Origin: a virus
Length of the DNA stretch: 64,000 nt
Strand: one strand, 5' to 3'
IMG/VR virus record: IMGVR_UViG_3300044568_004364
In this document: positions 1 through 64,000 of the stretch, in pieces
Position numbering within the stretch: the first letter of the stretch is position 1
Layout: each line of letters begins with the position of its first letter
Made by a program: the position numbers and the translations under genes
Notes under the pieces: generated by a model
Told to the model about the DNA's origin: nothing
What the model saw: only the letters and a program-made list of their open reading frames with translations
Databases searched by the model: none

Positions 1-224
1 CTGCGATAAATCATAGCATTTGGATTATTCTTGCCAAGACGACCCTTCACTTCGATTTTCAAAAACTTTGGCTTATACGAAGGATCCTGCATTGCAAGTA
101 AACGTTGCTCTGCATTATGAATGCGAGTAAGTTGCCGTATTTCAGCGATATGAGCATGACCGGCTGCGTCATTTTGAACGCTAAAGAGATAGTAGTCTGT
201 GCGATTAGTGTGTGTTGTTTTCAT
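1..224 (-). CDS. Hypothetical phage protein (3' end runs off the window)
   Basis: Manually translated open frame from ATG 224: MKTTHTNRTDYYLFSV...KGRLGKNNPNAMIYR, no stop before position 1. Confidence 0.6.
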   Translation of the reverse strand, partial: MKTTHTNRTDYYLFSVQNDAAGHAHIAEIRQLTRIHNAEQRLLAMQDPSYKPKFLKIEVKGRLGKNNPNAMIYR

Positions 225-246
225 GATGTGTGTATTGGTGCGATTC

Positions 247-441
247 TTATTTAGCGTAGACTGGCAGACAATCAATGCTCTGGAGATATTCTAGATAAGC
301 TTTGGCACGAGCCAAAGACTTGAAGGTTGTCGAGTCGGCCAGCCACATTCCACCGCTAGTGCCAGTGCCAAGCTTGCGCTTGTAGATTTGAACGCCAAGG
401 TGGAGACTGTGTTTTGTATATTTAGGAGCTAGAACGATCAT
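247..441 (-). CDS. Small early hypothetical protein
   Basis: 64-aa ORF directly downstream of the early promoter at 467-495. Confidence 0.6.
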   Translation of the reverse strand: MIVLAPKYTKHSLHLGVQIYKRKLGTGTSGGMWLADSTTFKSLARAKAYLEYLQSIDCLPVYAK

Positions 442-466
442 ATTGAGGTGGTTTGGTTACAAGATT

Positions 467-562
467 ATTATACACTAAACCGCCTCACTTGTAAAACAAA
501 AAATGATGAAACCGCTAAAAAATATGAAAAAAGTGAAAACTCCCTTGATACGTATAGGTTTC
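467..562 (-). promoter_or_regulatory. Early sigma70-type promoter cassette, copy 1 (TTTACA-17-TATAAT, upstream A/T tracts and GATACGTATAGGTTT motif)
   Basis: -35 at 490-495, -10 at 467-472, 17-nt spacer; upstream ~70 bp similar to copies at 5901, 10900 and 25440. Confidence 0.85.
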
Positions 563-567
563 TCCCT

Positions 568-867
568 TTATTTTTTTCGTATAATTAGCCGATCAGACAT
601 ACCTTTCCTGTAGTTTTTCTCTCGGAGTTTATGCATTTTACGCTCAAGAGAGCGTCCACTTGTATCAACTGCTACAATCCACCCGTCAATTCCACGAGAG
701 AGTCTCCATGCAGAGCCTAGTCCATGTCGCCCACGGCCAAGGAAGATTCCAAGAGCTTCATATGGACTACGAGCATTGACGATATGTTCTTGTCCAGCGA
801 CTCCCATGATTATATATTCCATATCATCGGAACGAGCTGATTGCGTAAAGGTAGATTTAGTATTCAT
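568..867 (-). CDS. Hypothetical protein
   Basis: 99-aa ORF co-oriented with neighbours. Confidence 0.55.
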   Translation of the reverse strand: MNTKSTFTQSARSDDMEYIIMGVAGQEHIVNARSPYEALGIFLGRGRHGLGSAWRLSRGIDGWIVAVDTSGRSLERKMHKLREKNYRKGMSDRLIIRKK

Positions 868-902
868 ATATGTTTAAGTAGTGTATAGTATATATTGATG
901 TA

Positions 903-1490
903 TCATTGGTGTGCATAGCTTTGTAGGAATGTACTCCATTCAGGACGCATCTCATGTTGACTCACAATGACATCAGGTATTTGAGGCGCACTTACTGGTT
1001 GGTTATTTACATTATAGTAAGGATAGATGCTGCTCTTACTAGAATTGCAACGGCGACATGCAAGTGTACGATTAGCGTGTTCATCGCCACCTCCACGGCT
1101 GCGCGGCATGATATGGTCAATTGTGAGTTGGGCGATTGGATATTTCTTAAGGCAATATTGACACGTATTACCATAAATCTTAGCCAAGTCAGTTACGAGT
1201 AACTTCTTTTTAGCGTGCCGGCGGTAAAATTTGTTTGTAACGGCAACAATTGTTGGAATAGGCCATACATCATGTTGCGAGCAGAGTACTGGTGTATTCT
1301 CATCAAGAAAGGTATTACTATAAGTCATCCATTGCGTTAAGCTCGTATAGACATTGCCATGCTGATCCAATGCTGTAACTTTACCGTTAAGAACATACGT
1401 AAAAGCAACGCGTGCAGGTATTGTTGTGATGGGTTGCCATGCAAAGTTTAGCAGTAATGTCGTCTTTTCATCAGCTTTGACTCGTTTCAT
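903..1490 (-). CDS. HNH endonuclease (McrA/HNH_5-like)
   Basis: CQYC...LTIDHIMPRSRGG...NRTLACRRCNSSK motif; N-terminal LLLNFAWQPI typical of this subfamily. Confidence 0.85.
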   Translation of the reverse strand: MKRVKADEKTTLLLNFAWQPITTIPARVAFTYVLNGKVTALDQHGNVYTSLTQWMTYSNTFLDENTPVLCSQHDVWPIPTIVAVTNKFYRRHAKKKLLVTDLAKIYGNTCQYCLKKYPIAQLTIDHIMPRSRGGGDEHANRTLACRRCNSSKSSIYPYYNVNNQPVSAPQIPDVIVSQHEMRPEWSTFLQSYAHQ

Positions 1491-1710
1491 GTTTTTTAAA
1501 GTAATCTAAAATTTCAGCACTACTCTGTAGTTTTGTGCCATCAGGACATACTAGTGTAGGTACGCTGCGGATGCTGTTTCCAATAAAGTAAGCGGCATCA
1601 CGACTTAGGTCTCGTGTGTCATAGTCTGCACCATATTGTTCTAATTGAGTTTTAAGAATTTTGCAAGGTCCACAAAATTCACTCGTTGCAAGTGTCGGTT
1701 TAACATTCAT
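1471..1710 (-). CDS. Glutaredoxin/NrdH-like thioredoxin-fold protein
   Basis: CGPC active site and RSVPTL cis-Pro motif, 79 aa. Confidence 0.85.
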   Translation of the reverse strand: MNVKPTLATSEFCGPCKILKTQLEQYGADYDTRDLSRDAAYFIGNSIRSVPTLVCPDGTKLQSSAEILDYFKKHETSQS

Positions 1711-2114
1711 TTGATTTTATATGTTTTTACTTCAATAACCCCAATCTCTAAACTATATATCCGTCGTGCAGCAGCTAAGCTTAAATCAATAACGCGCTTG
1801 GGGTGTGGGCGTAATGGACGTAATGCTACACCGCTTGTGCTCGCCGCAAAAGGTCCACGATCGGTAATCTTTACATCAACGCTTTTACCATTTTTTGGAT
1901 TTACAACACGTACCATACTGCCTAACGGATAATGGCAACTTGCTGCGGTAAGAGCATTGTCGCTTAGCGGTGTTCCGCTCGCGGTTGTTGTTCCACCGTT
2001 TGTTCTTACGCTATAGTATGATGCATATCCGGTTTTGCTTTGGACATTATAATGTTGGCCTAACGTGGAGCCTAATGTTAATAGGCATAATGCGATGAAT
2101 ATTAGTTTTTTCAT
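1707..2114 (-). CDS. RlpA-like double-psi beta-barrel lytic transglycosylase with signal peptide
   Basis: GYASYY...TASG...LTAA...PLGSMVRV.N...VKITDRGPF...RVIDLS.AAA motifs; start moved to ATG 2114 (MKKLIFIALCLL signal peptide). Confidence 0.85.
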   Translation of the reverse strand: MKKLIFIALCLLTLGSTLGQHYNVQSKTGYASYYSVRTNGGTTTASGTPLSDNALTAASCHYPLGSMVRVVNPKNGKSVDVKITDRGPFAASTSGVALRPLRPHPKRVIDLSLAAARRIYSLEIGVIEVKTYKIK

Positions 2115-2122
2115 AAGATGGG

Positions 2123-2334
2123 TTGTCGGCTCAGCCTTCAGATTTGACAAACTGTGTTTTGAATTTTATGCTTTGAGTTTTGAATTTTGAAAACGGCAAT
2201 TTGAGTTTTGAATTTTTTGCCAAATATGTATAGGCAATTGCGGTGTCATTTTCAATATCGTATGCTACATAGCATGTAGTTCAGAATTAGTATCACGAGG
2301 ATACATGCGTCATTTCATCCGTCCGAGCCGACAA
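2123..2334 (-). ncRNA. Candidate structured ncRNA (12-bp closing stem plus extension, internal hairpins, three AAAAUUCAAAAC(U/A)CA repeats)
   Basis: 2323-2334 and 2123-2134 are complementary (one G-U); further CGGAU/AUCUG and UGAC/GUCA pairing; repeats at 2153-2167, 2172-2188 and 2200-2216. Confidence 0.6.
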
Positions 2335-2340
2335 AAGTTT

Positions 2341-2796
2341 TTATTTTATAGTCGTCAACGCATTGTAGTTGTCAATAGTGTCTTGCAACTTTTCCGCGAG
2401 ACTGCGATAAGTCAAAATTAAATTGTCAACATTTTTTTGATCAAGCGCATATTCAATTGTATATTCACTATCGACAATACGGTTAAGAGCATAGTCATGC
2501 ACCTGAACAGGATAACCACTTACACCAGCCTGCAAGCTTTCAAGAAACTTAATTACGCCTTTAGTTTCGGCAAGATCTGCAAGTTCGGCTGAGATGCTAG
2601 CATTTGCAACAGCGAGTTGTTGTTTGATCCTTACAAGATTTGCCTTTTCTTCAAGCAAACGATTAAAGAGAATCCCAACATCATCCACAGGTGGACGATT
2701 ACTCTGATGCTTATTGCTCTTAACAATTTTCTTTTCAAGTTCGGCGATGCGACCTGCAATACGATTCTTTTCTTTAAGTCCTTGTGCGATGTTCAT
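2341..2796 (-). CDS. DIP1984-like helical protein
   Basis: MNIAQGLKEKNRIAGRIAEL...P..D...L...L...I....AN and C-terminal LQDTIDNYN.LTTI resemble the DIP1984-family pattern (recognised by eye). Confidence 0.65.
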   Translation of the reverse strand: MNIAQGLKEKNRIAGRIAELEKKIVKSNKHQSNRPPVDDVGILFNRLLEEKANLVRIKQQLAVANASISAELADLAETKGVIKFLESLQAGVSGYPVQVHDYALNRIVDSEYTIEYALDQKNVDNLILTYRSLAEKLQDTIDNYNALTTIK

Positions 2797-2802
2797 AATG
2801 GT

Positions 2803-2831
2803 ATTATATACTGTTTATTGTGTTTTGTAAA
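2803..2831 (-). promoter_or_regulatory. Sigma70-type promoter TTTACA-17-TATAAT, 6 nt before the ATG at 2796
   Basis: -35 at 2826-2831, -10 at 2803-2808. Confidence 0.8.
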
Positions 2832-2833
2832 TA

Positions 2834-3079
2834 TTATTTTTCGTAAATTTCAAATGGAACGTTATCTTTGAAAATCTTGTTAAGATAACTCATAAAGTCA
2901 TCTGACGTATCAGCATTATAGACATAGTCAAACAAGAAGTCTTCGGCGCGCGTTGATAGTTGAGCTTCGCTACAAAGTGAGCTCTTTAGTTCTTCATAAA
3001 GCTCATCTTGTTGTCGCGCAAGACCGTGAATAACTTGTCGCGTTTCTGTGATATGTCTGTTATTATTTTCGTTCATCAT
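2834..3079 (-). CDS. Hypothetical protein
   Basis: ORF track gives 2834-3160; the likely start is MMNENNN overlapping the RNA ligase stop. Confidence 0.5.
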   Translation of the reverse strand: MMNENNNRHITETRQVIHGLARQQDELYEELKSSLCSEAQLSTRAEDFLFDYVYNADTSDDFMSYLNKIFKDNVPFEIYEK

Positions 3080-4052
3080 ATTGTAGGTTGATAATTTTAA
3101 AACTGCCAGCTGCATGCTTAACAACAACACCTTCAAAAGTCTTGCCATCAATCTTATCAATCTCAGAGCTATATTTTTGAATGTGTGCCAAAGTTAACAC
3201 GACTGCTTTCTCAAGCATTGGAACAACAGGAATATTTAGTTGCTCACAAACCTTCTCGTAGTAATGAGCGTCAGCTGGATCAGCATACTCAAGTTTATCC
3301 ATATTAAAGACATTAAAGGCAGCGAAGTTAAGCGGAAGTTGACCGTGAGGATTTTTACCAAAGCCCTGAATACCATTGCCATAGAGCTCACCGCGCAAGC
3401 TTAGACTAACATCATGATGTTGACAATAAGCTAGCAGCTTGTTGACGATATCATACTTGGTGACTCCTTGAATATATTTGTTATCACATTCAGTTTTAAG
3501 ACGCAAGCTACGACTAGTGACACCAGTCTCCCAAGAGCCATCTTCAAGTTTGCGAGCATATACACTTAACGAGCTGCCATCAATCTTGAGAGTAATATCA
3601 CAAACTTCACCAAACGGCAAGTCAGAGATATTCTGCCAACGTTCTTCATCAGTCTTAGGCAAGCCACATGGCAAAAATCCAGCAGCGGATAAATCTTGTG
3701 GTGCAGGCGGCTCGTATTTAGACACGCCAATAATCTCAGAGACTTCAGTGCCCGACACAATATCGCCATAAGCAACAAGAGCAGGCCAAGTGCTAATAGG
3801 CATTACAATACCAAAGCTCCATACACCACGTAGCTTACATGCCTTTACACGATTGCTGCGTGCTCTAAAGACTGCAGCCCATGGCTCATCAGGCAATACT
3901 GTATCAGGTTGAATAAGAATCACACGATGCCCAACTGCAAATTTATCTTTTTGCACGATGCATTCATATCCTAAGACACGTACAATCTCAAGACTATCGG
4001 CATTATGGTGTGGCAGCACAGCTGTTACGGTTTCTACTGTTGCGAGTTTCAT
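3063..4052 (-). CDS. ATP-dependent RNA ligase, DRB0094-like family
   Basis: N-terminal P..NADSLE...V.GY.CIV.K OB-like domain; PKTDEER; motif I KIDGSS; GELYG; EGVVVK; SFKIIN..Y. Confidence 0.9.
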   Translation of the reverse strand: MKLATVETVTAVLPHHNADSLEIVRVLGYECIVQKDKFAVGHRVILIQPDTVLPDEPWAAVFRARSNRVKACKLRGVWSFGIVMPISTWPALVAYGDIVSGTEVSEIIGVSKYEPPAPQDLSAAGFLPCGLPKTDEERWQNISDLPFGEVCDITLKIDGSSLSVYARKLEDGSWETGVTSRSLRLKTECDNKYIQGVTKYDIVNKLLAYCQHHDVSLSLRGELYGNGIQGFGKNPHGQLPLNFAAFNVFNMDKLEYADPADAHYYEKVCEQLNIPVVPMLEKAVVLTLAHIQKYSSEIDKIDGKTFEGVVVKHAAGSFKIINLQYDERK

Positions 4053-4513
4053 GCTTTTAATAATTTATATAGTTTAATTGCTTTAAGATTTGCTTCAATT
4101 TCCCATGGCTGCTTGCCATAAGCTGAGCTATGTACATCATGCACTTGCTCATAAAGTTTACCTTTCCACATTACATTACGATCACCCATAATTAATTTAT
4201 CGGTATGAAATTGTTCAACATGCACAAGCTCGTGCAAGAGAGTATGAAAAAAGCTACGACGACTCTGACGTGCATCAACATCGACAATATATTTTCCCCC
4301 TTTACATTTAGGTGGATAGGCAATGCCAGACGCTTTCATGCGATAAGGTATAGCTCGCACTCGCAGCTCAATTGTTTTTGGCAAATCTAGACGATCAATA
4401 ATATGGCCAACTTTGTCATTAAAGAGCTCAACATAATTGAGCGTAGATTTCTTCCATTGACTATAATTGCCGCTAATTAATGGCGACGTGATTTTTGTAA
4501 TGATCTTTGACAT
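4049..4513 (-). CDS. Zinc metallopeptidase-like protein
   Basis: TLLHELVHVEQ (HExxH) and Y..QPWEIEA motif. Confidence 0.7.
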   Translation of the reverse strand: MSKIITKITSPLISGNYSQWKKSTLNYVELFNDKVGHIIDRLDLPKTIELRVRAIPYRMKASGIAYPPKCKGGKYIVDVDARQSRRSFFHTLLHELVHVEQFHTDKLIMGDRNVMWKGKLYEQVHDVHSSAYGKQPWEIEANLKAIKLYKLLKA

Positions 4514-4516
4514 AAC

Positions 4517-4912
4517 TTATGCTTGTGCTGCAATTACAGTTTCCAGTGATTTACATTCAACTGCACCATAGATGTAGTCAACGACATACCAATTCCAAGA
4601 TCCATCATCATCTTCTTTGAGCAGATAGCGATAGTCAAAGACATCTTCGGCTGCAAATTCTTTGATAGTGATTGGAGAATGCATGTGCAATTCTTCTTTG
4701 CGATCACGATGATAAAATACACTTTTATCGAGAGTCTCCGCAAGAGAACTCATATCGCCTAGCGCGAGAAGTTCTTTGACCTTTGCTGGATCACGATAGT
4801 GTTCATTAAGAATTTTTCCATTATGTTCAATATATCCATCATAATGACAATAGGCATATTTGACTGGACCTTCTTTAGTTTCTTGAATTGCGATTGCTGA
4901 GCGTGTTGACAT
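4517..4912 (-). CDS. Conserved phage hypothetical protein (MSTRS...YCHYDGY family)
   Basis: MSTRSAI...YCHYDGY...G..L..HY...LL.LGD.SSL motif common in phage early genes. Confidence 0.7.
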   Translation of the reverse strand: MSTRSAIAIQETKEGPVKYAYCHYDGYIEHNGKILNEHYRDPAKVKELLALGDMSSLAETLDKSVFYHRDRKEELHMHSPITIKEFAAEDVFDYRYLLKEDDDGSWNWYVVDYIYGAVECKSLETVIAAQA

Positions 4913-4918
4913 AAGTGT

Positions 4919-5134
4919 TTAGAAGTTGGCAAAATTTAGTGTAGGATATTTAGCTTGGATACGCTGCTGCAGGATCTTCCTAAATTCATAGTATGCATCA
5001 AGAGCGGCTGCGTCATCCAAGTCGGATAAGAGTTCATGTGCTACATTATCAAAGTGAGACTCTAGTTGTGCAAGTTCATTAGCAGCAGCATCCAATTTTT
5101 TTTGTAGTTCTTTTTCTTGTAGTTGTTTGTTCAT
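4919..5134 (-). CDS. Small helical early protein
   Basis: 71 aa, own promoter at 5144-5172, N-terminus MNKQLQEK shared with the next ORF. Confidence 0.65.
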   Translation of the reverse strand: MNKQLQEKELQKKLDAAANELAQLESHFDNVAHELLSDLDDAAALDAYYEFRKILQQRIQAKYPTLNFANF

Positions 5135-5143
5135 AACGAGGAA

Positions 5144-5172
5144 AGTGTAGTGTTTTTTGGCGGCGGTGTCAA
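5144..5172 (-). promoter_or_regulatory. Sigma70-type promoter TTGACA-17-TACACT
   Basis: -35 at 5167-5172, -10 at 5144-5149, 9 nt from ATG 5134. Confidence 0.8.
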
Positions 5173-5185
5173 TGTTTTTCTTTGA

Positions 5186-5479
5186 TTATTTTTTAACAGC
5201 ATCACGAGCAGCAACCCAAGCAGCCCAAGCAGCATCAGCAGCAGCATTAGCAGCATCAGCAGCAGTGGCATAAGCAGCATTACGAGCAGCAGAATAAGCA
5301 GCATCACGAGCGTCAGCCCAAGCAGCATCATCAGCATCAGCAGCAGCATAAGCAGCATCAGCAGCAGCATAAGCAGCATTACGAGCGTCAGCAGCAGCAG
5401 CGCGAGCAGCATCATAAGCAGCATAAGCAGCATCACGAGCAGCAGTAGCATCCAATTTTTCTTGTAGTTGTTTGTTCAT
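5186..5479 (-). CDS. Alanine-rich low-complexity repeat protein
   Basis: AAYAAADAA/AARDAA/AAWAA repeats; own promoter at 5489-5517. Confidence 0.7.
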   Translation of the reverse strand: MNKQLQEKLDATAARDAAYAAYDAARAAAADARNAAYAAADAAYAAADADDAAWADARDAAYSAARNAAYATAADAANAAADAAWAAWVAARDAVKK

Positions 5480-5488
5480 AACGAGGAA

Positions 5489-5517
5489 AGTGTAGTGTTT
5501 TTTTGCGATTGCGTCAA
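5489..5517 (-). promoter_or_regulatory. Sigma70-type promoter TTGACG-17-TACACT
   Basis: -35 at 5512-5517, -10 at 5489-5494, 9 nt from ATG 5479. Confidence 0.75.
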
Positions 5518-5530
5518 TGTTTTTCTTTGA

Positions 5531-5875
5531 TTATTTTTTAACAGCATCACGAGCAGTATCAGCAGCAGCATAAGCAGCAGCATAAGCAGCATAAGCAGCC
5601 CAAGCAGCCCAAGCAGCATCAGCAGCATCACGAGCATCAGCATCACGAGCAGCAGCATAAGCAGCATCAGCAGCAGCAGCATAAGCAGCAGCAGCAGCAG
5701 CAGTAGCATAAGCAGCTGCACGAGCAACATGCGCATCAGCACGAGCAGCGTCATAAGCAGCGGCAGCAGCTGCATAAGCAGCAGCATGAGCAGCATGAGC
5801 AGCAGCACGAGCATAAGCAGCGTCGGCAGCAGCAGGATCATGAATCTTTTCTTCGGTTTGTGTGGTTGGTGTCAT
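5531..5875 (-). CDS. Alanine-rich low-complexity repeat protein
   Basis: Same repeat type; shares the C-terminus ARDAVKK with 5186-5479; downstream of promoter cassette 2. Confidence 0.7.
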   Translation of the reverse strand: MTPTTQTEEKIHDPAAADAAYARAAAHAAHAAAYAAAAAAYDAARADAHVARAAAYATAAAAAAYAAAADAAYAAARDADARDAADAAWAAWAAYAAYAAAYAAADTARDAVKK

Positions 5876-5900
5876 AATGTTGTGGTTCCGTTACAAGATT

Positions 5901-5997
5901 ATTATACACCAAAAAACACCAGCTGTAAATAAAAAAATGATGAAAATGTGAAAAAATATGAAAAAAGTGAAAAACCCATAGATACGTATAGGTTTTT
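5901..5997 (-). promoter_or_regulatory. Early promoter cassette, copy 2
   Basis: TTTACA 5924-5929, TATAAT 5901-5906; A/T tracts; imperfect palindrome AAAACCCATAGATACGTATAGGTTTT. Confidence 0.85.
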
Positions 5998-6064
5998 ACT
6001 TTAATCTTTTGGCTTACGAAAATAGTTTTCGAGCGGATTTTTATGCGTTATGATGATGATGCAG

Positions 6065-6718
6065 TCATTTTGATAAGCTTTTAACATAATCCATTAGTTG
6101 AAGCTTTGATTGCATTCCTATAGTAAAATTTGCGTGAAACGCAACAACATTGTCTTCTAGCAAGAATTCTTCTCCTTCCCAAAGTCGAACTTCAGCGTTT
6201 ATGTTTCCATATGTGGTAAATGAATCGTCAAGAAATCCAAAATCTAAGTCAATTTCTTCGGTCTTTAACATTTCGTTTATGACGGTTTGATCGGCTGAAG
6301 TATGAACATATTTTTCCCTTAGATGATCAAGACGATGCAATACTTCAGTGAAGAATGACACGATCTTATTGTTGTTTTTAGCAATGAACATTCCACAACA
6401 AAAAGATCCTCGATCACTTTGAAAACATATGTCATGTTCTCCTATAGATTTGCACATAGCCGATACAGCGTCGCCTCTTATGACAATGTCGCTATCAAAG
6501 TAAGCCACCATTGAACAAGAATTGTCCTCAAGATTTTTTAGGAGTGTTTGTATCTTAAACTTTTGAACCTCGTAAAAGTGCGAAGTCATAAAATCACCCG
6601 AAGGTAAATCGCATTGCACAATTTCTAATTGAACGCCGCATTGTTCTAAAATTGCAGCTTGCAATTGTTGTGACAATATTAAATGATCTGACGTGCATAT
6701 ATTAAAGGCTTTAAACAT
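6065..6718 (-). CDS. Nucleotide-diphospho-sugar transferase (GT-A fold)
   Basis: YFDSDIV (DxD), FCCGMF, DQTVIN, FHANFT.G...K motifs; start reassigned to ATG 6718 (MFKAFNIC). Confidence 0.8.
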   Translation of the reverse strand: MFKAFNICTSDHLILSQQLQAAILEQCGVQLEIVQCDLPSGDFMTSHFYEVQKFKIQTLLKNLEDNSCSMVAYFDSDIVIRGDAVSAMCKSIGEHDICFQSDRGSFCCGMFIAKNNNKIVSFFTEVLHRLDHLREKYVHTSADQTVINEMLKTEEIDLDFGFLDDSFTTYGNINAEVRLWEGEEFLLEDNVVAFHANFTIGMQSKLQLMDYVKSLSK

Positions 6719-6737
6719 ACTGTTATATATATAGAAT

Positions 6738-7382
6738 ATGATTACTGATATTTTTATTAAGACCTGCAAATATGATAAACAATACCATAAGTATTGCTTA
6801 CAGTCCATTAGAAAGTATTGTAATGGATTTAGAAATACGGTTGTAGTTAAAGGAGAACATCCCCAAGGGTACATCTATCAACAGGTAGTTAAACTTCATG
6901 CAGACAAATACACAGATGCGGACTTCATATTAGTAACTGATTCAGATACACTGTTTAATACACCAGTGACACCCGAATCATTTATGTCTAATGGAAAACC
7001 GATTTGGTATATGACTCCGTTTGAACAATTACTTGAACATAGTACATTGTTCAAATGGCGTAAAGTTATGACTGATTTTTGTGGAATTGAGCCACAGTTT
7101 GAATTTATGCGCAGACAACCATTTATGTTTCCACGCTATGTCTTAAAAGATATTCAAGAATACTGTGTAAAAACTCATGGAAGAACTTTGGAAGAATATC
7201 CGTTCGACCTAGGAACTTTCACCGAGTGGAATGTACTTGGTTTTTATTGTTGGATTCATCATCGTGATGCATTCACTTGGGTTAATACCGATGATGGTAT
7301 TGGTGATCCACTTGTAAGACAGTTTTGGTCGCATGACAAGGTACAAAAGAACATAGAAGAAATCAAACAAATACTAGAATGA
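6738..7382 (+). CDS. Glycosyltransferase-like protein (GT-A, DUF6492-like)
   Basis: GY..QQVVKLHAD...DSDTLF; FTEWNVLG; QFWS motifs. Confidence 0.7.
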   Translation: MITDIFIKTCKYDKQYHKYCLQSIRKYCNGFRNTVVVKGEHPQGYIYQQVVKLHADKYTDADFILVTDSDTLFNTPVTPESFMSNGKPIWYMTPFEQLLEHSTLFKWRKVMTDFCGIEPQFEFMRRQPFMFPRYVLKDIQEYCVKTHGRTLEEYPFDLGTFTEWNVLGFYCWIHHRDAFTWVNTDDGIGDPLVRQFWSHDKVQKNIEEIKQILE

Positions 7383-8047
7383 AATCTGAAAATCAAAACT
7401 TTGAATTTTTACAAAATGGACAAATGATTTTGTCTAATGATACGCATCTTAGCACTTGGGCAAAGGAGCACGGTAGCATTGTAACTGATCCTCATTTGTT
7501 TGAATTCTTAAAACCGTATCTTGATGAGGTGCAGTGCATCTGGGACATTGGAGCAAACATTGGAGACCATACACGTGCATACTTAGACATGGGCAAGACG
7601 GTTTATGCGTTTGAACCCAATCCATTAGCATATGAATGTTTATGCCATAATTGCCCGGACTCTCATAACTATAACCTAGCTGCAAACTCGTATGAGGGCG
7701 AACTTACGTTTGAGACACTGGATAATGTAGGAGCAAGTCGCATATCTAAGAATGGAGAAATAAAGGTGAAGGCCGTGAAACTGGATACGCTTGATCTACC
7801 AAAACCAGACTTCATTAAAATAGATATAGAAGGCTGGGAAATCAATGCGTTACAGGGTATGCAAGATAGTATCAATACACATAAGCCAATACTTTTTATT
7901 GAAATAAATCATGGCGCATTATTGCAAAATGGTCACACCGCAGATGACATTCTAAATTTTGTCGAATCTGCAGGTTATAAAAACATTATCACATATCCAA
8001 TAAATTCAGCTATTAGCGATCCTCAGTTAGACATATTAGCGTTTTAA
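7379..8047 (+). CDS. FkbM-family SAM-dependent methyltransferase
   Basis: WDIGANIG.H, AFEPNP, DFIKIDIEG.E..AL.G, KP.LFIE. Confidence 0.9.
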   Translation: MKSENQNFEFLQNGQMILSNDTHLSTWAKEHGSIVTDPHLFEFLKPYLDEVQCIWDIGANIGDHTRAYLDMGKTVYAFEPNPLAYECLCHNCPDSHNYNLAANSYEGELTFETLDNVGASRISKNGEIKVKAVKLDTLDLPKPDFIKIDIEGWEINALQGMQDSINTHKPILFIEINHGALLQNGHTADDILNFVESAGYKNIITYPINSAISDPQLDILAF

Positions 8048-8051
8048 TAAT

Positions 8052-8867
8052 ATGATAGTACATTCATACATACAAACTGAAGGCGGTATGGGTCTCGGCG
8101 ACTTTTTGCGAGGATCACTTGCGCTGCATCAAGTGTGTCATAAAAAAAGATCCCAGTTCATAATAACTTTTAAAGATCATCCAATTTCAGAATTCATTAT
8201 TGGAAACGATACACCAATACCAAAGGATTTGGAGATTCACAATTTAAATAACAAAGCTGATTTTATTTTTAAATTAAAACATCATATTGAATTATTTAGG
8301 GGGAATCGCAGGTTAAGAGACGCACATATAGGTCTTCATTGTAATACCTTTCCATTTTATCCGATACATGATATCACAAAAAAGTTTGTGAGCAATTCGT
8401 TTAAACCAAACGATTCTTTAAATGCTGCTATACAAGCCGCAAAGCCTAAAGAAGATTATGAAGTCATTCATATTCGCACAGGCGACTTGGTTGCTTACAA
8501 CACCGCTATAAACACCACGGTTGCATATAACTACAATAGACTCTTGAAGCGCATCATTATTGCAGTGAATGAAATAAAATCGCAATCATCAAACAAATTT
8601 ATTATCATGTGTGACTCAGACAAAGTTAAGGAGACATTGTCAGAAATATGTGGATTGGTACCAACATCTGCAGAGTCCGTGCATTTTAACCTTGCAAAAG
8701 ATTGCGATGCCAAACGTGTAAAAGATACTCTGGTTGACTTCTTCCTGCTGACGCATGCAAAAGTCATCCATCAATTTTCAGTGCACGGCTGGGGTTCTAC
8801 TTTTAGCAATTGCGCACACTGGATTTACGATGTGCCATTGAAACGGTATGAATTGCAATTAGATTAA
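8052..8867 (+). CDS. Fucosyltransferase-like (GT-B, NodZ/POFUT-like) protein
   Basis: GLGDFLRG, IHIRTGD, TLVDFFLL, WGSTFS motifs. Confidence 0.7.
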   Translation: MIVHSYIQTEGGMGLGDFLRGSLALHQVCHKKRSQFIITFKDHPISEFIIGNDTPIPKDLEIHNLNNKADFIFKLKHHIELFRGNRRLRDAHIGLHCNTFPFYPIHDITKKFVSNSFKPNDSLNAAIQAAKPKEDYEVIHIRTGDLVAYNTAINTTVAYNYNRLLKRIIIAVNEIKSQSSNKFIIMCDSDKVKETLSEICGLVPTSAESVHFNLAKDCDAKRVKDTLVDFFLLTHAKVIHQFSVHGWGSTFSNCAHWIYDVPLKRYELQLD

Positions 8868-8873
8868 TTATAT

Positions 8874-9989
8874 TTAGTCAATTCCAGCTCCGTCACGAAA
8901 TCCAATTACATATGGGAAACGAGGGACACCAGCTGGAGTTAAGTTAAAGTACTTACACGTGGCATAGCGGCCAACATAGTTGTCAGCTTCAGCTAGCAGA
9001 GCTGTTAGAAAAGTATGGTTGCCTTTAATATTACTGCGGAAACGAATACCGTCTTCGCGCTCAAGAACGGCATAACCAGCCATTCCAGTCTTGTTGCCAT
9101 TACCTTCCTCAATGCTTACAATACGATATTCATCATCTTGAAACTCTTTGCGCTTGAGTAATGTGTTGCTGCGTTTATATTCATACGGATCATTAGTGCG
9201 AACCATTTGACCTTCATATCCATCTTCAAGAAGAGTGCCGTATAACTCATCAAGAGTTTGTTCGTCGCATGCAACATATGTCTTTACAGGAACAACCGCA
9301 GTCTTTTGGTCAAAACCATATTCACTGCAAAGAGTTTCAATCTTCATGTTGCGATCAAGAAACTTCATCTTGCTGTCCGCAATGTCATACCAATGGTATT
9401 CAATTGTTGCTGCGCTCTCCTGCAGATCTGCAGCGGTAGGCTTAGTCTTTTTGATTAGACTGCTAATCTTATTAAAGTCATCATGCAGTCCGTGGCAATA
9501 TAATTCACCATCCAGAATCAAGTCTGGGTATGCTGCAAACACTGGCTCCAATGCTTTGAGAATATGCGGGATGGTAACCCATGGTTTGCCGTTGCGACTT
9601 GTTGCGCCATGACGTGTAATCACTGCACGCATACCGTCTAACTTGGGTTGACAAAACACTGGAAATGCAACCTTGCTTCGCCGATCTTCCCACTTTTTTG
9701 CCAACATCGGCTCAATGAATGTAAAGGTGTCAACCGCAAGAATGTCTTCAAACATTCCACTGTCACGTTTTTTCTTCCAGCACGCTTCTGCTTCAAACAG
9801 CGCTTGTGCAACACCGTCACGCTCATTGCTACGCCCTACATTGGTAGGAGCAGTAGTAAACCATTCAGTGGTGACAATCTTACCGCCATGTTGACCATGC
9901 AATGTACGGTAAGCGTTTTCTTGAATTTCAACAGTCCATGTTTGAATGGCTCCTGTGCTTGTGCGAGAGTATAGTGTAGGTAATTTCAT
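8874..9989 (-). CDS. ATP-dependent DNA ligase
   Basis: PMLA, QPKLDGMR (motif I), SRNGK, LDGELY, GYEGQMVR, KRSNTLLKRKEF, PRFP. Confidence 0.95.
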   Translation of the reverse strand: MKLPTLYSRTSTGAIQTWTVEIQENAYRTLHGQHGGKIVTTEWFTTAPTNVGRSNERDGVAQALFEAEACWKKKRDSGMFEDILAVDTFTFIEPMLAKKWEDRRSKVAFPVFCQPKLDGMRAVITRHGATSRNGKPWVTIPHILKALEPVFAAYPDLILDGELYCHGLHDDFNKISSLIKKTKPTAADLQESAATIEYHWYDIADSKMKFLDRNMKIETLCSEYGFDQKTAVVPVKTYVACDEQTLDELYGTLLEDGYEGQMVRTNDPYEYKRSNTLLKRKEFQDDEYRIVSIEEGNGNKTGMAGYAVLEREDGIRFRSNIKGNHTFLTALLAEADNYVGRYATCKYFNLTPAGVPRFPYVIGFRDGAGID

Positions 9990-10156
9990 AATTTATTTTT
10001 AAGGCTGTTTACAATTTCTTTAAGTGCTTCTAATAGTGCGCTAAAGTTTCGATCGTGTGGATCTTCAAATCTCAGGTGTGTGCAATTTGCTTGTGCATCG
10101 TATTCACACCAGATACGAGTACCATCATTTTTTCGGATATAAAATTTCACTGCCAT
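9986..10156 (-). CDS. Small hypothetical protein (56 aa, not in ORF track)
   Basis: MAVKFYIRKNDGTRIWCE...; ATGA overlap with the ligase start; begins right after the upstream stop. Confidence 0.55.
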   Translation of the reverse strand: MAVKFYIRKNDGTRIWCEYDAQANCTHLRFEDPHDRNFSALLEALKEIVNSLKNKL

Positions 10157-10157
10157 A

Positions 10158-10358
10158 TTATTTACAATAAGCTACAAGAGATTCTTCGCCAAATACTTCG
10201 GCTATGTTTGTTGGATGGAATTTTAGGAATGTCAAGATAGTCTTGAATGCATCAACATATTGGTCAATAGTGCTATCGGCATTAAGTGTTAGAGCGAGGT
10301 TTGCTGTTTCACAATATCCGCCGCTTACTTCAATTTTAATAGGTGTATGTTCGTTCAT
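10158..10358 (-). CDS. Hypothetical protein
   Basis: Tightly packed ORF; probable start MNEHTPI with ATGA overlap. Confidence 0.55.
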   Translation of the reverse strand: MNEHTPIKIEVSGGYCETANLALTLNADSTIDQYVDAFKTILTFLKFHPTNIAEVFGEESLVAYCK

Positions 10359-10651
10359 AAATCTAATTTTTTCCATCCGTCTTCAATGCAAAGGTAAATG
10401 TCATCATTTACCACTACTGCATCACCAATCGTGATTGGTCGTTTCGGAGACTTGTAATATTCTTTCTTAAGCTCGTATGTTTCATCAGGTAATAATAAGC
10501 TTGGCGCATTTGACATGATAAATGCTTCATCAGCTGCATCATCACCGGAGTGTTTAGACTGGTAAGTAAACGCGAGGATGCGATATCCCTCAACATTTTC
10601 AGTAAACTTTGTTGGTCCAACATTTAAAAATATGTCTACGGTGTTACTCAT
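10355..10651 (-). CDS. Hypothetical protein
   Basis: 98 aa, ATGA overlap with the upstream ORF; RPITIGDAVVV...GW motif. Confidence 0.6.
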   Translation of the reverse strand: MSNTVDIFLNVGPTKFTENVEGYRILAFTYQSKHSGDDAADEAFIMSNAPSLLLPDETYELKKEYYKSPKRPITIGDAVVVNDDIYLCIEDGWKKLDL

Positions 10652-10881
10652 GCTTTACTCTTACGCTTACGTGGTGCCTTGCTTGCTGTAGAAATTTCAG
10701 CTTCAAGCTCAGCGCGTATTTTATAAAGGTGAATCAATAATACTTTTGGATCCACATCATGGAAAATTAAAGTGCGCCCACGATGGTTAGGTTTACCAAA
10801 AGTTTCAATACGTGCCTCGTGCATTGCAATAGATTGTGTGATATAGTCAAAGTCGGCTTGTAGTTCTTGGAGCTTATTCAT
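10648..10881 (-). CDS. Hypothetical early protein
   Basis: Start reassigned to ATG 10881 because the ORF-track start lies inside the promoter. Confidence 0.6.
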   Translation of the reverse strand: MNKLQELQADFDYITQSIAMHEARIETFGKPNHRGRTLIFHDVDPKVLLIHLYKIRAELEAEISTASKAPRKRKSKA

Positions 10882-10899
10882 AGTATTGGTTACGTGATT

Positions 10900-10960
10900 A
10901 TTATACACTAAAAAATTTCATATGTAAATAAAAAAATGATGAAATATGAAAAAAGTGTAG
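10900..10960 (-). promoter_or_regulatory. Early promoter cassette, copy 3
   Basis: TTTACA 10923-10928, TATAAT 10900-10905; same upstream A/T tracts. Confidence 0.85.
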
Positions 10961-10973
10961 ACCCGTCACGATA

Positions 10974-11915
10974 CTATAGTGATTTTGCCGCAAATTCAAT
11001 AGCTCTAGCTGCTTCAACATCCATAGCACGGTTTTTATACCATGAACCTGTCTCAGCATCTATTTCGCTGCATAATGATGATATCTCGGATGCGGAGATA
11101 GGATAACCGCGGCGCATTGCATTGCCAGCAATACTTATCATGATTTGATACATCTTGGTGTACCATCCGCTATTTTGAATCGTCTTATATTCGTTAATCA
11201 TATTCATATTTACAAACGGACAATCATAATATGAATTCCAGCTGTATGAGCGATTGTTTAATGCGCCTAGGCGACGCGCCTCAACCTTGCGCTTGAGGTC
11301 ATCGGGCAGCTTGTCAAATAACCGTGAACCAACATGCGCTTGTATATACTCATGCTTAGTCATTAGCTCATATGGATCTAATAGCGGAGAGTCTCGATGC
11401 GAAAAGATAAAGTGATTTGAATCTGGATAACGAGCTGGCACATAATACATACGTGACAGGTCTTTTGTTTGTGGATCAGATAGCGAATTGTATTGCTTGT
11501 TAAGAGCATACCAAAAGTGTCGGATCTTATCTGCTGGTACTTCACACTGGAGTGGAATCACAATACGAAACTTAGGATGTTCTAGTGTACTGCTTGCAGA
11601 TGAATAACACACAAAGCGTGTATCTTTAAATACCTGCACCGCTTCTTCAAATGTGCCAGAGTAATCATCGACATCAAGTGCAGCCCATCCGCCCCAGCAT
11701 GTTACATTTGCATTCTTTCGTGTTTCGCCTTCAGCAAATAGCGCCGGTGAGATTAGTGGTGAACCTTTACGCCATTCGCCTTTTTTAGGTTTATACCCAG
11801 GCTGTTTACTTAAGCTATATAGTAAATCTTCAAATGCATCAAAGGAGTCAAACTCCATGCGACGATGAGTCTTATTGTCAAAGATATTATTAAAAATTGT
11901 AAAACTATATTTCAT
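10974..11915 (-). CDS. AEP/PrimPol-like primase
   Basis: R...NV..W...ALDVDD, YSSAS...PKFRIVIPL, DPQTKDLSRMYYVP motifs. Confidence 0.75.
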   Translation of the reverse strand: MKYSFTIFNNIFDNKTHRRMEFDSFDAFEDLLYSLSKQPGYKPKKGEWRKGSPLISPALFAEGETRKNANVTCWGGWAALDVDDYSGTFEEAVQVFKDTRFVCYSSASSTLEHPKFRIVIPLQCEVPADKIRHFWYALNKQYNSLSDPQTKDLSRMYYVPARYPDSNHFIFSHRDSPLLDPYELMTKHEYIQAHVGSRLFDKLPDDLKRKVEARRLGALNNRSYSWNSYYDCPFVNMNMINEYKTIQNSGWYTKMYQIMISIAGNAMRRGYPISASEISSLCSEIDAETGSWYKNRAMDVEAARAIEFAAKSL

Positions 11916-12595
11916 GCAATTGTGTTTAATGTCCCATGATTACCAGCGTGAGACGGCGCAGTCGAATTTTTGTATTCCGTTATGTCTAATGTAGTCCATT
12001 GGTGTTTATGTAGCATATGATTATATAAATTTCCGCCATCTAAAATTTTATCGCATTCAGCACATTTCCATTTTGGGACATATTTTTTTGGTTTTCTCAT
12101 TTTATTTTTACTTTCTTCTGAATGTTTTTTACCAAAAAAACCGTTATCTTCTCCACAGCTTTTTTTATGTCCTTTAATGAAAGGAGTTTGACCAGCATCG
12201 CAGTTTATTTTTTGTTTAGCTGAAAGTAACTTCTTTGTTTCATCTGAATGTGTTTTTCCAAAAAATGGATGTTCAGCACCGCATACACTTCTGCCAAACC
12301 AACCATTAGGACATGCTAATGACATATTCATATAACGATTGGATTTTACGACGTCATATTTTTTATGTAGGTATAATTCATTCATGATTGCTTCTTTTCG
12401 AGTTTCGTATATTTTCAATATACGTGTTTTAAACAAATGTTTATTTTCTAATTGTTCTGCTTTAAAAATATCTTTATATTTTTTTGACTTTATTGATCCG
12501 TTATAACCAAAAGAAATTTTTTCAATTGAAGTAGATCCAATATAACGACGTGGTAATTTAGTTCCAAAGTAAATTGTTAAGTAAGTGCAATACAT
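11912..12595 (-). CDS. Free-standing GIY-YIG (Seg-like) homing endonuclease with NUMOD3 repeats
   Basis: CTYLT...YIGS...GYNGS; HPFFGKTHSDETKK and NGFFGKKHSEESK repeats; C-terminal CxxC; late promoter at 12605-12612. Confidence 0.85.
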   Translation of the reverse strand: MYCTYLTIYFGTKLPRRYIGSTSIEKISFGYNGSIKSKKYKDIFKAEQLENKHLFKTRILKIYETRKEAIMNELYLHKKYDVVKSNRYMNMSLACPNGWFGRSVCGAEHPFFGKTHSDETKKLLSAKQKINCDAGQTPFIKGHKKSCGEDNGFFGKKHSEESKNKMRKPKKYVPKWKCAECDKILDGGNLYNHMLHKHQWTTLDITEYKNSTAPSHAGNHGTLNTIA

Positions 12596-12644
12596 ATTTA
12601 AATGTATTTATACTTTTTAGGATTTGGACCTAACCCACATTATT

Positions 12645-13055
12645 TTAAATTTTTGTTAATGTTCCATAATTACCAACATGGGATGGCGCAGTCCATCCTT
12701 CGGGTTTGATAAGGTCCGGTAAAGAAAGTGGATTGGGACGTGATGGTTTAATTCCAACCTCTTTATTCATATTAGCTCTTAGCACTTCATCCCATGCAGC
12801 ATGCGCGTCAACACCAAACAAGTCGAGTGTTCCTATTGCCACTACACACAAGTCAATAAGTGCATCAACAGTTTCCTCTGCATTCACTGGTCTTGACAGC
12901 GATGCTGCGCACAATTCATTATATTCTTCTGCTAAAAAGTCAAGCCTAAACTTTAGCAGAGCGCCCAAAGACTCTTGCGATAATTCCGCAACCTTAGAGT
13001 TCACACCATACTTCTTATGCATATCTGCAATATCTTTTACCCAATTTTTTGACAT
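12645..13055 (-). CDS. MazG-like/PRA-PH family NTP pyrophosphohydrolase
   Basis: FLAEEYNEL, DALIDL.VVA.G, W.EV..ANM.K, LIKPEGW..P. Confidence 0.85.
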   Translation of the reverse strand: MSKNWVKDIADMHKKYGVNSKVAELSQESLGALLKFRLDFLAEEYNELCAASLSRPVNAEETVDALIDLCVVAIGTLDLFGVDAHAAWDEVLRANMNKEVGIKPSRPNPLSLPDLIKPEGWTAPSHVGNYGTLTKI

Positions 13056-13074
13056 ATATTATTTGTGTTTATAT

Positions 13075-15633
13075 TTAATTAAAGAAATCTTCAAGAGAGC
13101 TGATTTGAATTGCGCGCCAGCCTACAGCATCTAGCACAAGCTGTAACGGATCGGAAAACGTTTTTTCAAACAGTAGGTCACGATCAACCCAGCGATGCAG
13201 GTCAAACTCCTGCGGCATAACATCAAGAAAGCCAATAACATTTTCATGCGTTGGATTACCTTTCTTTAGATATGTATACTTGATTCTATCGCCACTCTTA
13301 ATAAAATGATACTTTTGTGATAACTCCTTTTGTTTAAGCAAATGATTATACATAATGGCAGCGCGGCTGTTAATGGGTGTACCTTTCTTATAGGGTACCT
13401 TAACATCATTTAAGCCAACACGCTGACTCCATTTTCCAATATCAGATACACCACGAGGGAAGGCCATCTTTTCAATATCATGTGCATCAAAGATTTCACG
13501 GAAAGCCGAAACTTCATCTTGAATTTGATTCTCATTTCCCGTCACAAGAATCTTAAATATTTTCTTAAACTCGTCGCGACAAATTTTTGGTGTGCTGCTC
13601 TTAATTGCCTCAATACCTTTCATTACAATCTTTGGTTCGGCATAACATACGCCTTCACTAGATAGCACGTTTAAGATATACCGTTTCTTAGCAGTAAAGA
13701 TTGCAACACTGCTAATCTTTTCAACCTTCATAACCATGGTGTTCCTAAACACATTTGTTTTAAGCGCGAGTTTTTCATATGCGCTTTTAATGACAGGCTC
13801 CAATGCATCTTTACCAAAGCTGATAAGAAACTCATGCGGATCTTTTGGCTTACATTTGGCAATCACATCGCTTAGGTTAATGTAAATACTATCAGTATCA
13901 GATGCGGTAATACGATCCTTTGGAGTAACATCCTTGAGCGCGCCGGTTAGGTAATCGTTTACTGCATGTTCCGCTGTATGAATTGCAAGTTGCCCTGATA
14001 AGGTAATGCCTTCAGCAATATCAATATTAAAGTAACGGAAGTATTGATTGGCAGCTGCGCCATACAAGCTGTTAAGCAAAATCTTTAAACACATTTGGCG
14101 ATTACTTGCACGGTCAATTTCAATTTGTAACTCTTCATAACGAGAGCCTTTCTTGCCTAATAACTCTGCTTCTTTTTCAGCGTCCAACATGCGGCGCTTA
14201 ACGGCAACACGCTGATTATAGAGTTCTTCAATAATCTCAGGCAAGATACCCTGCTTATCGCATTTAAAGCATGCACCGTTAGCAGCAACTGCATAACCGT
14301 TAGATGGCGCCCATGAATGATCGCTGCTTAATATCTTTTCAACACCGTTATGTTGCAATGCAGCAACCTTCATTGACGGCACAATGGTTTCAGGACTCAT
14401 GTTATATTGCACAATCAAGTTAGGATAAAGGCTATTTAAGTCAAAGCTCATGACCCATTCATGACGTCCGATTTGTGGATCCTTAACAAAGCCGCCGGCA
14501 TAATCTGCCTTAAAGGAACGTGTGTTGGGTGGAATAGCAATTTTCTTTGTTGCGAGTTTACGAAAGATGATACTATCCCAAATTGCAACAGTACCCAATG
14601 TATCTCCATAATTCACACCACCAAAGTATGATAGTGTAAAGACAAGATTAATCAAACCTAGCTTAGCCTCAAGACGTTCAATAAGCTCGATGTCAACGCA
14701 GTTATAGTCAATGAATTTTTGGTAATTCTTTTCATACAGTTCTGTAAGAGTACCATACTCGCTATAATCAATTTTATTTTGGCCTAAGACAACTTCAGCA
14801 ATAAAATCCAAACGGTATGATTCTTGCGCGCCATACGTGTTGGCCGCAAACTTTTTGAATAGGTCAAGATAGTCGAGTTGCTGTATACCGTATAAGTTAT
14901 AGAGGAAGTTTTCTTTACCTTTAATCACTACGCTCTTTTGCTCAACATAATTCCATGGAGACATTTTCTTTGCATCATCGGTACCTAGGACACGTGAAAT
15001 ACGATTCACTAGATAAGGAATATCAAACAAGCGGATGTTCCAGCCAGTGACAACATCAGGCGTATTTAATGTATCATTCCACCATGCTAGGAAGTCTTTT
15101 AGTAAAGCAGCTTCACTATTAAAGCAACGATATTCTTTTTTAAGATGCGGGACGCTCGATGTAGCTGCATCATAATCCTTTAAACCCCAAATGATGTAAT
15201 GGTCTAGGCGGCTACTTTTTAATCCGATAGCAGTAATTTCTTGATCGGCAACGGATGGTTCTGGAAAGCCATCATCAGAGCGGCATTCAATATCAAGCGA
15301 TACAACATCAATCTTCTTTGAGTCATATGATATTTCATTTGGATATTTAGATTGAATAAATGCAGGTATATGCCGATCATTACCATATACCTTAAAGCTT
15401 TCAATATCTTCATAGCTTTTACAAAATGCACGGCAATCTGACATGCTATCAAATGTTATCGGCTCAAGCGGTAAGCCGTCCAGTGAACGCCATGCAGCAT
15501 TCTTATCTTTGCTTTCAAGATAGAGCGTAGGTCTAAATTTATGAGTAGTGTAAATCTTTTGCCCATCAGCATTATAGCCACGATAGAGCAGTGTATTCAT
15601 TTTACGATCAATGCAAGTGTAGAATCCATCCAT
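13075..15633 (-). CDS. 43: Family B DNA polymerase (T4 gp43-like)
   Basis: Exo DIE, GWNI..FDIPY; SFDLNSLYP; KILLNSLYGA; SDTDS; KKRY. Confidence 0.97.
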   Translation of the reverse strand: MDGFYTCIDRKMNTLLYRGYNADGQKIYTTHKFRPTLYLESKDKNAAWRSLDGLPLEPITFDSMSDCRAFCKSYEDIESFKVYGNDRHIPAFIQSKYPNEISYDSKKIDVVSLDIECRSDDGFPEPSVADQEITAIGLKSSRLDHYIIWGLKDYDAATSSVPHLKKEYRCFNSEAALLKDFLAWWNDTLNTPDVVTGWNIRLFDIPYLVNRISRVLGTDDAKKMSPWNYVEQKSVVIKGKENFLYNLYGIQQLDYLDLFKKFAANTYGAQESYRLDFIAEVVLGQNKIDYSEYGTLTELYEKNYQKFIDYNCVDIELIERLEAKLGLINLVFTLSYFGGVNYGDTLGTVAIWDSIIFRKLATKKIAIPPNTRSFKADYAGGFVKDPQIGRHEWVMSFDLNSLYPNLIVQYNMSPETIVPSMKVAALQHNGVEKILSSDHSWAPSNGYAVAANGACFKCDKQGILPEIIEELYNQRVAVKRRMLDAEKEAELLGKKGSRYEELQIEIDRASNRQMCLKILLNSLYGAAANQYFRYFNIDIAEGITLSGQLAIHTAEHAVNDYLTGALKDVTPKDRITASDTDSIYINLSDVIAKCKPKDPHEFLISFGKDALEPVIKSAYEKLALKTNVFRNTMVMKVEKISSVAIFTAKKRYILNVLSSEGVCYAEPKIVMKGIEAIKSSTPKICRDEFKKIFKILVTGNENQIQDEVSAFREIFDAHDIEKMAFPRGVSDIGKWSQRVGLNDVKVPYKKGTPINSRAAIMYNHLLKQKELSQKYHFIKSGDRIKYTYLKKGNPTHENVIGFLDVMPQEFDLHRWVDRDLLFEKTFSDPLQLVLDAVGWRAIQISSLEDFFN

Positions 15634-15644
15634 AATATATGTTT

Positions 15645-15695
15645 ATTATACATCAAATCGGTGAAGATGTAAATAACAATCTTCACCGATTTGAT
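15645..15695 (-). promoter_or_regulatory. gp43 promoter (TTTACA-17-TATAAT) overlapped by a perfect 17-bp inverted repeat
   Basis: -35 at 15668-15673, -10 at 15645-15650; arms at 15652-15668 and 15679-15695. Confidence 0.75.
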
Positions 15696-15715
15696 TTTTT
15701 ATTTATGTTAGTTTA

Positions 15716-16117
15716 TTATGATATGACAATTTTACGAGGTTTGTTTTCGTCAGGAATAATACGGCGTAGTGTAATACTAAGTATACCATGCGCAAGTTTT
15801 GCATCAGCAACCTGTACGTATTCAGCAAGCGTGAAGCGACGCGTAAATTTACGTGTGCTAATTCCGCGATGACAATATTCGCGTTCTTCCTTATTTTCTT
15901 TTTCACCAGTGATCACTAGTGAATTCTCCTGTGCTTCAATTGCTAGCTCTTCATTTGCGAAGCCAGCAACTGCAAGCTCAATAACATACATGTCATCAGC
16001 CAATTTTACCACATTATGTGGTGGATAATAATTGATGTTTTCTTTTAATACTGTATCAAACTCTGAAAAGAGTTGATCGAACCCAATGCCAAATGGCTTA
16101 TATAAGTTTAGTTTCAT
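15716..16117 (-). CDS. hsp20: Small heat-shock protein Hsp20 (IbpA-like)
   Basis: IGFD, YPPHNVVK, IELAVAGF, HRGIS.R.F.R.FTLAE, A.L..G.L.I.L. Confidence 0.95.
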   Translation of the reverse strand: MKLNLYKPFGIGFDQLFSEFDTVLKENINYYPPHNVVKLADDMYVIELAVAGFANEELAIEAQENSLVITGEKENKEEREYCHRGISTRKFTRRFTLAEYVQVADAKLAHGILSITLRRIIPDENKPRKIVIS

Positions 16118-16208
16118 TTTTTGTTTCTCCTAGTTAAGCGAGTTTTATATGTGTTGTCAACAGACCCTGTTAAGGCATCTGTCTTTTGCAGCCACCATGG
16201 CCGCAAAA
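16118..16208 (-). promoter_or_regulatory. Three-hairpin hsp20 5' leader, ROSE-like RNA thermometer candidate
   Basis: CUCGCU-UAACU-AGGAG hairpin (16127-16142) pairs the SD with a bulged G; two upstream hairpins. Confidence 0.6.
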
Positions 16209-17123
16209 TTATTTATATTCAGGCAGCACGTATTCTTTAAAAGAAAGCAATTTTCTGCTGCTAATAATCTCAAAGAAGGTCTTGGCTTTTTCACCATTTA
16301 ACTTCTTATAGTCAAATTCTACTGCACTATAGATTGGACGATAGTGTAATGTGCGCTCTTTTGCAACGAGTAATAGCTGACCGGTTGTTACCATTTCAGC
16401 TTTACTAATATCGCCTGTACGCACAGGATTCATAAACTTATCTTTATGTGGCTTTTGCGACATCGCCTCAAGAAAAGCGTGCGGATCATTTATATCAGTA
16501 TCACGTAGGTAATTATTAACAATTTCCCAGCGTGTCTCTGAACTCTCGCGCGCAGCTTGTAAATGTGGATCGGTTGCATTTGCGCTATATCCTAAAGCTT
16601 TCATGTCAATGCCATGATTGGTACGTACACAATAGTTATCTTCTTTAGTAATTTCCTTTAAGCTGTAAATATACTTGCGGGGATTGTCTTCTGTGGCGTC
16701 ATCTTTCTTTACTGTAAATCCGCCTTCAAGCAGATAGCAACTCTCAGGATTAAAGATAAATGATGCACCAGCCAATTCCATTTCAATAAGGTATTGTGCT
16801 GCCTCCTTTGGAGTTTTTACACGAAGAGCATTGCGTATTGCAAGGCCATCAGGAGAAACAATAGCTTTCTTCTTTTTATTTTTAGACAACATCTTTTCAC
16901 CTTCTTTTTCATCGCTCTTAACGCTAAAAGATGCTGAGATAATAGATAAACCATATTCGTTTACACCTTCGGTCCAACGAGTAGTTTGATCATCAATAAA
17001 GAGGCGTTGAATGCCATCACGGTTTGAGTTAACAATTTTAATTGCTGTTGGGTAGTTGCGGTCACGATTTTTCGCACCAACCCAACCATACTTATTAATG
17101 TATTTTACTGCTACTACGCACAT
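16209..17123 (-). CDS. Ntn-hydrolase-like protein (N-terminal Cys nucleophile)
   Basis: MCVV...AKNRDR, EGVNEYGL, VRTNHG; late promoter at 17142-17149. Confidence 0.65.
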   Translation of the reverse strand: MCVVAVKYINKYGWVGAKNRDRNYPTAIKIVNSNRDGIQRLFIDDQTTRWTEGVNEYGLSIISASFSVKSDEKEGEKMLSKNKKKKAIVSPDGLAIRNALRVKTPKEAAQYLIEMELAGASFIFNPESCYLLEGGFTVKKDDATEDNPRKYIYSLKEITKEDNYCVRTNHGIDMKALGYSANATDPHLQAARESSETRWEIVNNYLRDTDINDPHAFLEAMSQKPHKDKFMNPVRTGDISKAEMVTTGQLLLVAKERTLHYRPIYSAVEFDYKKLNGEKAKTFFEIISSRKLLSFKEYVLPEYK

Positions 17124-17160
17124 AAGCTTGTATCTAATATCTATTTATACAAAATAGGAT

Positions 17161-17844
17161 TTACTTTATTAATTTTCGTAGCCCATTTACTAGCGCTACA
17201 ATTAATTTTACATGTGTTGGTCCAGGCCATGGGAAGGTTAAACCAATCATACCAGTTGCGAAGAGTAACAGCATGCGTGTGCCATCAGTTCCGCCAAATA
17301 ATGAGCCAAGAGAATATGTTCCGCCAACTGCGCGTAATATGTCAGAAAAGTCAAAATCAAAATTAGCGTCTCCAGTAAATGACATGTTTAACCAAATATA
17401 TATCAGCATTCCCGCAACAGCAAATCCGCCAATGCGTTTTACCTTTGGGTGATTTTGTAAGAAATCATCAAGGCCGTGTAATGCTGCTGTGGTCCATTTT
17501 ACGATCTTTGTTTGTGCAACATACTCAGCAATCGCTTTTTGTATGTCTGCATATGCATTAAATCCTGCCTTAATATATGACCATAACTTATTAAGGTTAA
17601 ACCGTATTGCATTAAAAAATTTAAATACTCTGCTGTCTTTAAATAGTGAAACGACATCTTCAAGTTTCATTGCACCATATTGTGCAACCGATTTAATAAA
17701 GTCAAGCTTGCTCTTTATACCAGCAGTAAGTGTATCTAATATTCCTTCATTTAGAGCATGCCCTGATTCAATCACTGAAAGAGCGGCATAATAATCGCTC
17801 TCGGATTGAATAGATTCTGCTGTAAATTCTGAATATTTCTTCAT
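17161..17844 (-). CDS. Hypothetical protein with hydrophobic C-terminal segments
   Basis: Probable start MKKYSEF (ATGA overlap with regA stop). Confidence 0.6.
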   Translation of the reverse strand: MKKYSEFTAESIQSESDYYAALSVIESGHALNEGILDTLTAGIKSKLDFIKSVAQYGAMKLEDVVSLFKDSRVFKFFNAIRFNLNKLWSYIKAGFNAYADIQKAIAEYVAQTKIVKWTTAALHGLDDFLQNHPKVKRIGGFAVAGMLIYIWLNMSFTGDANFDFDFSDILRAVGGTYSLGSLFGGTDGTRMLLLFATGMIGLTFPWPGPTHVKLIVALVNGLRKLIK

Positions 17845-18278
17845 GCTTTTTTCTTTACGTTGCCAATACTGTATTTTGAGCGCAATTCCCACTCTGACTT
17901 TTCGCGATGCGATATGATCTTTATTTGCTTTAGCGATGTGGTATCCTTTATGCTTTCTTTATGCGCGATTGAAAGCAAGTTCCAATCTGAAAGTAGCAGT
18001 GTAATTGTATTGCGACGCGCACAATCTTCACGAGTAAAAGTAGATGGTTTTCCATCCAACATAAAGAGTTCCTTAAAGTGTACAATAAAGTAACGACCTT
18101 GTTTATGCAAGATGTGACAACTCTGAAATAATACATTTTCTTCACGCTTACTAGAGATACCAATACGTGATAGTGTTTCTTTAATCTTTAAAAAGTCATC
18201 TGGGTCATGTAATACTACCTCCAACATATCAGTTGGAGTCCATTCAATCACCTCTGAGGGTTCATAATTTGTGTTCAT
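17841..18278 (-). CDS. regA: Translational repressor RegA
   Basis: DDFLKIKETLSRIGI, LFQSCHILHKQGRYFIVHFKELF.LDG, RRNTI. Confidence 0.95.
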   Translation of the reverse strand: MNTNYEPSEVIEWTPTDMLEVVLHDPDDFLKIKETLSRIGISSKREENVLFQSCHILHKQGRYFIVHFKELFMLDGKPSTFTREDCARRNTITLLLSDWNLLSIAHKESIKDTTSLKQIKIISHREKSEWELRSKYSIGNVKKKA

Positions 18279-18319
18279 AATGTTCTACTATGTATTTATA
18301 ATAAAACATTTTTTACAAA

Positions 18320-18760
18320 TTATCGTCCGCCATGATCATGGCGCTTCTTTAATTGCGCCAATGCAGATTCACTAAAGAGTGGAGCTACAGCTCTCGCCTT
18401 CTCTGCGCTGTAATCATATTCTTTCATAATGAGAGCTATACTTTCGCCATCATCAGCGCTCTTCGCCCACTTGCTAAAACGCTTACGCGGACGTATTGCA
18501 TTTTTAAGAAAGTCATATTGCATCTTATGAGGTAAGCTGCTGTAACGATTCATTTCATTTGCAAATAGAACGCTATCATTAAAGTATGATAACCCTCGAT
18601 TAATTATGAAAGGAACATACTGCCGATCCGCGCGTGACGGATCTGGCAGTGATTCACTAGTATCAGCGCTGCAGTCAACCATTAAGTCCGCTGCAGCCTG
18701 TCCACCGTTGATTGAATTAATAAAATCAAACGGTGTTAATTTTTTTATTTCTTTGTCCAT
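18320..18760 (-). CDS. 62: Clamp loader small subunit
   Basis: Y.PFIINRGLS, ANEMN, QYDFL...IR.RKRFSKW; synteny. Confidence 0.9.
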   Translation of the reverse strand: MDKEIKKLTPFDFINSINGGQAAADLMVDCSADTSESLPDPSRADRQYVPFIINRGLSYFNDSVLFANEMNRYSSLPHKMQYDFLKNAIRPRKRFSKWAKSADDGESIALIMKEYDYSAEKARAVAPLFSESALAQLKKRHDHGGR

Positions 18761-19692
18761 TCAACATTTCCCATTAGTTCTGTCATGCAGGCAACCATGT
18801 TAAGTTCTTTATCACTAACAAAAGCTGCCTTGTAACTATAGTCAGCAAGAATAAGTACTGCTGACGGTATTGTAGATGGTGTTGCAAAATCATATAGGTT
18901 GTCATAAATTTTTCGGAATACTACGGTGCTGTCCAAGCTGCTATTATTTACCACCCAACTGCGCATGCTCTTAAAGTCTTTAGCTCTCAAATAGTTTGCA
19001 AGTTCGGCAATGCTTTCATCGCTCATGCCAACGAGAATTGCTGCGGGGATTTCTCCACTACTGCTATAACGCTGACATTCATTAATCACACGGCGCCAAT
19101 CTGGCGCATAACGTATAATCAATTCCGCGAGTGTTTGTTCATGATATTTAATTCCTTCAGCTTGAAGAATAGTCATCATGCGCTTCATGAAGTCTTTAGC
19201 TAGAGGAGCTAGCGACTTTTTGTTTGTATTAAATTCAATTACACTGCATCGGCTGTGTAATGGTTCAATAATACGATTCTTAAAGTTGCATGTTAGAATG
19301 AAACGACAATTATTGCTAAACTCTTCAATAAAGCCACGCAGCGCTGGCATTGTTGATTGCGGATTTAAGTAATCTGCCTCATCAAGAATGACAACTTTAT
19401 AGCCGCCAGTTAGCGATACAGTACTTGCAAATTGTTTAATCTTGTTGCGCAATACATCAATACCACTTTCTTCACTGCCGTTGATAAGGATAAAATCCAA
19501 TCCCAACATATTGCATAGTGCTTTAGCGACAGTTGTTTTACCCAAGCCAGCAGTGCCAGCAAGTAATAGGTTAGGCAGCTGTCCTCCGCGCACAAGTTCA
19601 TTGAATGTATTCTTTAGCTCTTTTGGCAAGATGCATTCATCAATTGTGCGCGGGCGATATTTTTCGACCCATAAGTATTCATCTGACTTCAT
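18745..19692 (-). CDS. 44: Clamp loader large subunit
   Basis: LWVEKYRP, G.GKTT, DEAD, SRC. Confidence 0.95.
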   Translation of the reverse strand: MKSDEYLWVEKYRPRTIDECILPKELKNTFNELVRGGQLPNLLLAGTAGLGKTTVAKALCNMLGLDFILINGSEESGIDVLRNKIKQFASTVSLTGGYKVVILDEADYLNPQSTMPALRGFIEEFSNNCRFILTCNFKNRIIEPLHSRCSVIEFNTNKKSLAPLAKDFMKRMMTILQAEGIKYHEQTLAELIIRYAPDWRRVINECQRYSSSGEIPAAILVGMSDESIAELANYLRAKDFKSMRSWVVNNSSLDSTVVFRKIYDNLYDFATPSTIPSAVLILADYSYKAAFVSDKELNMVACMTELMGNVEWTKK

Positions 19693-19701
19693 GTTATTAT
19701 A

Positions 19702-19956
19702 TTATACCAAAGTGATGTGCTTGTAAACGTTTTTAATGTCTGCAGTCTCATTTTCAAATTGTGCAGCATTCTTTTTGTAATACAAACGGGATACTTTGCG
19801 TATAAGTGGTTTTGGCAACTCGAATGTTTCTGAGGCAGCGACAATGATCTCTTTAATTTGTTCGCGGCATTCGTCCATAGCTTCAAGTTGAATGCTAATT
19901 TCTTTTACTACATCAAGTAGTTCTTTCTTTGTTTTTTCGTCGGTCAAGTCAATCAT
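19702..19956 (-). CDS. dsDNA-binding protein, T4 DsbA-like
   Basis: 84 aa; IKEI...E...PK.LIRK...LYYK.N...FE.E pattern. Confidence 0.65.
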   Translation of the reverse strand: MIDLTDEKTKKELLDVVKEISIQLEAMDECREQIKEIIVAASETFELPKPLIRKVSRLYYKKNAAQFENETADIKNVYKHITLV

Positions 19957-19980
19957 AATATGTAATGTTTATAGGCGAGT

Positions 19981-20013
19981 GCTGGCTATAGAATATCATA
20001 CTCTATAGCCAGC
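19981..20013. terminator. 12-bp hairpin (terminator or processing site)
   Basis: GCTGGCTATAGA-9nt-TCTATAGCCAGC; the T-run follows on the + strand only. Confidence 0.5.
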
Positions 20014-20020
20014 TGGTTTT

Positions 20021-20290
20021 TTATTGCGCAGCAGTATCTTCAGTTTCAGACGCAAACTTAAATTCAGTTTGGCCAGCATCAACAGTTGTTGATGTATTGG
20101 TTGTCTCAGCTGGGTTGTTTTCAGTTGCTTCATCTGCTGTTGGCATTATAGCTTTCAGCTTTTCAAACAGCCCTCCGACTACTTGAAATTCAGATGCTTC
20201 AAATGCTCCACGTCGTGAAGCGGTTGCAATGATGTTATGCATTAGGATAACATCATTCATTGTCAATGGTTGCGGTTCGTCTTGGTTCAT
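20021..20290 (-). CDS. Conserved hypothetical protein
   Basis: II..ASRRGAF...E...VG motif with acidic tail. Confidence 0.65.
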   Translation of the reverse strand: MNQDEPQPLTMNDVILMHNIIATASRRGAFEASEFQVVGGLFEKLKAIMPTADEATENNPAETTNTSTTVDAGQTEFKFASETEDTAAQ

Positions 20291-20293
20291 AAG

Positions 20294-20974
20294 TTATGCT
20301 TTGTGGGAGGAAGATTTTTCGAGAGCAATGTAATATTGCACAGGTTGAGTTTCATTTTTCCAATGACTAATAAGTTTGCTTACATATGCAATGCTTACTG
20401 TATAATCACCTGGGATTACTTTAAGATTGGCAATCATGAATTGCAAATCAAATGTTTGCTTTTGCACGTTATCTTCATCAATGATTAATGAGAATGTATT
20501 TGACGCGCTATTTTTTGGATCAACAATGTTGAGTGTGATAACTCCATCCTCGCCGCAAATCGAGAGAACGCTATGACCTAATACGCCAGCTGCTTTACGA
20601 ATTTGAGTGATTGTTTCAGCTGATAGACGCACGGTCAAGTCAGTTTGCGGCATATTAATTTTACTCTTTGGAGTTGTAAGAATGCTCTCATCAGCAAACC
20701 GATATGACGCACGGCTCTTACCAGATTTAAAGATTACGCTGCTATCGGTGACTGATAGTTCAGGTTCATTCATCAATGAAAACATGCTAATGAATTCATT
20801 AAGATCATAAATACCAAAGTTGGATGGAAAGCTTTCGCTAATCGTAGCTTCAGCCATAATGTTTTTTGCTTCGGAGATTGTCGCTAGAGGTTCACCTGCT
20901 TTAATAACCAGATTGGAATTAATGCTTGCAAAATTCTTTAGAATATCAAGTGTTGCTTGTGTTAGTTTAATCAT
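20294..20974 (-). CDS. 45: Sliding clamp
   Basis: LKNFASIN, FGIYDLNEF, NLK.IPGDY.V, YYIALE. Confidence 0.95.
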   Translation of the reverse strand: MIKLTQATLDILKNFASINSNLVIKAGEPLATISEAKNIMAEATISESFPSNFGIYDLNEFISMFSLMNEPELSVTDSSVIFKSGKSRASYRFADESILTTPKSKINMPQTDLTVRLSAETITQIRKAAGVLGHSVLSICGEDGVITLNIVDPKNSASNTFSLIIDEDNVQKQTFDLQFMIANLKVIPGDYTVSIAYVSKLISHWKNETQPVQYYIALEKSSSHKA

Positions 20975-20987
20975 ATTGTGTAAAGTT

Positions 20988-21016
20988 ATTATATATTGAA
21001 AAGTGTATAATGTAAA
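20988..21016 (-). promoter_or_regulatory. Sigma70-type promoter TTTACA-17-TATAAT for gp45
   Basis: -35 at 21011-21016, -10 at 20988-20993. Confidence 0.75.
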
Positions 21017-21022
21017 TAGTTT

Positions 21023-21298
21023 TTATTGTTTTAACTCATAAAGAAACATCATGCTTACAATCGCGTGTGCCGTATGATGCAATCCAGATTCAGGGTCATG
21101 CGTTTCGCCTCGACGTATTGCCCAAAGATGCCGTTGTGCTGCAGCAAAATATCTGTTTTCAGCATCCTCCAACATCTTCCAGTTTTCACGTGAGTATTTG
21201 CTTTTCCCATATGTTAATGCGCGTGCCACTTCCTCAAGCGCATGTGGTGGTATTAGACTATAGTCAGGTTTTTCAGAATCGTATTTGACGCCTTGCAT
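21023..21298 (-). CDS. DUF5664-like dATP/dGTP diphosphohydrolase domain protein
   Basis: G.KYD..KP..SLIP...L.EVA..LTYG..KY...NW...RH......GE..DPESGL.H.AHA. Confidence 0.85.
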   Translation of the reverse strand: MQGVKYDSEKPDYSLIPPHALEEVARALTYGKSKYSRENWKMLEDAENRYFAAAQRHLWAIRRGETHDPESGLHHTAHAIVSMMFLYELKQ

Positions 21299-21316
21299 AT
21301 GTGTTTCGTATAATAC

Positions 21317-21360
21317 AAAACCGTAGCGGTGGATTTTCGCCCACCGCTACGGCTTCTTTT
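21317..21360. terminator. Intrinsic terminator, probably bidirectional
   Basis: CCGTAGCGGTGG-8nt-CCACCGCTACGG flanked by AAAA and CTTCTTTT. Confidence 0.85.
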
Positions 21361-21367
21361 AACTTAA

Positions 21368-21640
21368 TTAGGCATTCTTACGACCTTTGCTTGCCTTGGT
21401 AGGCTGGGCAAGGACATACTTACGCACAACACCACGACGTGTTTGAGTCTCATTCATTGCAATCGGCAACCCATGCTCAGTGCGTAGCGAGTTAACAACA
21501 CGGCGAGGATCAGCAATGCCAGCAGAACGTGCTTCATCGATTGTGAACTCATGACCCGCGCTCAAGAATTCAGCGATTGCCTCTTTCTGAGTGTTGTTTT
21601 TTACGAGGCGCTTCAGTTTGTTTGTTTCAGTTTGTTTCAT
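21368..21640 (-). CDS. Winged helix-turn-helix DNA-binding protein
   Basis: L..G..FT..EAR..GI.DPRRVV..LR...G..I pattern; basic termini. Confidence 0.65.
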   Translation of the reverse strand: MKQTETNKLKRLVKNNTQKEAIAEFLSAGHEFTIDEARSAGIADPRRVVNSLRTEHGLPIAMNETQTRRGVVRKYVLAQPTKASKGRKNA

Positions 21641-21726
21641 AACGTATTTTATTTTCTATTTGTTTGTTTGTTTGTTTGTGGTCTATTTATTACTATGTTT
21701 AGCGTAGACCGATCGCTAAAGTTTTC

Positions 21727-22929
21727 TTATGCAGATACCTCAGCGGTTTCAGGCTGAGCTTCTGCACCTGAGAGTTCTTTGATTTGATCACTATCAATTT
21801 TAGTGTAAAGGTCAAGAAAGGCTTCGCGTGTTTCAATCTCGAAGCGAGCAATGCACATGCTGATTGCTGCAAGGCGATCATTGAAGATGCTATATGCTTT
21901 AACAATGTGGCACAGGCGGCGTGTACTAATGAGTTCGTCCACACCCTCGGCTTCATATGTTCGGCGGATCACGTTACTCCATGCCACCAACTTATCGGTA
22001 AACTCTGAGTCATTGAGGTTTAGCGATTGCATGTGACGTGCTACGATGTCGTGCTCGACCTTAAAGGACGGATATTGTTGATCGATTGTAGCGACAAATC
22101 GCTCAATGAAAGCTTCATCAATAATAGTAGCCGCGCTGTATCGCCCATCTTCACTGCCTCGGCCTTTGGTATTGGCTGTGGCAATAACATTGAAGCCTGC
22201 TTTAGGCGTGATCACTTGCCCGATCTTTTTGATAAGAATCGGTTTGCCTTCAAGCACACCTTGTAAACACATGATCTTGTTACTGCCGCGGTCAAGCTCA
22301 TCAATAAGGAGGATGCAACCGCGTTCCATTGCTTTAATTACTGGACCTTTTTGGAAAACTGTCTCGCCATTGATGAGACGGAATCCACCAATGAGATCGT
22401 CTTCATCGGTCTCTGGGCTGATTTGAACGCGGACATATTCACGCTTGAGTTTAGCACACGCTTGTTCTACCATGATGGTCTTACCGTTACCGCTCATCCC
22501 GCTGATGTATAGTGGGAAGAACATCCGTGATTCTATGATTCGTTGGATGTTCTTATATTCACCCCAGCGGACAAATGTAGGATCCACTGCAGGGATAAAA
22601 ATGTCATCATTGGAAACTGACGAGACGCTAGCCGCAAGTTGAACGTGTGCAGCCTGTGGCTTAGGAGCTGGTGCAACATGTGCAACGATTGGGGAGGCCG
22701 AAAGTGCAGCAGCCATAACAGCAGCGCCGACGGAAAGACCAGATAGGTCAAATTTGCCATGTCCAACACGGCGTGCATTACCGTGAATGTTTTCACAAAT
22801 TTCACGGTACTTAAGGCCATGAGCACGCCCAACCTCGTAAATTGCTTTGGATGTTACAGCACCATTTGCGTCAGCGTGGTGCTGGATGAGTTCGGCAATG
22901 GTGGCTTCAATTTTCGCTTTGTCTAACAT
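21727..22929 (-). CDS. MoxR/CobS-like AAA+ ATPase
   Basis: GMSGNGKT, ETDEDDLIGG, LLIDELD, ATANTKGRG, ISTRRL. Confidence 0.92.
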   Translation of the reverse strand: MLDKAKIEATIAELIQHHADANGAVTSKAIYEVGRAHGLKYREICENIHGNARRVGHGKFDLSGLSVGAAVMAAALSASPIVAHVAPAPKPQAAHVQLAASVSSVSNDDIFIPAVDPTFVRWGEYKNIQRIIESRMFFPLYISGMSGNGKTIMVEQACAKLKREYVRVQISPETDEDDLIGGFRLINGETVFQKGPVIKAMERGCILLIDELDRGSNKIMCLQGVLEGKPILIKKIGQVITPKAGFNVIATANTKGRGSEDGRYSAATIIDEAFIERFVATIDQQYPSFKVEHDIVARHMQSLNLNDSEFTDKLVAWSNVIRRTYEAEGVDELISTRRLCHIVKAYSIFNDRLAAISMCIARFEIETREAFLDLYTKIDSDQIKELSGAEAQPETAEVSA

Positions 22930-22961
22930 AATGTATTTTGTTTGGTATCGGTTACAGATTT

Positions 22962-22990
22962 ATTATAAACTATTTCTTAGGATTTGTAAA
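22962..22990 (-). promoter_or_regulatory. Sigma70-type promoter TTTACA-17-TATAAT
   Basis: -35 at 22985-22990, -10 at 22962-22967. Confidence 0.75.
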
Positions 22991-23018
22991 TAGAAAAATG
23001 CTAAAATATTCATTTTTT

Positions 23019-25430
23019 TCAAGCAATAATTTCGGCAAATTTGCTCAGGAAAACACGGTTCGTTTTTTTGTCCGTATTGAACTTGGTGAATGCCTTAGCA
23101 ATTTTGTTTTGAGAAGATGCACTGGTGTAATCAATGTCCTCATCAAGATCAGGATTGAATTCCTCATCACTGTTGACCGTAAGATTGTTATCGGCATCAA
23201 AGATAAAGTATGCATCAAATTTGAATCCGCCCATCACAGTGAAACACTTATCACGACGTGCAGCGTTCATTTGCGGTTTAAAGCGCTCAAGAGCATTGGC
23301 CCATGTTATGATGTTCTTACCTTGATATTGCATTGCGGCAATACAGTTATTCTTGAATGTGCTTTTATATTCTGCAATGAAGAATCCAATCGTGGTCACT
23401 CCGCATGTCACTTTTAAATTTTCAATAAGTTTTGCATACATATGTCGATCACGGTGATCGATAATAATGTTGCGCCCATATAGTGGTAATACTACCTTAG
23501 AGGAATATGCTGTCTTTTTTTCATATAATTTTGCACTGGTGTCAGCGCTCCATCGCAATCCATTTCCATCGCCGTCAGTAAGAAATACTACATTTGTCTT
23601 TTGGACATTATGTTTAGATTTGAAACGCTTAACGAGTTCATGTGCAATAATAACCGTCTCATGTAATGGCGTCCCATTTAGTACTTCATACCGCCCGCCT
23701 AGAGGGAACGCATTACTTGCACTACAGCTATTAGCTAAACCCCACCGCGTTTGTGCTTTAAGTTCTCGGCATGCGAGGTCAAATCGTTTTTTGTCAAGCG
23801 AAGAATGTATGAGTTGAAAAACCTTGGTATTTTCAAAGGATGCACTAAGGCCTGGGAGAGTATCCTTAGGAGTCATATCCTGCATCCGATCCGGTTGAGT
23901 TGATGCATTATAGACGTAATGAGCTTCAATACTTGTGAATCCATAAACTTCAAATGGAATACCCACGGCTTTGCAAAAGTACACAAGCTGCAGAGTCTGA
24001 TCAATGACGCGGCCGATAGTGTTTCTCATCGAGCCAGAATAGTCAATGAAAAACATCATACCATGATTCTTGGCATCTGCTAGCGATGTCACGCTCTTAA
24101 AAATGTTATCCTCGAACTTGTAGGCATGCAAACGATTCACGTTGATTGCACCAGTGTCGGATGTCCGTGCACGTGAATATTGATATGCAGCTTTGCGCCG
24201 CTCAAATTCATTTACAAGCACCGAAATATTCTTAGCGGTAGTCTTTTTAAATTCTTTCCAAACATCATTGAATGCAGATGAATTCATAACTGCTTCATAG
24301 TGAGCTGGCATTGATGTACGGCGATCTTCCATAACTTCCTCAACGCTAATAACGCTCCGCATCATATCTTCAACCCTAGGAGCATTTGCTATTGGATATT
24401 CACCCGCTTCAGCTTGCAGCGATTTTAGGTTGTCCTCAATATTGCGCTGTGTAGCTGAAGTCAATTCCTTGTTATCAGCGCCACTCTTTGGACGTTGTGT
24501 TTGTGATTTTTGCGGCGGTGCAGATTCTTTTTGCGACTCACCGTCATTTGCAGTGTTATCTTTATCATCACATGGAACCGTGTTGCCGTCATCAGCGGAT
24601 TCACCGCCTTGCTGTGCAGTGCCATCAGAATCGGATGCATCATCATCATTGTCGGATTCTTCGGATGATCCGTTGCTAGGTTGCGAATTTTCAGTATCAG
24701 AGCTATCTTTATTATTTGACGGCGTATCGGCTTGTTTACCAGTTTGCTTGCCAGTTTGCTTGCCGTCATCTGAGGCGGATTCACCACCTTGAGGTGCACT
24801 GTCTTCTTTAATGCTGTCCTCTGCAGATTGATTTGTTTGTGGCTGCTTTTGCTTTTCATCATCATGTGAATCGACATATGCAGCAATTTCTTTACAAAGT
24901 ATTAATACGTCATCATATGTTTGTGCAGCAATGCAGCGGTTGTAAATATCAGTCTCTTCAGCATTAAACGGCACATTCACAAATTCACCAATCTTGGCGT
25001 GTATATTTAAACGGTCGGCAAATCCAAGATCTTCAAGACGTTCTCCTGCAATTTTGAAAAAGTCTTTCTGCACAAAGTATGAATACCCTTGTTTAAAAGA
25101 GTGTACCAATCCTGGGTAGTTATTCTTGATCATCCGCTCAATACGAATGTCTTCAACGATGTTGCCAATATCAAACGGTACATTTGGCAACTCAGTTTTA
25201 AAACGGTCAATTGCATCGGATGGAGTATATAGAGCGTGTCCAACTTCATGGCCGATAAGAAGATCGGATACGTTTTTATTATCTACATTCCATGTTGGAA
25301 GACCGAGGATCCGTTTTTTAATATCGAAAAATGCGGTATGGTAATTACCCACACAAACTCGGATATTTTCTTTGGCAAGTAATTTTGCCAGTTTGGTTTG
25401 TGATTCACGATTAACAGCGGCTGCTTTCAT
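23019..25430 (-). CDS. CobT-like metallopeptidase-VWA protein (AAA partner)
   Basis: HEVGHAL, NIVEDIRIE, acidic linker, MIDAS DYSGSM, GTPL, FLTDG. Confidence 0.88.
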   Translation of the reverse strand: MKAAAVNRESQTKLAKLLAKENIRVCVGNYHTAFFDIKKRILGLPTWNVDNKNVSDLLIGHEVGHALYTPSDAIDRFKTELPNVPFDIGNIVEDIRIERMIKNNYPGLVHSFKQGYSYFVQKDFFKIAGERLEDLGFADRLNIHAKIGEFVNVPFNAEETDIYNRCIAAQTYDDVLILCKEIAAYVDSHDDEKQKQPQTNQSAEDSIKEDSAPQGGESASDDGKQTGKQTGKQADTPSNNKDSSDTENSQPSNGSSEESDNDDDASDSDGTAQQGGESADDGNTVPCDDKDNTANDGESQKESAPPQKSQTQRPKSGADNKELTSATQRNIEDNLKSLQAEAGEYPIANAPRVEDMMRSVISVEEVMEDRRTSMPAHYEAVMNSSAFNDVWKEFKKTTAKNISVLVNEFERRKAAYQYSRARTSDTGAINVNRLHAYKFEDNIFKSVTSLADAKNHGMMFFIDYSGSMRNTIGRVIDQTLQLVYFCKAVGIPFEVYGFTSIEAHYVYNASTQPDRMQDMTPKDTLPGLSASFENTKVFQLIHSSLDKKRFDLACRELKAQTRWGLANSCSASNAFPLGGRYEVLNGTPLHETVIIAHELVKRFKSKHNVQKTNVVFLTDGDGNGLRWSADTSAKLYEKKTAYSSKVVLPLYGRNIIIDHRDRHMYAKLIENLKVTCGVTTIGFFIAEYKSTFKNNCIAAMQYQGKNIITWANALERFKPQMNAARRDKCFTVMGGFKFDAYFIFDADNNLTVNSDEEFNPDLDEDIDYTSASSQNKIAKAFTKFNTDKKTNRVFLSKFAEIIA

Positions 25431-25439
25431 TATGTTACC

Positions 25440-25527
25440 ATAGTACCGTAAAAATCACACTTTGTAAATAAAAAAGTGAAAAAAATGAAAAAAAGTGAAA
25501 ACCCTATTGGCGTATATAGGTCTTCAC
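25440..25527 (-). promoter_or_regulatory. Early promoter cassette, copy 4
   Basis: TTTACA 25463-25468, TACTAT 25440-25445; A/T tracts; hairpin GTGAAAACCCTAT...ATAGGTCTTCAC. Confidence 0.8.
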
Positions 25528-25547
25528 CGTGCTGAAAAAAAGTGTTT

Positions 25548-27269
25548 TTATGACATTTCCTTGATTGTTGTGAAGTTTTTCACCTTTTGGAACTCGATTT
25601 TGCGGTCAAACTTGCTCTCAAGGAGATCTTGTTTGTGGCTAATTACAAATATACGCGTATCCGCATCGAGTGTATTCATGATCTTCAATAGGTTGTCAAC
25701 TCCGTCCGTATCTAGGCTTGCATCAAAAACCTCATCTAGGATGAGGATGTTAACATTGCTACTATTCTTTAGTTTGGCAATTTCCCGCCATGCAAAGAGT
25801 AAGCTTAAATCGATTCTTTGCTTTTCGCCTTCGCTAAATGAACTATATGTAAAGTCATCACGATGGCGGCTCTTGATTGTCTCCGTAAAATTTTCGTCAA
25901 GATTGAAGAGCACAAAGAAGTCAAGCATTTGCAAGTAATGATTTATGAGCTTATTCATTACTGGTAGATATTGGCGTATAATCTTCGTTTTGATGCCAGT
26001 GTCCTTTAGCAGCTCAGCAAGTACTTCGTTATACATGCGCTCGTCGAGTTGTGTTGCGCGCGTCTCGTTATGCGTGTTGTGCTCAGCGTGTAGATTATCA
26101 AGTGTAGATTGAGATAGCTGTAATTCAGCATCTTCATGACGTGTTTGTGCAAGCATACTCAAGTCAGATATACGACGAGTAAATCCGTCAATGATTGTTT
26201 GATTTGAATATGTCTTGTTATGAATCATATTACACCTTTTTAGTTCATCTTGTGTCTTGCGTAATGTTTCCTCAATTTCTGCTAGTGAAAAATTTAGTTT
26301 AGTATATCCTTCGTGCAAACTCTTTGATTGTGACTTGCAACTGTCCATTTTAACGTTTCTAAATTCTGCATCAATGTTTTGATTGCATGTAGGACACTCT
26401 TCATGATTTTCATAAAACTTTGATTCACTCACGAGCTTATGAATATTATCCTTTATCTTGTGGTGATAGCTTAGCAGCGTGTTGCGTGTTTTTTCATTTG
26501 CTGCTAATTGTAATTGCATGCTTGTGTGTTGCGTTGTATATTCTGCATGCAACAGCTCATTTTCATCTGTCATGTCATTTACACTAGCTTTTAGTGTTTC
26601 GATTTCTTCCAGATATTGTGCTACACTATTTTCATTAATTTGCTTAAGGCTTGCAATGTTTGTTTTTTGTAATTCAATCTTTTCCTTAACACTGCCTATT
26701 GCCGATTCTGTATCGCGTATTTGTTCACGCAGCTTTGCACTATTTTCCTTGAGAATACCATTCATCTTGCTAAAGACGCCAATGTCAAGCAAGTCTTCAA
26801 TAACCTCGCGGCGGTGGTGCGCACTAAGCTGCATAAAAGGAGTAAAGTTACTGCTGCCCAATACAACAACCTGATGGAAGCTTTTATGATTAAGTTTAAG
26901 AATATTTGTCTCAAGCAACTTTTGATAGTCGCGTGTATGTGATTCTTGATTAATCAATACGCCATTTTGCCAGATTTCAAAGATGTTAGGCTTTAGGCCA
27001 CGCACAATGCGATAGTTGTTGCCATTCAGTTGGAACTCGATAGATACAAGGCAATTCTTTCCGTTAATGCTATTAACAAGTTGCGGCTTATTGATGTCAC
27101 GATGCGGTTTGCCAAAAAGCACAAAGGAAAGTGCATCAAGCATAAGCGATTTTCCGCTACCATTATGACCGACGATTAGTGTAGAAGCAGTGTCATTAAA
27201 ATTAACTGTGATTTCGTTATCTCCTACGCTTAAGAAGTTCTTGTATTGTAATGTTGTAAATATAATCAT
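25548..27269 (-). CDS. 46: Recombination endonuclease subunit (Rad50/SbcC-like)
   Basis: GHNGSGKS, CPTC hook, FSEGEK, ILDEVFD. Confidence 0.95.
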   Translation of the reverse strand: MIIFTTLQYKNFLSVGDNEITVNFNDTASTLIVGHNGSGKSLMLDALSFVLFGKPHRDINKPQLVNSINGKNCLVSIEFQLNGNNYRIVRGLKPNIFEIWQNGVLINQESHTRDYQKLLETNILKLNHKSFHQVVVLGSSNFTPFMQLSAHHRREVIEDLLDIGVFSKMNGILKENSAKLREQIRDTESAIGSVKEKIELQKTNIASLKQINENSVAQYLEEIETLKASVNDMTDENELLHAEYTTQHTSMQLQLAANEKTRNTLLSYHHKIKDNIHKLVSESKFYENHEECPTCNQNIDAEFRNVKMDSCKSQSKSLHEGYTKLNFSLAEIEETLRKTQDELKRCNMIHNKTYSNQTIIDGFTRRISDLSMLAQTRHEDAELQLSQSTLDNLHAEHNTHNETRATQLDERMYNEVLAELLKDTGIKTKIIRQYLPVMNKLINHYLQMLDFFVLFNLDENFTETIKSRHRDDFTYSSFSEGEKQRIDLSLLFAWREIAKLKNSSNVNILILDEVFDASLDTDGVDNLLKIMNTLDADTRIFVISHKQDLLESKFDRKIEFQKVKNFTTIKEMS

Positions 27270-28330
27270 ATACCGTCTGTTAATTGCGATTCTAAATAGA
27301 GTTCTTGTAGTTTTGTTTTAATACGATTCTTATCCAAATCAGTTTCAATTGCGTTTACATAGCTGTTTAGCAATGAAGGAGTATCAGATACCTCAAGTGT
27401 TTCATTGTCTATTGCATCTGCATTATATTCAGTGAATGACTCCACAATCTTTAAGTCAAACGGCTCAGCTGCATTAATTGCATCAATATATTTGTCAAAG
27501 GCATAAGGATCTTTTTTACCAGTAACTACAATCTTAATGTATGATCCTGCACAATCAGCTGCAGAAGGCGGAGTAGGCACCTTCAAACTATCATCATAAT
27601 AGAAACGTTTGAATAACGTTATGGCATTACGTATTGCGGTTAACTCACGTGTTGATGTATCTAGCACGTGGAAATATTTTGGGTCATTACAGTCGGCCCA
27701 TGTAAGCTCATAAGGTACACCAAGGTAATGAATATTATCACGGCTGCTCTTAGTATGAAAGTGGCCAGTAAGTACCATTTCATATCGTGATAATAGCGAT
27801 GCGCTCATCCCATGACTAGTTGCCGGCGCGCCCTTCATCATTTCAAATCCTTCAAGCTCGAGGTGTGCACCAAGAATAGGGGCATTTGCTGTTGAAATAA
27901 ACTGCATGGATTCTTCATAATTTTCTGCATTAATCCATGGCAATAACGCAACATTTAATCCATCATAATCAATTACAGTTGGACTCATGATTATATTCAC
28001 ACGGCTACTATGATATTGTAAGAGCGTAGACAAACTGCATAACGAATTGGTATTTCTAAAGAACACGTCATGATTACCTGGAATAACATCCATGGTCATG
28101 TCGTGTTCTTCAAGGCGGTTTAGGAACATTTCACGATTGCGTTCCAGCACTTTGTAATTCACGAACTTACGATGATCAAAATAATCGCCTAGATGGAGTA
28201 TCTTTTTAATCCCATGCTCTGCGCAATATGGAAAGAATACTTCCGCGTAGAACTTCTCGGTATAGTCGAGAAAAATATCACTGCCGTTTTTAACACCAGC
28301 ATGCGTATCTGTTATGATTACAATTTTCAT
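27266..28330 (-). CDS. 47: Recombination endonuclease subunit (Mre11/SbcD-like)
   Basis: DTH, GDYFD, GNHD, GHFH. Confidence 0.95.
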   Translation of the reverse strand: MKIVIITDTHAGVKNGSDIFLDYTEKFYAEVFFPYCAEHGIKKILHLGDYFDHRKFVNYKVLERNREMFLNRLEEHDMTMDVIPGNHDVFFRNTNSLCSLSTLLQYHSSRVNIIMSPTVIDYDGLNVALLPWINAENYEESMQFISTANAPILGAHLELEGFEMMKGAPATSHGMSASLLSRYEMVLTGHFHTKSSRDNIHYLGVPYELTWADCNDPKYFHVLDTSTRELTAIRNAITLFKRFYYDDSLKVPTPPSAADCAGSYIKIVVTGKKDPYAFDKYIDAINAAEPFDLKIVESFTEYNADAIDNETLEVSDTPSLLNSYVNAIETDLDKNRIKTKLQELYLESQLTDGI

Positions 28331-28917
28331 AGCATAAAGTTATCAAGCGCACCCTCTTTAGTTTCAACGACGCTTGTTTTACGTGCAGGACGTTTTTTCT
28401 CAGGAGTGTCTTTGGCATCACGATAGCTTGTATTACGCTGACGTGCTTTTTCAATCATCGTTTCTGAGCCGTCATCGCCATCTCCAAAATCTGCAAAGTT
28501 TCCAATCCCACCTTTTTCAATAAGCAGTTGTTTAATGTCAGCCTGCTTCTTTTCTTTAGCAATACGTCGTAGGAATGCAAAGTAACTGATTTGAGTAAAG
28601 TATGAAAATGCATTTGCATTGCCAGTGCGTGTAGGTGCATCAAAATTGAAATTTTTAACAGCCTTAATACAATTCTCAACTGCATCCATAACCATATCTT
28701 CGCGATAACTATAATTCATGAAGTTTGGACTGCGTGACAGCCCGTTACAAATCTTCAAGAAAGATTCACCAATATACCGTGTTAGCTGCGGCGGTTCACG
28801 TCCTTCTGCAATTTCAGCCTTTACTGCTTTAACATGATCAGAGATGGCTTGTGAGAACTCCTTATTGTTAACGTAATCTTCGCCACGTGAGCGACGCTTT
28901 ATATTTTCGTTTTTCAT
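28327..28917 (-). CDS. 55: Late-transcription sigma factor
   Basis: YVNNKEF, PNFMNYSYREDM..DAVENC, NAFSYFTQI.YFAFLRRI.KEKKQ. Confidence 0.93.
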   Translation of the reverse strand: MKNENIKRRSRGEDYVNNKEFSQAISDHVKAVKAEIAEGREPPQLTRYIGESFLKICNGLSRSPNFMNYSYREDMVMDAVENCIKAVKNFNFDAPTRTGNANAFSYFTQISYFAFLRRIAKEKKQADIKQLLIEKGGIGNFADFGDGDDGSETMIEKARQRNTSYRDAKDTPEKKRPARKTSVVETKEGALDNFML

Positions 28918-29002
28918 ATTTTATATTATATACGGTTTTGATGAAATGTATATAGTTATTTTCACTGCACTGCATTTTTTTTCATTGCAGTGCATTTTTT
29001 TA

Positions 29003-29031
29003 TTTACATGTAAAGACAAGCATGGTATAAT
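29003..29031 (+). promoter_or_regulatory. Orphan plus-strand sigma70-type promoter TTTACA-17-TATAAT with upstream T tracts
   Basis: -35 at 29003-29008, -10 at 29026-29031, followed by AATC as in the early cassettes. Confidence 0.7.
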
Positions 29032-29056
29032 AATCTATCGTTCAATATTATATATC

Positions 29057-29470
29057 CTATAACTTCCAACGATTAATCAATTTACTGCATGATGATTGTG
29101 ATAACGGTTTATCAATTGCAAGAGAGGGATCTAAAGGATCAACGAGATCCAATAAGTTTAACAAACGATCAGTTATTAAAGCCTCAATATACTTTGATCG
29201 TACGTCATCAGTTGCAGCTGTAAGTGTTTCTACTGATCGTTTATAGATCGTACATTCCTCATTATCATTATTAACTACAAACGGCGTATATATTTGCCGA
29301 TACCCGTTAGGGGCAACAAATAGCTGTTGTATTTCAAACGGGCAACGTAAAGTAATTGATGTATCGTCTTCCTTATAGGATTCTCCTATAAGTTTTCGCC
29401 CGCTGTTTAAACCATATATGGCAATCTTAGAATTTTGTATAGTATCAAATATTTTTTCAATCATTTGCAA
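29057..29470 (-). CDS. Hypothetical protein, possibly Sm-like fold
   Basis: L.SG..LIGE...ITL..P beta-rich pattern; position between uvsW and gp55. Confidence 0.55.
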   Translation of the reverse strand: MQMIEKIFDTIQNSKIAIYGLNSGRKLIGESYKEDDTSITLRCPFEIQQLFVAPNGYRQIYTPFVVNNDNEECTIYKRSVETLTAATDDVRSKYIEALITDRLLNLLDLVDPLDPSLAIDKPLSQSSCSKLINRWKL

Positions 29471-29784
29471 GGTATCTCGTAGATTTTATAACTAAAACGT
29501 TCCTTTTCGTAAATCTTAATACGCTCTATAGCATGTACCATCGTATAATTCTTTTTCTTCTTCCATGCGAAATTATCTGAAATATCATATACGGTTGTCA
29601 CACTACCATTATCGGATTTACGCAAGCCACGTCCAATACTCTGCAGGACTCGTATCTGACTCTTAGTAGGTGCGGCAAAAATAATTTGATGCAAGTTCTT
29701 AATATTAATTCCTGTCGAAAAACAATTAGAACTCGCCACAATGATAACACCACTTTCCCCAACATTAACTTCATCTGGTTTCAT
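29461..29784 (-). CDS. uvsW: UvsW helicase, C-terminal fragment
   Basis: IIVAS..FSTGINIKNLH.IIFAAP.KS.IRVLQSIGRGLRK (SF2 motifs V-VI). Confidence 0.85.
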   Translation of the reverse strand: MKPDEVNVGESGVIIVASSNCFSTGINIKNLHQIIFAAPTKSQIRVLQSIGRGLRKSDNGSVTTVYDISDNFAWKKKKNYTMVHAIERIKIYEKERFSYKIYEIPCK

Positions 29785-29989
29785 TTTGCGTTTTTCTTTC
29801 CTTTGCTAATTTTCTATTTGCTAACATCATTGCTTTCCATTCAGGGTCTGCCCATTTTTCTTTAAGTGAAGTTGAATTTGACCCACGTTTGCGGTTTTTC
29901 ATTTTATCTCTAAAATTAGGATCTGCCCATTTTTCTTTAATAGCAATACCTGACTGCACTCGTTTATCTATATCGTTATTAACCTCTAA
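29771..29989 (-). pseudogene. Probable homing-endonuclease remnant (basic KEKWADP repeats) inside uvsW
   Basis: Two KEKWADP repeats; exact 19-bp DNA repeat at 29847-29865 and 29922-29940; no catalytic motif. Confidence 0.5.
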
Positions 29990-31345
29990 TTACACCCAGG
30001 CAGATATCCACTTATCACATACATCATCGTCAATAGTAATATCTTTAGCATATTTTGTAGTTCCATCAGATAGGTTTACACTACTATCATTATTAACTTT
30101 AATCTTCTTTTTGCCAAATCTTAAAACAGTTTGATTGGTATGTTTATCAGTAATTTCACGTATGCTTTCGCGATCCGTTGCATTTACTTCACCGCTAACA
30201 TAAAATACTTTGCGGCCTGCGTCTGCAAGTTCCGTTATGGCTGCATGTAATGGTTTACCATGTCGCTCAACAAGATTAAAGAGCACCAATGTATTTCCTG
30301 TTTGACTTACCGCAAGTTTGGAGATAAAACGATTACGCGGTTCATGCGAAACAATTGCATCAATCTCGCCTTTATAGTCAAGCTTTGAAACAATCTTTTT
30401 AAGTTCATCACTATGATTAAGTACAATACACTGTATCTTTAATTCCGCAAGTGTATCACTATCCATAAGTTCACGTGTAGTAATAACACGATGAACTGGA
30501 CCAAAGTTACCAACAAGAACACGCTCATTGCACAAGCTGCCGTCTAGTGTGCCTGTTGTACCTATACGATAGCCTGCATTAACACAAGCGGCCATAATAC
30601 TATTCAAGCTCTTTGCTTTAAATAAATGTGCTTCATCTCCAAGAACCATACCATAACGACGAAACCAAGAGCTATCGCATTTTATTGCGCTCTGCCATGT
30701 GGTAATTACAACACGCGCTTCAAAGGAATTCTTTTCTTTACCACTATAGATTTTATGTATCTCATGTTCAGTACTAAAGTCTTCATCTGCACTGGAATAG
30801 TCCGCAAAGTCTTTAGTCATCTGTTCAACAAGACTTGTGGTAGGTACAACAATAAGTACACTATCATCATGATTTTCAAGATACCAACGTACCATAAGGT
30901 AAATAATAAGACTCTTACCAGATCCTGTTGGCGAAATGATTAGGCTGCGTCCTTCAGCACAGGCATGCGAGTATGCATCCAACTGATAGCTGCGCGGCTC
31001 GATAACATTTGAGCCGTTCATAATTTTTAAGCTTTTTGCATAAGCTTGCAGCTCATCATGTGATGGTACAATACGAGATACTATATCGCCGTCTAACTTT
31101 ACTTCATAACCTCGCTTACCTGCAAAGGATATAACTTCAAATAATAATCCATAAGGCAACTTACCAGTGCGCCCATCCATCAAGCGGATTTTTCCATCCC
31201 ACATTTTATTGCGATAAGATGGAATAAATTTATATCCATCTGCATAAAATGTAAAATGTTCATAAAGCTCCATAAGAGCACCACCATCAGTTGAGGTAAC
31301 TCTTAGGTATGCTTCATTAAGTTTATGTATCTCTAGCGTTGGCAT
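29990..31345 (-). CDS. uvsW: UvsW helicase, N-terminal fragment with a 49-aa foreign tail
   Basis: PRSYQ, SPTGSGKS, VPTTSLV.QM, DEAH, GTTGT; homology ends at RESIREITDKH. Confidence 0.9.
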   Translation of the reverse strand: MPTLEIHKLNEAYLRVTSTDGGALMELYEHFTFYADGYKFIPSYRNKMWDGKIRLMDGRTGKLPYGLLFEVISFAGKRGYEVKLDGDIVSRIVPSHDELQAYAKSLKIMNGSNVIEPRSYQLDAYSHACAEGRSLIISPTGSGKSLIIYLMVRWYLENHDDSVLIVVPTTSLVEQMTKDFADYSSADEDFSTEHEIHKIYSGKEKNSFEARVVITTWQSAIKCDSSWFRRYGMVLGDEAHLFKAKSLNSIMAACVNAGYRIGTTGTLDGSLCNERVLVGNFGPVHRVITTRELMDSDTLAELKIQCIVLNHSDELKKIVSKLDYKGEIDAIVSHEPRNRFISKLAVSQTGNTLVLFNLVERHGKPLHAAITELADAGRKVFYVSGEVNATDRESIREITDKHTNQTVLRFGKKKIKVNNDSSVNLSDGTTKYAKDITIDDDVCDKWISAWV

Positions 31346-31348
31346 ACT

Positions 31349-31798
31349 CTATATTCCAGCTGTAAATCTACGGTGATCTAAGATGTTTTTAATTGTTGTG
31401 TGCCGCCACTTAATATTTTCCATAATATCTTTTAGTGTTTCAACAATTGTATTTTGATATTCCATTTGTCCTTGCAGCCGCATGATGTCAGGATCTGTAG
31501 TATAAAACATATCCATGTCACACTTTAATGGTTTAGCCATTCCTTTAAATGGATCATAAGCCCAGCCCTTTTCATCCATCTCTTCCTTTGTCATCTTGCC
31601 GTTATAATACATCCACTTATCCTTGCGAAGGTAAGCCATTGAGAGTTCCTTTTTCTTAAGGTTAAGTTTAGATAGGCTGTATAGCTCCAAGTATTTTGAA
31701 TGCAATGATGCGCTCTTAATACTAGTTTCATCAAGATTCACTTCATCAATCTTGCTGTCTGTTTCCCACATTTTAAGTATATCATCAAGTTGTAGCAT
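31349..31798 (-). CDS. uvsY: Recombination mediator UvsY
   Basis: W..DSKID, LHSKYL, YY.GK, I..R...IKN..D...F.AG. Confidence 0.9.
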   Translation of the reverse strand: MLQLDDILKMWETDSKIDEVNLDETSIKSASLHSKYLELYSLSKLNLKKKELSMAYLRKDKWMYYNGKMTKEEMDEKGWAYDPFKGMAKPLKCDMDMFYTTDPDIMRLQGQMEYQNTIVETLKDIMENIKWRHTTIKNILDHRRFTAGI

Positions 31799-31819
31799 AA
31801 TAAGGTATACTATTATATA

Positions 31820-32269
31820 TCAATCTACAAATTCAAAATAATCATAACGAAAAGTAACATCCATTGATGCATATTCTGTTTCTGTTGATTGTACATTAAA
31901 TTCCAAACCGCCCATGTTTGTTGGGAATGCATTTACAAAACGCACAACTCTTGACGTGTTATTATGATTGGTTATAAAGCTTAGCGTAATATCATGATAC
32001 TTAATAGGTGATTCAACATTGCTGCTTAACCAATTGAAAATTTCTCGATAGGAATTTAATTGTTCATCAACTGCAACTCGAACGGTCAACGGATCATATG
32101 TGATTTTGTCGCCTGCTACAAATCCTGCACAGTTGCGATAACTTGTTGTAGTTTCTGGTAACGAGATTGAAGGAAAACTTGCACTCGTTGCAAAGTATTC
32201 CACATGTTCAAAATCAGGAGAACTAATCTTGAGCTTAAATCCAGTTAATGCTAGAAAGTTAGTATTCAT
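31820..32269 (-). CDS. 3: Tail completion/terminator protein
   Basis: NFL..TGFK, P.ISL, YDPL.V...VDE.L..Y.EI..W, F.NAFP, VTFRY. Confidence 0.85.
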   Translation of the reverse strand: MNTNFLALTGFKLKISSPDFEHVEYFATSASFPSISLPETTTSYRNCAGFVAGDKITYDPLTVRVAVDEQLNSYREIFNWLSSNVESPIKYHDITLSFITNHNNTSRVVRFVNAFPTNMGGLEFNVQSTETEYASMDVTFRYDYFEFVD

Positions 32270-32287
32270 AAATGTATTTATTAAGAT

Positions 32288-32318
32288 AAAAAGAGGGCCA
32301 CTCTTTTGAATGGCCCTC
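32288..32318 (-). terminator. Intrinsic terminator after the major capsid gene
   Basis: GAGGGCCAT-loop-GTGGCCCTC followed by TTTTT on the minus strand. Confidence 0.85.
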
Positions 32319-32352
32319 CTGGGTAGTCCTAAGGTAATAAGACTTAAATTAA

Positions 32353-33642
32353 TTACGCTGCATTATTGTATGTAGAACCACCGATACCAGTCACATTAAA
32401 TGTACGGAAGTATGGGTTAGCACCGTTTGTGCCAAGTGGATCACCACTTACACCACCAGCAAATGGATTTGCTACAAGACCATAACGTGTCTTGAATCCA
32501 ATTTTTGGTTGGAATGTTTCAGGATCAACCGCACGAACCATAGTAAGTGGAACGTATGGGCAATAGAACATACCAGCGTCATACGCGTTTGTACCACGAT
32601 AACCAACGGTTACATAATCAGCTGTGCTGAATGGGTCGATGAATACTTTCAAGCGGCCATTGATCATACCAGCAAATACGTTACCAGTGTCATCAACGTT
32701 AAGGTTAGTTGCAAGTGCTGGAGCATAGTCAAGAACACCAGCTGCTGCAAGAGCAGATGCTACGTTGCTGCTGCAGATAACAACGTTACCTTTGCCACGA
32801 CGTGTTGCTTTAGCAACTGCATTTGCTTCAACTTCAATTTGGAATAGAAGAGATTTGAATTTCTCAACTGCCCAACGGCCGTCTGCATCTTGGTCCATAT
32901 CGAAAGAACCGTTAATACCGCCACTGACAGCTTTAACGTTAACAGTATCGATAACTTCACGGTTGATTTCAGCAAGGATTTCAACAGAAAGGATGTTAGC
33001 CAATTCTGCTTCAGCATCAAGTCCGTGAACAGACTTAAGGTCTTGAGCAAGTTCCATTGTGTATTCTGCTTTAAGAGCGCGTGTCTTAGCAGTAACGGTT
33101 GTCTTGTCAACAGTGAATCCCATGTTACCAAAACCACCACCAGCAGTTGTACGTCCAACTTGAACAGTACCAACAGTTGGATCTGGGTCAATGTAGCTGT
33201 TGTTTGTACCGTCGCCTGTAAGTGCTTCACCTTGTGCAGTTGTAACTGTACCAGAGAATGCAGTGATAGGCTTGTTGAAGAGTGCTTCAGCGGTATTTGC
33301 ACCAGCTGCGTTTTGATATTGGCTCTTCATAGCAAAGATCAAGCCTGTTGGCATGGTCATTGGCTGAACACCTGCAATATCGTAAGCAACGATATTTGGC
33401 ATTGCACGACGGACGAGGCTGATAAGAACTGGATCCCAGGTCTTGATAGCGCCGCCACCCGAGCCAATTACGTTGTCTTCTGTAATGAAGCCAGCGTGTG
33501 AACGCTCTTCAGCCAGTGCTCTTTCTTGGTTTTCAAGCAACACTGCAGTAATAGACTTACGGTAGTTGTCCTTGAACTTTGGGGCATCTTGAGCTTCCAA
33601 AATTGGAGCCCACTTCTTTTCTAGTTGTTCTGAATTAAACAT
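32353..33642 (-). CDS. 23: Major capsid protein
   Basis: KWAPILE, LLENQE, GVQPM..PTGLIFAM, RALKAEYT.ELAQDLK..HGLDAE.EL, FYCPYVPL, FQPKIGFKTRYG. Confidence 0.98.
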   Translation of the reverse strand: MFNSEQLEKKWAPILEAQDAPKFKDNYRKSITAVLLENQERALAEERSHAGFITEDNVIGSGGGAIKTWDPVLISLVRRAMPNIVAYDIAGVQPMTMPTGLIFAMKSQYQNAAGANTAEALFNKPITAFSGTVTTAQGEALTGDGTNNSYIDPDPTVGTVQVGRTTAGGGFGNMGFTVDKTTVTAKTRALKAEYTMELAQDLKSVHGLDAEAELANILSVEILAEINREVIDTVNVKAVSGGINGSFDMDQDADGRWAVEKFKSLLFQIEVEANAVAKATRRGKGNVVICSSNVASALAAAGVLDYAPALATNLNVDDTGNVFAGMINGRLKVFIDPFSTADYVTVGYRGTNAYDAGMFYCPYVPLTMVRAVDPETFQPKIGFKTRYGLVANPFAGGVSGDPLGTNGANPYFRTFNVTGIGGSTYNNAA

Positions 33643-33698
33643 AATAGTTATTTTTATCTAGTTGTTGTTTTTTGTTTGGGGTTGGAACCTTTATCTCG

Positions 33699-34880
33699 TT
33701 ATTGAATATTTGCTGTATTAGCTTTATTCAAGCGGGATATTGCGGTTAAATATTTTTGCATTGCAGGTGAAACATTTGGTTGTGTTTCAGTTTCATTCTC
33801 TACAATAGTTGAGGTTGTAATGTACGAATCAGCGTCTGCTGTGCTTTCGGTTAGCGAATCATCTGAGGTTTGCTTTTTGATGTAAAATTCTTTAATGGTT
33901 TGCACTTTTTTACGGAATGCAGTTTCATTAGTAAACTCAATATCTTCAAGCAATTCTTTAAGCTTTTCAGCTTGTGTATCAGCTAGGTCAGATGTGGATT
34001 CTGCAATAATCTTTTCACGAGAGATTTCTTCAACCTTTTCAACCAAACCACTAAGGAGATTAAGCGATTCTGCAAGTTTAGATTCTGCAGCTTCTTTTTC
34101 TTCTTCGAGTTTAGCATATAGGTCAACCTTGCTCTCAGGTACTTCGATATAATTTTCTTCAAAGACTGTCTTCAATGATTGCATAAAGTTTTCTGCAATT
34201 TGAGTGCGTAAGCTACTCTCAACAGCAACTTTATTATCTTCAACCCAGCTCTCAACTGCATATGTTAGATAATTGTCAATCTTGTCAACAAGTTCTTCTT
34301 TAATAGTTTCCACTTCTTCAATAAGTGTAACTGCATAGCTTTCTTTAAGTGCTTCTTCAACTTCTTTGATTTTGCTCTTTACGGCAGCTTCAAAAATGAT
34401 GCTAGCTTTTTCTTTAAACTCTTCAGTTAAACCTTCTTCGCTTTCAACGAGACGAGAGATATCAGATGTGTCAATTGTGATTTCAGATTGGGTGCCTTCT
34501 TTCATGTCTTTATTTGCTTCATCCTCCATTTCTTCATCTTCCATTTCTTCGCCAAGGCCACTTGTAAGAATTCCGATTGCAGCACCATAGTCGCCGTCGG
34601 CTTTCTTAAGAATGCCTTCTGCAGTTGCTGTTGCTTTATCTTCATCATACTCGTCGCCGTGTGCAGCTTTCAATACGCTCTTAGCATATTCCATAAACTC
34701 TTTATCAGAGCTTACTTCAGCTTCTTCCATTGATTCGTCTTCTTTGCTTCCTTCGCAATTACCTTCAGCAATCTCAGATGTTTCCTGATCCTGCTCTAAG
34801 TTTTCGTCGAGAGAAAGTAATGTTTCTTCGCTGATATCTTCAATGATATCATCGGTGTCTTGTATATTTGTATTTGCCAT
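33699..34880 (-). CDS. 22: Prohead core scaffolding protein
   Basis: LTEEFKEKA..IFEAAV, YL.Y.VE.W..DN; acidic coiled coil; synteny. Confidence 0.9.
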   Translation of the reverse strand: MANTNIQDTDDIIEDISEETLLSLDENLEQDQETSEIAEGNCEGSKEDESMEEAEVSSDKEFMEYAKSVLKAAHGDEYDEDKATATAEGILKKADGDYGAAIGILTSGLGEEMEDEEMEDEANKDMKEGTQSEITIDTSDISRLVESEEGLTEEFKEKASIIFEAAVKSKIKEVEEALKESYAVTLIEEVETIKEELVDKIDNYLTYAVESWVEDNKVAVESSLRTQIAENFMQSLKTVFEENYIEVPESKVDLYAKLEEEKEAAESKLAESLNLLSGLVEKVEEISREKIIAESTSDLADTQAEKLKELLEDIEFTNETAFRKKVQTIKEFYIKKQTSDDSLTESTADADSYITTSTIVENETETQPNVSPAMQKYLTAISRLNKANTANIQ

Positions 34881-34898
34881 ATATTACTTTTCTTTCTA

Positions 34899-35543
34899 TT
34901 AGAGTTTGGAGAGGAAATCATTCCAGATTTTTATTTGTGCTTCGGCAAGATTTGCAGAAGAAGTCTTTGTGATTTCTGTCTCATATTTTTCAAGCTGTTG
35001 CGCTTTCAATAAACCATTATCCCAGATCCATTCAACACCTTCCATGATACCATTTACAAAAGCAGATGGTGCACTTGGGTCTTGAACAATATCAACTGTT
35101 GACAACACGAAGTCGTCATTAACAAGGGTTTGGCCATTTTTATTTGCAACGGTTCCCATACCACGACTAGAGACGCCTAACTGACAACCACCTTCCAATA
35201 GTCCTTTCACAATTTTACCCATTGGTGTATCAAGTATAAGCGCCTTTCCAACAACATCATTACCGTTCCATTGGAGTTCAGTAATGCGATGCGAAACTTT
35301 ATCAAGGTTAATAGCAGGACCTTCAGGATGATTAAGCTCACCAACTGCACGTCCTTTATTAACATATTCGGTTACGTATGTACGTACCGCTTTTTCTAAA
35401 ACTGTTTTAGGATATATTCTACGATTACGGTTCATTTGTTCGGCTTGCATAAAGACACCATCAATGATGAATTTCTTTTCGCCATTTGCAGCAGCTTCTG
35501 CAATGTACCGTATATTCTCGGTATGTTCCGTAATTAATTTCAT
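34899..35543 (-). CDS. 21: Prohead protease
   Basis: NRNRRIYP, GELNHP, GVSSRGMG, DIV.DPSAP.AFV. Confidence 0.96.
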   Translation of the reverse strand: MKLITEHTENIRYIAEAAANGEKKFIIDGVFMQAEQMNRNRRIYPKTVLEKAVRTYVTEYVNKGRAVGELNHPEGPAINLDKVSHRITELQWNGNDVVGKALILDTPMGKIVKGLLEGGCQLGVSSRGMGTVANKNGQTLVNDDFVLSTVDIVQDPSAPSAFVNGIMEGVEWIWDNGLLKAQQLEKYETEITKTSSANLAEAQIKIWNDFLSKL

Positions 35544-35677
35544 AGTTACTATAATGTTTATTTATAAAAAATCATTTTTCAACAAGGCATTTATATTTTG
35601 CAATTATGGAACTGCAGGGTAATTGGTTGTCTTTACATATGCAGCTGTAATTTTTGCTGCAGTAAAACCGTATATCA

Positions 35678-35986
35678 TTATCCTTTACGATGTGTAAGCT
35701 GAAATTTAACACTAGTAGTACCAGTTGATCCAGTTATTTGCACTGCTAACTTTTTACTTAAAGGAGACACGACGAAATGTAATGATGATGAAGTCATCGT
35801 CAATACAGTTCCAGAAGAGTCTCTAAATGGAGCAAATACATCAGAGCCATCAACATAGCCTACTGTTGCAGTGCAGCTGCCAAATGTGCCTGATACATAC
35901 ATCACATAATCACTGCCAGTAAATGGGGCATCTAATGTGTACGTATTGTTTGAAGTTATAAGAGTATTTTCAACGTATGGTATCAT
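35678..35986 (-). CDS. Hypothetical beta-rich late protein
   Basis: 102 aa; late promoter TATAAATA at 35992-35999. Confidence 0.65.
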   Translation of the reverse strand: MIPYVENTLITSNNTYTLDAPFTGSDYVMYVSGTFGSCTATVGYVDGSDVFAPFRDSSGTVLTMTSSSLHFVVSPLSKKLAVQITGSTGTTSVKFQLTHRKG

Positions 35987-36010
35987 AGTGGTATTTATAA
36001 AAATATATCT

Positions 36011-36172
36011 TTATGATATATCAGTTTCGTTATAGATGCTTGATGTCAACTCAACTTTTTTAATGTCGAGTACTGTGCGCACCTTATCTTGTATAATCGC
36101 GTTAAATGCAACATTTGCCGCAAGGTCATCGCCGGTTACTATATTTTGTATTAATTCTTTTGTGTCTTCCAT
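36011..36172 (-). CDS. Prohead core protein, gp67-like (53 aa, not in ORF track)
   Basis: MEDTKELIQNIVTGDDLAANVAFNAIIQDKVRTVLDIKKVEL...; directly after portal. Confidence 0.7.
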   Translation of the reverse strand: MEDTKELIQNIVTGDDLAANVAFNAIIQDKVRTVLDIKKVELTSSIYNETDIS

Positions 36173-36184
36173 ATATTTAATAAT

Positions 36185-37699
36185 TTACATTTCTTCTTCG
36201 CCTTCAGGCACCTCAGGAACAGTTGTTCCTTCAGATGCAATTTCGGCATTCATTTTTTCAATATCATCATCGCTTTGATTTAAGATATTACTACGTACAT
36301 ATTTTTCGCTATAATACTTACCGATATAACCTGATACAGATTCTAACATCGCTAGGCGCTCTTTCATGATTTCAAAATCTTTAAGCTCGCTAAAGAAGTT
36401 ATCTTCAATATAGTCAATATTAATATTTTCACGTATACTTTCCCAGTCACCTTCTGTTATGATTCCTTTTAGTAATAGTTGTAGCCGCAGCGCGTCAACA
36501 AATAAAACTGAGAATTTCTTACGTAAACGGTTAATGAACTTTTGGTACTTAACTTCTTCACGTGATATTTCACTTGCACGACCTACATTAAACATAGTCT
36601 CGCCTTCAAGACGATTGACTGGAATATTTAGCGAACGATATAGTTTCTTTTGGAAAAAGACTACATCTTCAATCTGACTAAGATTTTCGCCACCTGGCAG
36701 CGTTGTGATTTCTGTACCACGGCCACCTTCACGACGCGGTAACCAAAAGTCTTCAAGCATACTCATGCTCTTACGGTCATCGCGTATTTCGCCAGTGTTA
36801 GCATCATATACTAACTTGTTGCGATACTTTGCCATAATACCTTGCACATATTCTTCAGCTTTACCTTTTGGTAGGTTACCAACGTCAATATAGAAAATAC
36901 GACGCTCAGGTGCACGTGCTATACGATAGATAACCAAAGAGTCTTCCATCATACGCAATTGATTTACAAGTTTTACGCTCTTATGTAGGTATGATATTGA
37001 ATACTTTCCGCTTTCGTCCAATATACCAGATGGTACATATACAACGGTATTAGGATCAATCTTAACTCCGCCATTGGTTGACGAATTGCCAAAATCATCG
37101 GCATAAAGAAAATATTCTGAAGCAAGTTCTGTAACCTTTATACCTGTTGCTTTATCAACTTTAGTAGTAACCTCTTTAATTTTTCTAATCTTAAGAGGAT
37201 CAATTGCACGTATTTCTTTAATGCCTTCTTTTGGTTTTTTAGTGTCAACCATTAGATGGAAATATAACTTGCCGTCAATATACCAACGACGAAAAATATC
37301 ATAACCGTTATAGTTAAATGATAAGAGCTTTAAGATTATATCAAATTCTTCACGTATCTTTTTCTTAATACTTTCAGGCTGATCCAAGTTATCCATTATA
37401 ATATTAACTGGACTACCGTCACTATCTGAAACAATTGAAGCATTAACAATATCAGCAATTGCGGCATCGCACTCTGGTTGTGATGCTGCGCTACGACATT
37501 TTAAGATAGTATCCTTTTCATTTGTTAGCATTGCTCCATCAATATCAAGAACCTGCCCATAATAACCAGCAGCATTACTTGACGTTAAAACGGAAGTACC
37601 ATCGTTTTCAATGGGGGTTGAAAACGATGGTATAATTGAATCCGGTGAAGAACCCTTCTTATCTATTAATTTTGATATTTCATAGCCAAACAGCTTCAT
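36185..37699 (-). CDS. 20: Portal protein
   Basis: FRRWYIDG, NQLRMMED.LVIYRI.RAPERRIFYIDVGNLPK.KAE, EDFWLPRREGGRGTEITTLPGG. Confidence 0.97.
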   Translation of the reverse strand: MKLFGYEISKLIDKKGSSPDSIIPSFSTPIENDGTSVLTSSNAAGYYGQVLDIDGAMLTNEKDTILKCRSAASQPECDAAIADIVNASIVSDSDGSPVNIIMDNLDQPESIKKKIREEFDIILKLLSFNYNGYDIFRRWYIDGKLYFHLMVDTKKPKEGIKEIRAIDPLKIRKIKEVTTKVDKATGIKVTELASEYFLYADDFGNSSTNGGVKIDPNTVVYVPSGILDESGKYSISYLHKSVKLVNQLRMMEDSLVIYRIARAPERRIFYIDVGNLPKGKAEEYVQGIMAKYRNKLVYDANTGEIRDDRKSMSMLEDFWLPRREGGRGTEITTLPGGENLSQIEDVVFFQKKLYRSLNIPVNRLEGETMFNVGRASEISREEVKYQKFINRLRKKFSVLFVDALRLQLLLKGIITEGDWESIRENINIDYIEDNFFSELKDFEIMKERLAMLESVSGYIGKYYSEKYVRSNILNQSDDDIEKMNAEIASEGTTVPEVPEGEEEM

Positions 37700-37721
37700 A
37701 ATATATTATTTATATCCAAAA

Positions 37722-38264
37722 TTATCCGATTGTACTGTTGGATACCCAGTATTGATAATTAAATTCAACCGTGAATTCTTCAACCGTATTATCAGTTTCA
37801 TAATTCAAGTCGATACTTGAAATGTTTGTTGGGAATGCGCCTACAAATGTATATGCCTTGCTAACTGCACCACCTTCACGACTAAGTTGTTTTACAACCA
37901 AGTCTTTATAGTAATTAAGCGGGCTTACACCTGATGCCGTTGTATTGGATGCATGGCGATTGATAAGATTCATCCATGACTCCAATGCGTTACGTATTTC
38001 CATATTAACGTCATTCATAACCGTAATTGTCCACGGCTCAAATGTACGATCACCTGCAACTTTTAGTTTGCGACCACGATAAGGTACTTCAATTGGTGTA
38101 AGTACACTAGCTGGAAGCTGCGCTCCTTTTACAAGGAAACGACTCTTACTCGTTGCAACTCCGCCGTCAAGCACACCATCTGGGAAATAGAGCTCAACTT
38201 CAAACAAGTTGCTGCGAGCTCCACCGCCGTTAAATGCATTTTTGAAATTTGTTAGATTACTCAT
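37722..38264 (-). CDS. 19: Tail tube protein
   Basis: GGARSNLFEV, YRGR.LKVAGDRTFEPWT.T, EEFTVEF.YQYW. Confidence 0.95.
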   Translation of the reverse strand: MSNLTNFKNAFNGGGARSNLFEVELYFPDGVLDGGVATSKSRFLVKGAQLPASVLTPIEVPYRGRKLKVAGDRTFEPWTITVMNDVNMEIRNALESWMNLINRHASNTTASGVSPLNYYKDLVVKQLSREGGAVSKAYTFVGAFPTNISSIDLNYETDNTVEEFTVEFNYQYWVSNSTIG

Positions 38265-38297
38265 TATAGTTCTTTCTTATATGTATTTATAATTGTA

Positions 38298-39983
38298 TTA
38301 GGCACCAATCTCATTAAATTGAATACCGCTGCGTGATGCAACAAAGTTAAGCGTGATATAGTTAATTGAGCGCGAAGGCTTAATGTAAATATCGGCGATA
38401 AAACGATTAGTATCAATAACTTGCGGAGTATTATTTGTCTCATCGCATACTATACGATAATCAGTAACACCACGGCGTGATTGAACATCTCTTAAGAGTG
38501 GCTCAATCGTATTGACAAATGCGCTACGAGTAAATTCATCGTTTAATTCAAACAATTGGAATTTAGCTGCAATACCACATGCACGTTGTAGGCTGTTAAA
38601 TAGGCGGCGTACATTAATACGATCAAATGCGCTTGCACGTGATTGGCCTGTCTTATCTCCTAGAAGTACAATACCTTGGCCTGCTGTATTTACAATAGGA
38701 TTGATATTTGTTGCATACAGTTCATCACGATCAACTTGTACTGGATTGTATGCAAGTTTGGTTACACCGCGTAATTGACCACGATTATAGCCTGCTGGTG
38801 AGAACCATGCATCCGCTACACTATCGGTATATGCGCATAGGCCTGCTATATGTCCGCATGCTGGAATCCATTTGTACTCATCTGCATACTTGTTATATAC
38901 ATAAACTGGTGTGCTATCAAACACAACATAACTGCTTGGATCACTAATTGCAGCTTTTGCCGCAATTACTGCATTCTTTTTAGCAGTTTCAGATGTTTGG
39001 GTATATAGATTCAAAGGCGCAGACAGGAATGCCATACAATCTTTACGTCCTACCACAACTCCATTCAATTTGACATTCACTGTAGTATCAGATGTGAATG
39101 CTTCTGCAAAGAGCAAATTGATATCAACAGTTTCGATATCAGCAAATATATTTAATGCTGTAACAACATTAGCTGCAACACGTGTACCGTTAGCACCAGC
39201 ATTAAATCCATATATGCCTGTGCCAGCCAACGTATATGTGCTGCTTGCTAGTGTACGAACAATTGCAGGATCTCCAGCAAATACGTATGATGAGCCGTTA
39301 TTAAGTACATTGACAAAGTAATTGGATGCTCCGCTTACAGTTTTTGCATTTGCATTTAATGATAACCCTTGGAATGTTTCTAATACTGCACCCTTAACTC
39401 CAGTAAATTCTCCATTCTTATCAAATACAGCTATATGTATTTCGTCATTAGTGTAAACTGTTGTGCTTACGCTGCTTGCCCATGTTGTTGTACTAGGAGC
39501 AAGGTCAAAATATTGTTTACGCTCTGCTGCTAAGGTTGCTTCATTGTTTGCATGAAACAATTTAACTTCAAGCGTGTTCCCAATAGCGCCTGGGCAGCGT
39601 GCATAGAATGCATCAAGTAATGTAGCAATTTTTAAATCGTAATCTTCTTTATTCTTGATAAGCACACCAGGACCAGTTGTATATCCAGATTCGCCAGCTG
39701 CATTAAGAGCACTAGCTCCAACACAACGCACAACCTTTAATGAATTTCCATATTTTAGGAAACTCTCAGCGGTCAAGAATGACTCTGCATTCGGGTCGCC
39801 TGCTTGTTTGGGTGTCCCAAATATTTCACCCAAGTTTTTCTCAGATGATATATTAGTAATTTCGTCAACAGGACCCCAGTTAAAATGTCCAACGTATGCT
39901 CCTATTGATGCAGATGTTGGTTGTGCTACCGTTGTTAAATCAGTTTCAGTGATTTGAACGCCTACGCTTTGTAAATATGCCAT
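38298..39983 (-). CDS. 18: Contractile tail sheath protein
   Basis: F.WGPV, WFSPAGYNRG, SAFDRINVRRLF, IYIKPSRSINYI.LNFVA. Confidence 0.96.
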   Translation of the reverse strand: MAYLQSVGVQITETDLTTVAQPTSASIGAYVGHFNWGPVDEITNISSEKNLGEIFGTPKQAGDPNAESFLTAESFLKYGNSLKVVRCVGASALNAAGESGYTTGPGVLIKNKEDYDLKIATLLDAFYARCPGAIGNTLEVKLFHANNEATLAAERKQYFDLAPSTTTWASSVSTTVYTNDEIHIAVFDKNGEFTGVKGAVLETFQGLSLNANAKTVSGASNYFVNVLNNGSSYVFAGDPAIVRTLASSTYTLAGTGIYGFNAGANGTRVAANVVTALNIFADIETVDINLLFAEAFTSDTTVNVKLNGVVVGRKDCMAFLSAPLNLYTQTSETAKKNAVIAAKAAISDPSSYVVFDSTPVYVYNKYADEYKWIPACGHIAGLCAYTDSVADAWFSPAGYNRGQLRGVTKLAYNPVQVDRDELYATNINPIVNTAGQGIVLLGDKTGQSRASAFDRINVRRLFNSLQRACGIAAKFQLFELNDEFTRSAFVNTIEPLLRDVQSRRGVTDYRIVCDETNNTPQVIDTNRFIADIYIKPSRSINYITLNFVASRSGIQFNEIGA

Positions 39984-40073
39984 ATTTGTTTTTTGCCTTT
40001 CTCAGTGCTTAATTATAAGTTTGAAACATAATAAGAATTTTTTCAATCTACTTTTATTTATAAAAACAGGGTT

Positions 40074-41465
40074 TTACAAGCCTTTCCACTCGTTAATTGA
40101 TTCCATTTGCTCTCTATAATGAGCCATGCTAGGCGTAAGATCATTTTCATTATGAGAATTAATAATACCAAACGGCGGTAAGTCATCCTCCATCTCTCGT
40201 ATCTTTTCGCTATAGAGCAAGTCTTTAAGCTGTATATTACTCATGCCACCAAATGCGTCGGTGCTAACAAACCATGCAAACATAACAAGGTTCATTACGC
40301 TATCATCATGTGCAATGCCGCGTGCCGCATAACTATCTCCTTTTGGCTCAAAGCTGCTAAGTTCTGCAATTGTATTTGCATCGTATATCATTAACTTACC
40401 TTGCTCAATCAAGTCTTTTAGATTGCTGCAACCAATACGTTTAACTCGTTTGGTCATAGTGACACCAATGCCACTACTCTTTATACTGCTTTGCACAAAG
40501 ACGTTATCATATTCGTAATCATAATATATCGCATTACATACAACTTGTCCTGCATCGTTATTTTCAACAACCACAAGTGCATTACCGTATGACTTAGCAG
40601 CACGTATAATATATTCTGGGTACATTAACGGCGATACATTGTTATTACGATATGTACACACCTGCTTAAATGTTTCGCCAGAAATATCAAATACAGAAAA
40701 TGTACTATAGTCCTGCCCACGCCCTTTGCTTACATCTACCGTCAAGATATAGTCATGACCTTCAATAGGTTGCTCATAGTAGAGTATATCATATTGATTA
40801 CGTATCGGATCACGCGCTTGTAATCCAAGAAGCGCATCAGATGATATAAGTGTCTGCGAACTACCGATAAAAGAAACTTCAAACTCTTGCTTAAATTGTA
40901 ATTCACTGCTATTGGCAATAGTCTGACGCTTCCATGCTTCATCACGCCCAGGTACATCTTGCCATTTAATCGTGAATGGTTTAAATTCATTTGAACGTTG
41001 AATTGCACCTTCCCATAATTTATAGAACATATTGCCTACACCATTAGGTGTACTTGTAATAATAACCTTTGTATCTTTACCAGAACTAATTACAGGATAT
41101 GTACTCGTATAAAATTCATTTGCTTTATGCACAAACGCGAACTCATCAAGAAAGATACAATTATGACTGACTACACTGTTGGTATAATACGCATGTGTAT
41201 CTTCTACCTCTAATAAGTCATATACCTTTTCAGATTTAACATTTCTAATATCGATGATTTTAATATCACCAAATAATATATCCCCAACATTTAGAAATGA
41301 ACATGGTATGTAAGTAAATCCATCCTGACATAAAAATTCATGTTCAGGTGTACATTTAATATGTTCGCCATTATCAAATTGTACGAATAATAATTTTTCA
41401 GCTATCCCTTGGTCAAGTATAGCTTCAAATTTTTTAAATCCATTATGTGTTAAAACTTCAATCAT
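40074..41465 (-). CDS. 17: Terminase large subunit, C-terminal part: 102-aa C-intein followed by Walker B and nuclease domains
   Basis: ...VYDL...YYTNSVVSHN/CIFLDEFAFV; ITSTPNG; DVSKGRGQDYS; HDD.VM. Confidence 0.93.
   Translation of the reverse strand: MIEVLTHNGFKKFEAILDQGIAEKLLFVQFDNGEHIKCTPEHEFLCQDGFTYIPCSFLNVGDILFGDIKIIDIRNVKSEKVYDLLEVEDTHAYYTNSVVSHNCIFLDEFAFVHKANEFYTSTYPVISSGKDTKVIITSTPNGVGNMFYKLWEGAIQRSNEFKPFTIKWQDVPGRDEAWKRQTIANSSELQFKQEFEVSFIGSSQTLISSDALLGLQARDPIRNQYDILYYEQPIEGHDYILTVDVSKGRGQDYSTFSVFDISGETFKQVCTYRNNNVSPLMYPEYIIRAAKSYGNALVVVENNDAGQVVCNAIYYDYEYDNVFVQSSIKSSGIGVTMTKRVKRIGCSNLKDLIEQGKLMIYDANTIAELSSFEPKGDSYAARGIAHDDSVMNLVMFAWFVSTDAFGGMSNIQLKDLLYSEKIREMEDDLPPFGIINSHNENDLTPSMAHYREQMESINEWKGL
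41160..41465 (-). mobile_element. Split intein 2, C-fragment (102 aa)
   Basis: IKCTPEHEF (block B TxxH), KVYDLLEVED (block F), SHN/C (block G). Confidence 0.88.
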
Positions 41466-42403
41466 ATTTTAGTGCGATTAACCCATTTTTCAGGTTGTTC
41501 ACCTATATTAAAATAACCACGTTCAGATGTGTTTTCTGGATTAACATAATATTTTTTACCTTTATTTTTTGCAGATTTACCCTTTTTTGCCGATGACATT
41601 TTTAATTTACAATCATCGCTTCTTGTCATACCGCGATGTTTTTCTGCAGTCTTTTTAATTTTTTCAGGATTTTTATTAATCTTATCAACATGCTCTTTTG
41701 ATTTTTTAATACCCGTCAAACCAGCACTTATATTATTACAATGTTCTTTTGTTTTCTTTACTCCTTTTAATTTTTCTGATATGATTTTACCGGTTGCTTT
41801 TCTAGTGTCGGGTAATGAAGCAATCATTTGTATGCGTTTCATATAAACATTCACTGCCGCTTGTTGATCATCAGTATCAACAAATTTAATTGGCTTTTCA
41901 GAGTTACCGCAATCGCATATTAATTTAATTCTAGCAGCATAGTTATTTGTATCTTCATCATAACCTAATTTGTTTATTGCATCTTCCAGTGTTTCAAAAA
42001 TGCGGCCATCATCATGAATAATTTTTTTACCAGTCCCAGAATGTTTTCCAACTTTAGCTTCACGTAATTTTTCTTTTGTTTCTTTGGAGTGTGTCTTACC
42101 GTAAAAGCCATTATTTGGGCCGTGTAATACTAGTATGTTTCCGCCTTCCGAAAGATTATATGTATCTTCACGCAAGGTAAAATCTTTATTAACAATACGT
42201 CTTTCTTCATTTTCTGCATCAGCTTTATTATCAAAAACTGATAATATTTCTTTTTTAAAATTAGCGATGCCATACTTTTCTATAGCTCTTTTTATAAGTT
42301 TACCACTGCCCATATAGCCATCATTTAAATCATTAGTTGCATGATAGCCAACATAAATTTTATTGTTTATTAGATTTGTTATTTTATAGACAGTGTAATG
42401 CAT
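41462..42403 (-). mobile_element. GIY-YIG homing endonuclease (313 aa) between the halves of split intein 2
   Basis: MHYTVYKITNLINNKIYVGYH...DGYMGSG...YG..NFKKEIL...YNL..GG; NUMOD3 repeats; TATAAATA at 42430-42437. Confidence 0.88.
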
Positions 42404-44341
42404 AATTTCTTTCTCGATGAATTTACTTTTATTTATAAAATCATCAATTTCAGCATAGTAAATATTATCATTTATGTTAACACAAATCTTAGCATCTCCA
42501 GTGACACAATTCATACTCAAGCCACGAATGCTGCTACCGCTTGTGGCTGCCGCAATAATTTCGCTGTTATTACTAAAGAGTATGTTACCTTTATTTAATA
42601 CCTTACACCCAGGCTGTAGGAAGAATGGTAAGTTTTCCAACATCAGCGTAATACGTGATAACATCTCACGTGCCGTTGCACCTTTGTTTGCAAGTATACC
42701 TATCTTTTTATTTGCGTTAAAGATTGCATAATGAAGGAGCCATGCGACACTTGTAATCGAATTGTGTGACAGAATATCGTTTGTGTAAAATCGGTGATCA
42801 GTAAAATCTACCCCAAGATCATACATCTCAACCTCTTTACCACATCTCTGAACTCCAACAACTTTGGAACACCCATCTTTTGTTTGTATAACAGATCCTT
42901 CTTTTAAATCTTTAACATAGACATTATCAAATTCTTCATTAAATAAAATATGGTTATCAGCACAGCGTAGATATTTCCCGCATTCTGTTTTTACCTCCCA
43001 GATGGTATATGGTATAGTTTTATGCGATTGTTTTAAAGGTTGAAATCCGCTATCAGTTTCAACCACGAAGCCGAAGCCCTCGAAGGATTCTATGAATTTT
43101 TTAGTTGATGGCAGTTGTCGAAATGCCACCTCGACATCGCTGATGGATCTCCGATCTTTCCGCAGTGCGGACACTGTGCCTTCTTTCTTTTTCTCGCCAT
43201 GCTTTTTATATTTTCTATATGTTCCTTCGTAAACTTCCTCCCTTTGAGACGTTCTGAAAGTTTGTTCTTTGTTTCCGCTGATGTTACCTTCCCCTTTCCA
43301 GCCTTTGAGAGTTTCTTCTTCGTTTCCTCGGATGTTACCCTTCCCGTGTTCGGTGATACATAATCCGGATCCGCGTGAAGTTTCCTCAGGCCTTTTGATA
43401 TATTTTCTTTGTGTTCCTCGGATTGAGCGTATCCACGTAATGACTCTGAATTTGTTTTCCGGTTTTTCATCCTCTCCCGAAACTTTGTCTCCCCCCAAAT
43501 AGATTTTATTTTCTTGGAGATATTCTTTTTGGATTCTTCCGAATGATTTTTGTTTAGCATGCCCCTTGGATGAACCTCGTGAGTTTTTCCATAAAAGGGA
43601 TTTTTCTCTCCACTGTTTTCCTCCGATAAAACATTTATGAAGTTGGTTCGAGCATTTTCGTATAAACGTGAGGATTTTATTTTTATGCCATCTCGTGTGT
43701 GCATCATCATGTGAAGGGCATAAACCATCTTCTTCCATTCTGGGCTGCACTTTGGAAACATCTTCACTAATAAAAGATGAGCGATAAAATGCTCTCTTAA
43801 AGTTAATGTCACTAGGTTCTCTTCTAAATTGTTTCCACCACACCCTTTTGGAAAAATATGATGCCTCTCCCCAGAGTTTAACAAACAGCGCTTGCGCTTC
43901 TCCATCAGGCAAAAATAGGTCTTTGAATACTTGTTCTTTAGGCAGGTCATGTTTATATTTATAAAACAATGACTTCTGAAGCGTACTTAATGCATAAAAT
44001 ATTTCGTGAACTAGTGATATTTTTGCTCGCAACGGAGGGCCATCAAGAAACTTGATGGTAATCTCTGTTTCCCCGACACTGCATTTCCCGCTTTGGCGAC
44101 ATGCAAGGATAATGGTAAAACGATTATCCGAAAAATGTTTTACCATTTTTTCTTGATAACCGCGCAGCTTAAATGGCACTAGTCCATGATCTAAGCTAAT
44201 AACCTTTACGTACTTTTCGGCAAAGTAACCTACATCAGCCATGCAGCGACGATATTCATTAACTTCATGCGCCGTGAAACTTTGCTGTACACCATCACGC
44301 TTGATATAAATGTTTCCATTATAGGAATCTGGTGTTGTCAT
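41462..44341 (-). CDS. 17: Terminase large subunit, N-terminal part, with cis intein 1, N-intein 2 and an in-frame GIY-YIG endonuclease
   Basis: YNGN..IKR, YFAEKYVK, GLVPF.L..YQ, CRQSGK/(intein)/SITS, ILANKG.TARE, LP.FLQPG, SIRGLSMN. Confidence 0.93.
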   Translation of the reverse strand: MTTPDSYNGNIYIKRDGVQQSFTAHEVNEYRRCMADVGYFAEKYVKVISLDHGLVPFKLRGYQEKMVKHFSDNRFTIILACRQSGKCSVGETEITIKFLDGPPLRAKISLVHEIFYALSTLQKSLFYKYKHDLPKEQVFKDLFLPDGEAQALFVKLWGEASYFSKRVWWKQFRREPSDINFKRAFYRSSFISEDVSKVQPRMEEDGLCPSHDDAHTRWHKNKILTFIRKCSNQLHKCFIGGKQWREKSLLWKNSRGSSKGHAKQKSFGRIQKEYLQENKIYLGGDKVSGEDEKPENKFRVITWIRSIRGTQRKYIKRPEETSRGSGLCITEHGKGNIRGNEEETLKGWKGEGNISGNKEQTFRTSQREEVYEGTYRKYKKHGEKKKEGTVSALRKDRRSISDVEVAFRQLPSTKKFIESFEGFGFVVETDSGFQPLKQSHKTIPYTIWEVKTECGKYLRCADNHILFNEEFDNVYVKDLKEGSVIQTKDGCSKVVGVQRCGKEVEMYDLGVDFTDHRFYTNDILSHNSITSVAWLLHYAIFNANKKIGILANKGATAREMLSRITLMLENLPFFLQPGCKVLNKGNILFSNNSEIIAAATSGSSIRGLSMNCVTGDAKICVNINDNIYYAEIDDFINKSKFIEKEIMHYTVYKITNLINNKIYVGYHATNDLNDGYMGSGKLIKRAIEKYGIANFKKEILSVFDNKADAENEERRIVNKDFTLREDTYNLSEGGNILVLHGPNNGFYGKTHSKETKEKLREAKVGKHSGTGKKIIHDDGRIFETLEDAINKLGYDEDTNNYAARIKLICDCGNSEKPIKFVDTDDQQAAVNVYMKRIQMIASLPDTRKATGKIISEKLKGVKKTKEHCNNISAGLTGIKKSKEHVDKINKNPEKIKKTAEKHRGMTRSDDCKLKMSSAKKGKSAKNKGKKYYVNPENTSERGYFNIGEQPEKWVNRTKI
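42404..42508 (-). mobile_element. Split intein 2, short N-fragment (about 35 aa)
   Basis: CVTGDAKICV...EIDDF block A directly after extein GLSMN. Confidence 0.82.
42761..44083 (-). mobile_element. Intein 1 (441 aa) in the terminase Walker A motif
   Basis: K/CSVGETEI start; LRCADNHIL block B; EMYDLGV block F; FYTNDILSHN/S end; excision restores RQSGKS. Confidence 0.9.
43090..43950 (-). CDS. HNH (Mob-like) homing endonuclease nested out of frame within intein 1
   Basis: ERHHIFPKGCGG...NLV.LT.REHFIAHLLL; NPFYGKTH/HSEESKK NUMOD3 repeats; CPHC...RWHFDNC; TATAAATA at 43956-43963. Confidence 0.88.
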   Translation of the reverse strand: MTCLKNKYSKTYFCLMEKRKRCLLNSGERHHIFPKGCGGNNLEENLVTLTLREHFIAHLLLVKMFPKCSPEWKKMVYALHMMMHTRDGIKIKSSRLYENARTNFINVLSEENSGEKNPFYGKTHEVHPRGMLNKNHSEESKKNISKKIKSIWGETKFRERMKNRKTNSESLRGYAQSEEHKENISKGLRKLHADPDYVSPNTGRVTSEETKKKLSKAGKGKVTSAETKNKLSERLKGRKFTKEHIENIKSMARKRKKAQCPHCGKIGDPSAMSRWHFDNCHQLKNS

Positions 44342-44817
44342 TATATTTCAACTGTTTCAGTTGGAGCGCTCTGTAGCAGCTTTTGTAACTCTGAAGTAGT
44401 GCCGACAAATATTGCATTATTTGTAGTGCCGCCACCACCAGAATTGTTTGGCTTCTGCTGTGTTTCATCTTGTATAATTTTCTTACGCTCTTTCTGTAGC
44501 GTTAGGAGCTGACCGTTAATTTCAGCTGCAGTTTTAATCATACCGGCCAAGACTTCAAATGCGCGCGGATGTTCTGCATCACTTGCTAGTGCATGCATTG
44601 TACCAATTGCCTCATCACTTGTATCAATAAGTTTCTTTATGTGCGCTCTTGCGTATGCATAGTCTTCTTCAGCATCAATTACTATTTCAGCGTGTGATGG
44701 TGCAGGATCCTTACCAGATTCAATAACCATTTCCTTTTTTACTGGAGCTAGGTTTGATTGGAGCGATGCTAATATACTATCTTTATCCTTTTTCATAATC
44801 TTAAGGTTCGTCATCAA
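44341..44817 (-). CDS. 16: Terminase small subunit
   Basis: DY.YAR, EHPRAFEV, TTNNAIFVGTTSELQKLL. Confidence 0.9.
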   Translation of the reverse strand: MMTNLKIMKKDKDSILASLQSNLAPVKKEMVIESGKDPAPSHAEIVIDAEEDYAYARAHIKKLIDTSDEAIGTMHALASDAEHPRAFEVLAGMIKTAAEINGQLLTLQKERKKIIQDETQQKPNNSGGGGTTNNAIFVGTTSELQKLLQSAPTETVEI

Positions 44818-45577
44818 ACCCGTAGGTTGTAACTACGGTATAATCTTCAGGTGTGTCATTCTCAGGATCACCAAGAGATACATTTACGGTGTCAACTGCA
44901 GTTGATGTTGCTGTCTTAGCACCGTCATAAAAGTTAACATCAACATATTTAATAATTTTTCCAGGTGCACTTTGTATACCTCTAAACTTTACTTTAATAT
45001 CAAAATCTAATGTATACATGATTGTGCGTCGTGTATTTGCAAAGTCACCTTCATAGTCATCTTGGAATGAAGTACCCGTCAACATAAATGGTACGTCAGT
45101 AATGCTATCAGGACCTTCAAGATCCTTTACAGCAACCGTATATTCTGGCGTAAAGTAGGGTATAATTTGTTCAAAGATTTGCAGCGCATCATCTTGATAA
45201 CGCGCCATAATATTCAACTGCATACCTATGCGATATGGCGTTGCGCTATAGACACGTGTGCGAGATTCATTATCTGCGCCGCTGCTGTATAGCGTGCTAT
45301 TAAGACGATTTAGTTTTGATGTAGAGTCATAACTTATTGATGTAATATCAAAACTCATGCGCGGCAGATTCATTGCAATGTCGCCATTCTCTTCATTAAT
45401 TTGATTTGCAAGACGTGCCAAGAATTTTTGACGAGGCCCATATGATATAGGTACACGCTGTATACCCGTCATTTTGCCGTTAACTTTTTTTGCAATACTA
45501 ATGTTATTAAAGAGTGTACCAAATACGGCAACAATCTTTTTTAGGTTTGCGTTATAATAGTAAGAATCGCTTAACAT
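44801..45577 (-). CDS. 15: Tail sheath stabiliser/terminator
   Basis: FGTLFNNI, VPISYGPRQKFL, LPRMSF, QI.EQI.PYF.P. Confidence 0.92.
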   Translation of the reverse strand: MLSDSYYYNANLKKIVAVFGTLFNNISIAKKVNGKMTGIQRVPISYGPRQKFLARLANQINEENGDIAMNLPRMSFDITSISYDSTSKLNRLNSTLYSSGADNESRTRVYSATPYRIGMQLNIMARYQDDALQIFEQIIPYFTPEYTVAVKDLEGPDSITDVPFMLTGTSFQDDYEGDFANTRRTIMYTLDFDIKVKFRGIQSAPGKIIKYVDVNFYDGAKTATSTAVDTVNVSLGDPENDTPEDYTVVTTYGFDDEP

Positions 45578-45582
45578 AATAT

Positions 45583-46509
45583 TTAAATTGGTTCTCCAAA
45601 CGGATTGCTTTCGCTAAAGTCAATAAAGTTTGCGCTCTCAATCTCAAAGGAACTGTTTTGTGTTTGCAGGTCATTTTCATTTAGCACATCGTCACCGTCA
45701 AGTAGTCCGATAATCTCGTCAGCCGTTGATGTAGTGTTACTTGTTTGGCCGGTAAAGACTGTGCCCTCAACAAGAGTATGAAACTCGCCATCATCAAATG
45801 TAAGAGTACCTACACTTAATATTGTACCATCAGCGGTATGTTCATAACTTAATGCTTCTGCTTCGCCAGTGACACCAGATGGTAACTCTATAGTTAATGT
45901 TTCACCTAGTGTATGCATGTCTGTATCAAATGTTACAATTGCACGATATGTCTGACTACGACTTGTTTGTATATTATCAATTGCCGTTATACCAGTATCA
46001 ATCTTCTGTCCAGTATATTCAAATGCTTCACATGTTAGCTTAAATGTAGGATTAATACCACTGCCTCGCGCGCTTCCACCCAATGGGAATAATGGCAGCT
46101 TATCATTTACAAATTTAATTTCATATAATCCACCATAGACTGGAACATAAACAAGGTCACCTTCGCGTGGACGCACACTATTACTAGTATACCCATGACG
46201 GCCAATAAGTGCATTCCAACGTTTGCGGCTACACACCAATGTAAGTTGGGTACGAATCTCAAGGCCAAACTTAGTCATGAGATCGCCATCTCCTTCAAAG
46301 TCATCCACTGTTTCAACATACATTTCAATTGAAAAAGCTTTTTCAAATGATGAGATGATGTCTTCATTTAGGATAAAATCATGACCTAGCATTTTGCGAG
46401 GTATGTAAAATATATTATGCCCCATGATTTGCATAGACTCCACTAACAAATCTTCCAAAAGATTTTGTTCTGGCTTATATATTTGACTAAAGTAAACACT
46501 ACGTGGCAT
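45583..46509 (-). CDS. 14: Neck protein
   Basis: EQNLLEDL..ES, YIPR, IEMY, KFGLEIR, RPREGDL.Y, DFSESNPFG. Confidence 0.92.
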   Translation of the reverse strand: MPRSVYFSQIYKPEQNLLEDLLVESMQIMGHNIFYIPRKMLGHDFILNEDIISSFEKAFSIEMYVETVDDFEGDGDLMTKFGLEIRTQLTLVCSRKRWNALIGRHGYTSNSVRPREGDLVYVPVYGGLYEIKFVNDKLPLFPLGGSARGSGINPTFKLTCEAFEYTGQKIDTGITAIDNIQTSRSQTYRAIVTFDTDMHTLGETLTIELPSGVTGEAEALSYEHTADGTILSVGTLTFDDGEFHTLVEGTVFTGQTSNTTSTADEIIGLLDGDDVLNENDLQTQNSSFEIESANFIDFSESNPFGEPI

Positions 46510-46533
46510 AATATATTATTTATAGGTGTGAGA

Positions 46534-47280
46534 TTAACCACAGAAAAAATCCGGCGGCATTTGATATTTGCTATCAAAGTCAGTTTCAATCTTTTCAATA
46601 TCATTTAGCGCATCATCATAAATCGCGCGCCCGTTAATGGTTATACCACCTGGGAGCGTCATACCTTCAAATTTAATAAGGTTAATACCCCATTGCCGTT
46701 TGAGTAATGCTGTCAAATATTTCTTAAGCATCATATCATTGTATATGTCGGTAAACGTGTTAGGATCAATTGTCTGATAGCCTTCAATGATAATGTATTG
46801 TCCGATTTTTACAAACTCCTTCCAATTATCTTGAATAACTAATCTATTCATATGGCGAGTAAATATAATTTGCTGAGAGTTTCCAGTAAGTATCATTTCA
46901 ATACTACTCATATATTGTTTGGTCATTTCATAATTCACCAGTGACTCAGGATTACGTAAACCATACAAGTCATTTAGGAATAGCTGATACTTAACACTAA
47001 ACATATCAGCTGCATCACCACTAGCAAGGTTAAGTACTCTAAAGACACTAATAAGTTGGTCTGGCAGCGTGATATAATTATTATTATAATCTTGCTGTGT
47101 CACGGCATGTTTTACGAAGGTGCGTACAACGGCATCACTATGATATTCTTGATAAAATTGAATAGCTTCATCAACACGATCTTCAATCTGATCTTCATCA
47201 ATATTAATTTCAAGCACGGGTGCTCCCAATGCTCTTAAGCAATATTCTACGAGTTGCTGACGTGATGTCGGTTTTGCCAT
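46534..47280 (-). CDS. 13: Neck protein
   Basis: YCLRALGAPVLEIN...Q..DR.DEA, KRQWG.NL.KF.G..LPGG.T.NG. Confidence 0.93.
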   Translation of the reverse strand: MAKPTSRQQLVEYCLRALGAPVLEINIDEDQIEDRVDEAIQFYQEYHSDAVVRTFVKHAVTQQDYNNNYITLPDQLISVFRVLNLASGDAADMFSVKYQLFLNDLYGLRNPESLVNYEMTKQYMSSIEMILTGNSQQIIFTRHMNRLVIQDNWKEFVKIGQYIIIEGYQTIDPNTFTDIYNDMMLKKYLTALLKRQWGINLIKFEGMTLPGGITINGRAIYDDALNDIEKIETDFDSKYQMPPDFFCG

Positions 47281-47351
47281 ATATTATATTTATATCAAAC
47301 GAGAATCAATTCAAATTAATGACCAATGCAGCAACAAAGTATTGTTTACAT

Positions 47352-47672
47352 TTATGGCTTCTTGATGAATTTTTCAGGATTACGCTCAAAATGCTTTGCA
47401 ATTTTTATAATTCCACCAATAATTTCTGGCGAAATTACACCAATAATACCATATGTCATTGCTTTATATAGACTTGATATATCCGTCTGCTCTAATATAA
47501 ACCATGCAATAGCAGACGCAATAGCTGCGGACAATATATTCTTTAGCTGTTCCAAAATGGTGTATTTCTTTTTTGCTGTTAGTAAACGTGCAAGCATAGC
47601 AGCAGCACCAATGAGTGGTATGATCCATCCACCGTTAATGAATTCTCTTATTAAAGATTTTTCTGGTTCCAT
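47352..47672 (-). CDS. Three-TM membrane protein, holin-like
   Basis: 106 aa, three hydrophobic segments, basic C-terminus; TATAAATA at 47728-47735. Confidence 0.55.
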   Translation of the reverse strand: MEPEKSLIREFINGGWIIPLIGAAAMLARLLTAKKKYTILEQLKNILSAAIASAIAWFILEQTDISSLYKAMTYGIIGVISPEIIGGIIKIAKHFERNPEKFIKKP

Positions 47673-47747
47673 TATAGCTTTGTAGTGTAGTTTTCGTCAT
47701 GCTATAATAGTGTTTCAATATAAACTATATTTATACAAAACACAGTT

Positions 47748-48419
47748 TTATGAAATATAACCTTCAGCTTTTGCATGTAGGTAAAAGATTTCTTCATGAC
47801 ATAGTCTCATCCTATGACGTTCTAATATGGCATCAAGTGATGTGTTAAAGTCATGTGTTATCTTAGAGATAACACCGTACGAGCCTGCATAATAATTGTC
47901 AACACCACGAAGGTGGCGATAATATGTTGGATATTTTAATGATAACTCTTTATCATCTAGTGTCATCTTTAGCAAGTTTTTTACGGGCGTATAACATACG
48001 TCATGCGTAAACATATCATAGCGAGTATTCACGACACGTTCATATCCCTGCTTTGGAACTGCTTTTATTAACGCAGCTTTACCGGCCCACATGCGTTTCC
48101 ATGCTATAATTGGACACCGTGAAGTAACACCAGCAATGTCTCCTTCTAATCGCCCAAGTAATTTTAATTTAGAGTCATCTTGTATGATGATCTTCTTAAT
48201 GGTACAATCCTGAAAATAATCTACAAGATGACTTTCTTCAACAGCTGTTGCTGTGCTACGATCAAGTGTGCGATAAGAACTTTTTGCTTCCGTTTCAGCC
48301 CATGTATGCAGGTATATGTCAACATCAGCATACGCGCTAAGCTGACGTATATAATTATGCAGCGCACAATTTTTAAATCCATTGCGGATATGACCGCGTA
48401 TACAAAATGCTAGTTTCAT
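47748..48419 (-). CDS. Putative glycosyltransferase-related protein, paralog A
   Basis: MKLAF.IRGHIR, DIYLHTW, WKRMWAGK, Y.RVVNTRYD shared with the next gene. Confidence 0.55.
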   Translation of the reverse strand: MKLAFCIRGHIRNGFKNCALHNYIRQLSAYADVDIYLHTWAETEAKSSYRTLDRSTATAVEESHLVDYFQDCTIKKIIIQDDSKLKLLGRLEGDIAGVTSRCPIIAWKRMWAGKAALIKAVPKQGYERVVNTRYDMFTHDVCYTPVKNLLKMTLDDKELSLKYPTYYRHLRGVDNYYAGSYGVISKITHDFNTSLDAILERHRMRLCHEEIFYLHAKAEGYIS

Positions 48420-49090
48420 GTGTAATTTTTAATGCCATGGCGACATACCATTTCTTCTTGATGCACCACATCGGAATATATTTCAGATATAGCGTCAAGA
48501 CTAGTGTGAAAGTCAGATGCTAACTGCAACATTGCATGCGAGCTGCCAACATAATAATTATCAATTCCAACCATACCACCGTTTTGACATAAAGGATAAC
48601 GAAAAGCTAAATTTTGACTTTGCTTAGTGATCTTATTTAAGATTATATTAGGAGTTATGCATATTGGATTTGTGAACATATCATAACGAGTATTTACGAC
48701 ACGATCATAATTTTCGCCTCCATTGTCATATAAGTATTTTGCAATTGCAACCTTGCCAGCCCACATGCGTTTCCAAGCTATCTTAGGACACTTACTGCCC
48801 CCGACCAAACCATCAATGTCGCCTTTTAACTTTAATCTACTGTCATCTTGAACCATAACAGTTTTAACATCATACCCATTGAAATACGCACGCAATAATT
48901 CTGGTGTTACTTTAAAGATATGCGAACGATCCAATTCACGATACGAACTCTTTGCTTCGTTTTCAGTCCATGTTTGTAAGTATAGGTCAATTGTGTGGCC
49001 TTCATTGCTCAAATAATCTAGGTAAGATTTTAGCCCGCTGTTAAATAATCCGTCACGTATATGTCCTCGTATAATAAATGCTAATTTCAT
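48416..49090 (-). CDS. Putative glycosyltransferase-related protein, paralog B
   Basis: Tandem paralog of 47748-48419; ATGA-coupled to glf. Confidence 0.55.
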   Translation of the reverse strand: MKLAFIIRGHIRDGLFNSGLKSYLDYLSNEGHTIDLYLQTWTENEAKSSYRELDRSHIFKVTPELLRAYFNGYDVKTVMVQDDSRLKLKGDIDGLVGGSKCPKIAWKRMWAGKVAIAKYLYDNGGENYDRVVNTRYDMFTNPICITPNIILNKITKQSQNLAFRYPLCQNGGMVGIDNYYVGSSHAMLQLASDFHTSLDAISEIYSDVVHQEEMVCRHGIKNYT

Positions 49091-50085
49091 AGGTCTCGTA
49101 GCTTATTCATAACATGTTTCACTGCCATCCACATGTCTAAATATTTATATGTTGCAAGCCTACCCAGGAAAATTACATCCTTTTCAGCTTTAGCAAGAGT
49201 TTCATAACTGCGATATTTTTCTTGCCCATCACCCCATGGTATAGGATAAAAGGGTACATCGCCTGTGCCACATTCTTTAGGATATTCTTCAGTAATTACC
49301 GTAGGCCCAGCGTGCGCAGGATTAAAGTAACTATGATCATATACACGTGTATATTCCACTTCATTATTATTTTGATTCACTATAAATGTATCCTGACGCT
49401 CGCACAAGACGCGATGACGAAACTCCAGTGAACGATAAGGCAGCTCTCCGTACATATTATCATAATAAGAGTCAACCTTGCCTGTATAGATGATTAGGTC
49501 GCCATCAGCGCGTGATTGCCGCCATGCGTTCTCAGGAGAGTTAAGATGTACGTTGACACCGTCCAACATGCGAGCAAACATTGCAGAGTAGCCATCCTTT
49601 GGAACACATTGATACTTCTGTCCTTCAAACCAAGTAGGATCTTCACAATCCGCGGTCTTTGGTATACGATTTGTAATAGTCTTTGGTATCTCCTCAAACG
49701 GTACACCCCATTGCTTTTCACTATAGTCTTTAAAGATATATTCTACAATCTCTTCTTGTGTTAACTCACGACGCAATTGTTTAATTGTCTTTTGGCTATA
49801 CGGCAAAGAAATGCAGCCTAAACGAGTATTCCCTTGCGGCCGCAACTCAAACGGTGTCCATTCTGTATAACGGCTAAGAAACGAGTATACCTCTTCATCA
49901 TCTGTATGAAATATATGAGGGCCATACTGATGCACCAGTGTATTACAAATCAATCCATCAGCACAATTGCCACCAATGTGTGGACGCGTCTCAAAGACTT
50001 CAACGTTATAACCTTTCTCTTTTAATAGTACTGCTGCGGTGATACCTGAAAGTCCGCATCCTACTATTTTCACATCACATTTCAT
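49087..50085 (-). CDS. glf: UDP-galactopyranose mutase
   Basis: VGCGLSG, HIGGNC, H.YGPHIFHT, YSEKQWG, LPYRSL.F, PFYP, GRLATYKYLDM. Confidence 0.93.
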   Translation of the reverse strand: MKCDVKIVGCGLSGITAAVLLKEKGYNVEVFETRPHIGGNCADGLICNTLVHQYGPHIFHTDDEEVYSFLSRYTEWTPFELRPQGNTRLGCISLPYSQKTIKQLRRELTQEEIVEYIFKDYSEKQWGVPFEEIPKTITNRIPKTADCEDPTWFEGQKYQCVPKDGYSAMFARMLDGVNVHLNSPENAWRQSRADGDLIIYTGKVDSYYDNMYGELPYRSLEFRHRVLCERQDTFIVNQNNNEVEYTRVYDHSYFNPAHAGPTVITEEYPKECGTGDVPFYPIPWGDGQEKYRSYETLAKAEKDVIFLGRLATYKYLDMWMAVKHVMNKLRDL

Positions 50086-50126
50086 ATATTTAATTTATAC
50101 ATTTTTTTCACGATAAATAATTTACT

Positions 50127-50315
50127 ATGAGATTACAAGATAAAATATACATTAACAGTGAGTTTAAAAATATGCTATGGAATATGAACTGCGGACCTAT
50201 TGATTACATTACAATCTATCGCATTGAAGGACCAAAAGTTTTCTTTAGCGCAGGCAACGGACGGTTTCACGCCACGCCCGAAGAGATTGAGGGTTACCGC
50301 AAAGATGCACAATAA
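50127..50315 (+). CDS. Small hypothetical protein on the opposite strand
   Basis: 62 aa; GATAAATA late-like box just upstream; ends in a 28-bp palindrome. Confidence 0.5.
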   Translation: MRLQDKIYINSEFKNMLWNMNCGPIDYITIYRIEGPKVFFSAGNGRFHATPEEIEGYRKDAQ

Positions 50316-50331
50316 TTAATTATTGTGCATC
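50304..50331. repeat. Perfect 28-bp palindrome GATGCACAATAATTAATTATTGTGCATC
   Basis: Self reverse-complement; lies where convergent genes meet. Confidence 0.9.
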
Positions 50332-50364
50332 CGTTCATTTACGCCTAAGTGTAAATCTTTAAGC

Positions 50365-50796
50365 TTACAGATTAGGCTCAGCCATATCTGGTAATGGTGG
50401 CTCTGGATTTACAACCTCTCCAATTACTTGCGGCTCTTCGGCAATAATCTCTGGTTCGGGTGTCGCCACTACGGGTATGTTATAAGTAAACGTTAGAGAT
50501 TCGCTATCAAAACCATATCCTTCTGGCATTGTAACAGGCACACGCACAGTGTGTTTTGTTTTTGCCATTTGGTAATTAAGAGCAGTTCCAATTTCTGTAT
50601 TGGAAGTGAATCGTGCTAATGTTTTACTCACGTTTTCATTTAAAGATGCGATGATCATTTCAGGTTGTCTGCCCCAAAATAATCTATAGCATTCCTCTAA
50701 GGTTATTACAGCGTGGTAAATGCCTTTGATTGCTCGTTGTGTTAGGAATTTTTCATATTCCTGCGGTGTCATTTCTTCGTCTATTTGTTTGTTCAT
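50365..50796 (-). CDS. Hypothetical tail-fibre-associated protein, paralog 1
   Basis: Shares the AI..L......FW pattern and an identical C-terminus with 51037-51414; TATAAATA at 50826-50833. Confidence 0.6.
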   Translation of the reverse strand: MNKQIDEEMTPQEYEKFLTQRAIKGIYHAVITLEECYRLFWGRQPEMIIASLNENVSKTLARFTSNTEIGTALNYQMAKTKHTVRVPVTMPEGYGFDSESLTFTYNIPVVATPEPEIIAEEPQVIGEVVNPEPPLPDMAEPNL

Positions 50797-50940
50797 ATGT
50801 TTATAGTGAATTCTTTCTTTAAATTTATTTATAGTATTAGCGTGGGCATATTGTTATGTGGACACCACAGTTTCCAAGTTATTCGATTATGAAAATTAAG
50901 TTTGTTTAGGGTTGTAATATTGCAAAATAAGTTACTCATG

Positions 50941-51002
50941 TCATCGTAAAAATCCTGCATTTTCAAATCGAAGATAGTCAAAAAAGATAGCTCTTTGTGC
51001 AT
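50941..51002 (-). pseudogene. Orphan copy of the last ~20 codons of tail fibre 56046-59381
   Basis: Near-identical to 56046-56107; encodes AQRAIFFDYLRFENAGFLR-stop. Confidence 0.8.
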
Positions 51003-51036
51003 CCGTTCATTTACGCCTAAGTGTAAATCTTTAAGC

Positions 51037-51414
51037 TTACAGATTAGGCTCAGCCATATCTGGTAATGGTGGCTCGAAGCCTACAGGTTGTTTAAGTGTT
51101 ACTATTCCATCAACAATTTCAAACTCTTTTGCGGTAACTGCAATAGCTACGACACCTTCGCTATTTGCTCTGCTTTTAATTTCGTTTAACGCTTTAGCGC
51201 TATATTCATGATTAGCGAATAACGACAGCAATTGATCGTGGTCATATAGCTTTTGTAAAACTGCTGTCAATCTATCGTCTGGCAAACTCCAAAAAACTTG
51301 ATGAGAGTTATTAAGAGAATGTATAGCAGCATTGACTGCATTCAAAAATGTGGTAGCTGATGCTTCTATATTAGCAATGTCAATATCTATTTGTTGTTTT
51401 GTTATTAAGTTCAT
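51037..51414 (-). CDS. Hypothetical tail-fibre-associated protein, paralog 2
   Basis: 125 aa directly after the fibre gene. Confidence 0.6.
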   Translation of the reverse strand: MNLITKQQIDIDIANIEASATTFLNAVNAAIHSLNNSHQVFWSLPDDRLTAVLQKLYDHDQLLSLFANHEYSAKALNEIKSRANSEGVVAIAVTAKEFEIVDGIVTLKQPVGFEPPLPDMAEPNL

Positions 51415-51417
51415 ATG

Positions 51418-53892
51418 TTAAAATCTTAGTGAGTTCCAATTTGATGAAGCAGCAGAAGTTCCTGTTACTTTATAGTGTAGGTAATCTATGAAAAGTTGAG
51501 ATCTATTAGGTGCAGTATAAGTGAACCCTCCACTTTGTAAGCCTATCTCATTACTCGCGCCAGTAGTATGTAAGCTGGTTTTTCTAACCCACGTACTAAC
51601 AGTTGGATGAGTTGCTGTATTATAACTGTCTTGAAATAAAACAACATTGTCCCTAGTAATAATTATTGTTATAGTAGGTCCAACCGCTCGGTCAATCTTA
51701 TAAGTAATGTTGACCCATTTATTAATTAAGTCAGTGAAATTAAATCCAGTATCTAAGAAGTCAACATTTGCCGCAGTGGTTGTAAATGTAAATGGAGTTA
51801 CAGTAGTAGATTTGTTGACTCCTAGAACTAAATTAGTTGAATGTAGAAATGGATTAAATATTAAACCTCCTTGCAAGGTAGTATCAGGGCCACCTGTTCC
51901 TCCCTTTGGTATTGGTCCAATTTTAAAATATCCCTGAGTCGCGAAATCCGCACCATTTATGAATACACGAGATGTAAATTCATCTATTCTATTTGTTAAA
52001 CTATATGGTATAGTTGTTCTATTTATACCAATATAATAAGCTTGACTATTTGCTGTTGGTCCTCTAACAAGAAAAATACCACGATGAGCATATAAATCAT
52101 TATCACTAAAAGAAACAACTCCTGCACTACTTGCAGACCAAGTATCACCAAACACTGGACTCGCTCCAAACGTTGTTGCACCAGAAGCAGCAGCTATCGT
52201 AAGATCAGCATTATATTGATCATCAAAATCTAAAAATTGCTCCCATGTAGTTTGAACGAATGTGTTGTCGTCTGTTATTCTTTCGTTTCTGCTAGTATAC
52301 CTAGAATCAGCTAGCCCTTTTGTAATTATATCAGATGAAGCAACAGCTAATTGATTTGGTAATCTATTAGCAGTTCCATTGCCAACAATATTATTGGAGA
52401 ACGTCTTTAGACCAGCGATGGTTTGGTCGCCAGTTGTGTATACTAAATTGCTTGCAGTTACATTGCCGCTCGCGCTAACGTTTCCAGTCGCACTGATGTT
52501 TCCAGATACTGTCAGACGCTCAGATGGTGTAGGTGTTCCTATACCAACACTCCCAGTTGACACCGTTGTTCCTGTGCTACTTAGACCTGTCGCAAAGATC
52601 AAGTTTCCAAGCGACATGAAGTTGCTTGTCGTAGGTGTCGTTGCTTCAATAGCGTTGCCGATAAGTATGTTATTGCTGCCAGTTGTTAGAGCATAACCCG
52701 TATTATATCCCGCAATTATGTTATTGCTGCCTGTCGTAACAGAGTAACCAGCCTGCATTCCACTGACTGTATTTTGAGAACCTGTGGTGACTGCGTAGAG
52801 GGAATACTTACCTATAGCAGAATTGTTAGAATGGCTGTTAGATGCCACACCTAATCCAGACTGGAAACCTACAAAGGTGTTACTCCCACCAGTGGCGTTG
52901 CTATAACCAGAGTAAGCTCCTAGAGCAGTGTTAGCACTACCCGTTGTATTTTTATACCCTGCGAAGTTGCCTATGAAAACTCCATAAGAAGTGCCTGTTG
53001 TAAAGTAGCCAGAGTTTTCTCCTATTGCGGTTGTCGAAGCTACAGTAGCGGTTACTCCCCCTGTTAAAAGTGCCGAACTTCCTATAGCCGTGTTACTAGC
53101 TCCAGTTTGATTATATCGCAGCGCAGAGCTTCCAATCGCTACGTTACCACTACCCGTAGTGTTAGCATTACCCGCTTGATACCCGATGAACATGTTACTT
53201 CCACCGCTTGTAGTAGCTTGTCCAGCAGCAGCACCTACATAGGTATTTCTAATAGCTGTGGTCTGTGCGCTTCCAGCGTTAGTTCCTATAAGAACATTGT
53301 CATTACCAACGGTCAACGACAACCCTGCGTTAATACCCACTAGGGTATTTGCTGCGCCCTCATAATACACTGAGTTCGATAAAGACCTTCCTCCGTTACC
53401 TAACACCAATGAGCTTATGAAAGTAGCCTGATCTGGTAAGTAAACAACAGGTACGGTGTTTATGCTGAAAGTTCTGTTGTCTATAGACGATGTGCCAGCT
53501 ATGGATAATTTGTGAGATGGAGTAGCTGTTCCGATCCCGACATTGCCACCATTAGGTTGTAGATTAACATAGCTCGTTGTCCGTGTGGCATCTGTTGTGC
53601 CTTGCAAAGTCAGGTCATCGTTAGCTGCAATGCCGCCATTGATTTGTGCTATTGTCGGAGTCGTGATGGTTGGTGATGTCGCAAAAACCAAGCTACCCGT
53701 CCCTGTTTCATCTGTCACCGCCGCTAGTAAATTTGCACTTGTGGGAGTAGCTAAAAATGTCGCTACGTTTGTTCCTGGATTATAGTTAGTTGCATTGACT
53801 GGAACAGTCAATGCCACGCTTGCACCAGCATTAAGGTTTGCTAATGCTGCTCCAGTTTCTAGGGATCTTGATGTGATTTTAGTTGTTGCCAT
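51418..53892 (-). CDS. Tail fibre/adhesin with ~14-residue Gly/Asn beta-helix-like repeats
   Basis: GNVGIGT; N..G..AG...TTGS.N repeats; distinct C-terminal domain. Confidence 0.8.
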   Translation of the reverse strand: MATTKITSRSLETGAALANLNAGASVALTVPVNATNYNPGTNVATFLATPTSANLLAAVTDETGTGSLVFATSPTITTPTIAQINGGIAANDDLTLQGTTDATRTTSYVNLQPNGGNVGIGTATPSHKLSIAGTSSIDNRTFSINTVPVVYLPDQATFISSLVLGNGGRSLSNSVYYEGAANTLVGINAGLSLTVGNDNVLIGTNAGSAQTTAIRNTYVGAAAGQATTSGGSNMFIGYQAGNANTTGSGNVAIGSSALRYNQTGASNTAIGSSALLTGGVTATVASTTAIGENSGYFTTGTSYGVFIGNFAGYKNTTGSANTALGAYSGYSNATGGSNTFVGFQSGLGVASNSHSNNSAIGKYSLYAVTTGSQNTVSGMQAGYSVTTGSNNIIAGYNTGYALTTGSNNILIGNAIEATTPTTSNFMSLGNLIFATGLSSTGTTVSTGSVGIGTPTPSERLTVSGNISATGNVSASGNVTASNLVYTTGDQTIAGLKTFSNNIVGNGTANRLPNQLAVASSDIITKGLADSRYTSRNERITDDNTFVQTTWEQFLDFDDQYNADLTIAAASGATTFGASPVFGDTWSASSAGVVSFSDNDLYAHRGIFLVRGPTANSQAYYIGINRTTIPYSLTNRIDEFTSRVFINGADFATQGYFKIGPIPKGGTGGPDTTLQGGLIFNPFLHSTNLVLGVNKSTTVTPFTFTTTAANVDFLDTGFNFTDLINKWVNITYKIDRAVGPTITIIITRDNVVLFQDSYNTATHPTVSTWVRKTSLHTTGASNEIGLQSGGFTYTAPNRSQLFIDYLHYKVTGTSAASSNWNSLRF

Positions 53893-53894
53893 AT

Positions 53895-56018
53895 TTATAC
53901 TGTTTCTAATATATCGAGGATTTCAGCGGGTAAGATATTTGACTGACTAGCCCATGATTTAAGCATAACTGTATCTAAGTGTAGCGGTGCTGACTGAGCA
54001 GCAACACCATTTAGATTACGAACGGCTACGTAAGGAAATGAGCTTTGATTCGTAGGATTCCAGTTTGCTAAACTATACGTCCCTGCTAGTGTCAAATCGC
54101 CAGTAACTCCTCCGCTATATATCTTCAACGTAACCGTTGTGCTTGTTCCACCCGCCCTTTGTGCTGTATCAAATACTAAGGCATAGCGTGTGCCTGTTCC
54201 AGCAATATAAGAGCCAACCGCAGGAGTAGGCGCACCAGAAATAGCCCCCGTAGCTGTGCTAGTTGTAGTGTATGTTCCATTATTTGTAAAAAAGTTGAAT
54301 ACAGGGCTGGAGCCAGGGCTTGCCGTGTTATCTTGAAAAATTTGAACTAACCGTGCTACGTTGCCTGTCCTAAGCCCCATTCTTATATCAACATTTGTCA
54401 AATTGGGTACGCAAAATACATACATAAGTGTATAATTATCGTATCCAGCTACTGGTGCGCCAACACCAGAAGCAATATTGCTAAATAAAGCCCCACCCAA
54501 TGACAATTCTGAAATTGCATTAGCTGCTGTTCCATTAGCAACCAAAATCCATCCTTTAACTTTTGAGTTCCAATGAGTACCGCCCGCATTTGTAATTTGT
54601 ACCAATGCTCCTGCTGGAACTGCTGTACTTACACCGATAGTTGTTGACATTGATGAAGAATCAAAATCATAGATAATAATTGATGATTGTCTGGATATAC
54701 CATGGGGTAAATAGTATCTATCTAAATCTAATGAAGTCCGATGAGCAGCAGACGAAGCATTATCATATGTAAAGTTTCCATTGCTGATGGTTGGGGTTAC
54801 TATAGTTGGTGATGGAATACTTAACCCACTTGCTAATTTTGCACTTGTCACACTCCCATCTGATGGAATCATATCAAGCACTTGGACAGTATTTGTAGGA
54901 GATACCACAACTGCTTTTGCACCACTTGCTAATGGAGAAGTAAAGGTAATGTTTCCGCTGCCAACAGAGTAATCTACAGATGGTTCTTGTAGCGCACCAT
55001 CAATAGCGACAATGAGCGCAGAGGGGTTTGTAAGACTCCCCGCTCCACTGATCGCATATACACTCGTAGATCCGTTGCCAGTCAAAGTAGTTCGCACTGG
55101 ATCAACAAGATTTGCTTTAGCATCCAATGCACTCTGTGTTGCGGTGCTAACAGGTTTATTAAGGTCGCTTGTGTTATCAACATTATTAATGCTAAGCGCA
55201 GTACGATGGGCTGCCGCTGCGCCTGTCCCGTAGGTGTAGGATGTGGCGTTGAATGTCACTGCCGTACCAAATGTCGCAGAGTTGATCGTTGGCGATGTGC
55301 TAAAAACCAATGAGCCTGTTCCTGTTTCATCCGTGACAGCTGCCGCTAAGTTAGTGCTTGTAGGAGTTGCAAGAAATGTAGCAACATTGGCTGCTAGTCC
55401 AGCTGCAACTTCAATCCATGCACCATTGCTTCTTACATTTGGTTTATTTGTGGTCGTATTATAAATTTCAAGACCATTAGGAGGCGAAGAGATAGCATCT
55501 CGTTGCGTTTCTGTCATTCGAGGAGGCAAGAAACCTTTTGTTGTGCTAGTTATATCTAGCAATGCGGCGGCATTCGGCGATGTCGTGCCAATACCAACAC
55601 GCCCATCACCAAGAAGTGTCATAACTGTAGTGTCAGGGGTTACTGGCGATGCTGCGTTTCCTTGTAATAATGCTATGTCCAGTCGAGTATTGTTTACGTT
55701 CGAATTAGGATTAGACAACTTAAACGATGCTGCCGTATGAAATCCAACTCCAGGATTGTAAGGTCTTGATAGAACCAATACATCACTTACTGTTGTGGTT
55801 GTAGGACTACCAGCAACATCCAACTTACCTATTAAAGATGACGCTGTTCCAATACCAACCTTATCACCAGCTGCATCAACAAACAGTGTATTTGTATCAA
55901 CTGTTAAATTACCTGATACGCTTACAGGATTAGTGAATGCTATACTAGCACCAGCATTCAAGTTATTGAGTGCTGCATTATCGGCTAAGACTGATGATGT
56001 TGCTTTGGTTATTGCCAT
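53895..56018 (-). CDS. Tail fibre protein
   Basis: VDTNTLFVD, VGIGT, STTKGFLPPRMT, NVDNTSD.NKPVS, DGALQEP. Confidence 0.8.
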   Translation of the reverse strand: MAITKATSSVLADNAALNNLNAGASIAFTNPVSVSGNLTVDTNTLFVDAAGDKVGIGTASSLIGKLDVAGSPTTTTVSDVLVLSRPYNPGVGFHTAASFKLSNPNSNVNNTRLDIALLQGNAASPVTPDTTVMTLLGDGRVGIGTTSPNAAALLDITSTTKGFLPPRMTETQRDAISSPPNGLEIYNTTTNKPNVRSNGAWIEVAAGLAANVATFLATPTSTNLAAAVTDETGTGSLVFSTSPTINSATFGTAVTFNATSYTYGTGAAAAHRTALSINNVDNTSDLNKPVSTATQSALDAKANLVDPVRTTLTGNGSTSVYAISGAGSLTNPSALIVAIDGALQEPSVDYSVGSGNITFTSPLASGAKAVVVSPTNTVQVLDMIPSDGSVTSAKLASGLSIPSPTIVTPTISNGNFTYDNASSAAHRTSLDLDRYYLPHGISRQSSIIIYDFDSSSMSTTIGVSTAVPAGALVQITNAGGTHWNSKVKGWILVANGTAANAISELSLGGALFSNIASGVGAPVAGYDNYTLMYVFCVPNLTNVDIRMGLRTGNVARLVQIFQDNTASPGSSPVFNFFTNNGTYTTTSTATGAISGAPTPAVGSYIAGTGTRYALVFDTAQRAGGTSTTVTLKIYSGGVTGDLTLAGTYSLANWNPTNQSSFPYVAVRNLNGVAAQSAPLHLDTVMLKSWASQSNILPAEILDILETV

Positions 56019-56045
56019 TGTAAAAATTAAGTTTGTTAGTTTCCA

Positions 56046-59000
56046 TTATCGTAAAAATTCTGCGTTTTCAAATCGTAGATAGTCAAAAAAGATAGCTCTT
56101 TGTGCATTGGTTTTAGTTGTAACCTCTACACTTGGACACATGCCAACGCTGGCACTGCTCAGTCGCGATCCATGTGTCACCACTCCGCTATATAACGTAG
56201 TCCAAGTAGTATTATTAAAATCAGCTTCTTCAATTAAAACGCTTGATGTAGTATTTGTTAATTGAGTCATCGTGAATTTGTAGCGTTTACCACTCAAAAA
56301 ATTACCATTTTGAGGTGCAGCGGTCGATGCTGGCAACGTAGCATAATTACTACCACCGTGGCGAAATGTGAATAATCCACCATCTAGTCCACTACGATAT
56401 GCAAGTCCAAATTGACTAATTCCCACCCATGTCAATCCAACAAACACCTCACAGTCGGTGATGTCTTGGATTGTGAAAATTGACTGAAATGTAGTTCCAA
56501 TCGCCTTAACCCCTCCAGCAATACGGACAAATCCCCTGTAAAAATTTCCAGAGACTGCACCTGTAATAACGCGATAGACCCCATAAGCTAAATTGCCAGC
56601 ATTATCGCTATCACCAATGCTGCCACCTGTTCCTGATTGTGTCGCGGTATACCCATATCGACCATCACAATCATCAAAAAATGACATAAGTGGACTCGAT
56701 AAAAGCGAATTAGAAAATACTTTTGATTGTAATTCTGCTGGTGACAGCGTTGTAAATGACGCTAATCCCAACGCTGTCCTATGTGCATCTGCCGCGCCTG
56801 CACCATATACATAGTTAGTAGCATTTAAAGTAATGCTATTATTAACTACGGGGTCTGACAGCGTAACACCTCCAACAATCTTAGCACTCGTCACACTACC
56901 ATCAGCTGGTATGTTTTGTGATACCTGTAAACTATTCGTCGGTGATATGACAACTGCTTTGCTGCCACTTGGTAATGGACTTGTGAATGTTATGTTTCCA
57001 CTAGCGACAGTATAGTCAACGCTAGGTTCTTGTAAGATACCATCAATAGCCACAATGAGTGCTGATGGGTTTACTAATCCACTTGCTCCACTTATCGCAT
57101 ATACACTTGTAGATCCGTTACCTGTAAGTGTAGTGCGAACAGGATCAACAAGATTTGCTTTAGCATCCAATGCACTCTGTGTTGCGGTGCTAACAGGTTT
57201 ATTTGTGTCACTCGTATTATCAACATTATTAATGCTAAGCGCAGTACGATGCGCAGTGGCAGCATTAGTTCCATATGTATAAGTTGTGGCATTAAGAGTT
57301 AGCGCGGTGGATATTGTTGGACTGCTTAATGTTGGGGTCGTGCCAAATACTAATGCACCACTTCCCGTGGCTCCAGTGATGGCAGCTTCTAAGTTTGCAC
57401 TCGTTGGTGCGCCTAAGAATGTACCAACACCAGATCCAAGACCCGTAATGCTGCCTACTGCAGGTGTGATTGTTGATGTGCTTGCACTTGTAACAAGTCC
57501 TTTATCATTTACTGTTAAGACTGCGCTTGCTGTTGCACTGCCATATGTATTTGCAGTAACACCACTAGCTCCAAGATTTATACCATTTGCATCTGCAACA
57601 ATTGCGCTGCCAGCTGGTATCTTAACACTAAAGATTGTACCATCACGCTGCAATCCATTCCCGACATCATATGCTCCAGCACCGCTAAACTGCAAGAAAA
57701 TTACTGGACTAGTTCCAACCGTTGTTACCGGCTCACTAACAATCCAACTTGTATTGGCATATGTTGTTCCGTGTGTAACAAATACAAAGTCACCGCCATT
57801 CATCTTGAGCGGCGTATCAGCGTCAGTGGCGCGTGTAAGTTCACGCGCCGCGCTTATTGTGTAAATGCCATTGTGAGCTACATTTGTTTCATGCGCAATT
57901 ATGATACGCGACCCGATCACAAGGTCAGCATCAAGCGCAAGCAGCGCGTCCAAAACAGTAGAGCCACCAGTCACTGTGAGTTTTGCTCCTACTCCGCTTG
58001 CTCCATTGGTATATGCTACGGTTCCTCCAGTGACAACAGCCAATGTTGCGTTTTTTAAAATAAGGTGCGCTTCACCATGTACGTGAATGCCTGTGGCAAT
58101 GTTATCAGCATATGCTTTATTAACAGCACTTAATGATGACGAATCAACCGTTAAATTAGGAACAAGCGGAGAGCTGCTAAAGGTTTTAACACCGTCTATA
58201 TGTTGAGCTCCACTTGTGGTTACAGCATCCGAAATACTATAACCGCTAATGGTTGTAGGAGTATTGGTAACATTGCTCCAAGCTGGTGTAAGAGCAAGCG
58301 GTGTTCCCGCGCTGCTAATACGGCCTGCTGCATCGGTGGTAAACGGTTGAACACTGGTTGCACTATTATTATAAGTGCCTGCAGTGCCAACATTTTTTAA
58401 TGTTGATACAAATGAACCGTTACCGCTGCCAGTTACATCACCAGTTAATGTAATAGTTTGATCGCCTGTGTTTGTGCCACTTAAATTGGTTGCGCTAATA
58501 GCTCCGCTAAAGGTTGCTCCAGTTATGGTTGCAGCATCAGTTATATTATATCCAGCAACCGTGGTAGGCTTGTTTAAGATTTGTGCATCACCGCTACTTG
58601 CGGCCCAATCTGCATTTACATTAACCTCTGCGCCAGCAGCAATGCCTGATAGTTTTGATTTTTCAGCTGCTGTATAATTTTCATCTGATAAATCCTTACC
58701 AGCTACCGTATTAACTTTACCGCTTAATGCAGTTACAGTTGCAGTGCTTAACGGCTTATTAGTGTCACTAGTGTTATCAACATTGCTTAATCCTACATCG
58801 CTCTTATCTAATACGATTGCGCCAACACGGGTATTAATACTTTGTACTGGCGCAGCTGCAAGTGCAGCTGCATTGAAATTTGTAATGTCTGATGCAGTAT
58901 GAGTGTGGCCAACAGCGCTCTTACCAGATAAACGTGTGTCTAGGTCAGTGTTAACCAATACACCAGATAACGTAAGATTGGAGAATGTAGGGCTTGAAGA

Positions 59001-59381
59001 AACGCCAATTGACTGTGGCAGACTTAAAGTTACATTTGCAGTTTCAGACCCGCTTCCTGTAACTATGACTTGATTAGCTGTTCCTGCGATACTGGCAACA
59101 TAATTACCAACTGTATGAGTACCTAGTGTGCATGCATTGGGATTAAATGATAGGACACCAGCCGCACTGAGTGTGCATGCTCCACTTATTGTACGTGCTG
59201 CATATTCGTTAGTATCGCGTATAAGAATTGAACCGTTAACGCTACCAGCCAAGTCAACATCAGTGAGCTGCGCCAATGTTGTTGCAGCTACGCTTGTGCT
59301 ATATGCATTGATATTTGCGTTGCTGCCCACGACAGATGTCACAATGTTATTGGGCGTAATATATGAAACAATATCTGGCAT
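56046..59381 (-). CDS. Long tail fibre protein
   Basis: DVGLSNVDNTSD, HTHTASDIT, NGIY...TRATDAD, FVFV..GT...W, QFSGAG. Confidence 0.82.
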   Translation of the reverse strand: MPDIVSYITPNNIVTSVVGSNANINAYSTSVAATTLAQLTDVDLAGSVNGSILIRDTNEYAARTISGACTLSAAGVLSFNPNACTLGTHTVGNYVASIAGTANQVIVTGSGSETANVTLSLPQSIGVSSSPTFSNLTLSGVLVNTDLDTRLSGKSAVGHTHTASDITNFNAAALAAAPVQSINTRVGAIVLDKSDVGLSNVDNTSDTNKPLSTATVTALSGKVNTVAGKDLSDENYTAAEKSKLSGIAAGAEVNVNADWAASSGDAQILNKPTTVAGYNITDAATITGATFSGAISATNLSGTNTGDQTITLTGDVTGSGNGSFVSTLKNVGTAGTYNNSATSVQPFTTDAAGRISSAGTPLALTPAWSNVTNTPTTISGYSISDAVTTSGAQHIDGVKTFSSSPLVPNLTVDSSSLSAVNKAYADNIATGIHVHGEAHLILKNATLAVVTGGTVAYTNGASGVGAKLTVTGGSTVLDALLALDADLVIGSRIIIAHETNVAHNGIYTISAARELTRATDADTPLKMNGGDFVFVTHGTTYANTSWIVSEPVTTVGTSPVIFLQFSGAGAYDVGNGLQRDGTIFSVKIPAGSAIVADANGINLGASGVTANTYGSATASAVLTVNDKGLVTSASTSTITPAVGSITGLGSGVGTFLGAPTSANLEAAITGATGSGALVFGTTPTLSSPTISTALTLNATTYTYGTNAATAHRTALSINNVDNTSDTNKPVSTATQSALDAKANLVDPVRTTLTGNGSTSVYAISGASGLVNPSALIVAIDGILQEPSVDYTVASGNITFTSPLPSGSKAVVISPTNSLQVSQNIPADGSVTSAKIVGGVTLSDPVVNNSITLNATNYVYGAGAADAHRTALGLASFTTLSPAELQSKVFSNSLLSSPLMSFFDDCDGRYGYTATQSGTGGSIGDSDNAGNLAYGVYRVITGAVSGNFYRGFVRIAGGVKAIGTTFQSIFTIQDITDCEVFVGLTWVGISQFGLAYRSGLDGGLFTFRHGGSNYATLPASTAAPQNGNFLSGKRYKFTMTQLTNTTSSVLIEEADFNNTTWTTLYSGVVTHGSRLSSASVGMCPSVEVTTKTNAQRAIFFDYLRFENAEFLR

Positions 59382-59385
59382 CTTT

Positions 59386-59721
59386 TTATGGTTGTGTTGT
59401 AGCTGGGGATATTTCTACTTGTCCTTCGCTAACACGTATTACATTATTGCTGCTATTATATACTTCAATGTCATACACATAACGTCCAGCTGCCATAGCA
59501 CGTGTTTGTGTTGATGTTAGTGATATGTTAACAGTTCCCGTGTTTGGCGCGTTTATATTTGTTACAAAGTTTATTGCATTCAGTGACTTGTATGACTTGC
59601 GTATTTGGCCACGTGCAGTATAACCAGTAAGATTAAGCGGTAAGCCGTTAGCGCCTTGGACAACAACTGTTGAACTATAGGAACTGCCTTGATCTATAAA
59701 AATATCGGAATATGTTGCCAT
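59386..59721 (-). CDS. Small Ig-like virion protein (fibre/baseplate adaptor)
   Basis: IDQGS, NLTGYTARGQIRKSY, GRYVYDIE, RV.EG.V..SP; TATAAATA at 59728-59735. Confidence 0.7.
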   Translation of the reverse strand: MATYSDIFIDQGSSYSSTVVVQGANGLPLNLTGYTARGQIRKSYKSLNAINFVTNINAPNTGTVNISLTSTQTRAMAAGRYVYDIEVYNSSNNVIRVSEGQVEISPATTQP

Positions 59722-59756
59722 ATATCCTATTTATATAAATCATAGATCCCTATTAT

Positions 59757-60986
59757 TTAACCAAACACTACAATGTCAACTCTAGGAGAATCGAATGCAC
59801 CACCATCCGAACCTCGTAGTGTACGTATTCTCACCGCTGATATTGTCGGTGCAATTGTTTGATGCCGTGTTACAACGCCGCCTGTGCTTGCATCTGTTCT
59901 TTGAGCTGTGCCAGTAACAATATAATTGGTATTTGCAAAGTTTGCAGTAAAATTAATTGTATAGTCGCCTGTGCCGTTATCTGTTATGCTGCTTACATTA
60001 TAGCTGCCTATGATAGCTGGTGTGTCTGTGCCGTTAAATGACACCCATGCCTTTGCAGCACCCGGTGAACTCTTTAATGTTGCTGGTGTTACTGCACGTG
60101 CAGTGTCGCTACCAGTATCTACTTCACCTTGCGTAGCAAGTTCAACTTTTCCAGCAGCACTCGTTGTTGCCTGTGCGGATGTTGTGGTTATGGTTACATC
60201 AGCACTGCCATTAAAACTTACAGAGCCCGCAACATCACCGCTTAAAGTAATTGTTCTTGCAGTTGCTAATATCGTTGCAGTGCTAGCATTTCCAGTTAGC
60301 GGTCCACTAAATGACGTTGCAGTTAATATGCCACCACTATCCCAATTTGGGCCGCCTGTGGATAACTTTGCTGGAGTGACCGCAAGATTGATTATTTTAG
60401 CAGTGGTGACAGCGTTATTACCAACCGTTGTGGTTATGCCTACATCAGCACCACCATTAAAACTTACAGAGCCACCAACATCACCGCTTAAAGTAATTGT
60501 TCTTGCAGTTGCTAATGTCGTTGCAGTGCTAGCGTTTCCAGTCAATGGGCCGCTAAATGATGTCGCACTTAATACGCCGCCGCTATTCCAACTTGGACCA
60601 CCTGTGGATAACTTTGCTGGAGTGACTGCAAGATTATTTATCTTACCTGTAGTAATAGCATCAGGACTTATTGTAATTGCAAGTGTTACTGGACTAGTCC
60701 CATTAAACGTTGGTGGCGAAACTATTGATACTGCATCACCAGATACATTAAATGCACGTGGTGTTGTTAAACTTTCAGCAGTTGAAATAACAATAGCTGA
60801 TGATGTTAGCAAAACTGTAGCACTTGTCGCAGGATCTGTAAATCGTATATTGTTATTACCGTTTTCAAAAGCAGCATTTAAAGTTGAGCTGCTACCCAAA
60901 CCCAATCTTCCTCGCATTGTAGCCGATTCAGCTGTTACTGGAGTATTTACTGCGGAAGGTCCTAAATTAATTGGCGTAGTTGGCAT
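59757..60986 (-). CDS. Tail fibre protein with an internal ~82-aa tandem duplication
   Basis: Two copies of NLAVTPAKLSTGGP...ATARTITLSGDV.GSVSFNG (246-bp period); AKAWVSFNG...YNVSSITDNGTGDY. Confidence 0.8.
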   Translation of the reverse strand: MPTTPINLGPSAVNTPVTAESATMRGRLGLGSSSTLNAAFENGNNNIRFTDPATSATVLLTSSAIVISTAESLTTPRAFNVSGDAVSIVSPPTFNGTSPVTLAITISPDAITTGKINNLAVTPAKLSTGGPSWNSGGVLSATSFSGPLTGNASTATTLATARTITLSGDVGGSVSFNGGADVGITTTVGNNAVTTAKIINLAVTPAKLSTGGPNWDSGGILTATSFSGPLTGNASTATILATARTITLSGDVAGSVSFNGSADVTITTTSAQATTSAAGKVELATQGEVDTGSDTARAVTPATLKSSPGAAKAWVSFNGTDTPAIIGSYNVSSITDNGTGDYTINFTANFANTNYIVTGTAQRTDASTGGVVTRHQTIAPTISAVRIRTLRGSDGGAFDSPRVDIVVFG

Positions 60987-61005
60987 TGTGTTATTTTGTT
61001 AAGGT

Positions 61006-61641
61006 TTAACCAATTTTGGTAAATTGCACATATGATAAAGCAGCTTTTAATAATGCAGGATTGCTTGCATCATTACCGCCATCTTGTTTCACTGTGAATT
61101 TTAGTAATACTGTAGTGGGAGCGGTAACGGCATCTATATTTAGCTGTCCATTAAATGCAGATGATATGGTACAACCAGTTGCGGTAAAGGTCTTTGTATG
61201 TTCTCCTAATGTCTGTGCGTTAAGCGTAACGATAGTTAATGGAGATGCTGCAGTTAAAGAAGTTGCATTAGTTGTATTTGCAGCATTATTTATTTTATGC
61301 TCAATACCAATTGGCGCAACGTCACATAATAAGCCACATGAAATTCCACGCGTTGTGCTGGCGGTAGTGCCGTAAATTATACCATTATACTCGTATATCC
61401 CAGGAGGTAATGTAACCGATTCGGTTGAAAGCACTGCTGTAGTACTAGTTGCACTCAAGTCTGCCGCGAGCCTTAATGTGTATACTGCCTCAAATCGTCT
61501 AACATTACCTGCGCTATCTTTAAAATATAATGCGCCATCAGCGTTGTTGAGCGCAACCTCACCAGTGTCTAAAAAACTAGGGATTGGAACTGCATTAGTA
61601 ACAGTGCTATTCTTTAAAATTATCTTTGAATAATTTGACAT
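61006..61641 (-). CDS. Tail fibre/collar-type virion protein
   Basis: I.LK.S.V...VP...L..GEVALN.ADG.LYFK N-terminal module. Confidence 0.65.
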   Translation of the reverse strand: MSNYSKIILKNSTVTNAVPIPSFLDTGEVALNNADGALYFKDSAGNVRRFEAVYTLRLAADLSATSTTAVLSTESVTLPPGIYEYNGIIYGTTASTTRGISCGLLCDVAPIGIEHKINNAANTTNATSLTAASPLTIVTLNAQTLGEHTKTFTATGCTISSAFNGQLNIDAVTAPTTVLLKFTVKQDGGNDASNPALLKAALSYVQFTKIG

Positions 61642-61649
61642 ATATACTG

Positions 61650-61880
61650 TTATTTATTATCTTTCTTCGCTAATAATTGCACAACTTCATCACGCCAAGC
61701 AATGAGGCTATCCACTTGATTTTGTAACTCTACGATTGTACGCTCTTGTGCCTTTATATGTTTCTTACGTCGTACTGCTGCATTATATGCACTGCGGTCA
61801 GCGTTTAGTATTGCACTAGAATACGTGTCACGTTCCAATGTTGGATCGTCTTGTACTTTAATTTTCTTTTTGGCTGCCAT
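61650..61880 (-). CDS. Small coiled-coil conserved protein
   Basis: Probable start MAAKKKIKV; L.RD..S.AILN.D...Y motif. Confidence 0.65.
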   Translation of the reverse strand: MAAKKKIKVQDDPTLERDTYSSAILNADRSAYNAAVRRKKHIKAQERTIVELQNQVDSLIAWRDEVVQLLAKKDNK

Positions 61881-61884
61881 ATTA

Positions 61885-64000
61885 TTATACTGTTGCAATT
61901 GCTCGGAAGTCACGAATTGTTGGTACATCAAAGATGTTGGCCGATAACAATACAACTTTAATTTGGAATGATACAAAGTCATCATTTGGATCTGCAATAA
62001 ATTCAGATTCGCTATATGTTTCAGTGTCAGAATTTATTGCAATTGGATTTGTTGGATTTATTTCAACCCATGGGACGCTGTCAAATTGTGTTGATGTATC
62101 ATAACCAAACTTAGCATAAACTCTAATGTTTGTATCTGCTGTAGGTCGATTGCATCCAATGTAAATGTTAATACGATCTGCAGGATCATTAAGGTCAACG
62201 CGACGTGTAATGTAACGCGCGACAGAAGCACCATTATTTGCTAGTGTTTCATTTGAGACACTGTTGTTTATCAAATTAGTCACTGCTAATAATGATCCAC
62301 CATCCATGTCAATCACTGGACTTACTGCAGTGTTGAGCGTTGCCAATGTTGCAGTTACAATTGCTGTTTTTGCTGGCTCCGTAGACGGTGCAGTTTGAGC
62401 AGCTAAGATGTGTGCACCACTTGCTCCATAACTACTTGGCAGGTAAACATTAATATCAGGTTCAACTGCAATTCCTCCTGCACTATTAAAGTTAACCGTA
62501 TAATTTAATGTGCTACTTGCAAATGCGATGCTAGGTTGACTTATGTTAAACAGCGAAACTGGAACATTTGCAAGCGATGCGGTTGCAGTTGCAGCTGTTG
62601 GCGTGTCGCCTCCAGTTGCGGTAAATGATATTGTAGGTGTGCCTGTATAACCACTTCCACGGCGTGTAACTCTAACTCCAGAAATTGCACCTGTAAATGG
62701 ATTTAATATTGCCACTGCGGTTGTTGTTATAGTTGGCGTGTTGCCGCCTATTGGAGTTATAACTACAGTTGGCACAGAGGTATAACCGCTGCCACCACTT
62801 GTAATGTTTATTCTTTCAACTCCAGTATGCAACTCGGTTTTAAATCCAACAGCGCCAGATGCAGATTCAAAGATCGCACGATGTATACTGAATTTTAAAT
62901 CTTGTTCTTGTTGAGGTGTCCATGTAAAGGCATTTGCACTTGTAAAGAATGTACCTAGGTACTCTTGCTGCTCAATACGCTTGTTAGTTAGAACATCAAC
63001 TTCTCCAAGTGTTGCATACCAGCAGCGATAGTCGCTATCATTGGATGATACAACCAATGCATATTCTTCATCTGGTTTTAAGTATACTGGATCGGAGAAA
63101 GTAAACTTAGTTAAGGCACTGCTGTTTGCACTTACCGCCACATCAGCTGATGGTTTAGATACGCGTGAGTATGGAACAATTGTACGTGTAGGAGCGCCAT
63201 TTTCCATAGTGACAACATATACTTCAACATCTGCATTTTCTGCTTTACGTTGGAAGTAAAGGTCAACTGAGGTAATGAATACACCTTCAGGATATTCTTC
63301 TGAGTTAATTAAAAAGCTTTGCGCAATAGGATCTTTATATCTAGTGCGAACATTGGTAACACTATTTACGGTGCGCTCAGATGTTGGCGTAACATTAAAT
63401 TGCGGAGTCTTTGTTGAAAGAATTGTCTCTTGCACTGTTTCAAGAATTCCAGTTGCGCTATATTTACTAAATGCAAATGAAGTTTCACTGCCCCCGTTTG
63501 CAATATCGTCAGTCAGCTTAAAGATGCGTTCGCCTGTACTAAAACGTAGTGTATCATTATTTGGAATAATGAATGAGCCGTATATTTGTCCCGTTGCATC
63601 TGTTTTTAACTCTGCACCATACGAGCCGTATTCACCGCCTGCACTTGGCAATGTTGAAGGTATGAGACCGTCAAATCGCTGTGTGATGTTGTTACTTGGT
63701 GTTGTAGGCGGAACAAATGTGGTAGGCCCATTAATCATTTTATTCGTATACAACGAAATGTCGCGATCATCAAAGAAAGGATATACAACTGTATTTGATT
63801 TAAGTCCAGTTGCATGAAATAGAACGCGGCGTGAGCGTATAAATGGAATGATTGATGTACCTACAACAGTTTCGCCAAGACTCTTTGCTATATTTGTAGA
63901 GCTTAATGTTGTGAGTGTCCCAGTCCGAGAACTAGCAACGGTTGTTGTTACAGCAGTATCAATGCGAACGCGGCCTTTAACTTTTTTGCGTGTCACGTTT
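61885..64000 (-). CDS. Large virion structural protein (VrlC/DUF4815-like), 5' end outside the window
   Basis: PFIRSR, YPFFD, DPIAQSF, GVFITSVDLYF, T.FTFSDPVYL, DLKF.I.RA.F, P.I.DFRAIA. Confidence 0.85.
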   Translation of the reverse strand, partial: NVTRKKVKGRVRIDTAVTTTVASSRTGTLTTLSSTNIAKSLGETVVGTSIIPFIRSRRVLFHATGLKSNTVVYPFFDDRDISLYTNKMINGPTTFVPPTTPSNNITQRFDGLIPSTLPSAGGEYGSYGAELKTDATGQIYGSFIIPNNDTLRFSTGERIFKLTDDIANGGSETSFAFSKYSATGILETVQETILSTKTPQFNVTPTSERTVNSVTNVRTRYKDPIAQSFLINSEEYPEGVFITSVDLYFQRKAENADVEVYVVTMENGAPTRTIVPYSRVSKPSADVAVSANSSALTKFTFSDPVYLKPDEEYALVVSSNDSDYRCWYATLGEVDVLTNKRIEQQEYLGTFFTSANAFTWTPQQEQDLKFSIHRAIFESASGAVGFKTELHTGVERINITSGGSGYTSVPTVVITPIGGNTPTITTTAVAILNPFTGAISGVRVTRRGSGYTGTPTISFTATGGDTPTAATATASLANVPVSLFNISQPSIAFASSTLNYTVNFNSAGGIAVEPDINVYLPSSYGASGAHILAAQTAPSTEPAKTAIVTATLATLNTAVSPVIDMDGGSLLAVTNLINNSVSNETLANNGASVARYITRRVDLNDPADRINIYIGCNRPTADTNIRVYAKFGYDTSTQFDSVPWVEINPTNPIAINSDTETYSESEFIADPNDDFVSFQIKVVLLSANIFDVPTIRDFRAIATV

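Follow-up and report, generated by a model that had tools for sequence, protein, structure and literature searches.

A DIP1984-like protein gene and its conserved downstream RNA: a putative ribonucleoprotein module of RNA repair in phages and bacteria

Introduction

In a T4-like phage genome, a small gene of the DIP1984 fold is followed by a structured non-coding RNA that is conserved behind homologous genes across phages and Lentisphaerae-type bacteria. The RNA is almost certainly real and linked to the gene, and we propose that gene and RNA make up one ribonucleoprotein (RNP) module of RNA damage control, an explanation that, taken whole, with binding of the protein along a repeated "rail" in the RNA and closure of the RNA into a circle included, we hold to be somewhat better than evenly probable. 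By analogy, the pair is best read as an undescribed RNP that may work as Ro60 and its Y RNAs do without being a member of that system. The RNA is undescribed in Rfam or in the papers searched, and may stand as an unnamed entry in lists of candidate RNAs (e.g., PMC10690425). Of the scaffolded RNP, RNA antitoxin and decoy against host defence that the original prediction had offered, the scaffolded RNP fits best; RNA repair, to which the genomic context points, had been touched there only through a nearby ligase.

The locus and its genes

The window, that is, the whole stretch of viral DNA analysed here (64,000 nucleotides), is part of the genome of a T4-like phage, and its minus strand carries genes for the capsid, the terminase and replication. 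The module lies in a row of small early-type genes that runs from an RNA ligase through a small ORF, the DIP1984-like gene and a non-coding gap to RlpA-like, glutaredoxin and HNH genes; the features below are all on the minus strand. The predicted sigma-70-type promoter is present at 2803–2831, with an 11/12 match and a 17-nt spacer, and is the best match of its type in the region. Six nt separate the end of its –10 box from the start codon (ATG) of the DIP1984-like gene, so the mRNA is probably leaderless, and this arrangement is repeated before homologous phage genes. The gene itself (2341–2796), identified by ORF, profiles and structure model, encodes a 151-residue protein of the DIP1984/3KDQ fold. 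Upstream lies a small ORF with no assigned function (2834–3079), kept in nine near-clade loci, and beyond it, two genes upstream as had been noted, an ATP-dependent RNA ligase of the DRB0094/Rnl2 type (3063–4052; PF21189 and PF09414), which is syntenic in the near clade of phages and is a candidate ligase for the RNA.

The non-coding gap (2115–2340) had been described as among the longest of the genome and is by a crude ORF call the second longest in the window. On its far side an RlpA-like (DPBB) gene (1707–2114) starts 7 nt past the RNA. This gene adjoins the RNA in the near clade only, other genes occupy its position in loci L001 and L002, and it does not belong to the gene-plus-RNA module. 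Because the genes downstream of the RNA vary among loci, a role of the RNA as leader of rlpA was rejected.

Anatomy of the RNA

The ends of the RNA are taken from a head-to-tail junction in one metatranscriptome, run X1, which places it at 2121–2336 (216 genomic nt and one extra A). Within it, the 212-nt non-coding stretch of the original prediction (2334–2123) does begin six bases past the stop codon and does have complementary ends, and its folding is stable (z = –3.7, with 0/200 shuffles equally stable). The 5′ strand of the closing helix (2309–2334) consists of P1 (2334–2321), the triplet GGA (2320–2318) and P2 (2317–2309), and the 3′ strand (2121–2148) of P2 (2148–2140), GAA (2139–2137), P1 (2136–2123) and a final CC (2122–2121), read as CCA in X1. 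The inner 5-bp extension that had been proposed (~2321–2317 with 2143–2139) proved to be out of register, as homologues keep the GGA/GAA loop at 2320–2318 and 2139–2137. Inside the helix follow two small variable hairpins (2265–2304; 2304–2290 and 2279–2265), whose sequence is changed in close relatives with the hairpins kept, and a purine strand that repeats every 6 nt (2242–2259), in which position 1 is G in 56/57 units and position 4 is A in 56/57. Between this strand and the rail stands hairpin P5 (2217–2237), found with a different sequence in 18/19 near-clade RNAs and absent from distant clades; the small hairpins that had been predicted are those at 2279–2265 and 2237–2217.

A linker of four A's leads into the rail (2157–2216), which lies opposite the purine strand and is a run of eight in-phase 7-nt units (2212–2157) with the consensus NUYAAAN, the third of which is atypical. 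The three repeats reported earlier are real (2200–2216, 2172–2188 and 2151–2167), but they are parts of this eight-unit rail rather than separate 14–17-nt copies. Exact occurrences of the 12-mer of the repeats in the window are confined to these three copies, and the best 7-nt rail of the whole 64-kb window is that of this RNA. Positions 2195–2188 of the rail are able to pair with 2254–2247 of the purine strand.

The recommended Rfam scan yielded no match for the RNA. In the window no family, RAGATH-27 included, reached its gathering threshold, the best being RsaH (23 bits against 50, inside the ORF), and in 22 homologous loci only unrelated tRNAs or weak off-target matches appeared. ARAGORN found nothing in the window RNA, which is without T-arm, anticodon arm or tag frame.

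Conservation of the RNA and its linkage to the gene

We compared about 135 homologous loci, which reduce to a non-redundant set of 80. Members of the near clade all share one plan: a closing helix is followed by one or two variable hairpins, the purine strand, P5, a stretch of four A's and the eight 7-nt units, and then by its own return strand. The covarying closing stem expected in homologues was found: in hand-anchored alignments of 13 members, 124/129 cells of the outer stem are paired (96%, uncorrected for kinship) with 2–5 pair types per column, against 26–49% in slid controls. RNAalifold returned no structure from a plain MAFFT alignment, because the variable arms are misaligned there. 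The GGA/GAA internal loop interrupts the helix in 13 members. In loci L005, L009, L011, L052, L058 and L135 its place is taken by an AGUA/GAA loop of the sarcin-ricin or loop E type; in L062 the sides of the loop are swapped, and L003 and L007 have an uninterrupted helix of ~26 bp.

The spacing of rail cores across 76 loci peaks at 7, 14, 21 and 28 nt, with 149 at 7 against ~10. Rail and purine strand keep their sequence with little compensatory change, the pattern to be expected of strands that a protein reads or that non-canonical pairs keep in place; the rail bases, conserved as they are without compensatory partners, thus look like those of a protein-read strand. When the purine strand was laid against the rail as a Watson–Crick ladder, only hexad 2 with units 3/4 stood above permuted partners (10–17/19 per pair; z 3.7, which ignores phylogeny); the other pairings failed, and the full ladder was rejected. 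A pseudoknot of unit 3 with the region before the purine strand had no support in the near clade.

As the original prediction proposed, the RNA is conserved and travels with the gene. Its core, recognized by a profile or by a rail rule, lies behind at least 51/80 non-redundant genes as against 0.4% of control windows; a stricter motif rule (34/80, controls near 0) missed the window itself and was replaced by the looser rail rule. The sole off-target profile match is a second, tandem copy of gene plus RNA. RNA patterns used by themselves to search viral contigs found 12 matches, each with the gene directly upstream (12/12), and a pattern of the stem ends only gave three chance matches without gene or rail. 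A recognizable rail RNA is absent behind the gene in L012, L064 and L108; L064 has a terminator directly behind the gene, and L012 and L108 have tRNA-like sequence there. Many loci have a separate terminator behind the RNA.

Some loci depart from this plan in other ways. An extra structured stretch of 100–190 nt lies between gene and rail RNA in L009 (2952–3148), L011 (3450–3551), L057 and L040 (3429–3557); L009 and L011 have a hairpin of it in common, and it is possibly a second small RNA. In L124, from Victivallales, tandem gene-plus-RNA copies stand ~2 kb apart (1–330 and 1698–2500), with a third gene elsewhere in the genome.

Fold, family and oligomeric state of the protein

The protein, announced as a 151-aa helical one, is indeed encoded by an ORF of that length (2796–2341), but it also has a beta-hairpin and so is not all-helical: its model (pLDDT 90.7) runs helix, long helix, beta-hairpin, helix. 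The predicted likeness to DIP1984 holds over the full length of the fold. Corynebacterium diphtheriae DIP1984 (3KDQ) is the top match in both Foldseek and VIA-align (Z 13.8, 141/151 residues aligned, rmsd 2.6 Å), and the next-best structures match over short helical hairpins at Z ≤9.7. The 3KDQ structure was solved in 2009, and its family is often mislabelled septicolysin. Sequence matches are weaker: identity to 3KDQ is 15–16%, and the scores against PF20935 (18.9 bits, cut-off 27) and NF038048 (21.9, cut-off 70) lie below the curated thresholds. A profile built from the relatives matches 3KDQ at E 0.023, and 51/144 relatives match PF20935 at E<0.01. The protein is thus a member of the DIP1984/DUF6847 superfamily outside the curated subfamily, in a diverged, mostly phage branch that comprises 1,023 clusters at E ≤ 1e-10, in the Atlas mostly viral.

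The oligomeric protein of the original prediction finds agreement in a model of four copies, which scores 0.64 against 0.09 for the best of three controls, with contact agreement between runs of ≥91% and pLDDT ≥86. The mark applied to this score was reached by 20/30 solved pairs and 1/23 single chains, a calibration set unlike four copies, and the score may reflect memory of 3KDQ. The protein is accordingly best described as a predicted, antiparallel homo-oligomer. Near-invariant residues are K8, K10, N11, N28, K58, E77, K79, Q138, D139, D142, N145 and T148, and the net charge is zero (20 basic, 20 acidic). The modelled interface lies mid-chain, and the conserved residues of both chain ends, which are absent from the interface listing, are candidates for RNA contact. 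Direct binding of the RNA by the protein is a prediction that we consider quite probable.

Pfam and fold comparison identified no nuclease or TROVE domain in the protein, and PADLOC has no family for it; the literature searched gives neither a function nor an RNA partner for DIP1984/DUF6847. In a PHROG scan of 144 relatives no family was matched by more than three, and a kinship to T5.085/PHROG_1491 was unsupported. Deinococcus radiodurans, a model organism of RNA repair, has a PF20935 match above the cut-off; this match is absent from the DRB0094 region of MP1.

The RNA in metatranscriptomes

Four metatranscriptomes were compared, and three of them, two riverine from 2018 (perhaps one campaign) and one marine from 2025, yield contigs that match the window without differences and are confined to the RNA (2121–2336, 2124–2323 and 2125–2324); in the fourth, X7, only part of the gene is covered. 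Such contigs do not show level, strand or true ends; they give a hint that the RNA exists as a discrete species, as had been foreseen.

Circularization had been called conceivable, and one contig gives a single, possibly artefactual, observation of it. The 247-nt contig of X1 joins 2121 to 2336 through one additional letter, and its length (216 + 1 + 30) is exactly that of a closed cycle of 31-letter words. The cycle is clean and unbranched, its depth is 17 and its shorter arm at the joint measures 122 nt; the junction occurs neither in the window nor in viral DNA contigs. The other two positive runs do not extend the case: X2 (depth 21.9) and X3 stop 11–13 nt inside the 5′ end and have no joint. 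With the joint seen in one run, the chances of ligation into a 217-nt circle are about even.

On the RNA strand the extra letter of X1 is an A where the genome has C, so that the 3′ end would have read CCA before the join. The window genome encodes CC only, the A being seen in one run. CC follows the stem in 14/24 near-clade RNAs as against 16% of control windows, and in one separate phage clade a terminal stem rich in G-C, with NCCA after it, is encoded just before the terminator; a CCA-type end of the RNA is therefore likely. In X2, record 6 has six unmatched letters beyond 2124 and may show another 3′ end.

Association with RNA repair genes

The setting of the module in bacteria resembles that of a known RNP. 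In Victivallis vadensis and another Lentisphaerae genome, a divergent rtcR and a sigma-54 box are followed by the gene, the RNA and then rtcA and rtcB, or rtcB. Of 401 genomes sampled evenly from that phylum, 13 have the gene (14 loci), with rtcR, rtcA or rtcB within 1.5 kb at 10/14 loci and a sigma-54 box before the gene at five; the association recurs in four distinct parts of the protein tree and with two RtcB lineages. In Salmonella the same operon slot is filled by rsr and Y RNAs (PMC7790460).

In phages, the neighbours of the module include an Rnl2-type ligase (14/80 loci, two clades), Rnl1, RlaP, Thg1 and DUF7788/DUF2828 genes, which is largely the repair kit described for jumbo phages (PMC7824862). 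Much of this signal reflects common ancestry, which makes it weaker than that from bacteria: the ligase beside the module in 11 near-clade phages does not represent 11 events. Many loci lie more than 3 kb from any repair gene, and a gene neighbourhood does not by itself give a mechanism. In L138 (225–4782), the module lies among three ligase genes (Rnl2-type, Rnl1 and ATP-dependent DNA-ligase-like), all within 3.2 kb. Beside the module in L058 (831–2486), L005, L009, L011 and L073 lies a DUF2828/DUF7788 gene whose product has a helical N-part and a vWA-like C-part; it may be Ro60-like, and its model (pLDDT 43) has no PDB match.

Comparison with known systems

The closest parallel is Ro60 (Rsr) with its Y RNA. 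Both systems combine one protein gene with a neighbouring ncRNA that a terminal stem closes (PMC4201824; PMC7790460), both occupy the head slot of a sigma-54, RtcR-controlled rtcA/rtcB operon (here in the bacterial homologues, not in the phage copy), and both occur also in phages; in the Ro60–Y RNA literature, CCA addition to Mycobacterium smegmatis YrlA has been reported (PMC4201824; PMC7790460). The partners are nonetheless different, the one here being a 150-aa coiled coil with no TROVE match instead of a TROVE-vWA ring, and the RNA carrying a strand of 6-nt period and a 7-nt rail and possibly being circular. The T-loop motif of the tRNA-like domain of Y RNA is absent from the window RNA (ARAGORN and Rfam negative), and the Ro-binding motif of YrlA occurs in 1/26 near-clade RNAs, the window RNA not among them.

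With the DIP1984/DUF6847 family (PF20935, NF038048, 3KDQ; often labelled "septicolysin") the protein shares its fold over the full length, but it falls below both curated cut-offs. Jumbo-phage RNA repair (Rnl1/Rnl2/RtcB, RlaP, a CCA-adding enzyme, Thg1 and TROVE) matches the recurring phage neighbours of the module, and the account of it mentions neither this protein nor this RNA (PMC7824862). tmRNA and other tRNA mimics share with one clade of the RNA a terminal stem and NCCA, but the RNA has no T-arm and no tag frame and is negative in ARAGORN.

Proposed mechanism and alternative explanations

We propose that a T4-like phage may carry the module as a counter-defence against RNA-cutting immunity of its host. 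Gene and RNA would be co-transcribed from the leaderless promoter, as promoter and gene order suggest. The RNA would then be excised at the base of the closing stem and persist as a discrete species, at which the contigs hint. A nucleotidyltransferase would complete the 3′ end to CCA, the extra A being of a kind that RlaP or a CCA-adding enzyme could supply; addition of a nucleotide by RlaP before ligation has been predicted (PMC7824862). At least part of the RNA would have its 3′ end joined to its 5′ end in the 217-nt circle whose junction appears in one run, plausibly by the neighbouring ATP-dependent RNA ligase. The protein, as modelled, would form its antiparallel homo-oligomer and may lie along the 7-nt rail with about one unit per subunit, using Lys, Arg, Asn, Gln and Asp residues at both chain ends. 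Judging from the genomic context, the particle could then serve as a scaffold or adaptor in the handling of broken tRNA or rRNA, for repair or for disposal, beside ligases, as is thought for Ro60–Y RNA.

On one alternative, the RNA may be linear with a CCA end, the junction being an artefact of reverse transcriptase jumping or library ligation, and the rest of the module would then stand; we see the chances of this as evenly poised. The joint occurs in X1 only, X2 and X3 stopping inside the 5′ end without it, the closing stem juxtaposes both ends of the RNA, and template switching by reverse transcriptase is established (e.g., 10.1101/2021.05.13.443781). The flush G-C stem and NCCA of one clade also resemble a linear, tRNA-type end. 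The clean, unbranched cycle of X1, with its depth of 17 and 122 nt on the shorter side, argues against an artefact, as do the RNA ligases of three kinds that adjoin the module. CCA-type ends together with a phage early-type promoter would suit yet another role, that of a tRNA-end mimic that would lure anticodon nucleases or tRNA-sensing defence of the host as a decoy, the protein doing no more than protect it. For YrlA a function as decoy has been put forward (PMC7790460), but the window RNA has neither T-arm nor anticodon arm, ARAGORN and Rfam are negative, and joining the ends would conceal the CCA; we regard the decoy as improbable.

That the RNA always follows the gene immediately, shares its strand and has no promoter of its own is what one would see if it were a cis-acting structure of the 3′ UTR, stabilizing the mRNA or serving autoregulation by the protein, with no free RNA. 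RNA-only contigs without the gene in three studies hint otherwise, NCCA ends of tRNA type and, past the RNA, a distinct terminator in many loci speak against it, and eight phased units with a conserved non-canonical loop exceed the needs of a stabilizing hairpin, so that we think a cis element decidedly improbable. ToxIN and AbiF are systems in which a small gene has a repeat-bearing RNA as its neighbour, and the module shares this arrangement with type III toxin–antitoxin (ToxI) and AbiF systems. Gene and RNA travel together, with repeated, protein-sized units beside a small gene, as in a type III-like toxin–antitoxin or abortive-infection pair of toxic protein and neutralizing repeat RNA. 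The coiled coil is, however, 3KDQ-like, with no nuclease match and no PADLOC family; specifically, Pfam, PADLOC and fold comparison find no ToxN, CptN, TenpN or AbiF/HEPN nuclease. The units are 7 nt long within one closed RNA, unlike the tandem pseudoknot repeats of ToxI, which are cut to monomers. Genes without the RNA exist (L012, L064 and L108), and a place at the front of repair operons under RtcR control is more in keeping with a repair helper than with a toxin. The antitoxin reading of the original prediction thus finds little support by fold or profile, and we consider it highly improbable.

If the RNP of RNA damage control that we favour is real, the orphan DIP1984/DUF6847 fold gains an RNA partner and a pathway, and a second, unrelated protein–RNA module is added to the RNA repair operons of bacteria, for which the question of substrates and helpers is still under study (PMC7790460). 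A genuine circle would mean that a DNA phage encodes in its genome a circular, CCA-tailed ncRNA and has a candidate ligase at a distance of two genes, and a biological substrate of DRB0094-type ligases would become directly testable. The fullest version of the idea, a new RNP class common to large phages and bacterial RNA repair operons, in which a coiled-coil oligomer sits on a 7-nt rail, the CCA-tailed RNA is ligated into a circle in vivo and the whole is a non-homologous replacement of Ro60–Y RNA, is possible but rather unlikely.

Other features of the window

The promoter of the module belongs to a family of seven near-identical sigma-70-type promoters that the window carries on its minus strand (495, 2831, 5929, 10928, 15673, 21016 and 22990). 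Elsewhere on this strand, region 4919–5875 holds small ORFs with Ala-rich low-complexity repeats (5479–5186 and 5875–5531) and shared starts, together with open, overlapping frames rich in Leu and Met; these ORFs resemble recent duplicates.

Follow-up and report, generated by a model that had tools for sequence, protein, structure and literature searches.

An out-of-frame HNH gene within a TerL intein was mentioned in passing in 2015 for the Brucella phages Tb and Pr (Perisivirus; GenBank JN939331 ORF07/ORF08; PMC4422536). Out-of-frame endonucleases in actinobacteriophage inteins have since been described as a class by Gosselin, Arsenault and Gogarten (2025), whose model for their origin is an intein invaded by a free-standing endonuclease gene (bioRxiv 10.1101/2025.01.02.630785). 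An earlier model, by Dassa et al. (2009), has an endonuclease gene invading an intein and leading to its splitting or to in-frame fusion; the same work reported a promoter/Shine-Dalgarno hairpin at the endonuclease genes of fractured loci (PMC2677866). Arsenault et al. (2025) described the ShiLan insertion, a hidden HNH gene in phage methylases (PMC11855218). The locus analysed here, also a TerL intein with an HNH gene in another frame, had been taken in an initial annotation for an undescribed third architecture of inteins; given Tb and the work of Gosselin et al., that claim to novelty does not hold. Our literature search on named atypical TerL inteins gave no match.

The locus lies in a 64,000-nucleotide stretch of viral DNA (IMG/VR record IMGVR_UViG_3300044568_004364; hereafter, the window), which is part of a T4-like phage genome. 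On its minus strand, where all features given below are located, the window encodes in order the small terminase, terL, the tail sheath, the portal region and the major head protein; the closest cultured TerL, at 56%, is that of a Kyanoviridae phage. Two ORFs make up terL, with one split point at intein 2. The first ORF (959 aa; 41462..44341) comprises the TerL N-extein (residues 1–86; 44084..44341), which ends in the Walker A sequence RQSGK, followed by intein 1, the middle extein (residues 528–611; 42509..42760) and the 35-aa N-half of intein 2 (C612 onward; 42404..42508), which is in frame with and fused to a 313-aa GIY-YIG–NUMOD3 endonuclease that has its own ATG (41462..42403). The second ORF (40074..41465), the ATG of which overlaps the stop of the first, holds the C-half of split intein 2 (41465–41160) and the TerL C-extein. 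Summed, the three exteins amount to 531 aa, compared with 535 aa in the intein-free C48C1 TerL. In a fractured gene the host gene is broken at the intein; here it is unbroken at intein 1 and split at intein 2.

Intein 1 (42761..44083) is contiguous, 441 aa long (C1...H440 N441, with a +1 Ser) and free of stops. It sits within the terminase Walker A motif as C87–N527 of the ORF, at the coordinates originally proposed, with the flanks RQSGK/C and HN/S. Intein-free relatives read RQSGK/SIT at this site without an insert and the intein-free sequences L111–L129 read GK/S, so the insertion is precise. All of the class 1 splicing residues are present (C1, block B H378 in CADNH, as family-wide, block F D422, H440, N441 and the +1 Ser), and the splicing residues of intein 1 are invariant in the family alignment. 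They fall in an N-terminal splicing segment of 44 codons (43952..44083), which also holds the expression signals of the HNH gene, and a C-terminal segment (KFIES...CADNH...MYDLGV...SHN; 42761..43102) that is supported by alignment, model and fold match. In the AlphaFold model, residues 1–40 and 330–441 form one confident domain (pLDDT mostly >90), and a Foldseek search with this model gave VidaL as the best match (6vgv; E 1e-9, rmsd 0.9), with gp41-1 at E 1e-8. Intein 1 is thus modelled as a class 1 HINT domain folded around a disordered insert. Because it interrupts the ATP-binding loop of an essential enzyme, it very likely splices.

Between the two segments, the terL frame encodes a shadow peptide of about 283 residues (43103..43951) that is mostly predicted to be disordered and the sequence of which appears unconstrained apart from stops. 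The initial annotation found no recognisable motif here, and neither did we: a Pfam search of the in-frame middle region returned no domain match, and pLDDT is below 50 over most of intein residues 101–325. Read in the +1 frame, the same DNA is a gene for a 286-aa HNH–NUMOD3–Zn-ribbon homing endonuclease (43090..43950; PHROG 655, homing endonuclease, E 2e-43). This ORF is offset by 391 nt relative to the terL ORF and spans ORF residues 131–418; in alignment, its ATG coincides with the point where free-standing relatives naturally begin, and its TAG falls within the conserved KFIES codons of the intein C-segment. NUMOD3 (PF07460) is matched over four stretches (E 6e-14), and the metal-site residues E28, H30, H31, N41, N45, H54 and H58 are invariant among 12 relatives, leaving the beta-beta-alpha-metal motif intact. 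Profile matches to McrA and Cas8-HNH are weak (E ~0.001–0.003), relatives of the protein match Pfam HNH below the cut-off, and fold searches with the HNH model gave no match at E <0.001 (best Z 6.0, to unrelated helical proteins). The assignment as an HNH–NUMOD3 homing endonuclease gene is made on sequence motifs and profiles; ORF, profiles and catalytic residues agree on the complete enzyme that had been read in this frame. The overlapping DNA had also been called AT-rich; as a small correction, the HNH gene has a GC content of 40.7%, a little higher than that of the adjoining DNA, and this fits a purging of T from third positions.

Over the HNH gene, the terL frame (the shadow frame) contains 0 stops and the third sense frame contains 25. 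Permuting synonymous codons within the HNH gene gave 15.1 ± 2.5 terL-frame stops, with a minimum of 4 in 100,000 permutations (p <1e-5), and resampling by the codon usage of the phage gave an expectation of 36 ± 4 stops (minimum 19). Such open frames are therefore not common by chance, and the initial suspicion that two frames could hardly be open together by accident, for which synonymous shuffling had been suggested as the check, is borne out. A terL-frame stop can arise only where an HNH codon ending in T precedes AA, AG or GA. At these stop-risk positions none of the 73 codons able to end in T does so, versus 60 of 128 elsewhere (Fisher p 3e-15). The number of terL-frame stops in 77 non-identical related HNH ORFs is bimodal, with 0 in seven, 7 in one and 15–57 in the other 69; all seven zero-stop ORFs sit inside TerL inteins.

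Five relatives from four other lineages (L001, L192, L237, L290 and the partial L296) carry this element too, with insertion site (Walker A) and reading frame unchanged. The HNH protein of the window is 42–47% identical to those of the five relatives, and identity between the main lineages is 42–49%. Homologues with stops in the intein frame would have spoken against the earlier proposal of selection on that frame, but all five keep it open, each with 0 stops where 11.5–15.4 are expected. Together with the absence of T at stop-risk codons, this shows that selection has purged the shadow frame of stops. In a control set of related HNH genes, which lie between the halves of split UvsX/RecA-type inteins, there are 28–42 stops, as chance predicts. 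A metagenome scan with a three-row intein alignment found no further members.

L001 and L192 differ at 81 intein positions and allowed dN/dS to be compared in both frames, as had been proposed, for the alleles of these relatives rather than that of the window. It is 0.13 in the HNH frame, so the nuclease is constrained, and 1.48 in the shadow frame, on which grounds we rejected a functional shadow protein. Third-position changes involving T occur between the two at 0 of 88 stop-risk codons compared with 12 of 165 others (p 0.01). By these measures the nuclease is the selected protein, and the terL frame is selected only for openness.

We therefore hold it to be highly probable that this is a mobile intein with a homing endonuclease encoded by a separate gene that overlaps the intein coding sequence; the sequence leads us to expect the following cycle of splicing, separate translation, cleavage and homing. 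The terL mRNA would be read through the open shadow frame into a single precursor, in which the two splicing segments would fold into the HINT domain and the shadow peptide would form a mostly disordered loop. Splicing in cis would then make the Walker A motif whole again. A short, nearly leaderless mRNA, transcribed late in infection from the TATAAATA promoter at 43963, would yield the 286-aa HNH protein from its own ATG, which on the long mRNA is probably hidden by a hairpin. In mixed infections the enzyme would cut or nick the Walker A site of terL alleles that lack the intein, and their repair would copy in the whole intein, endonuclease gene included. A stop in the shadow frame would part the intein halves and leave a C-half that has no recognisable start signal of its own; stops would thus be purged and the shadow amino acids would be left to drift.

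The intein might instead act also or mainly in trans, with the C-segment made from an internal start (for example, GTG 43129 or 43174) and the read-through product as a back-up precursor. Splitting is indeed the rule in the family: among 59 classifiable relatives of intein 1, 48 are split at the same place, 40 of them around a free-standing nuclease gene (mostly Vsr-like) and 8 without one, and the remainder are 6 contiguous mini-inteins (mainly TerL inteins of Ackermannviridae) and 5 contiguous inteins that hide a +1 gene. GTG codons occur in frame shortly ahead of the C-segment, and the relative L258, which has a Vsr-like gene and an open frame, retains the typical split-intein start motif MSELSESVERKF. 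The complete lack of stops in five lineages nevertheless shows that the frame has to be read through; split C-halves have the start motif M-x-LS[DE]xVxRKF, which is absent from the window, L001 and L237, and no Shine-Dalgarno sequence stands at the usual distance ahead of the GTGs. We consider action in trans improbable and retain the cis-splicing precursor.

Separate expression of the nuclease, as the initial annotation envisaged, is suggested by a T4-type late promoter, TATAAATA (43956..43963), which was correctly placed 5 nt before the HNH ATG and predicts a nearly leaderless mRNA. The window has 19 copies of this sequence, all of them on the coding strand and most just ahead of starts, and a promoter-to-ATG spacing of 5–7 nt is also found at five other genes of the phage; nearly leaderless late mRNAs would thus be normal here. 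The promoter precedes the HNH gene in all five lineages. It is at intein offset 92 in the four related lineages and at offset 120 in the window, where the offset-92 position is taken by ATTAAGTA (43984..43991), probably the decayed older promoter. That the promoter was relocated and not lost argues that HNH expression is selected. The nuclease is thereby supported as a separately expressed gene, one under purifying selection, and its separate translation is deduced from sequence.

A hairpin is predicted at the HNH start (43946..43973), the loop of which contains the promoter and the 3' arm the AUG; by this prediction it can form only on the long terL mRNA. The signal is weak (−6.5 kcal/mol, z −2.3, in a chosen stretch of 38 nt), and 100 nt folded around the HNH start of the window gave no significant result (z −0.09). 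In L001, the promoter and Shine-Dalgarno sequence pair in a stronger hairpin (z −3.3), like that reported by Dassa et al. at fractured loci. A second TATAAATA in the window (42437–42430), inside the N-half of intein 2, also lies in a hairpin loop (z −4.7). The HNH protein would need no transcript of its own if ribosomes entered its frame from that of terL through a programmed +1 frameshift, or re-initiated on the long mRNA. Such routes are allowed by about 12 open codons of the +1 frame upstream of the HNH ATG and by the lack of a Shine-Dalgarno sequence ahead of that ATG in the window; however, Shine-Dalgarno sites do precede the HNH gene in L001 and L290, the promoter is kept in every lineage and has merely moved in the window, and its short distance from the ATG is common in the phage. 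Either route is very unlikely in comparison with expression from the late promoter.

The distribution of the element fits homing, with patchy presence among near-identical alleles seen in relatives and not in the cluster of the window itself. The protein cluster of L001 contains eight intein-free TerL alleles beside intein-bearing ones, and these mostly show 6–13 differences from the L001 protein (36 in one) over about 270–290 aligned residues. Between L001 and L192, dS is 0.18 in the intein C-segment versus 0.50–0.78 in the flanking exteins. The N-extein of the window is 78–82% identical to those of intein-free phages but 42% identical to that of L001, which carries a related intein; in the lineage of the window, the nearest intein-free alleles found are only about 80–90% identical. 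Both the patchy presence and the pattern of divergence are as expected for homing; part of the patchiness may reflect loss of the element from some alleles.

The HNH protein might no longer home and instead serve the phage, as a packaging cofactor or by excluding competitors, or the shadow peptide might itself be functional. Some cos phages have HNH proteins that work together with the terminase (Kala et al. 2014, cited from PMC4422536), the gene is under purifying selection, and intein residues 61–80, at the start of the shadow peptide, are modelled with a pLDDT of ~92. Close relatives nevertheless lack the whole element, the nuclease–NUMOD3 layout is that of homing endonucleases, and the shadow frame evolves at the high dN/dS given above; we regard a service to the phage as just as unlikely as frameshifting, and a homing function remains our reading. 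An assembly error or a chance arrangement can be dismissed as scarcely credible, because the 959-aa protein is identical on 10 contigs from independent sources (NCBI, JGI and Logan), with the intein DNA base-identical in two Logan contigs, because the same layout recurs in the five relatives and because shuffling does not reproduce it.

The lineage is a new, contiguous branch of a phage intein family that is mostly split. The hidden-HNH inteins cluster together in a careful tree (99/91 support; unrooted, 148 columns); in a simpler tree, built more quickly, two other rows fell within the smallest set with strong support that contains them. An open-frame layout with a Vsr-like nuclease and no stops at all occurs in L236, and the truncated L258 probably has this layout too. 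L236 stands apart from the hidden-HNH clade in the first tree, but a topology that unites the two is not rejected by an AU test (p 0.56). All six members found of the clade are contiguous despite the divergence of their HNH proteins, and no split one came to light. In 45 split relatives, shadow-frame stops mostly match expectation; five are 2–3 SD below it and none is near zero, and we rejected the idea that recent splitting can be traced in a general shortage of stops. Given the lack of both split members and general residual depletion, the clade looks old and stable rather than transitional. It may be on a path to or from split inteins, a direction that an unrooted tree of 148 columns does not give. 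In many split relatives the nuclease starts in the +1 frame inside the N-half, at nt 58–82, and the halves are often still in the same frame. We tentatively suggest, as a possibility rather than the likelier case, that inteins of one family can pass in both directions between the contiguous hidden-nuclease state and the split, 'fractured' state; in that case, the clade of the window would represent a contiguous form that has persisted for long, whether fractured genes descend from it or it arose from them by re-fusion, and that swaps nuclease and promoter and keeps the shadow frame open. If so, the origin of naturally split inteins could be tested on a natural series.

The locus offers a clean case of dual coding, with numbers for both frames: in one, selection acts on the protein sequence, and in the other it acts only to keep the frame open. 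As gene callers report only the long ORF, they overlook hidden nucleases, and inteins of this kind would be taken for degenerate ones. The family also includes fast inteins, atypically split, that serve in protein engineering (VidaL and Cat are the nearest solved relatives), and its contiguous, split and hidden-nuclease forms at one site are a natural test of how split inteins originate.

The principle of this architecture is already published. Like the window, Tb combines a contiguous TerL intein with a complete +1 HNH gene on the same strand, and when checked here it showed an offset of 1 modulo 3 and 0 stops where 9.9 are expected. Its insertion site, however, is before the Walker B motif whereas that of the window is in Walker A; the two HNH proteins have no significant similarity (E 0.15), and of the inteins only the C-terminal motif aligns. 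Tb, a Perisivirus phage of 41 kb, moreover lacks TATAAATA in the 70 nt ahead of its HNH start. The inteins of Gosselin et al. are likewise full inteins, many of them in TerL; their endonuclease lies in a different frame or on the opposite strand, and their in-frame region has no recognisable fold. By description their nucleases belong to other families (endonuclease VII-like in frame 3, antisense LAGLIDADG and antisense Vsr-like), whereas the window has a sense +1 HNH–NUMOD3 gene in T4-like phages, a late promoter and a measured purging of stops.

The inteins of fractured genes (VidaL, Cat and gp41-1 kin) are closely related to intein 1 and also occur at the TerL site. As here, their loci have a T4 late promoter with a hairpin and an endonuclease gene, placed between the halves, the 3' end of which overlaps the C-part of the intein; unlike here, the host frame is broken, splicing is in trans and the nucleases are mostly Vsr-like or GIY-YIG. 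ShiLan shares the out-of-frame HNH gene and a host frame without stops, with leaderless initiation proposed, but has no splicing domain, so that its insert stays in the host protein. By sequence, the window element has the same architecture as the published Tb type and the inteins of Gosselin et al. and is a separate lineage. What is new here is a T4-like lineage at the Walker A site, selection measured in both frames, relocation of the promoter and a natural series of architectures.

Contiguous inteins in the Walker A motif of the terminase large subunit (TerL) that enclose a hidden +1-frame gene for a Vsr-like (DUF559-like) nuclease were found in one of the related sequences, L236 (1415-2842), and probably in a second, L258 (1-1170, 5' end missing). 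The intein frame of L236 contained no stops across the hidden gene, compared with 14.5 expected, and that of L258, a sequence incomplete at its 5' end, was open over the entire available stretch. At the second TerL site, the inteins of three other phages were contiguous and enclosed a hidden HNH gene out of frame (L314:2501-3184, L348:250-948 and L357:2444-3265), and the intein of the window at this site was split.

This split intein (intein 2; 42508-41160, minus strand) lies in the same gene as intein 1, and its GIY-YIG-NUMOD3 endonuclease is joined in frame to the N-half. The nuclease has its own ATG at 42403, its own copy of the T4-type late promoter motif TATAAATA at 42437 and a hairpin with a z score of -4.7. 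We counted 59 stops in its -1 frame, compared with 53 expected, so this nuclease is without a hidden open frame. Comparison of window 41465-42403 with L314:2501-3184 suggests that nuclease domains were swapped on a DNA-binding module that the two share for the second TerL site.

The window encodes a third endonuclease of 227 aa (11912-12595, minus strand; PHROG 10820/314), with TATAAATA 9 nt upstream of its ATG. Another copy, at 16217 on the minus strand, had no ORF of at least 60 aa within 80 nt downstream and possibly serves a small RNA or a short gene. We note that a 330-aa ORF (60010-61002, plus strand), for which PHROG comparison gave no match, is antisense to a tail-fibre-like gene (59757-60986).

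In many of the split inteins among the related sequences L081-L289 (kinship ignored), the nuclease gene starts at nt 58-82 in the +1 frame and its 5' part overlaps the N-half of the intein at that half's final codons, and both halves often still share one frame. Related HNH-NUMOD3 genes (about 34-40% identity) were located between split intein halves in a UvsX/RecA-type gene in three further sequences (L005, L011 and L012).
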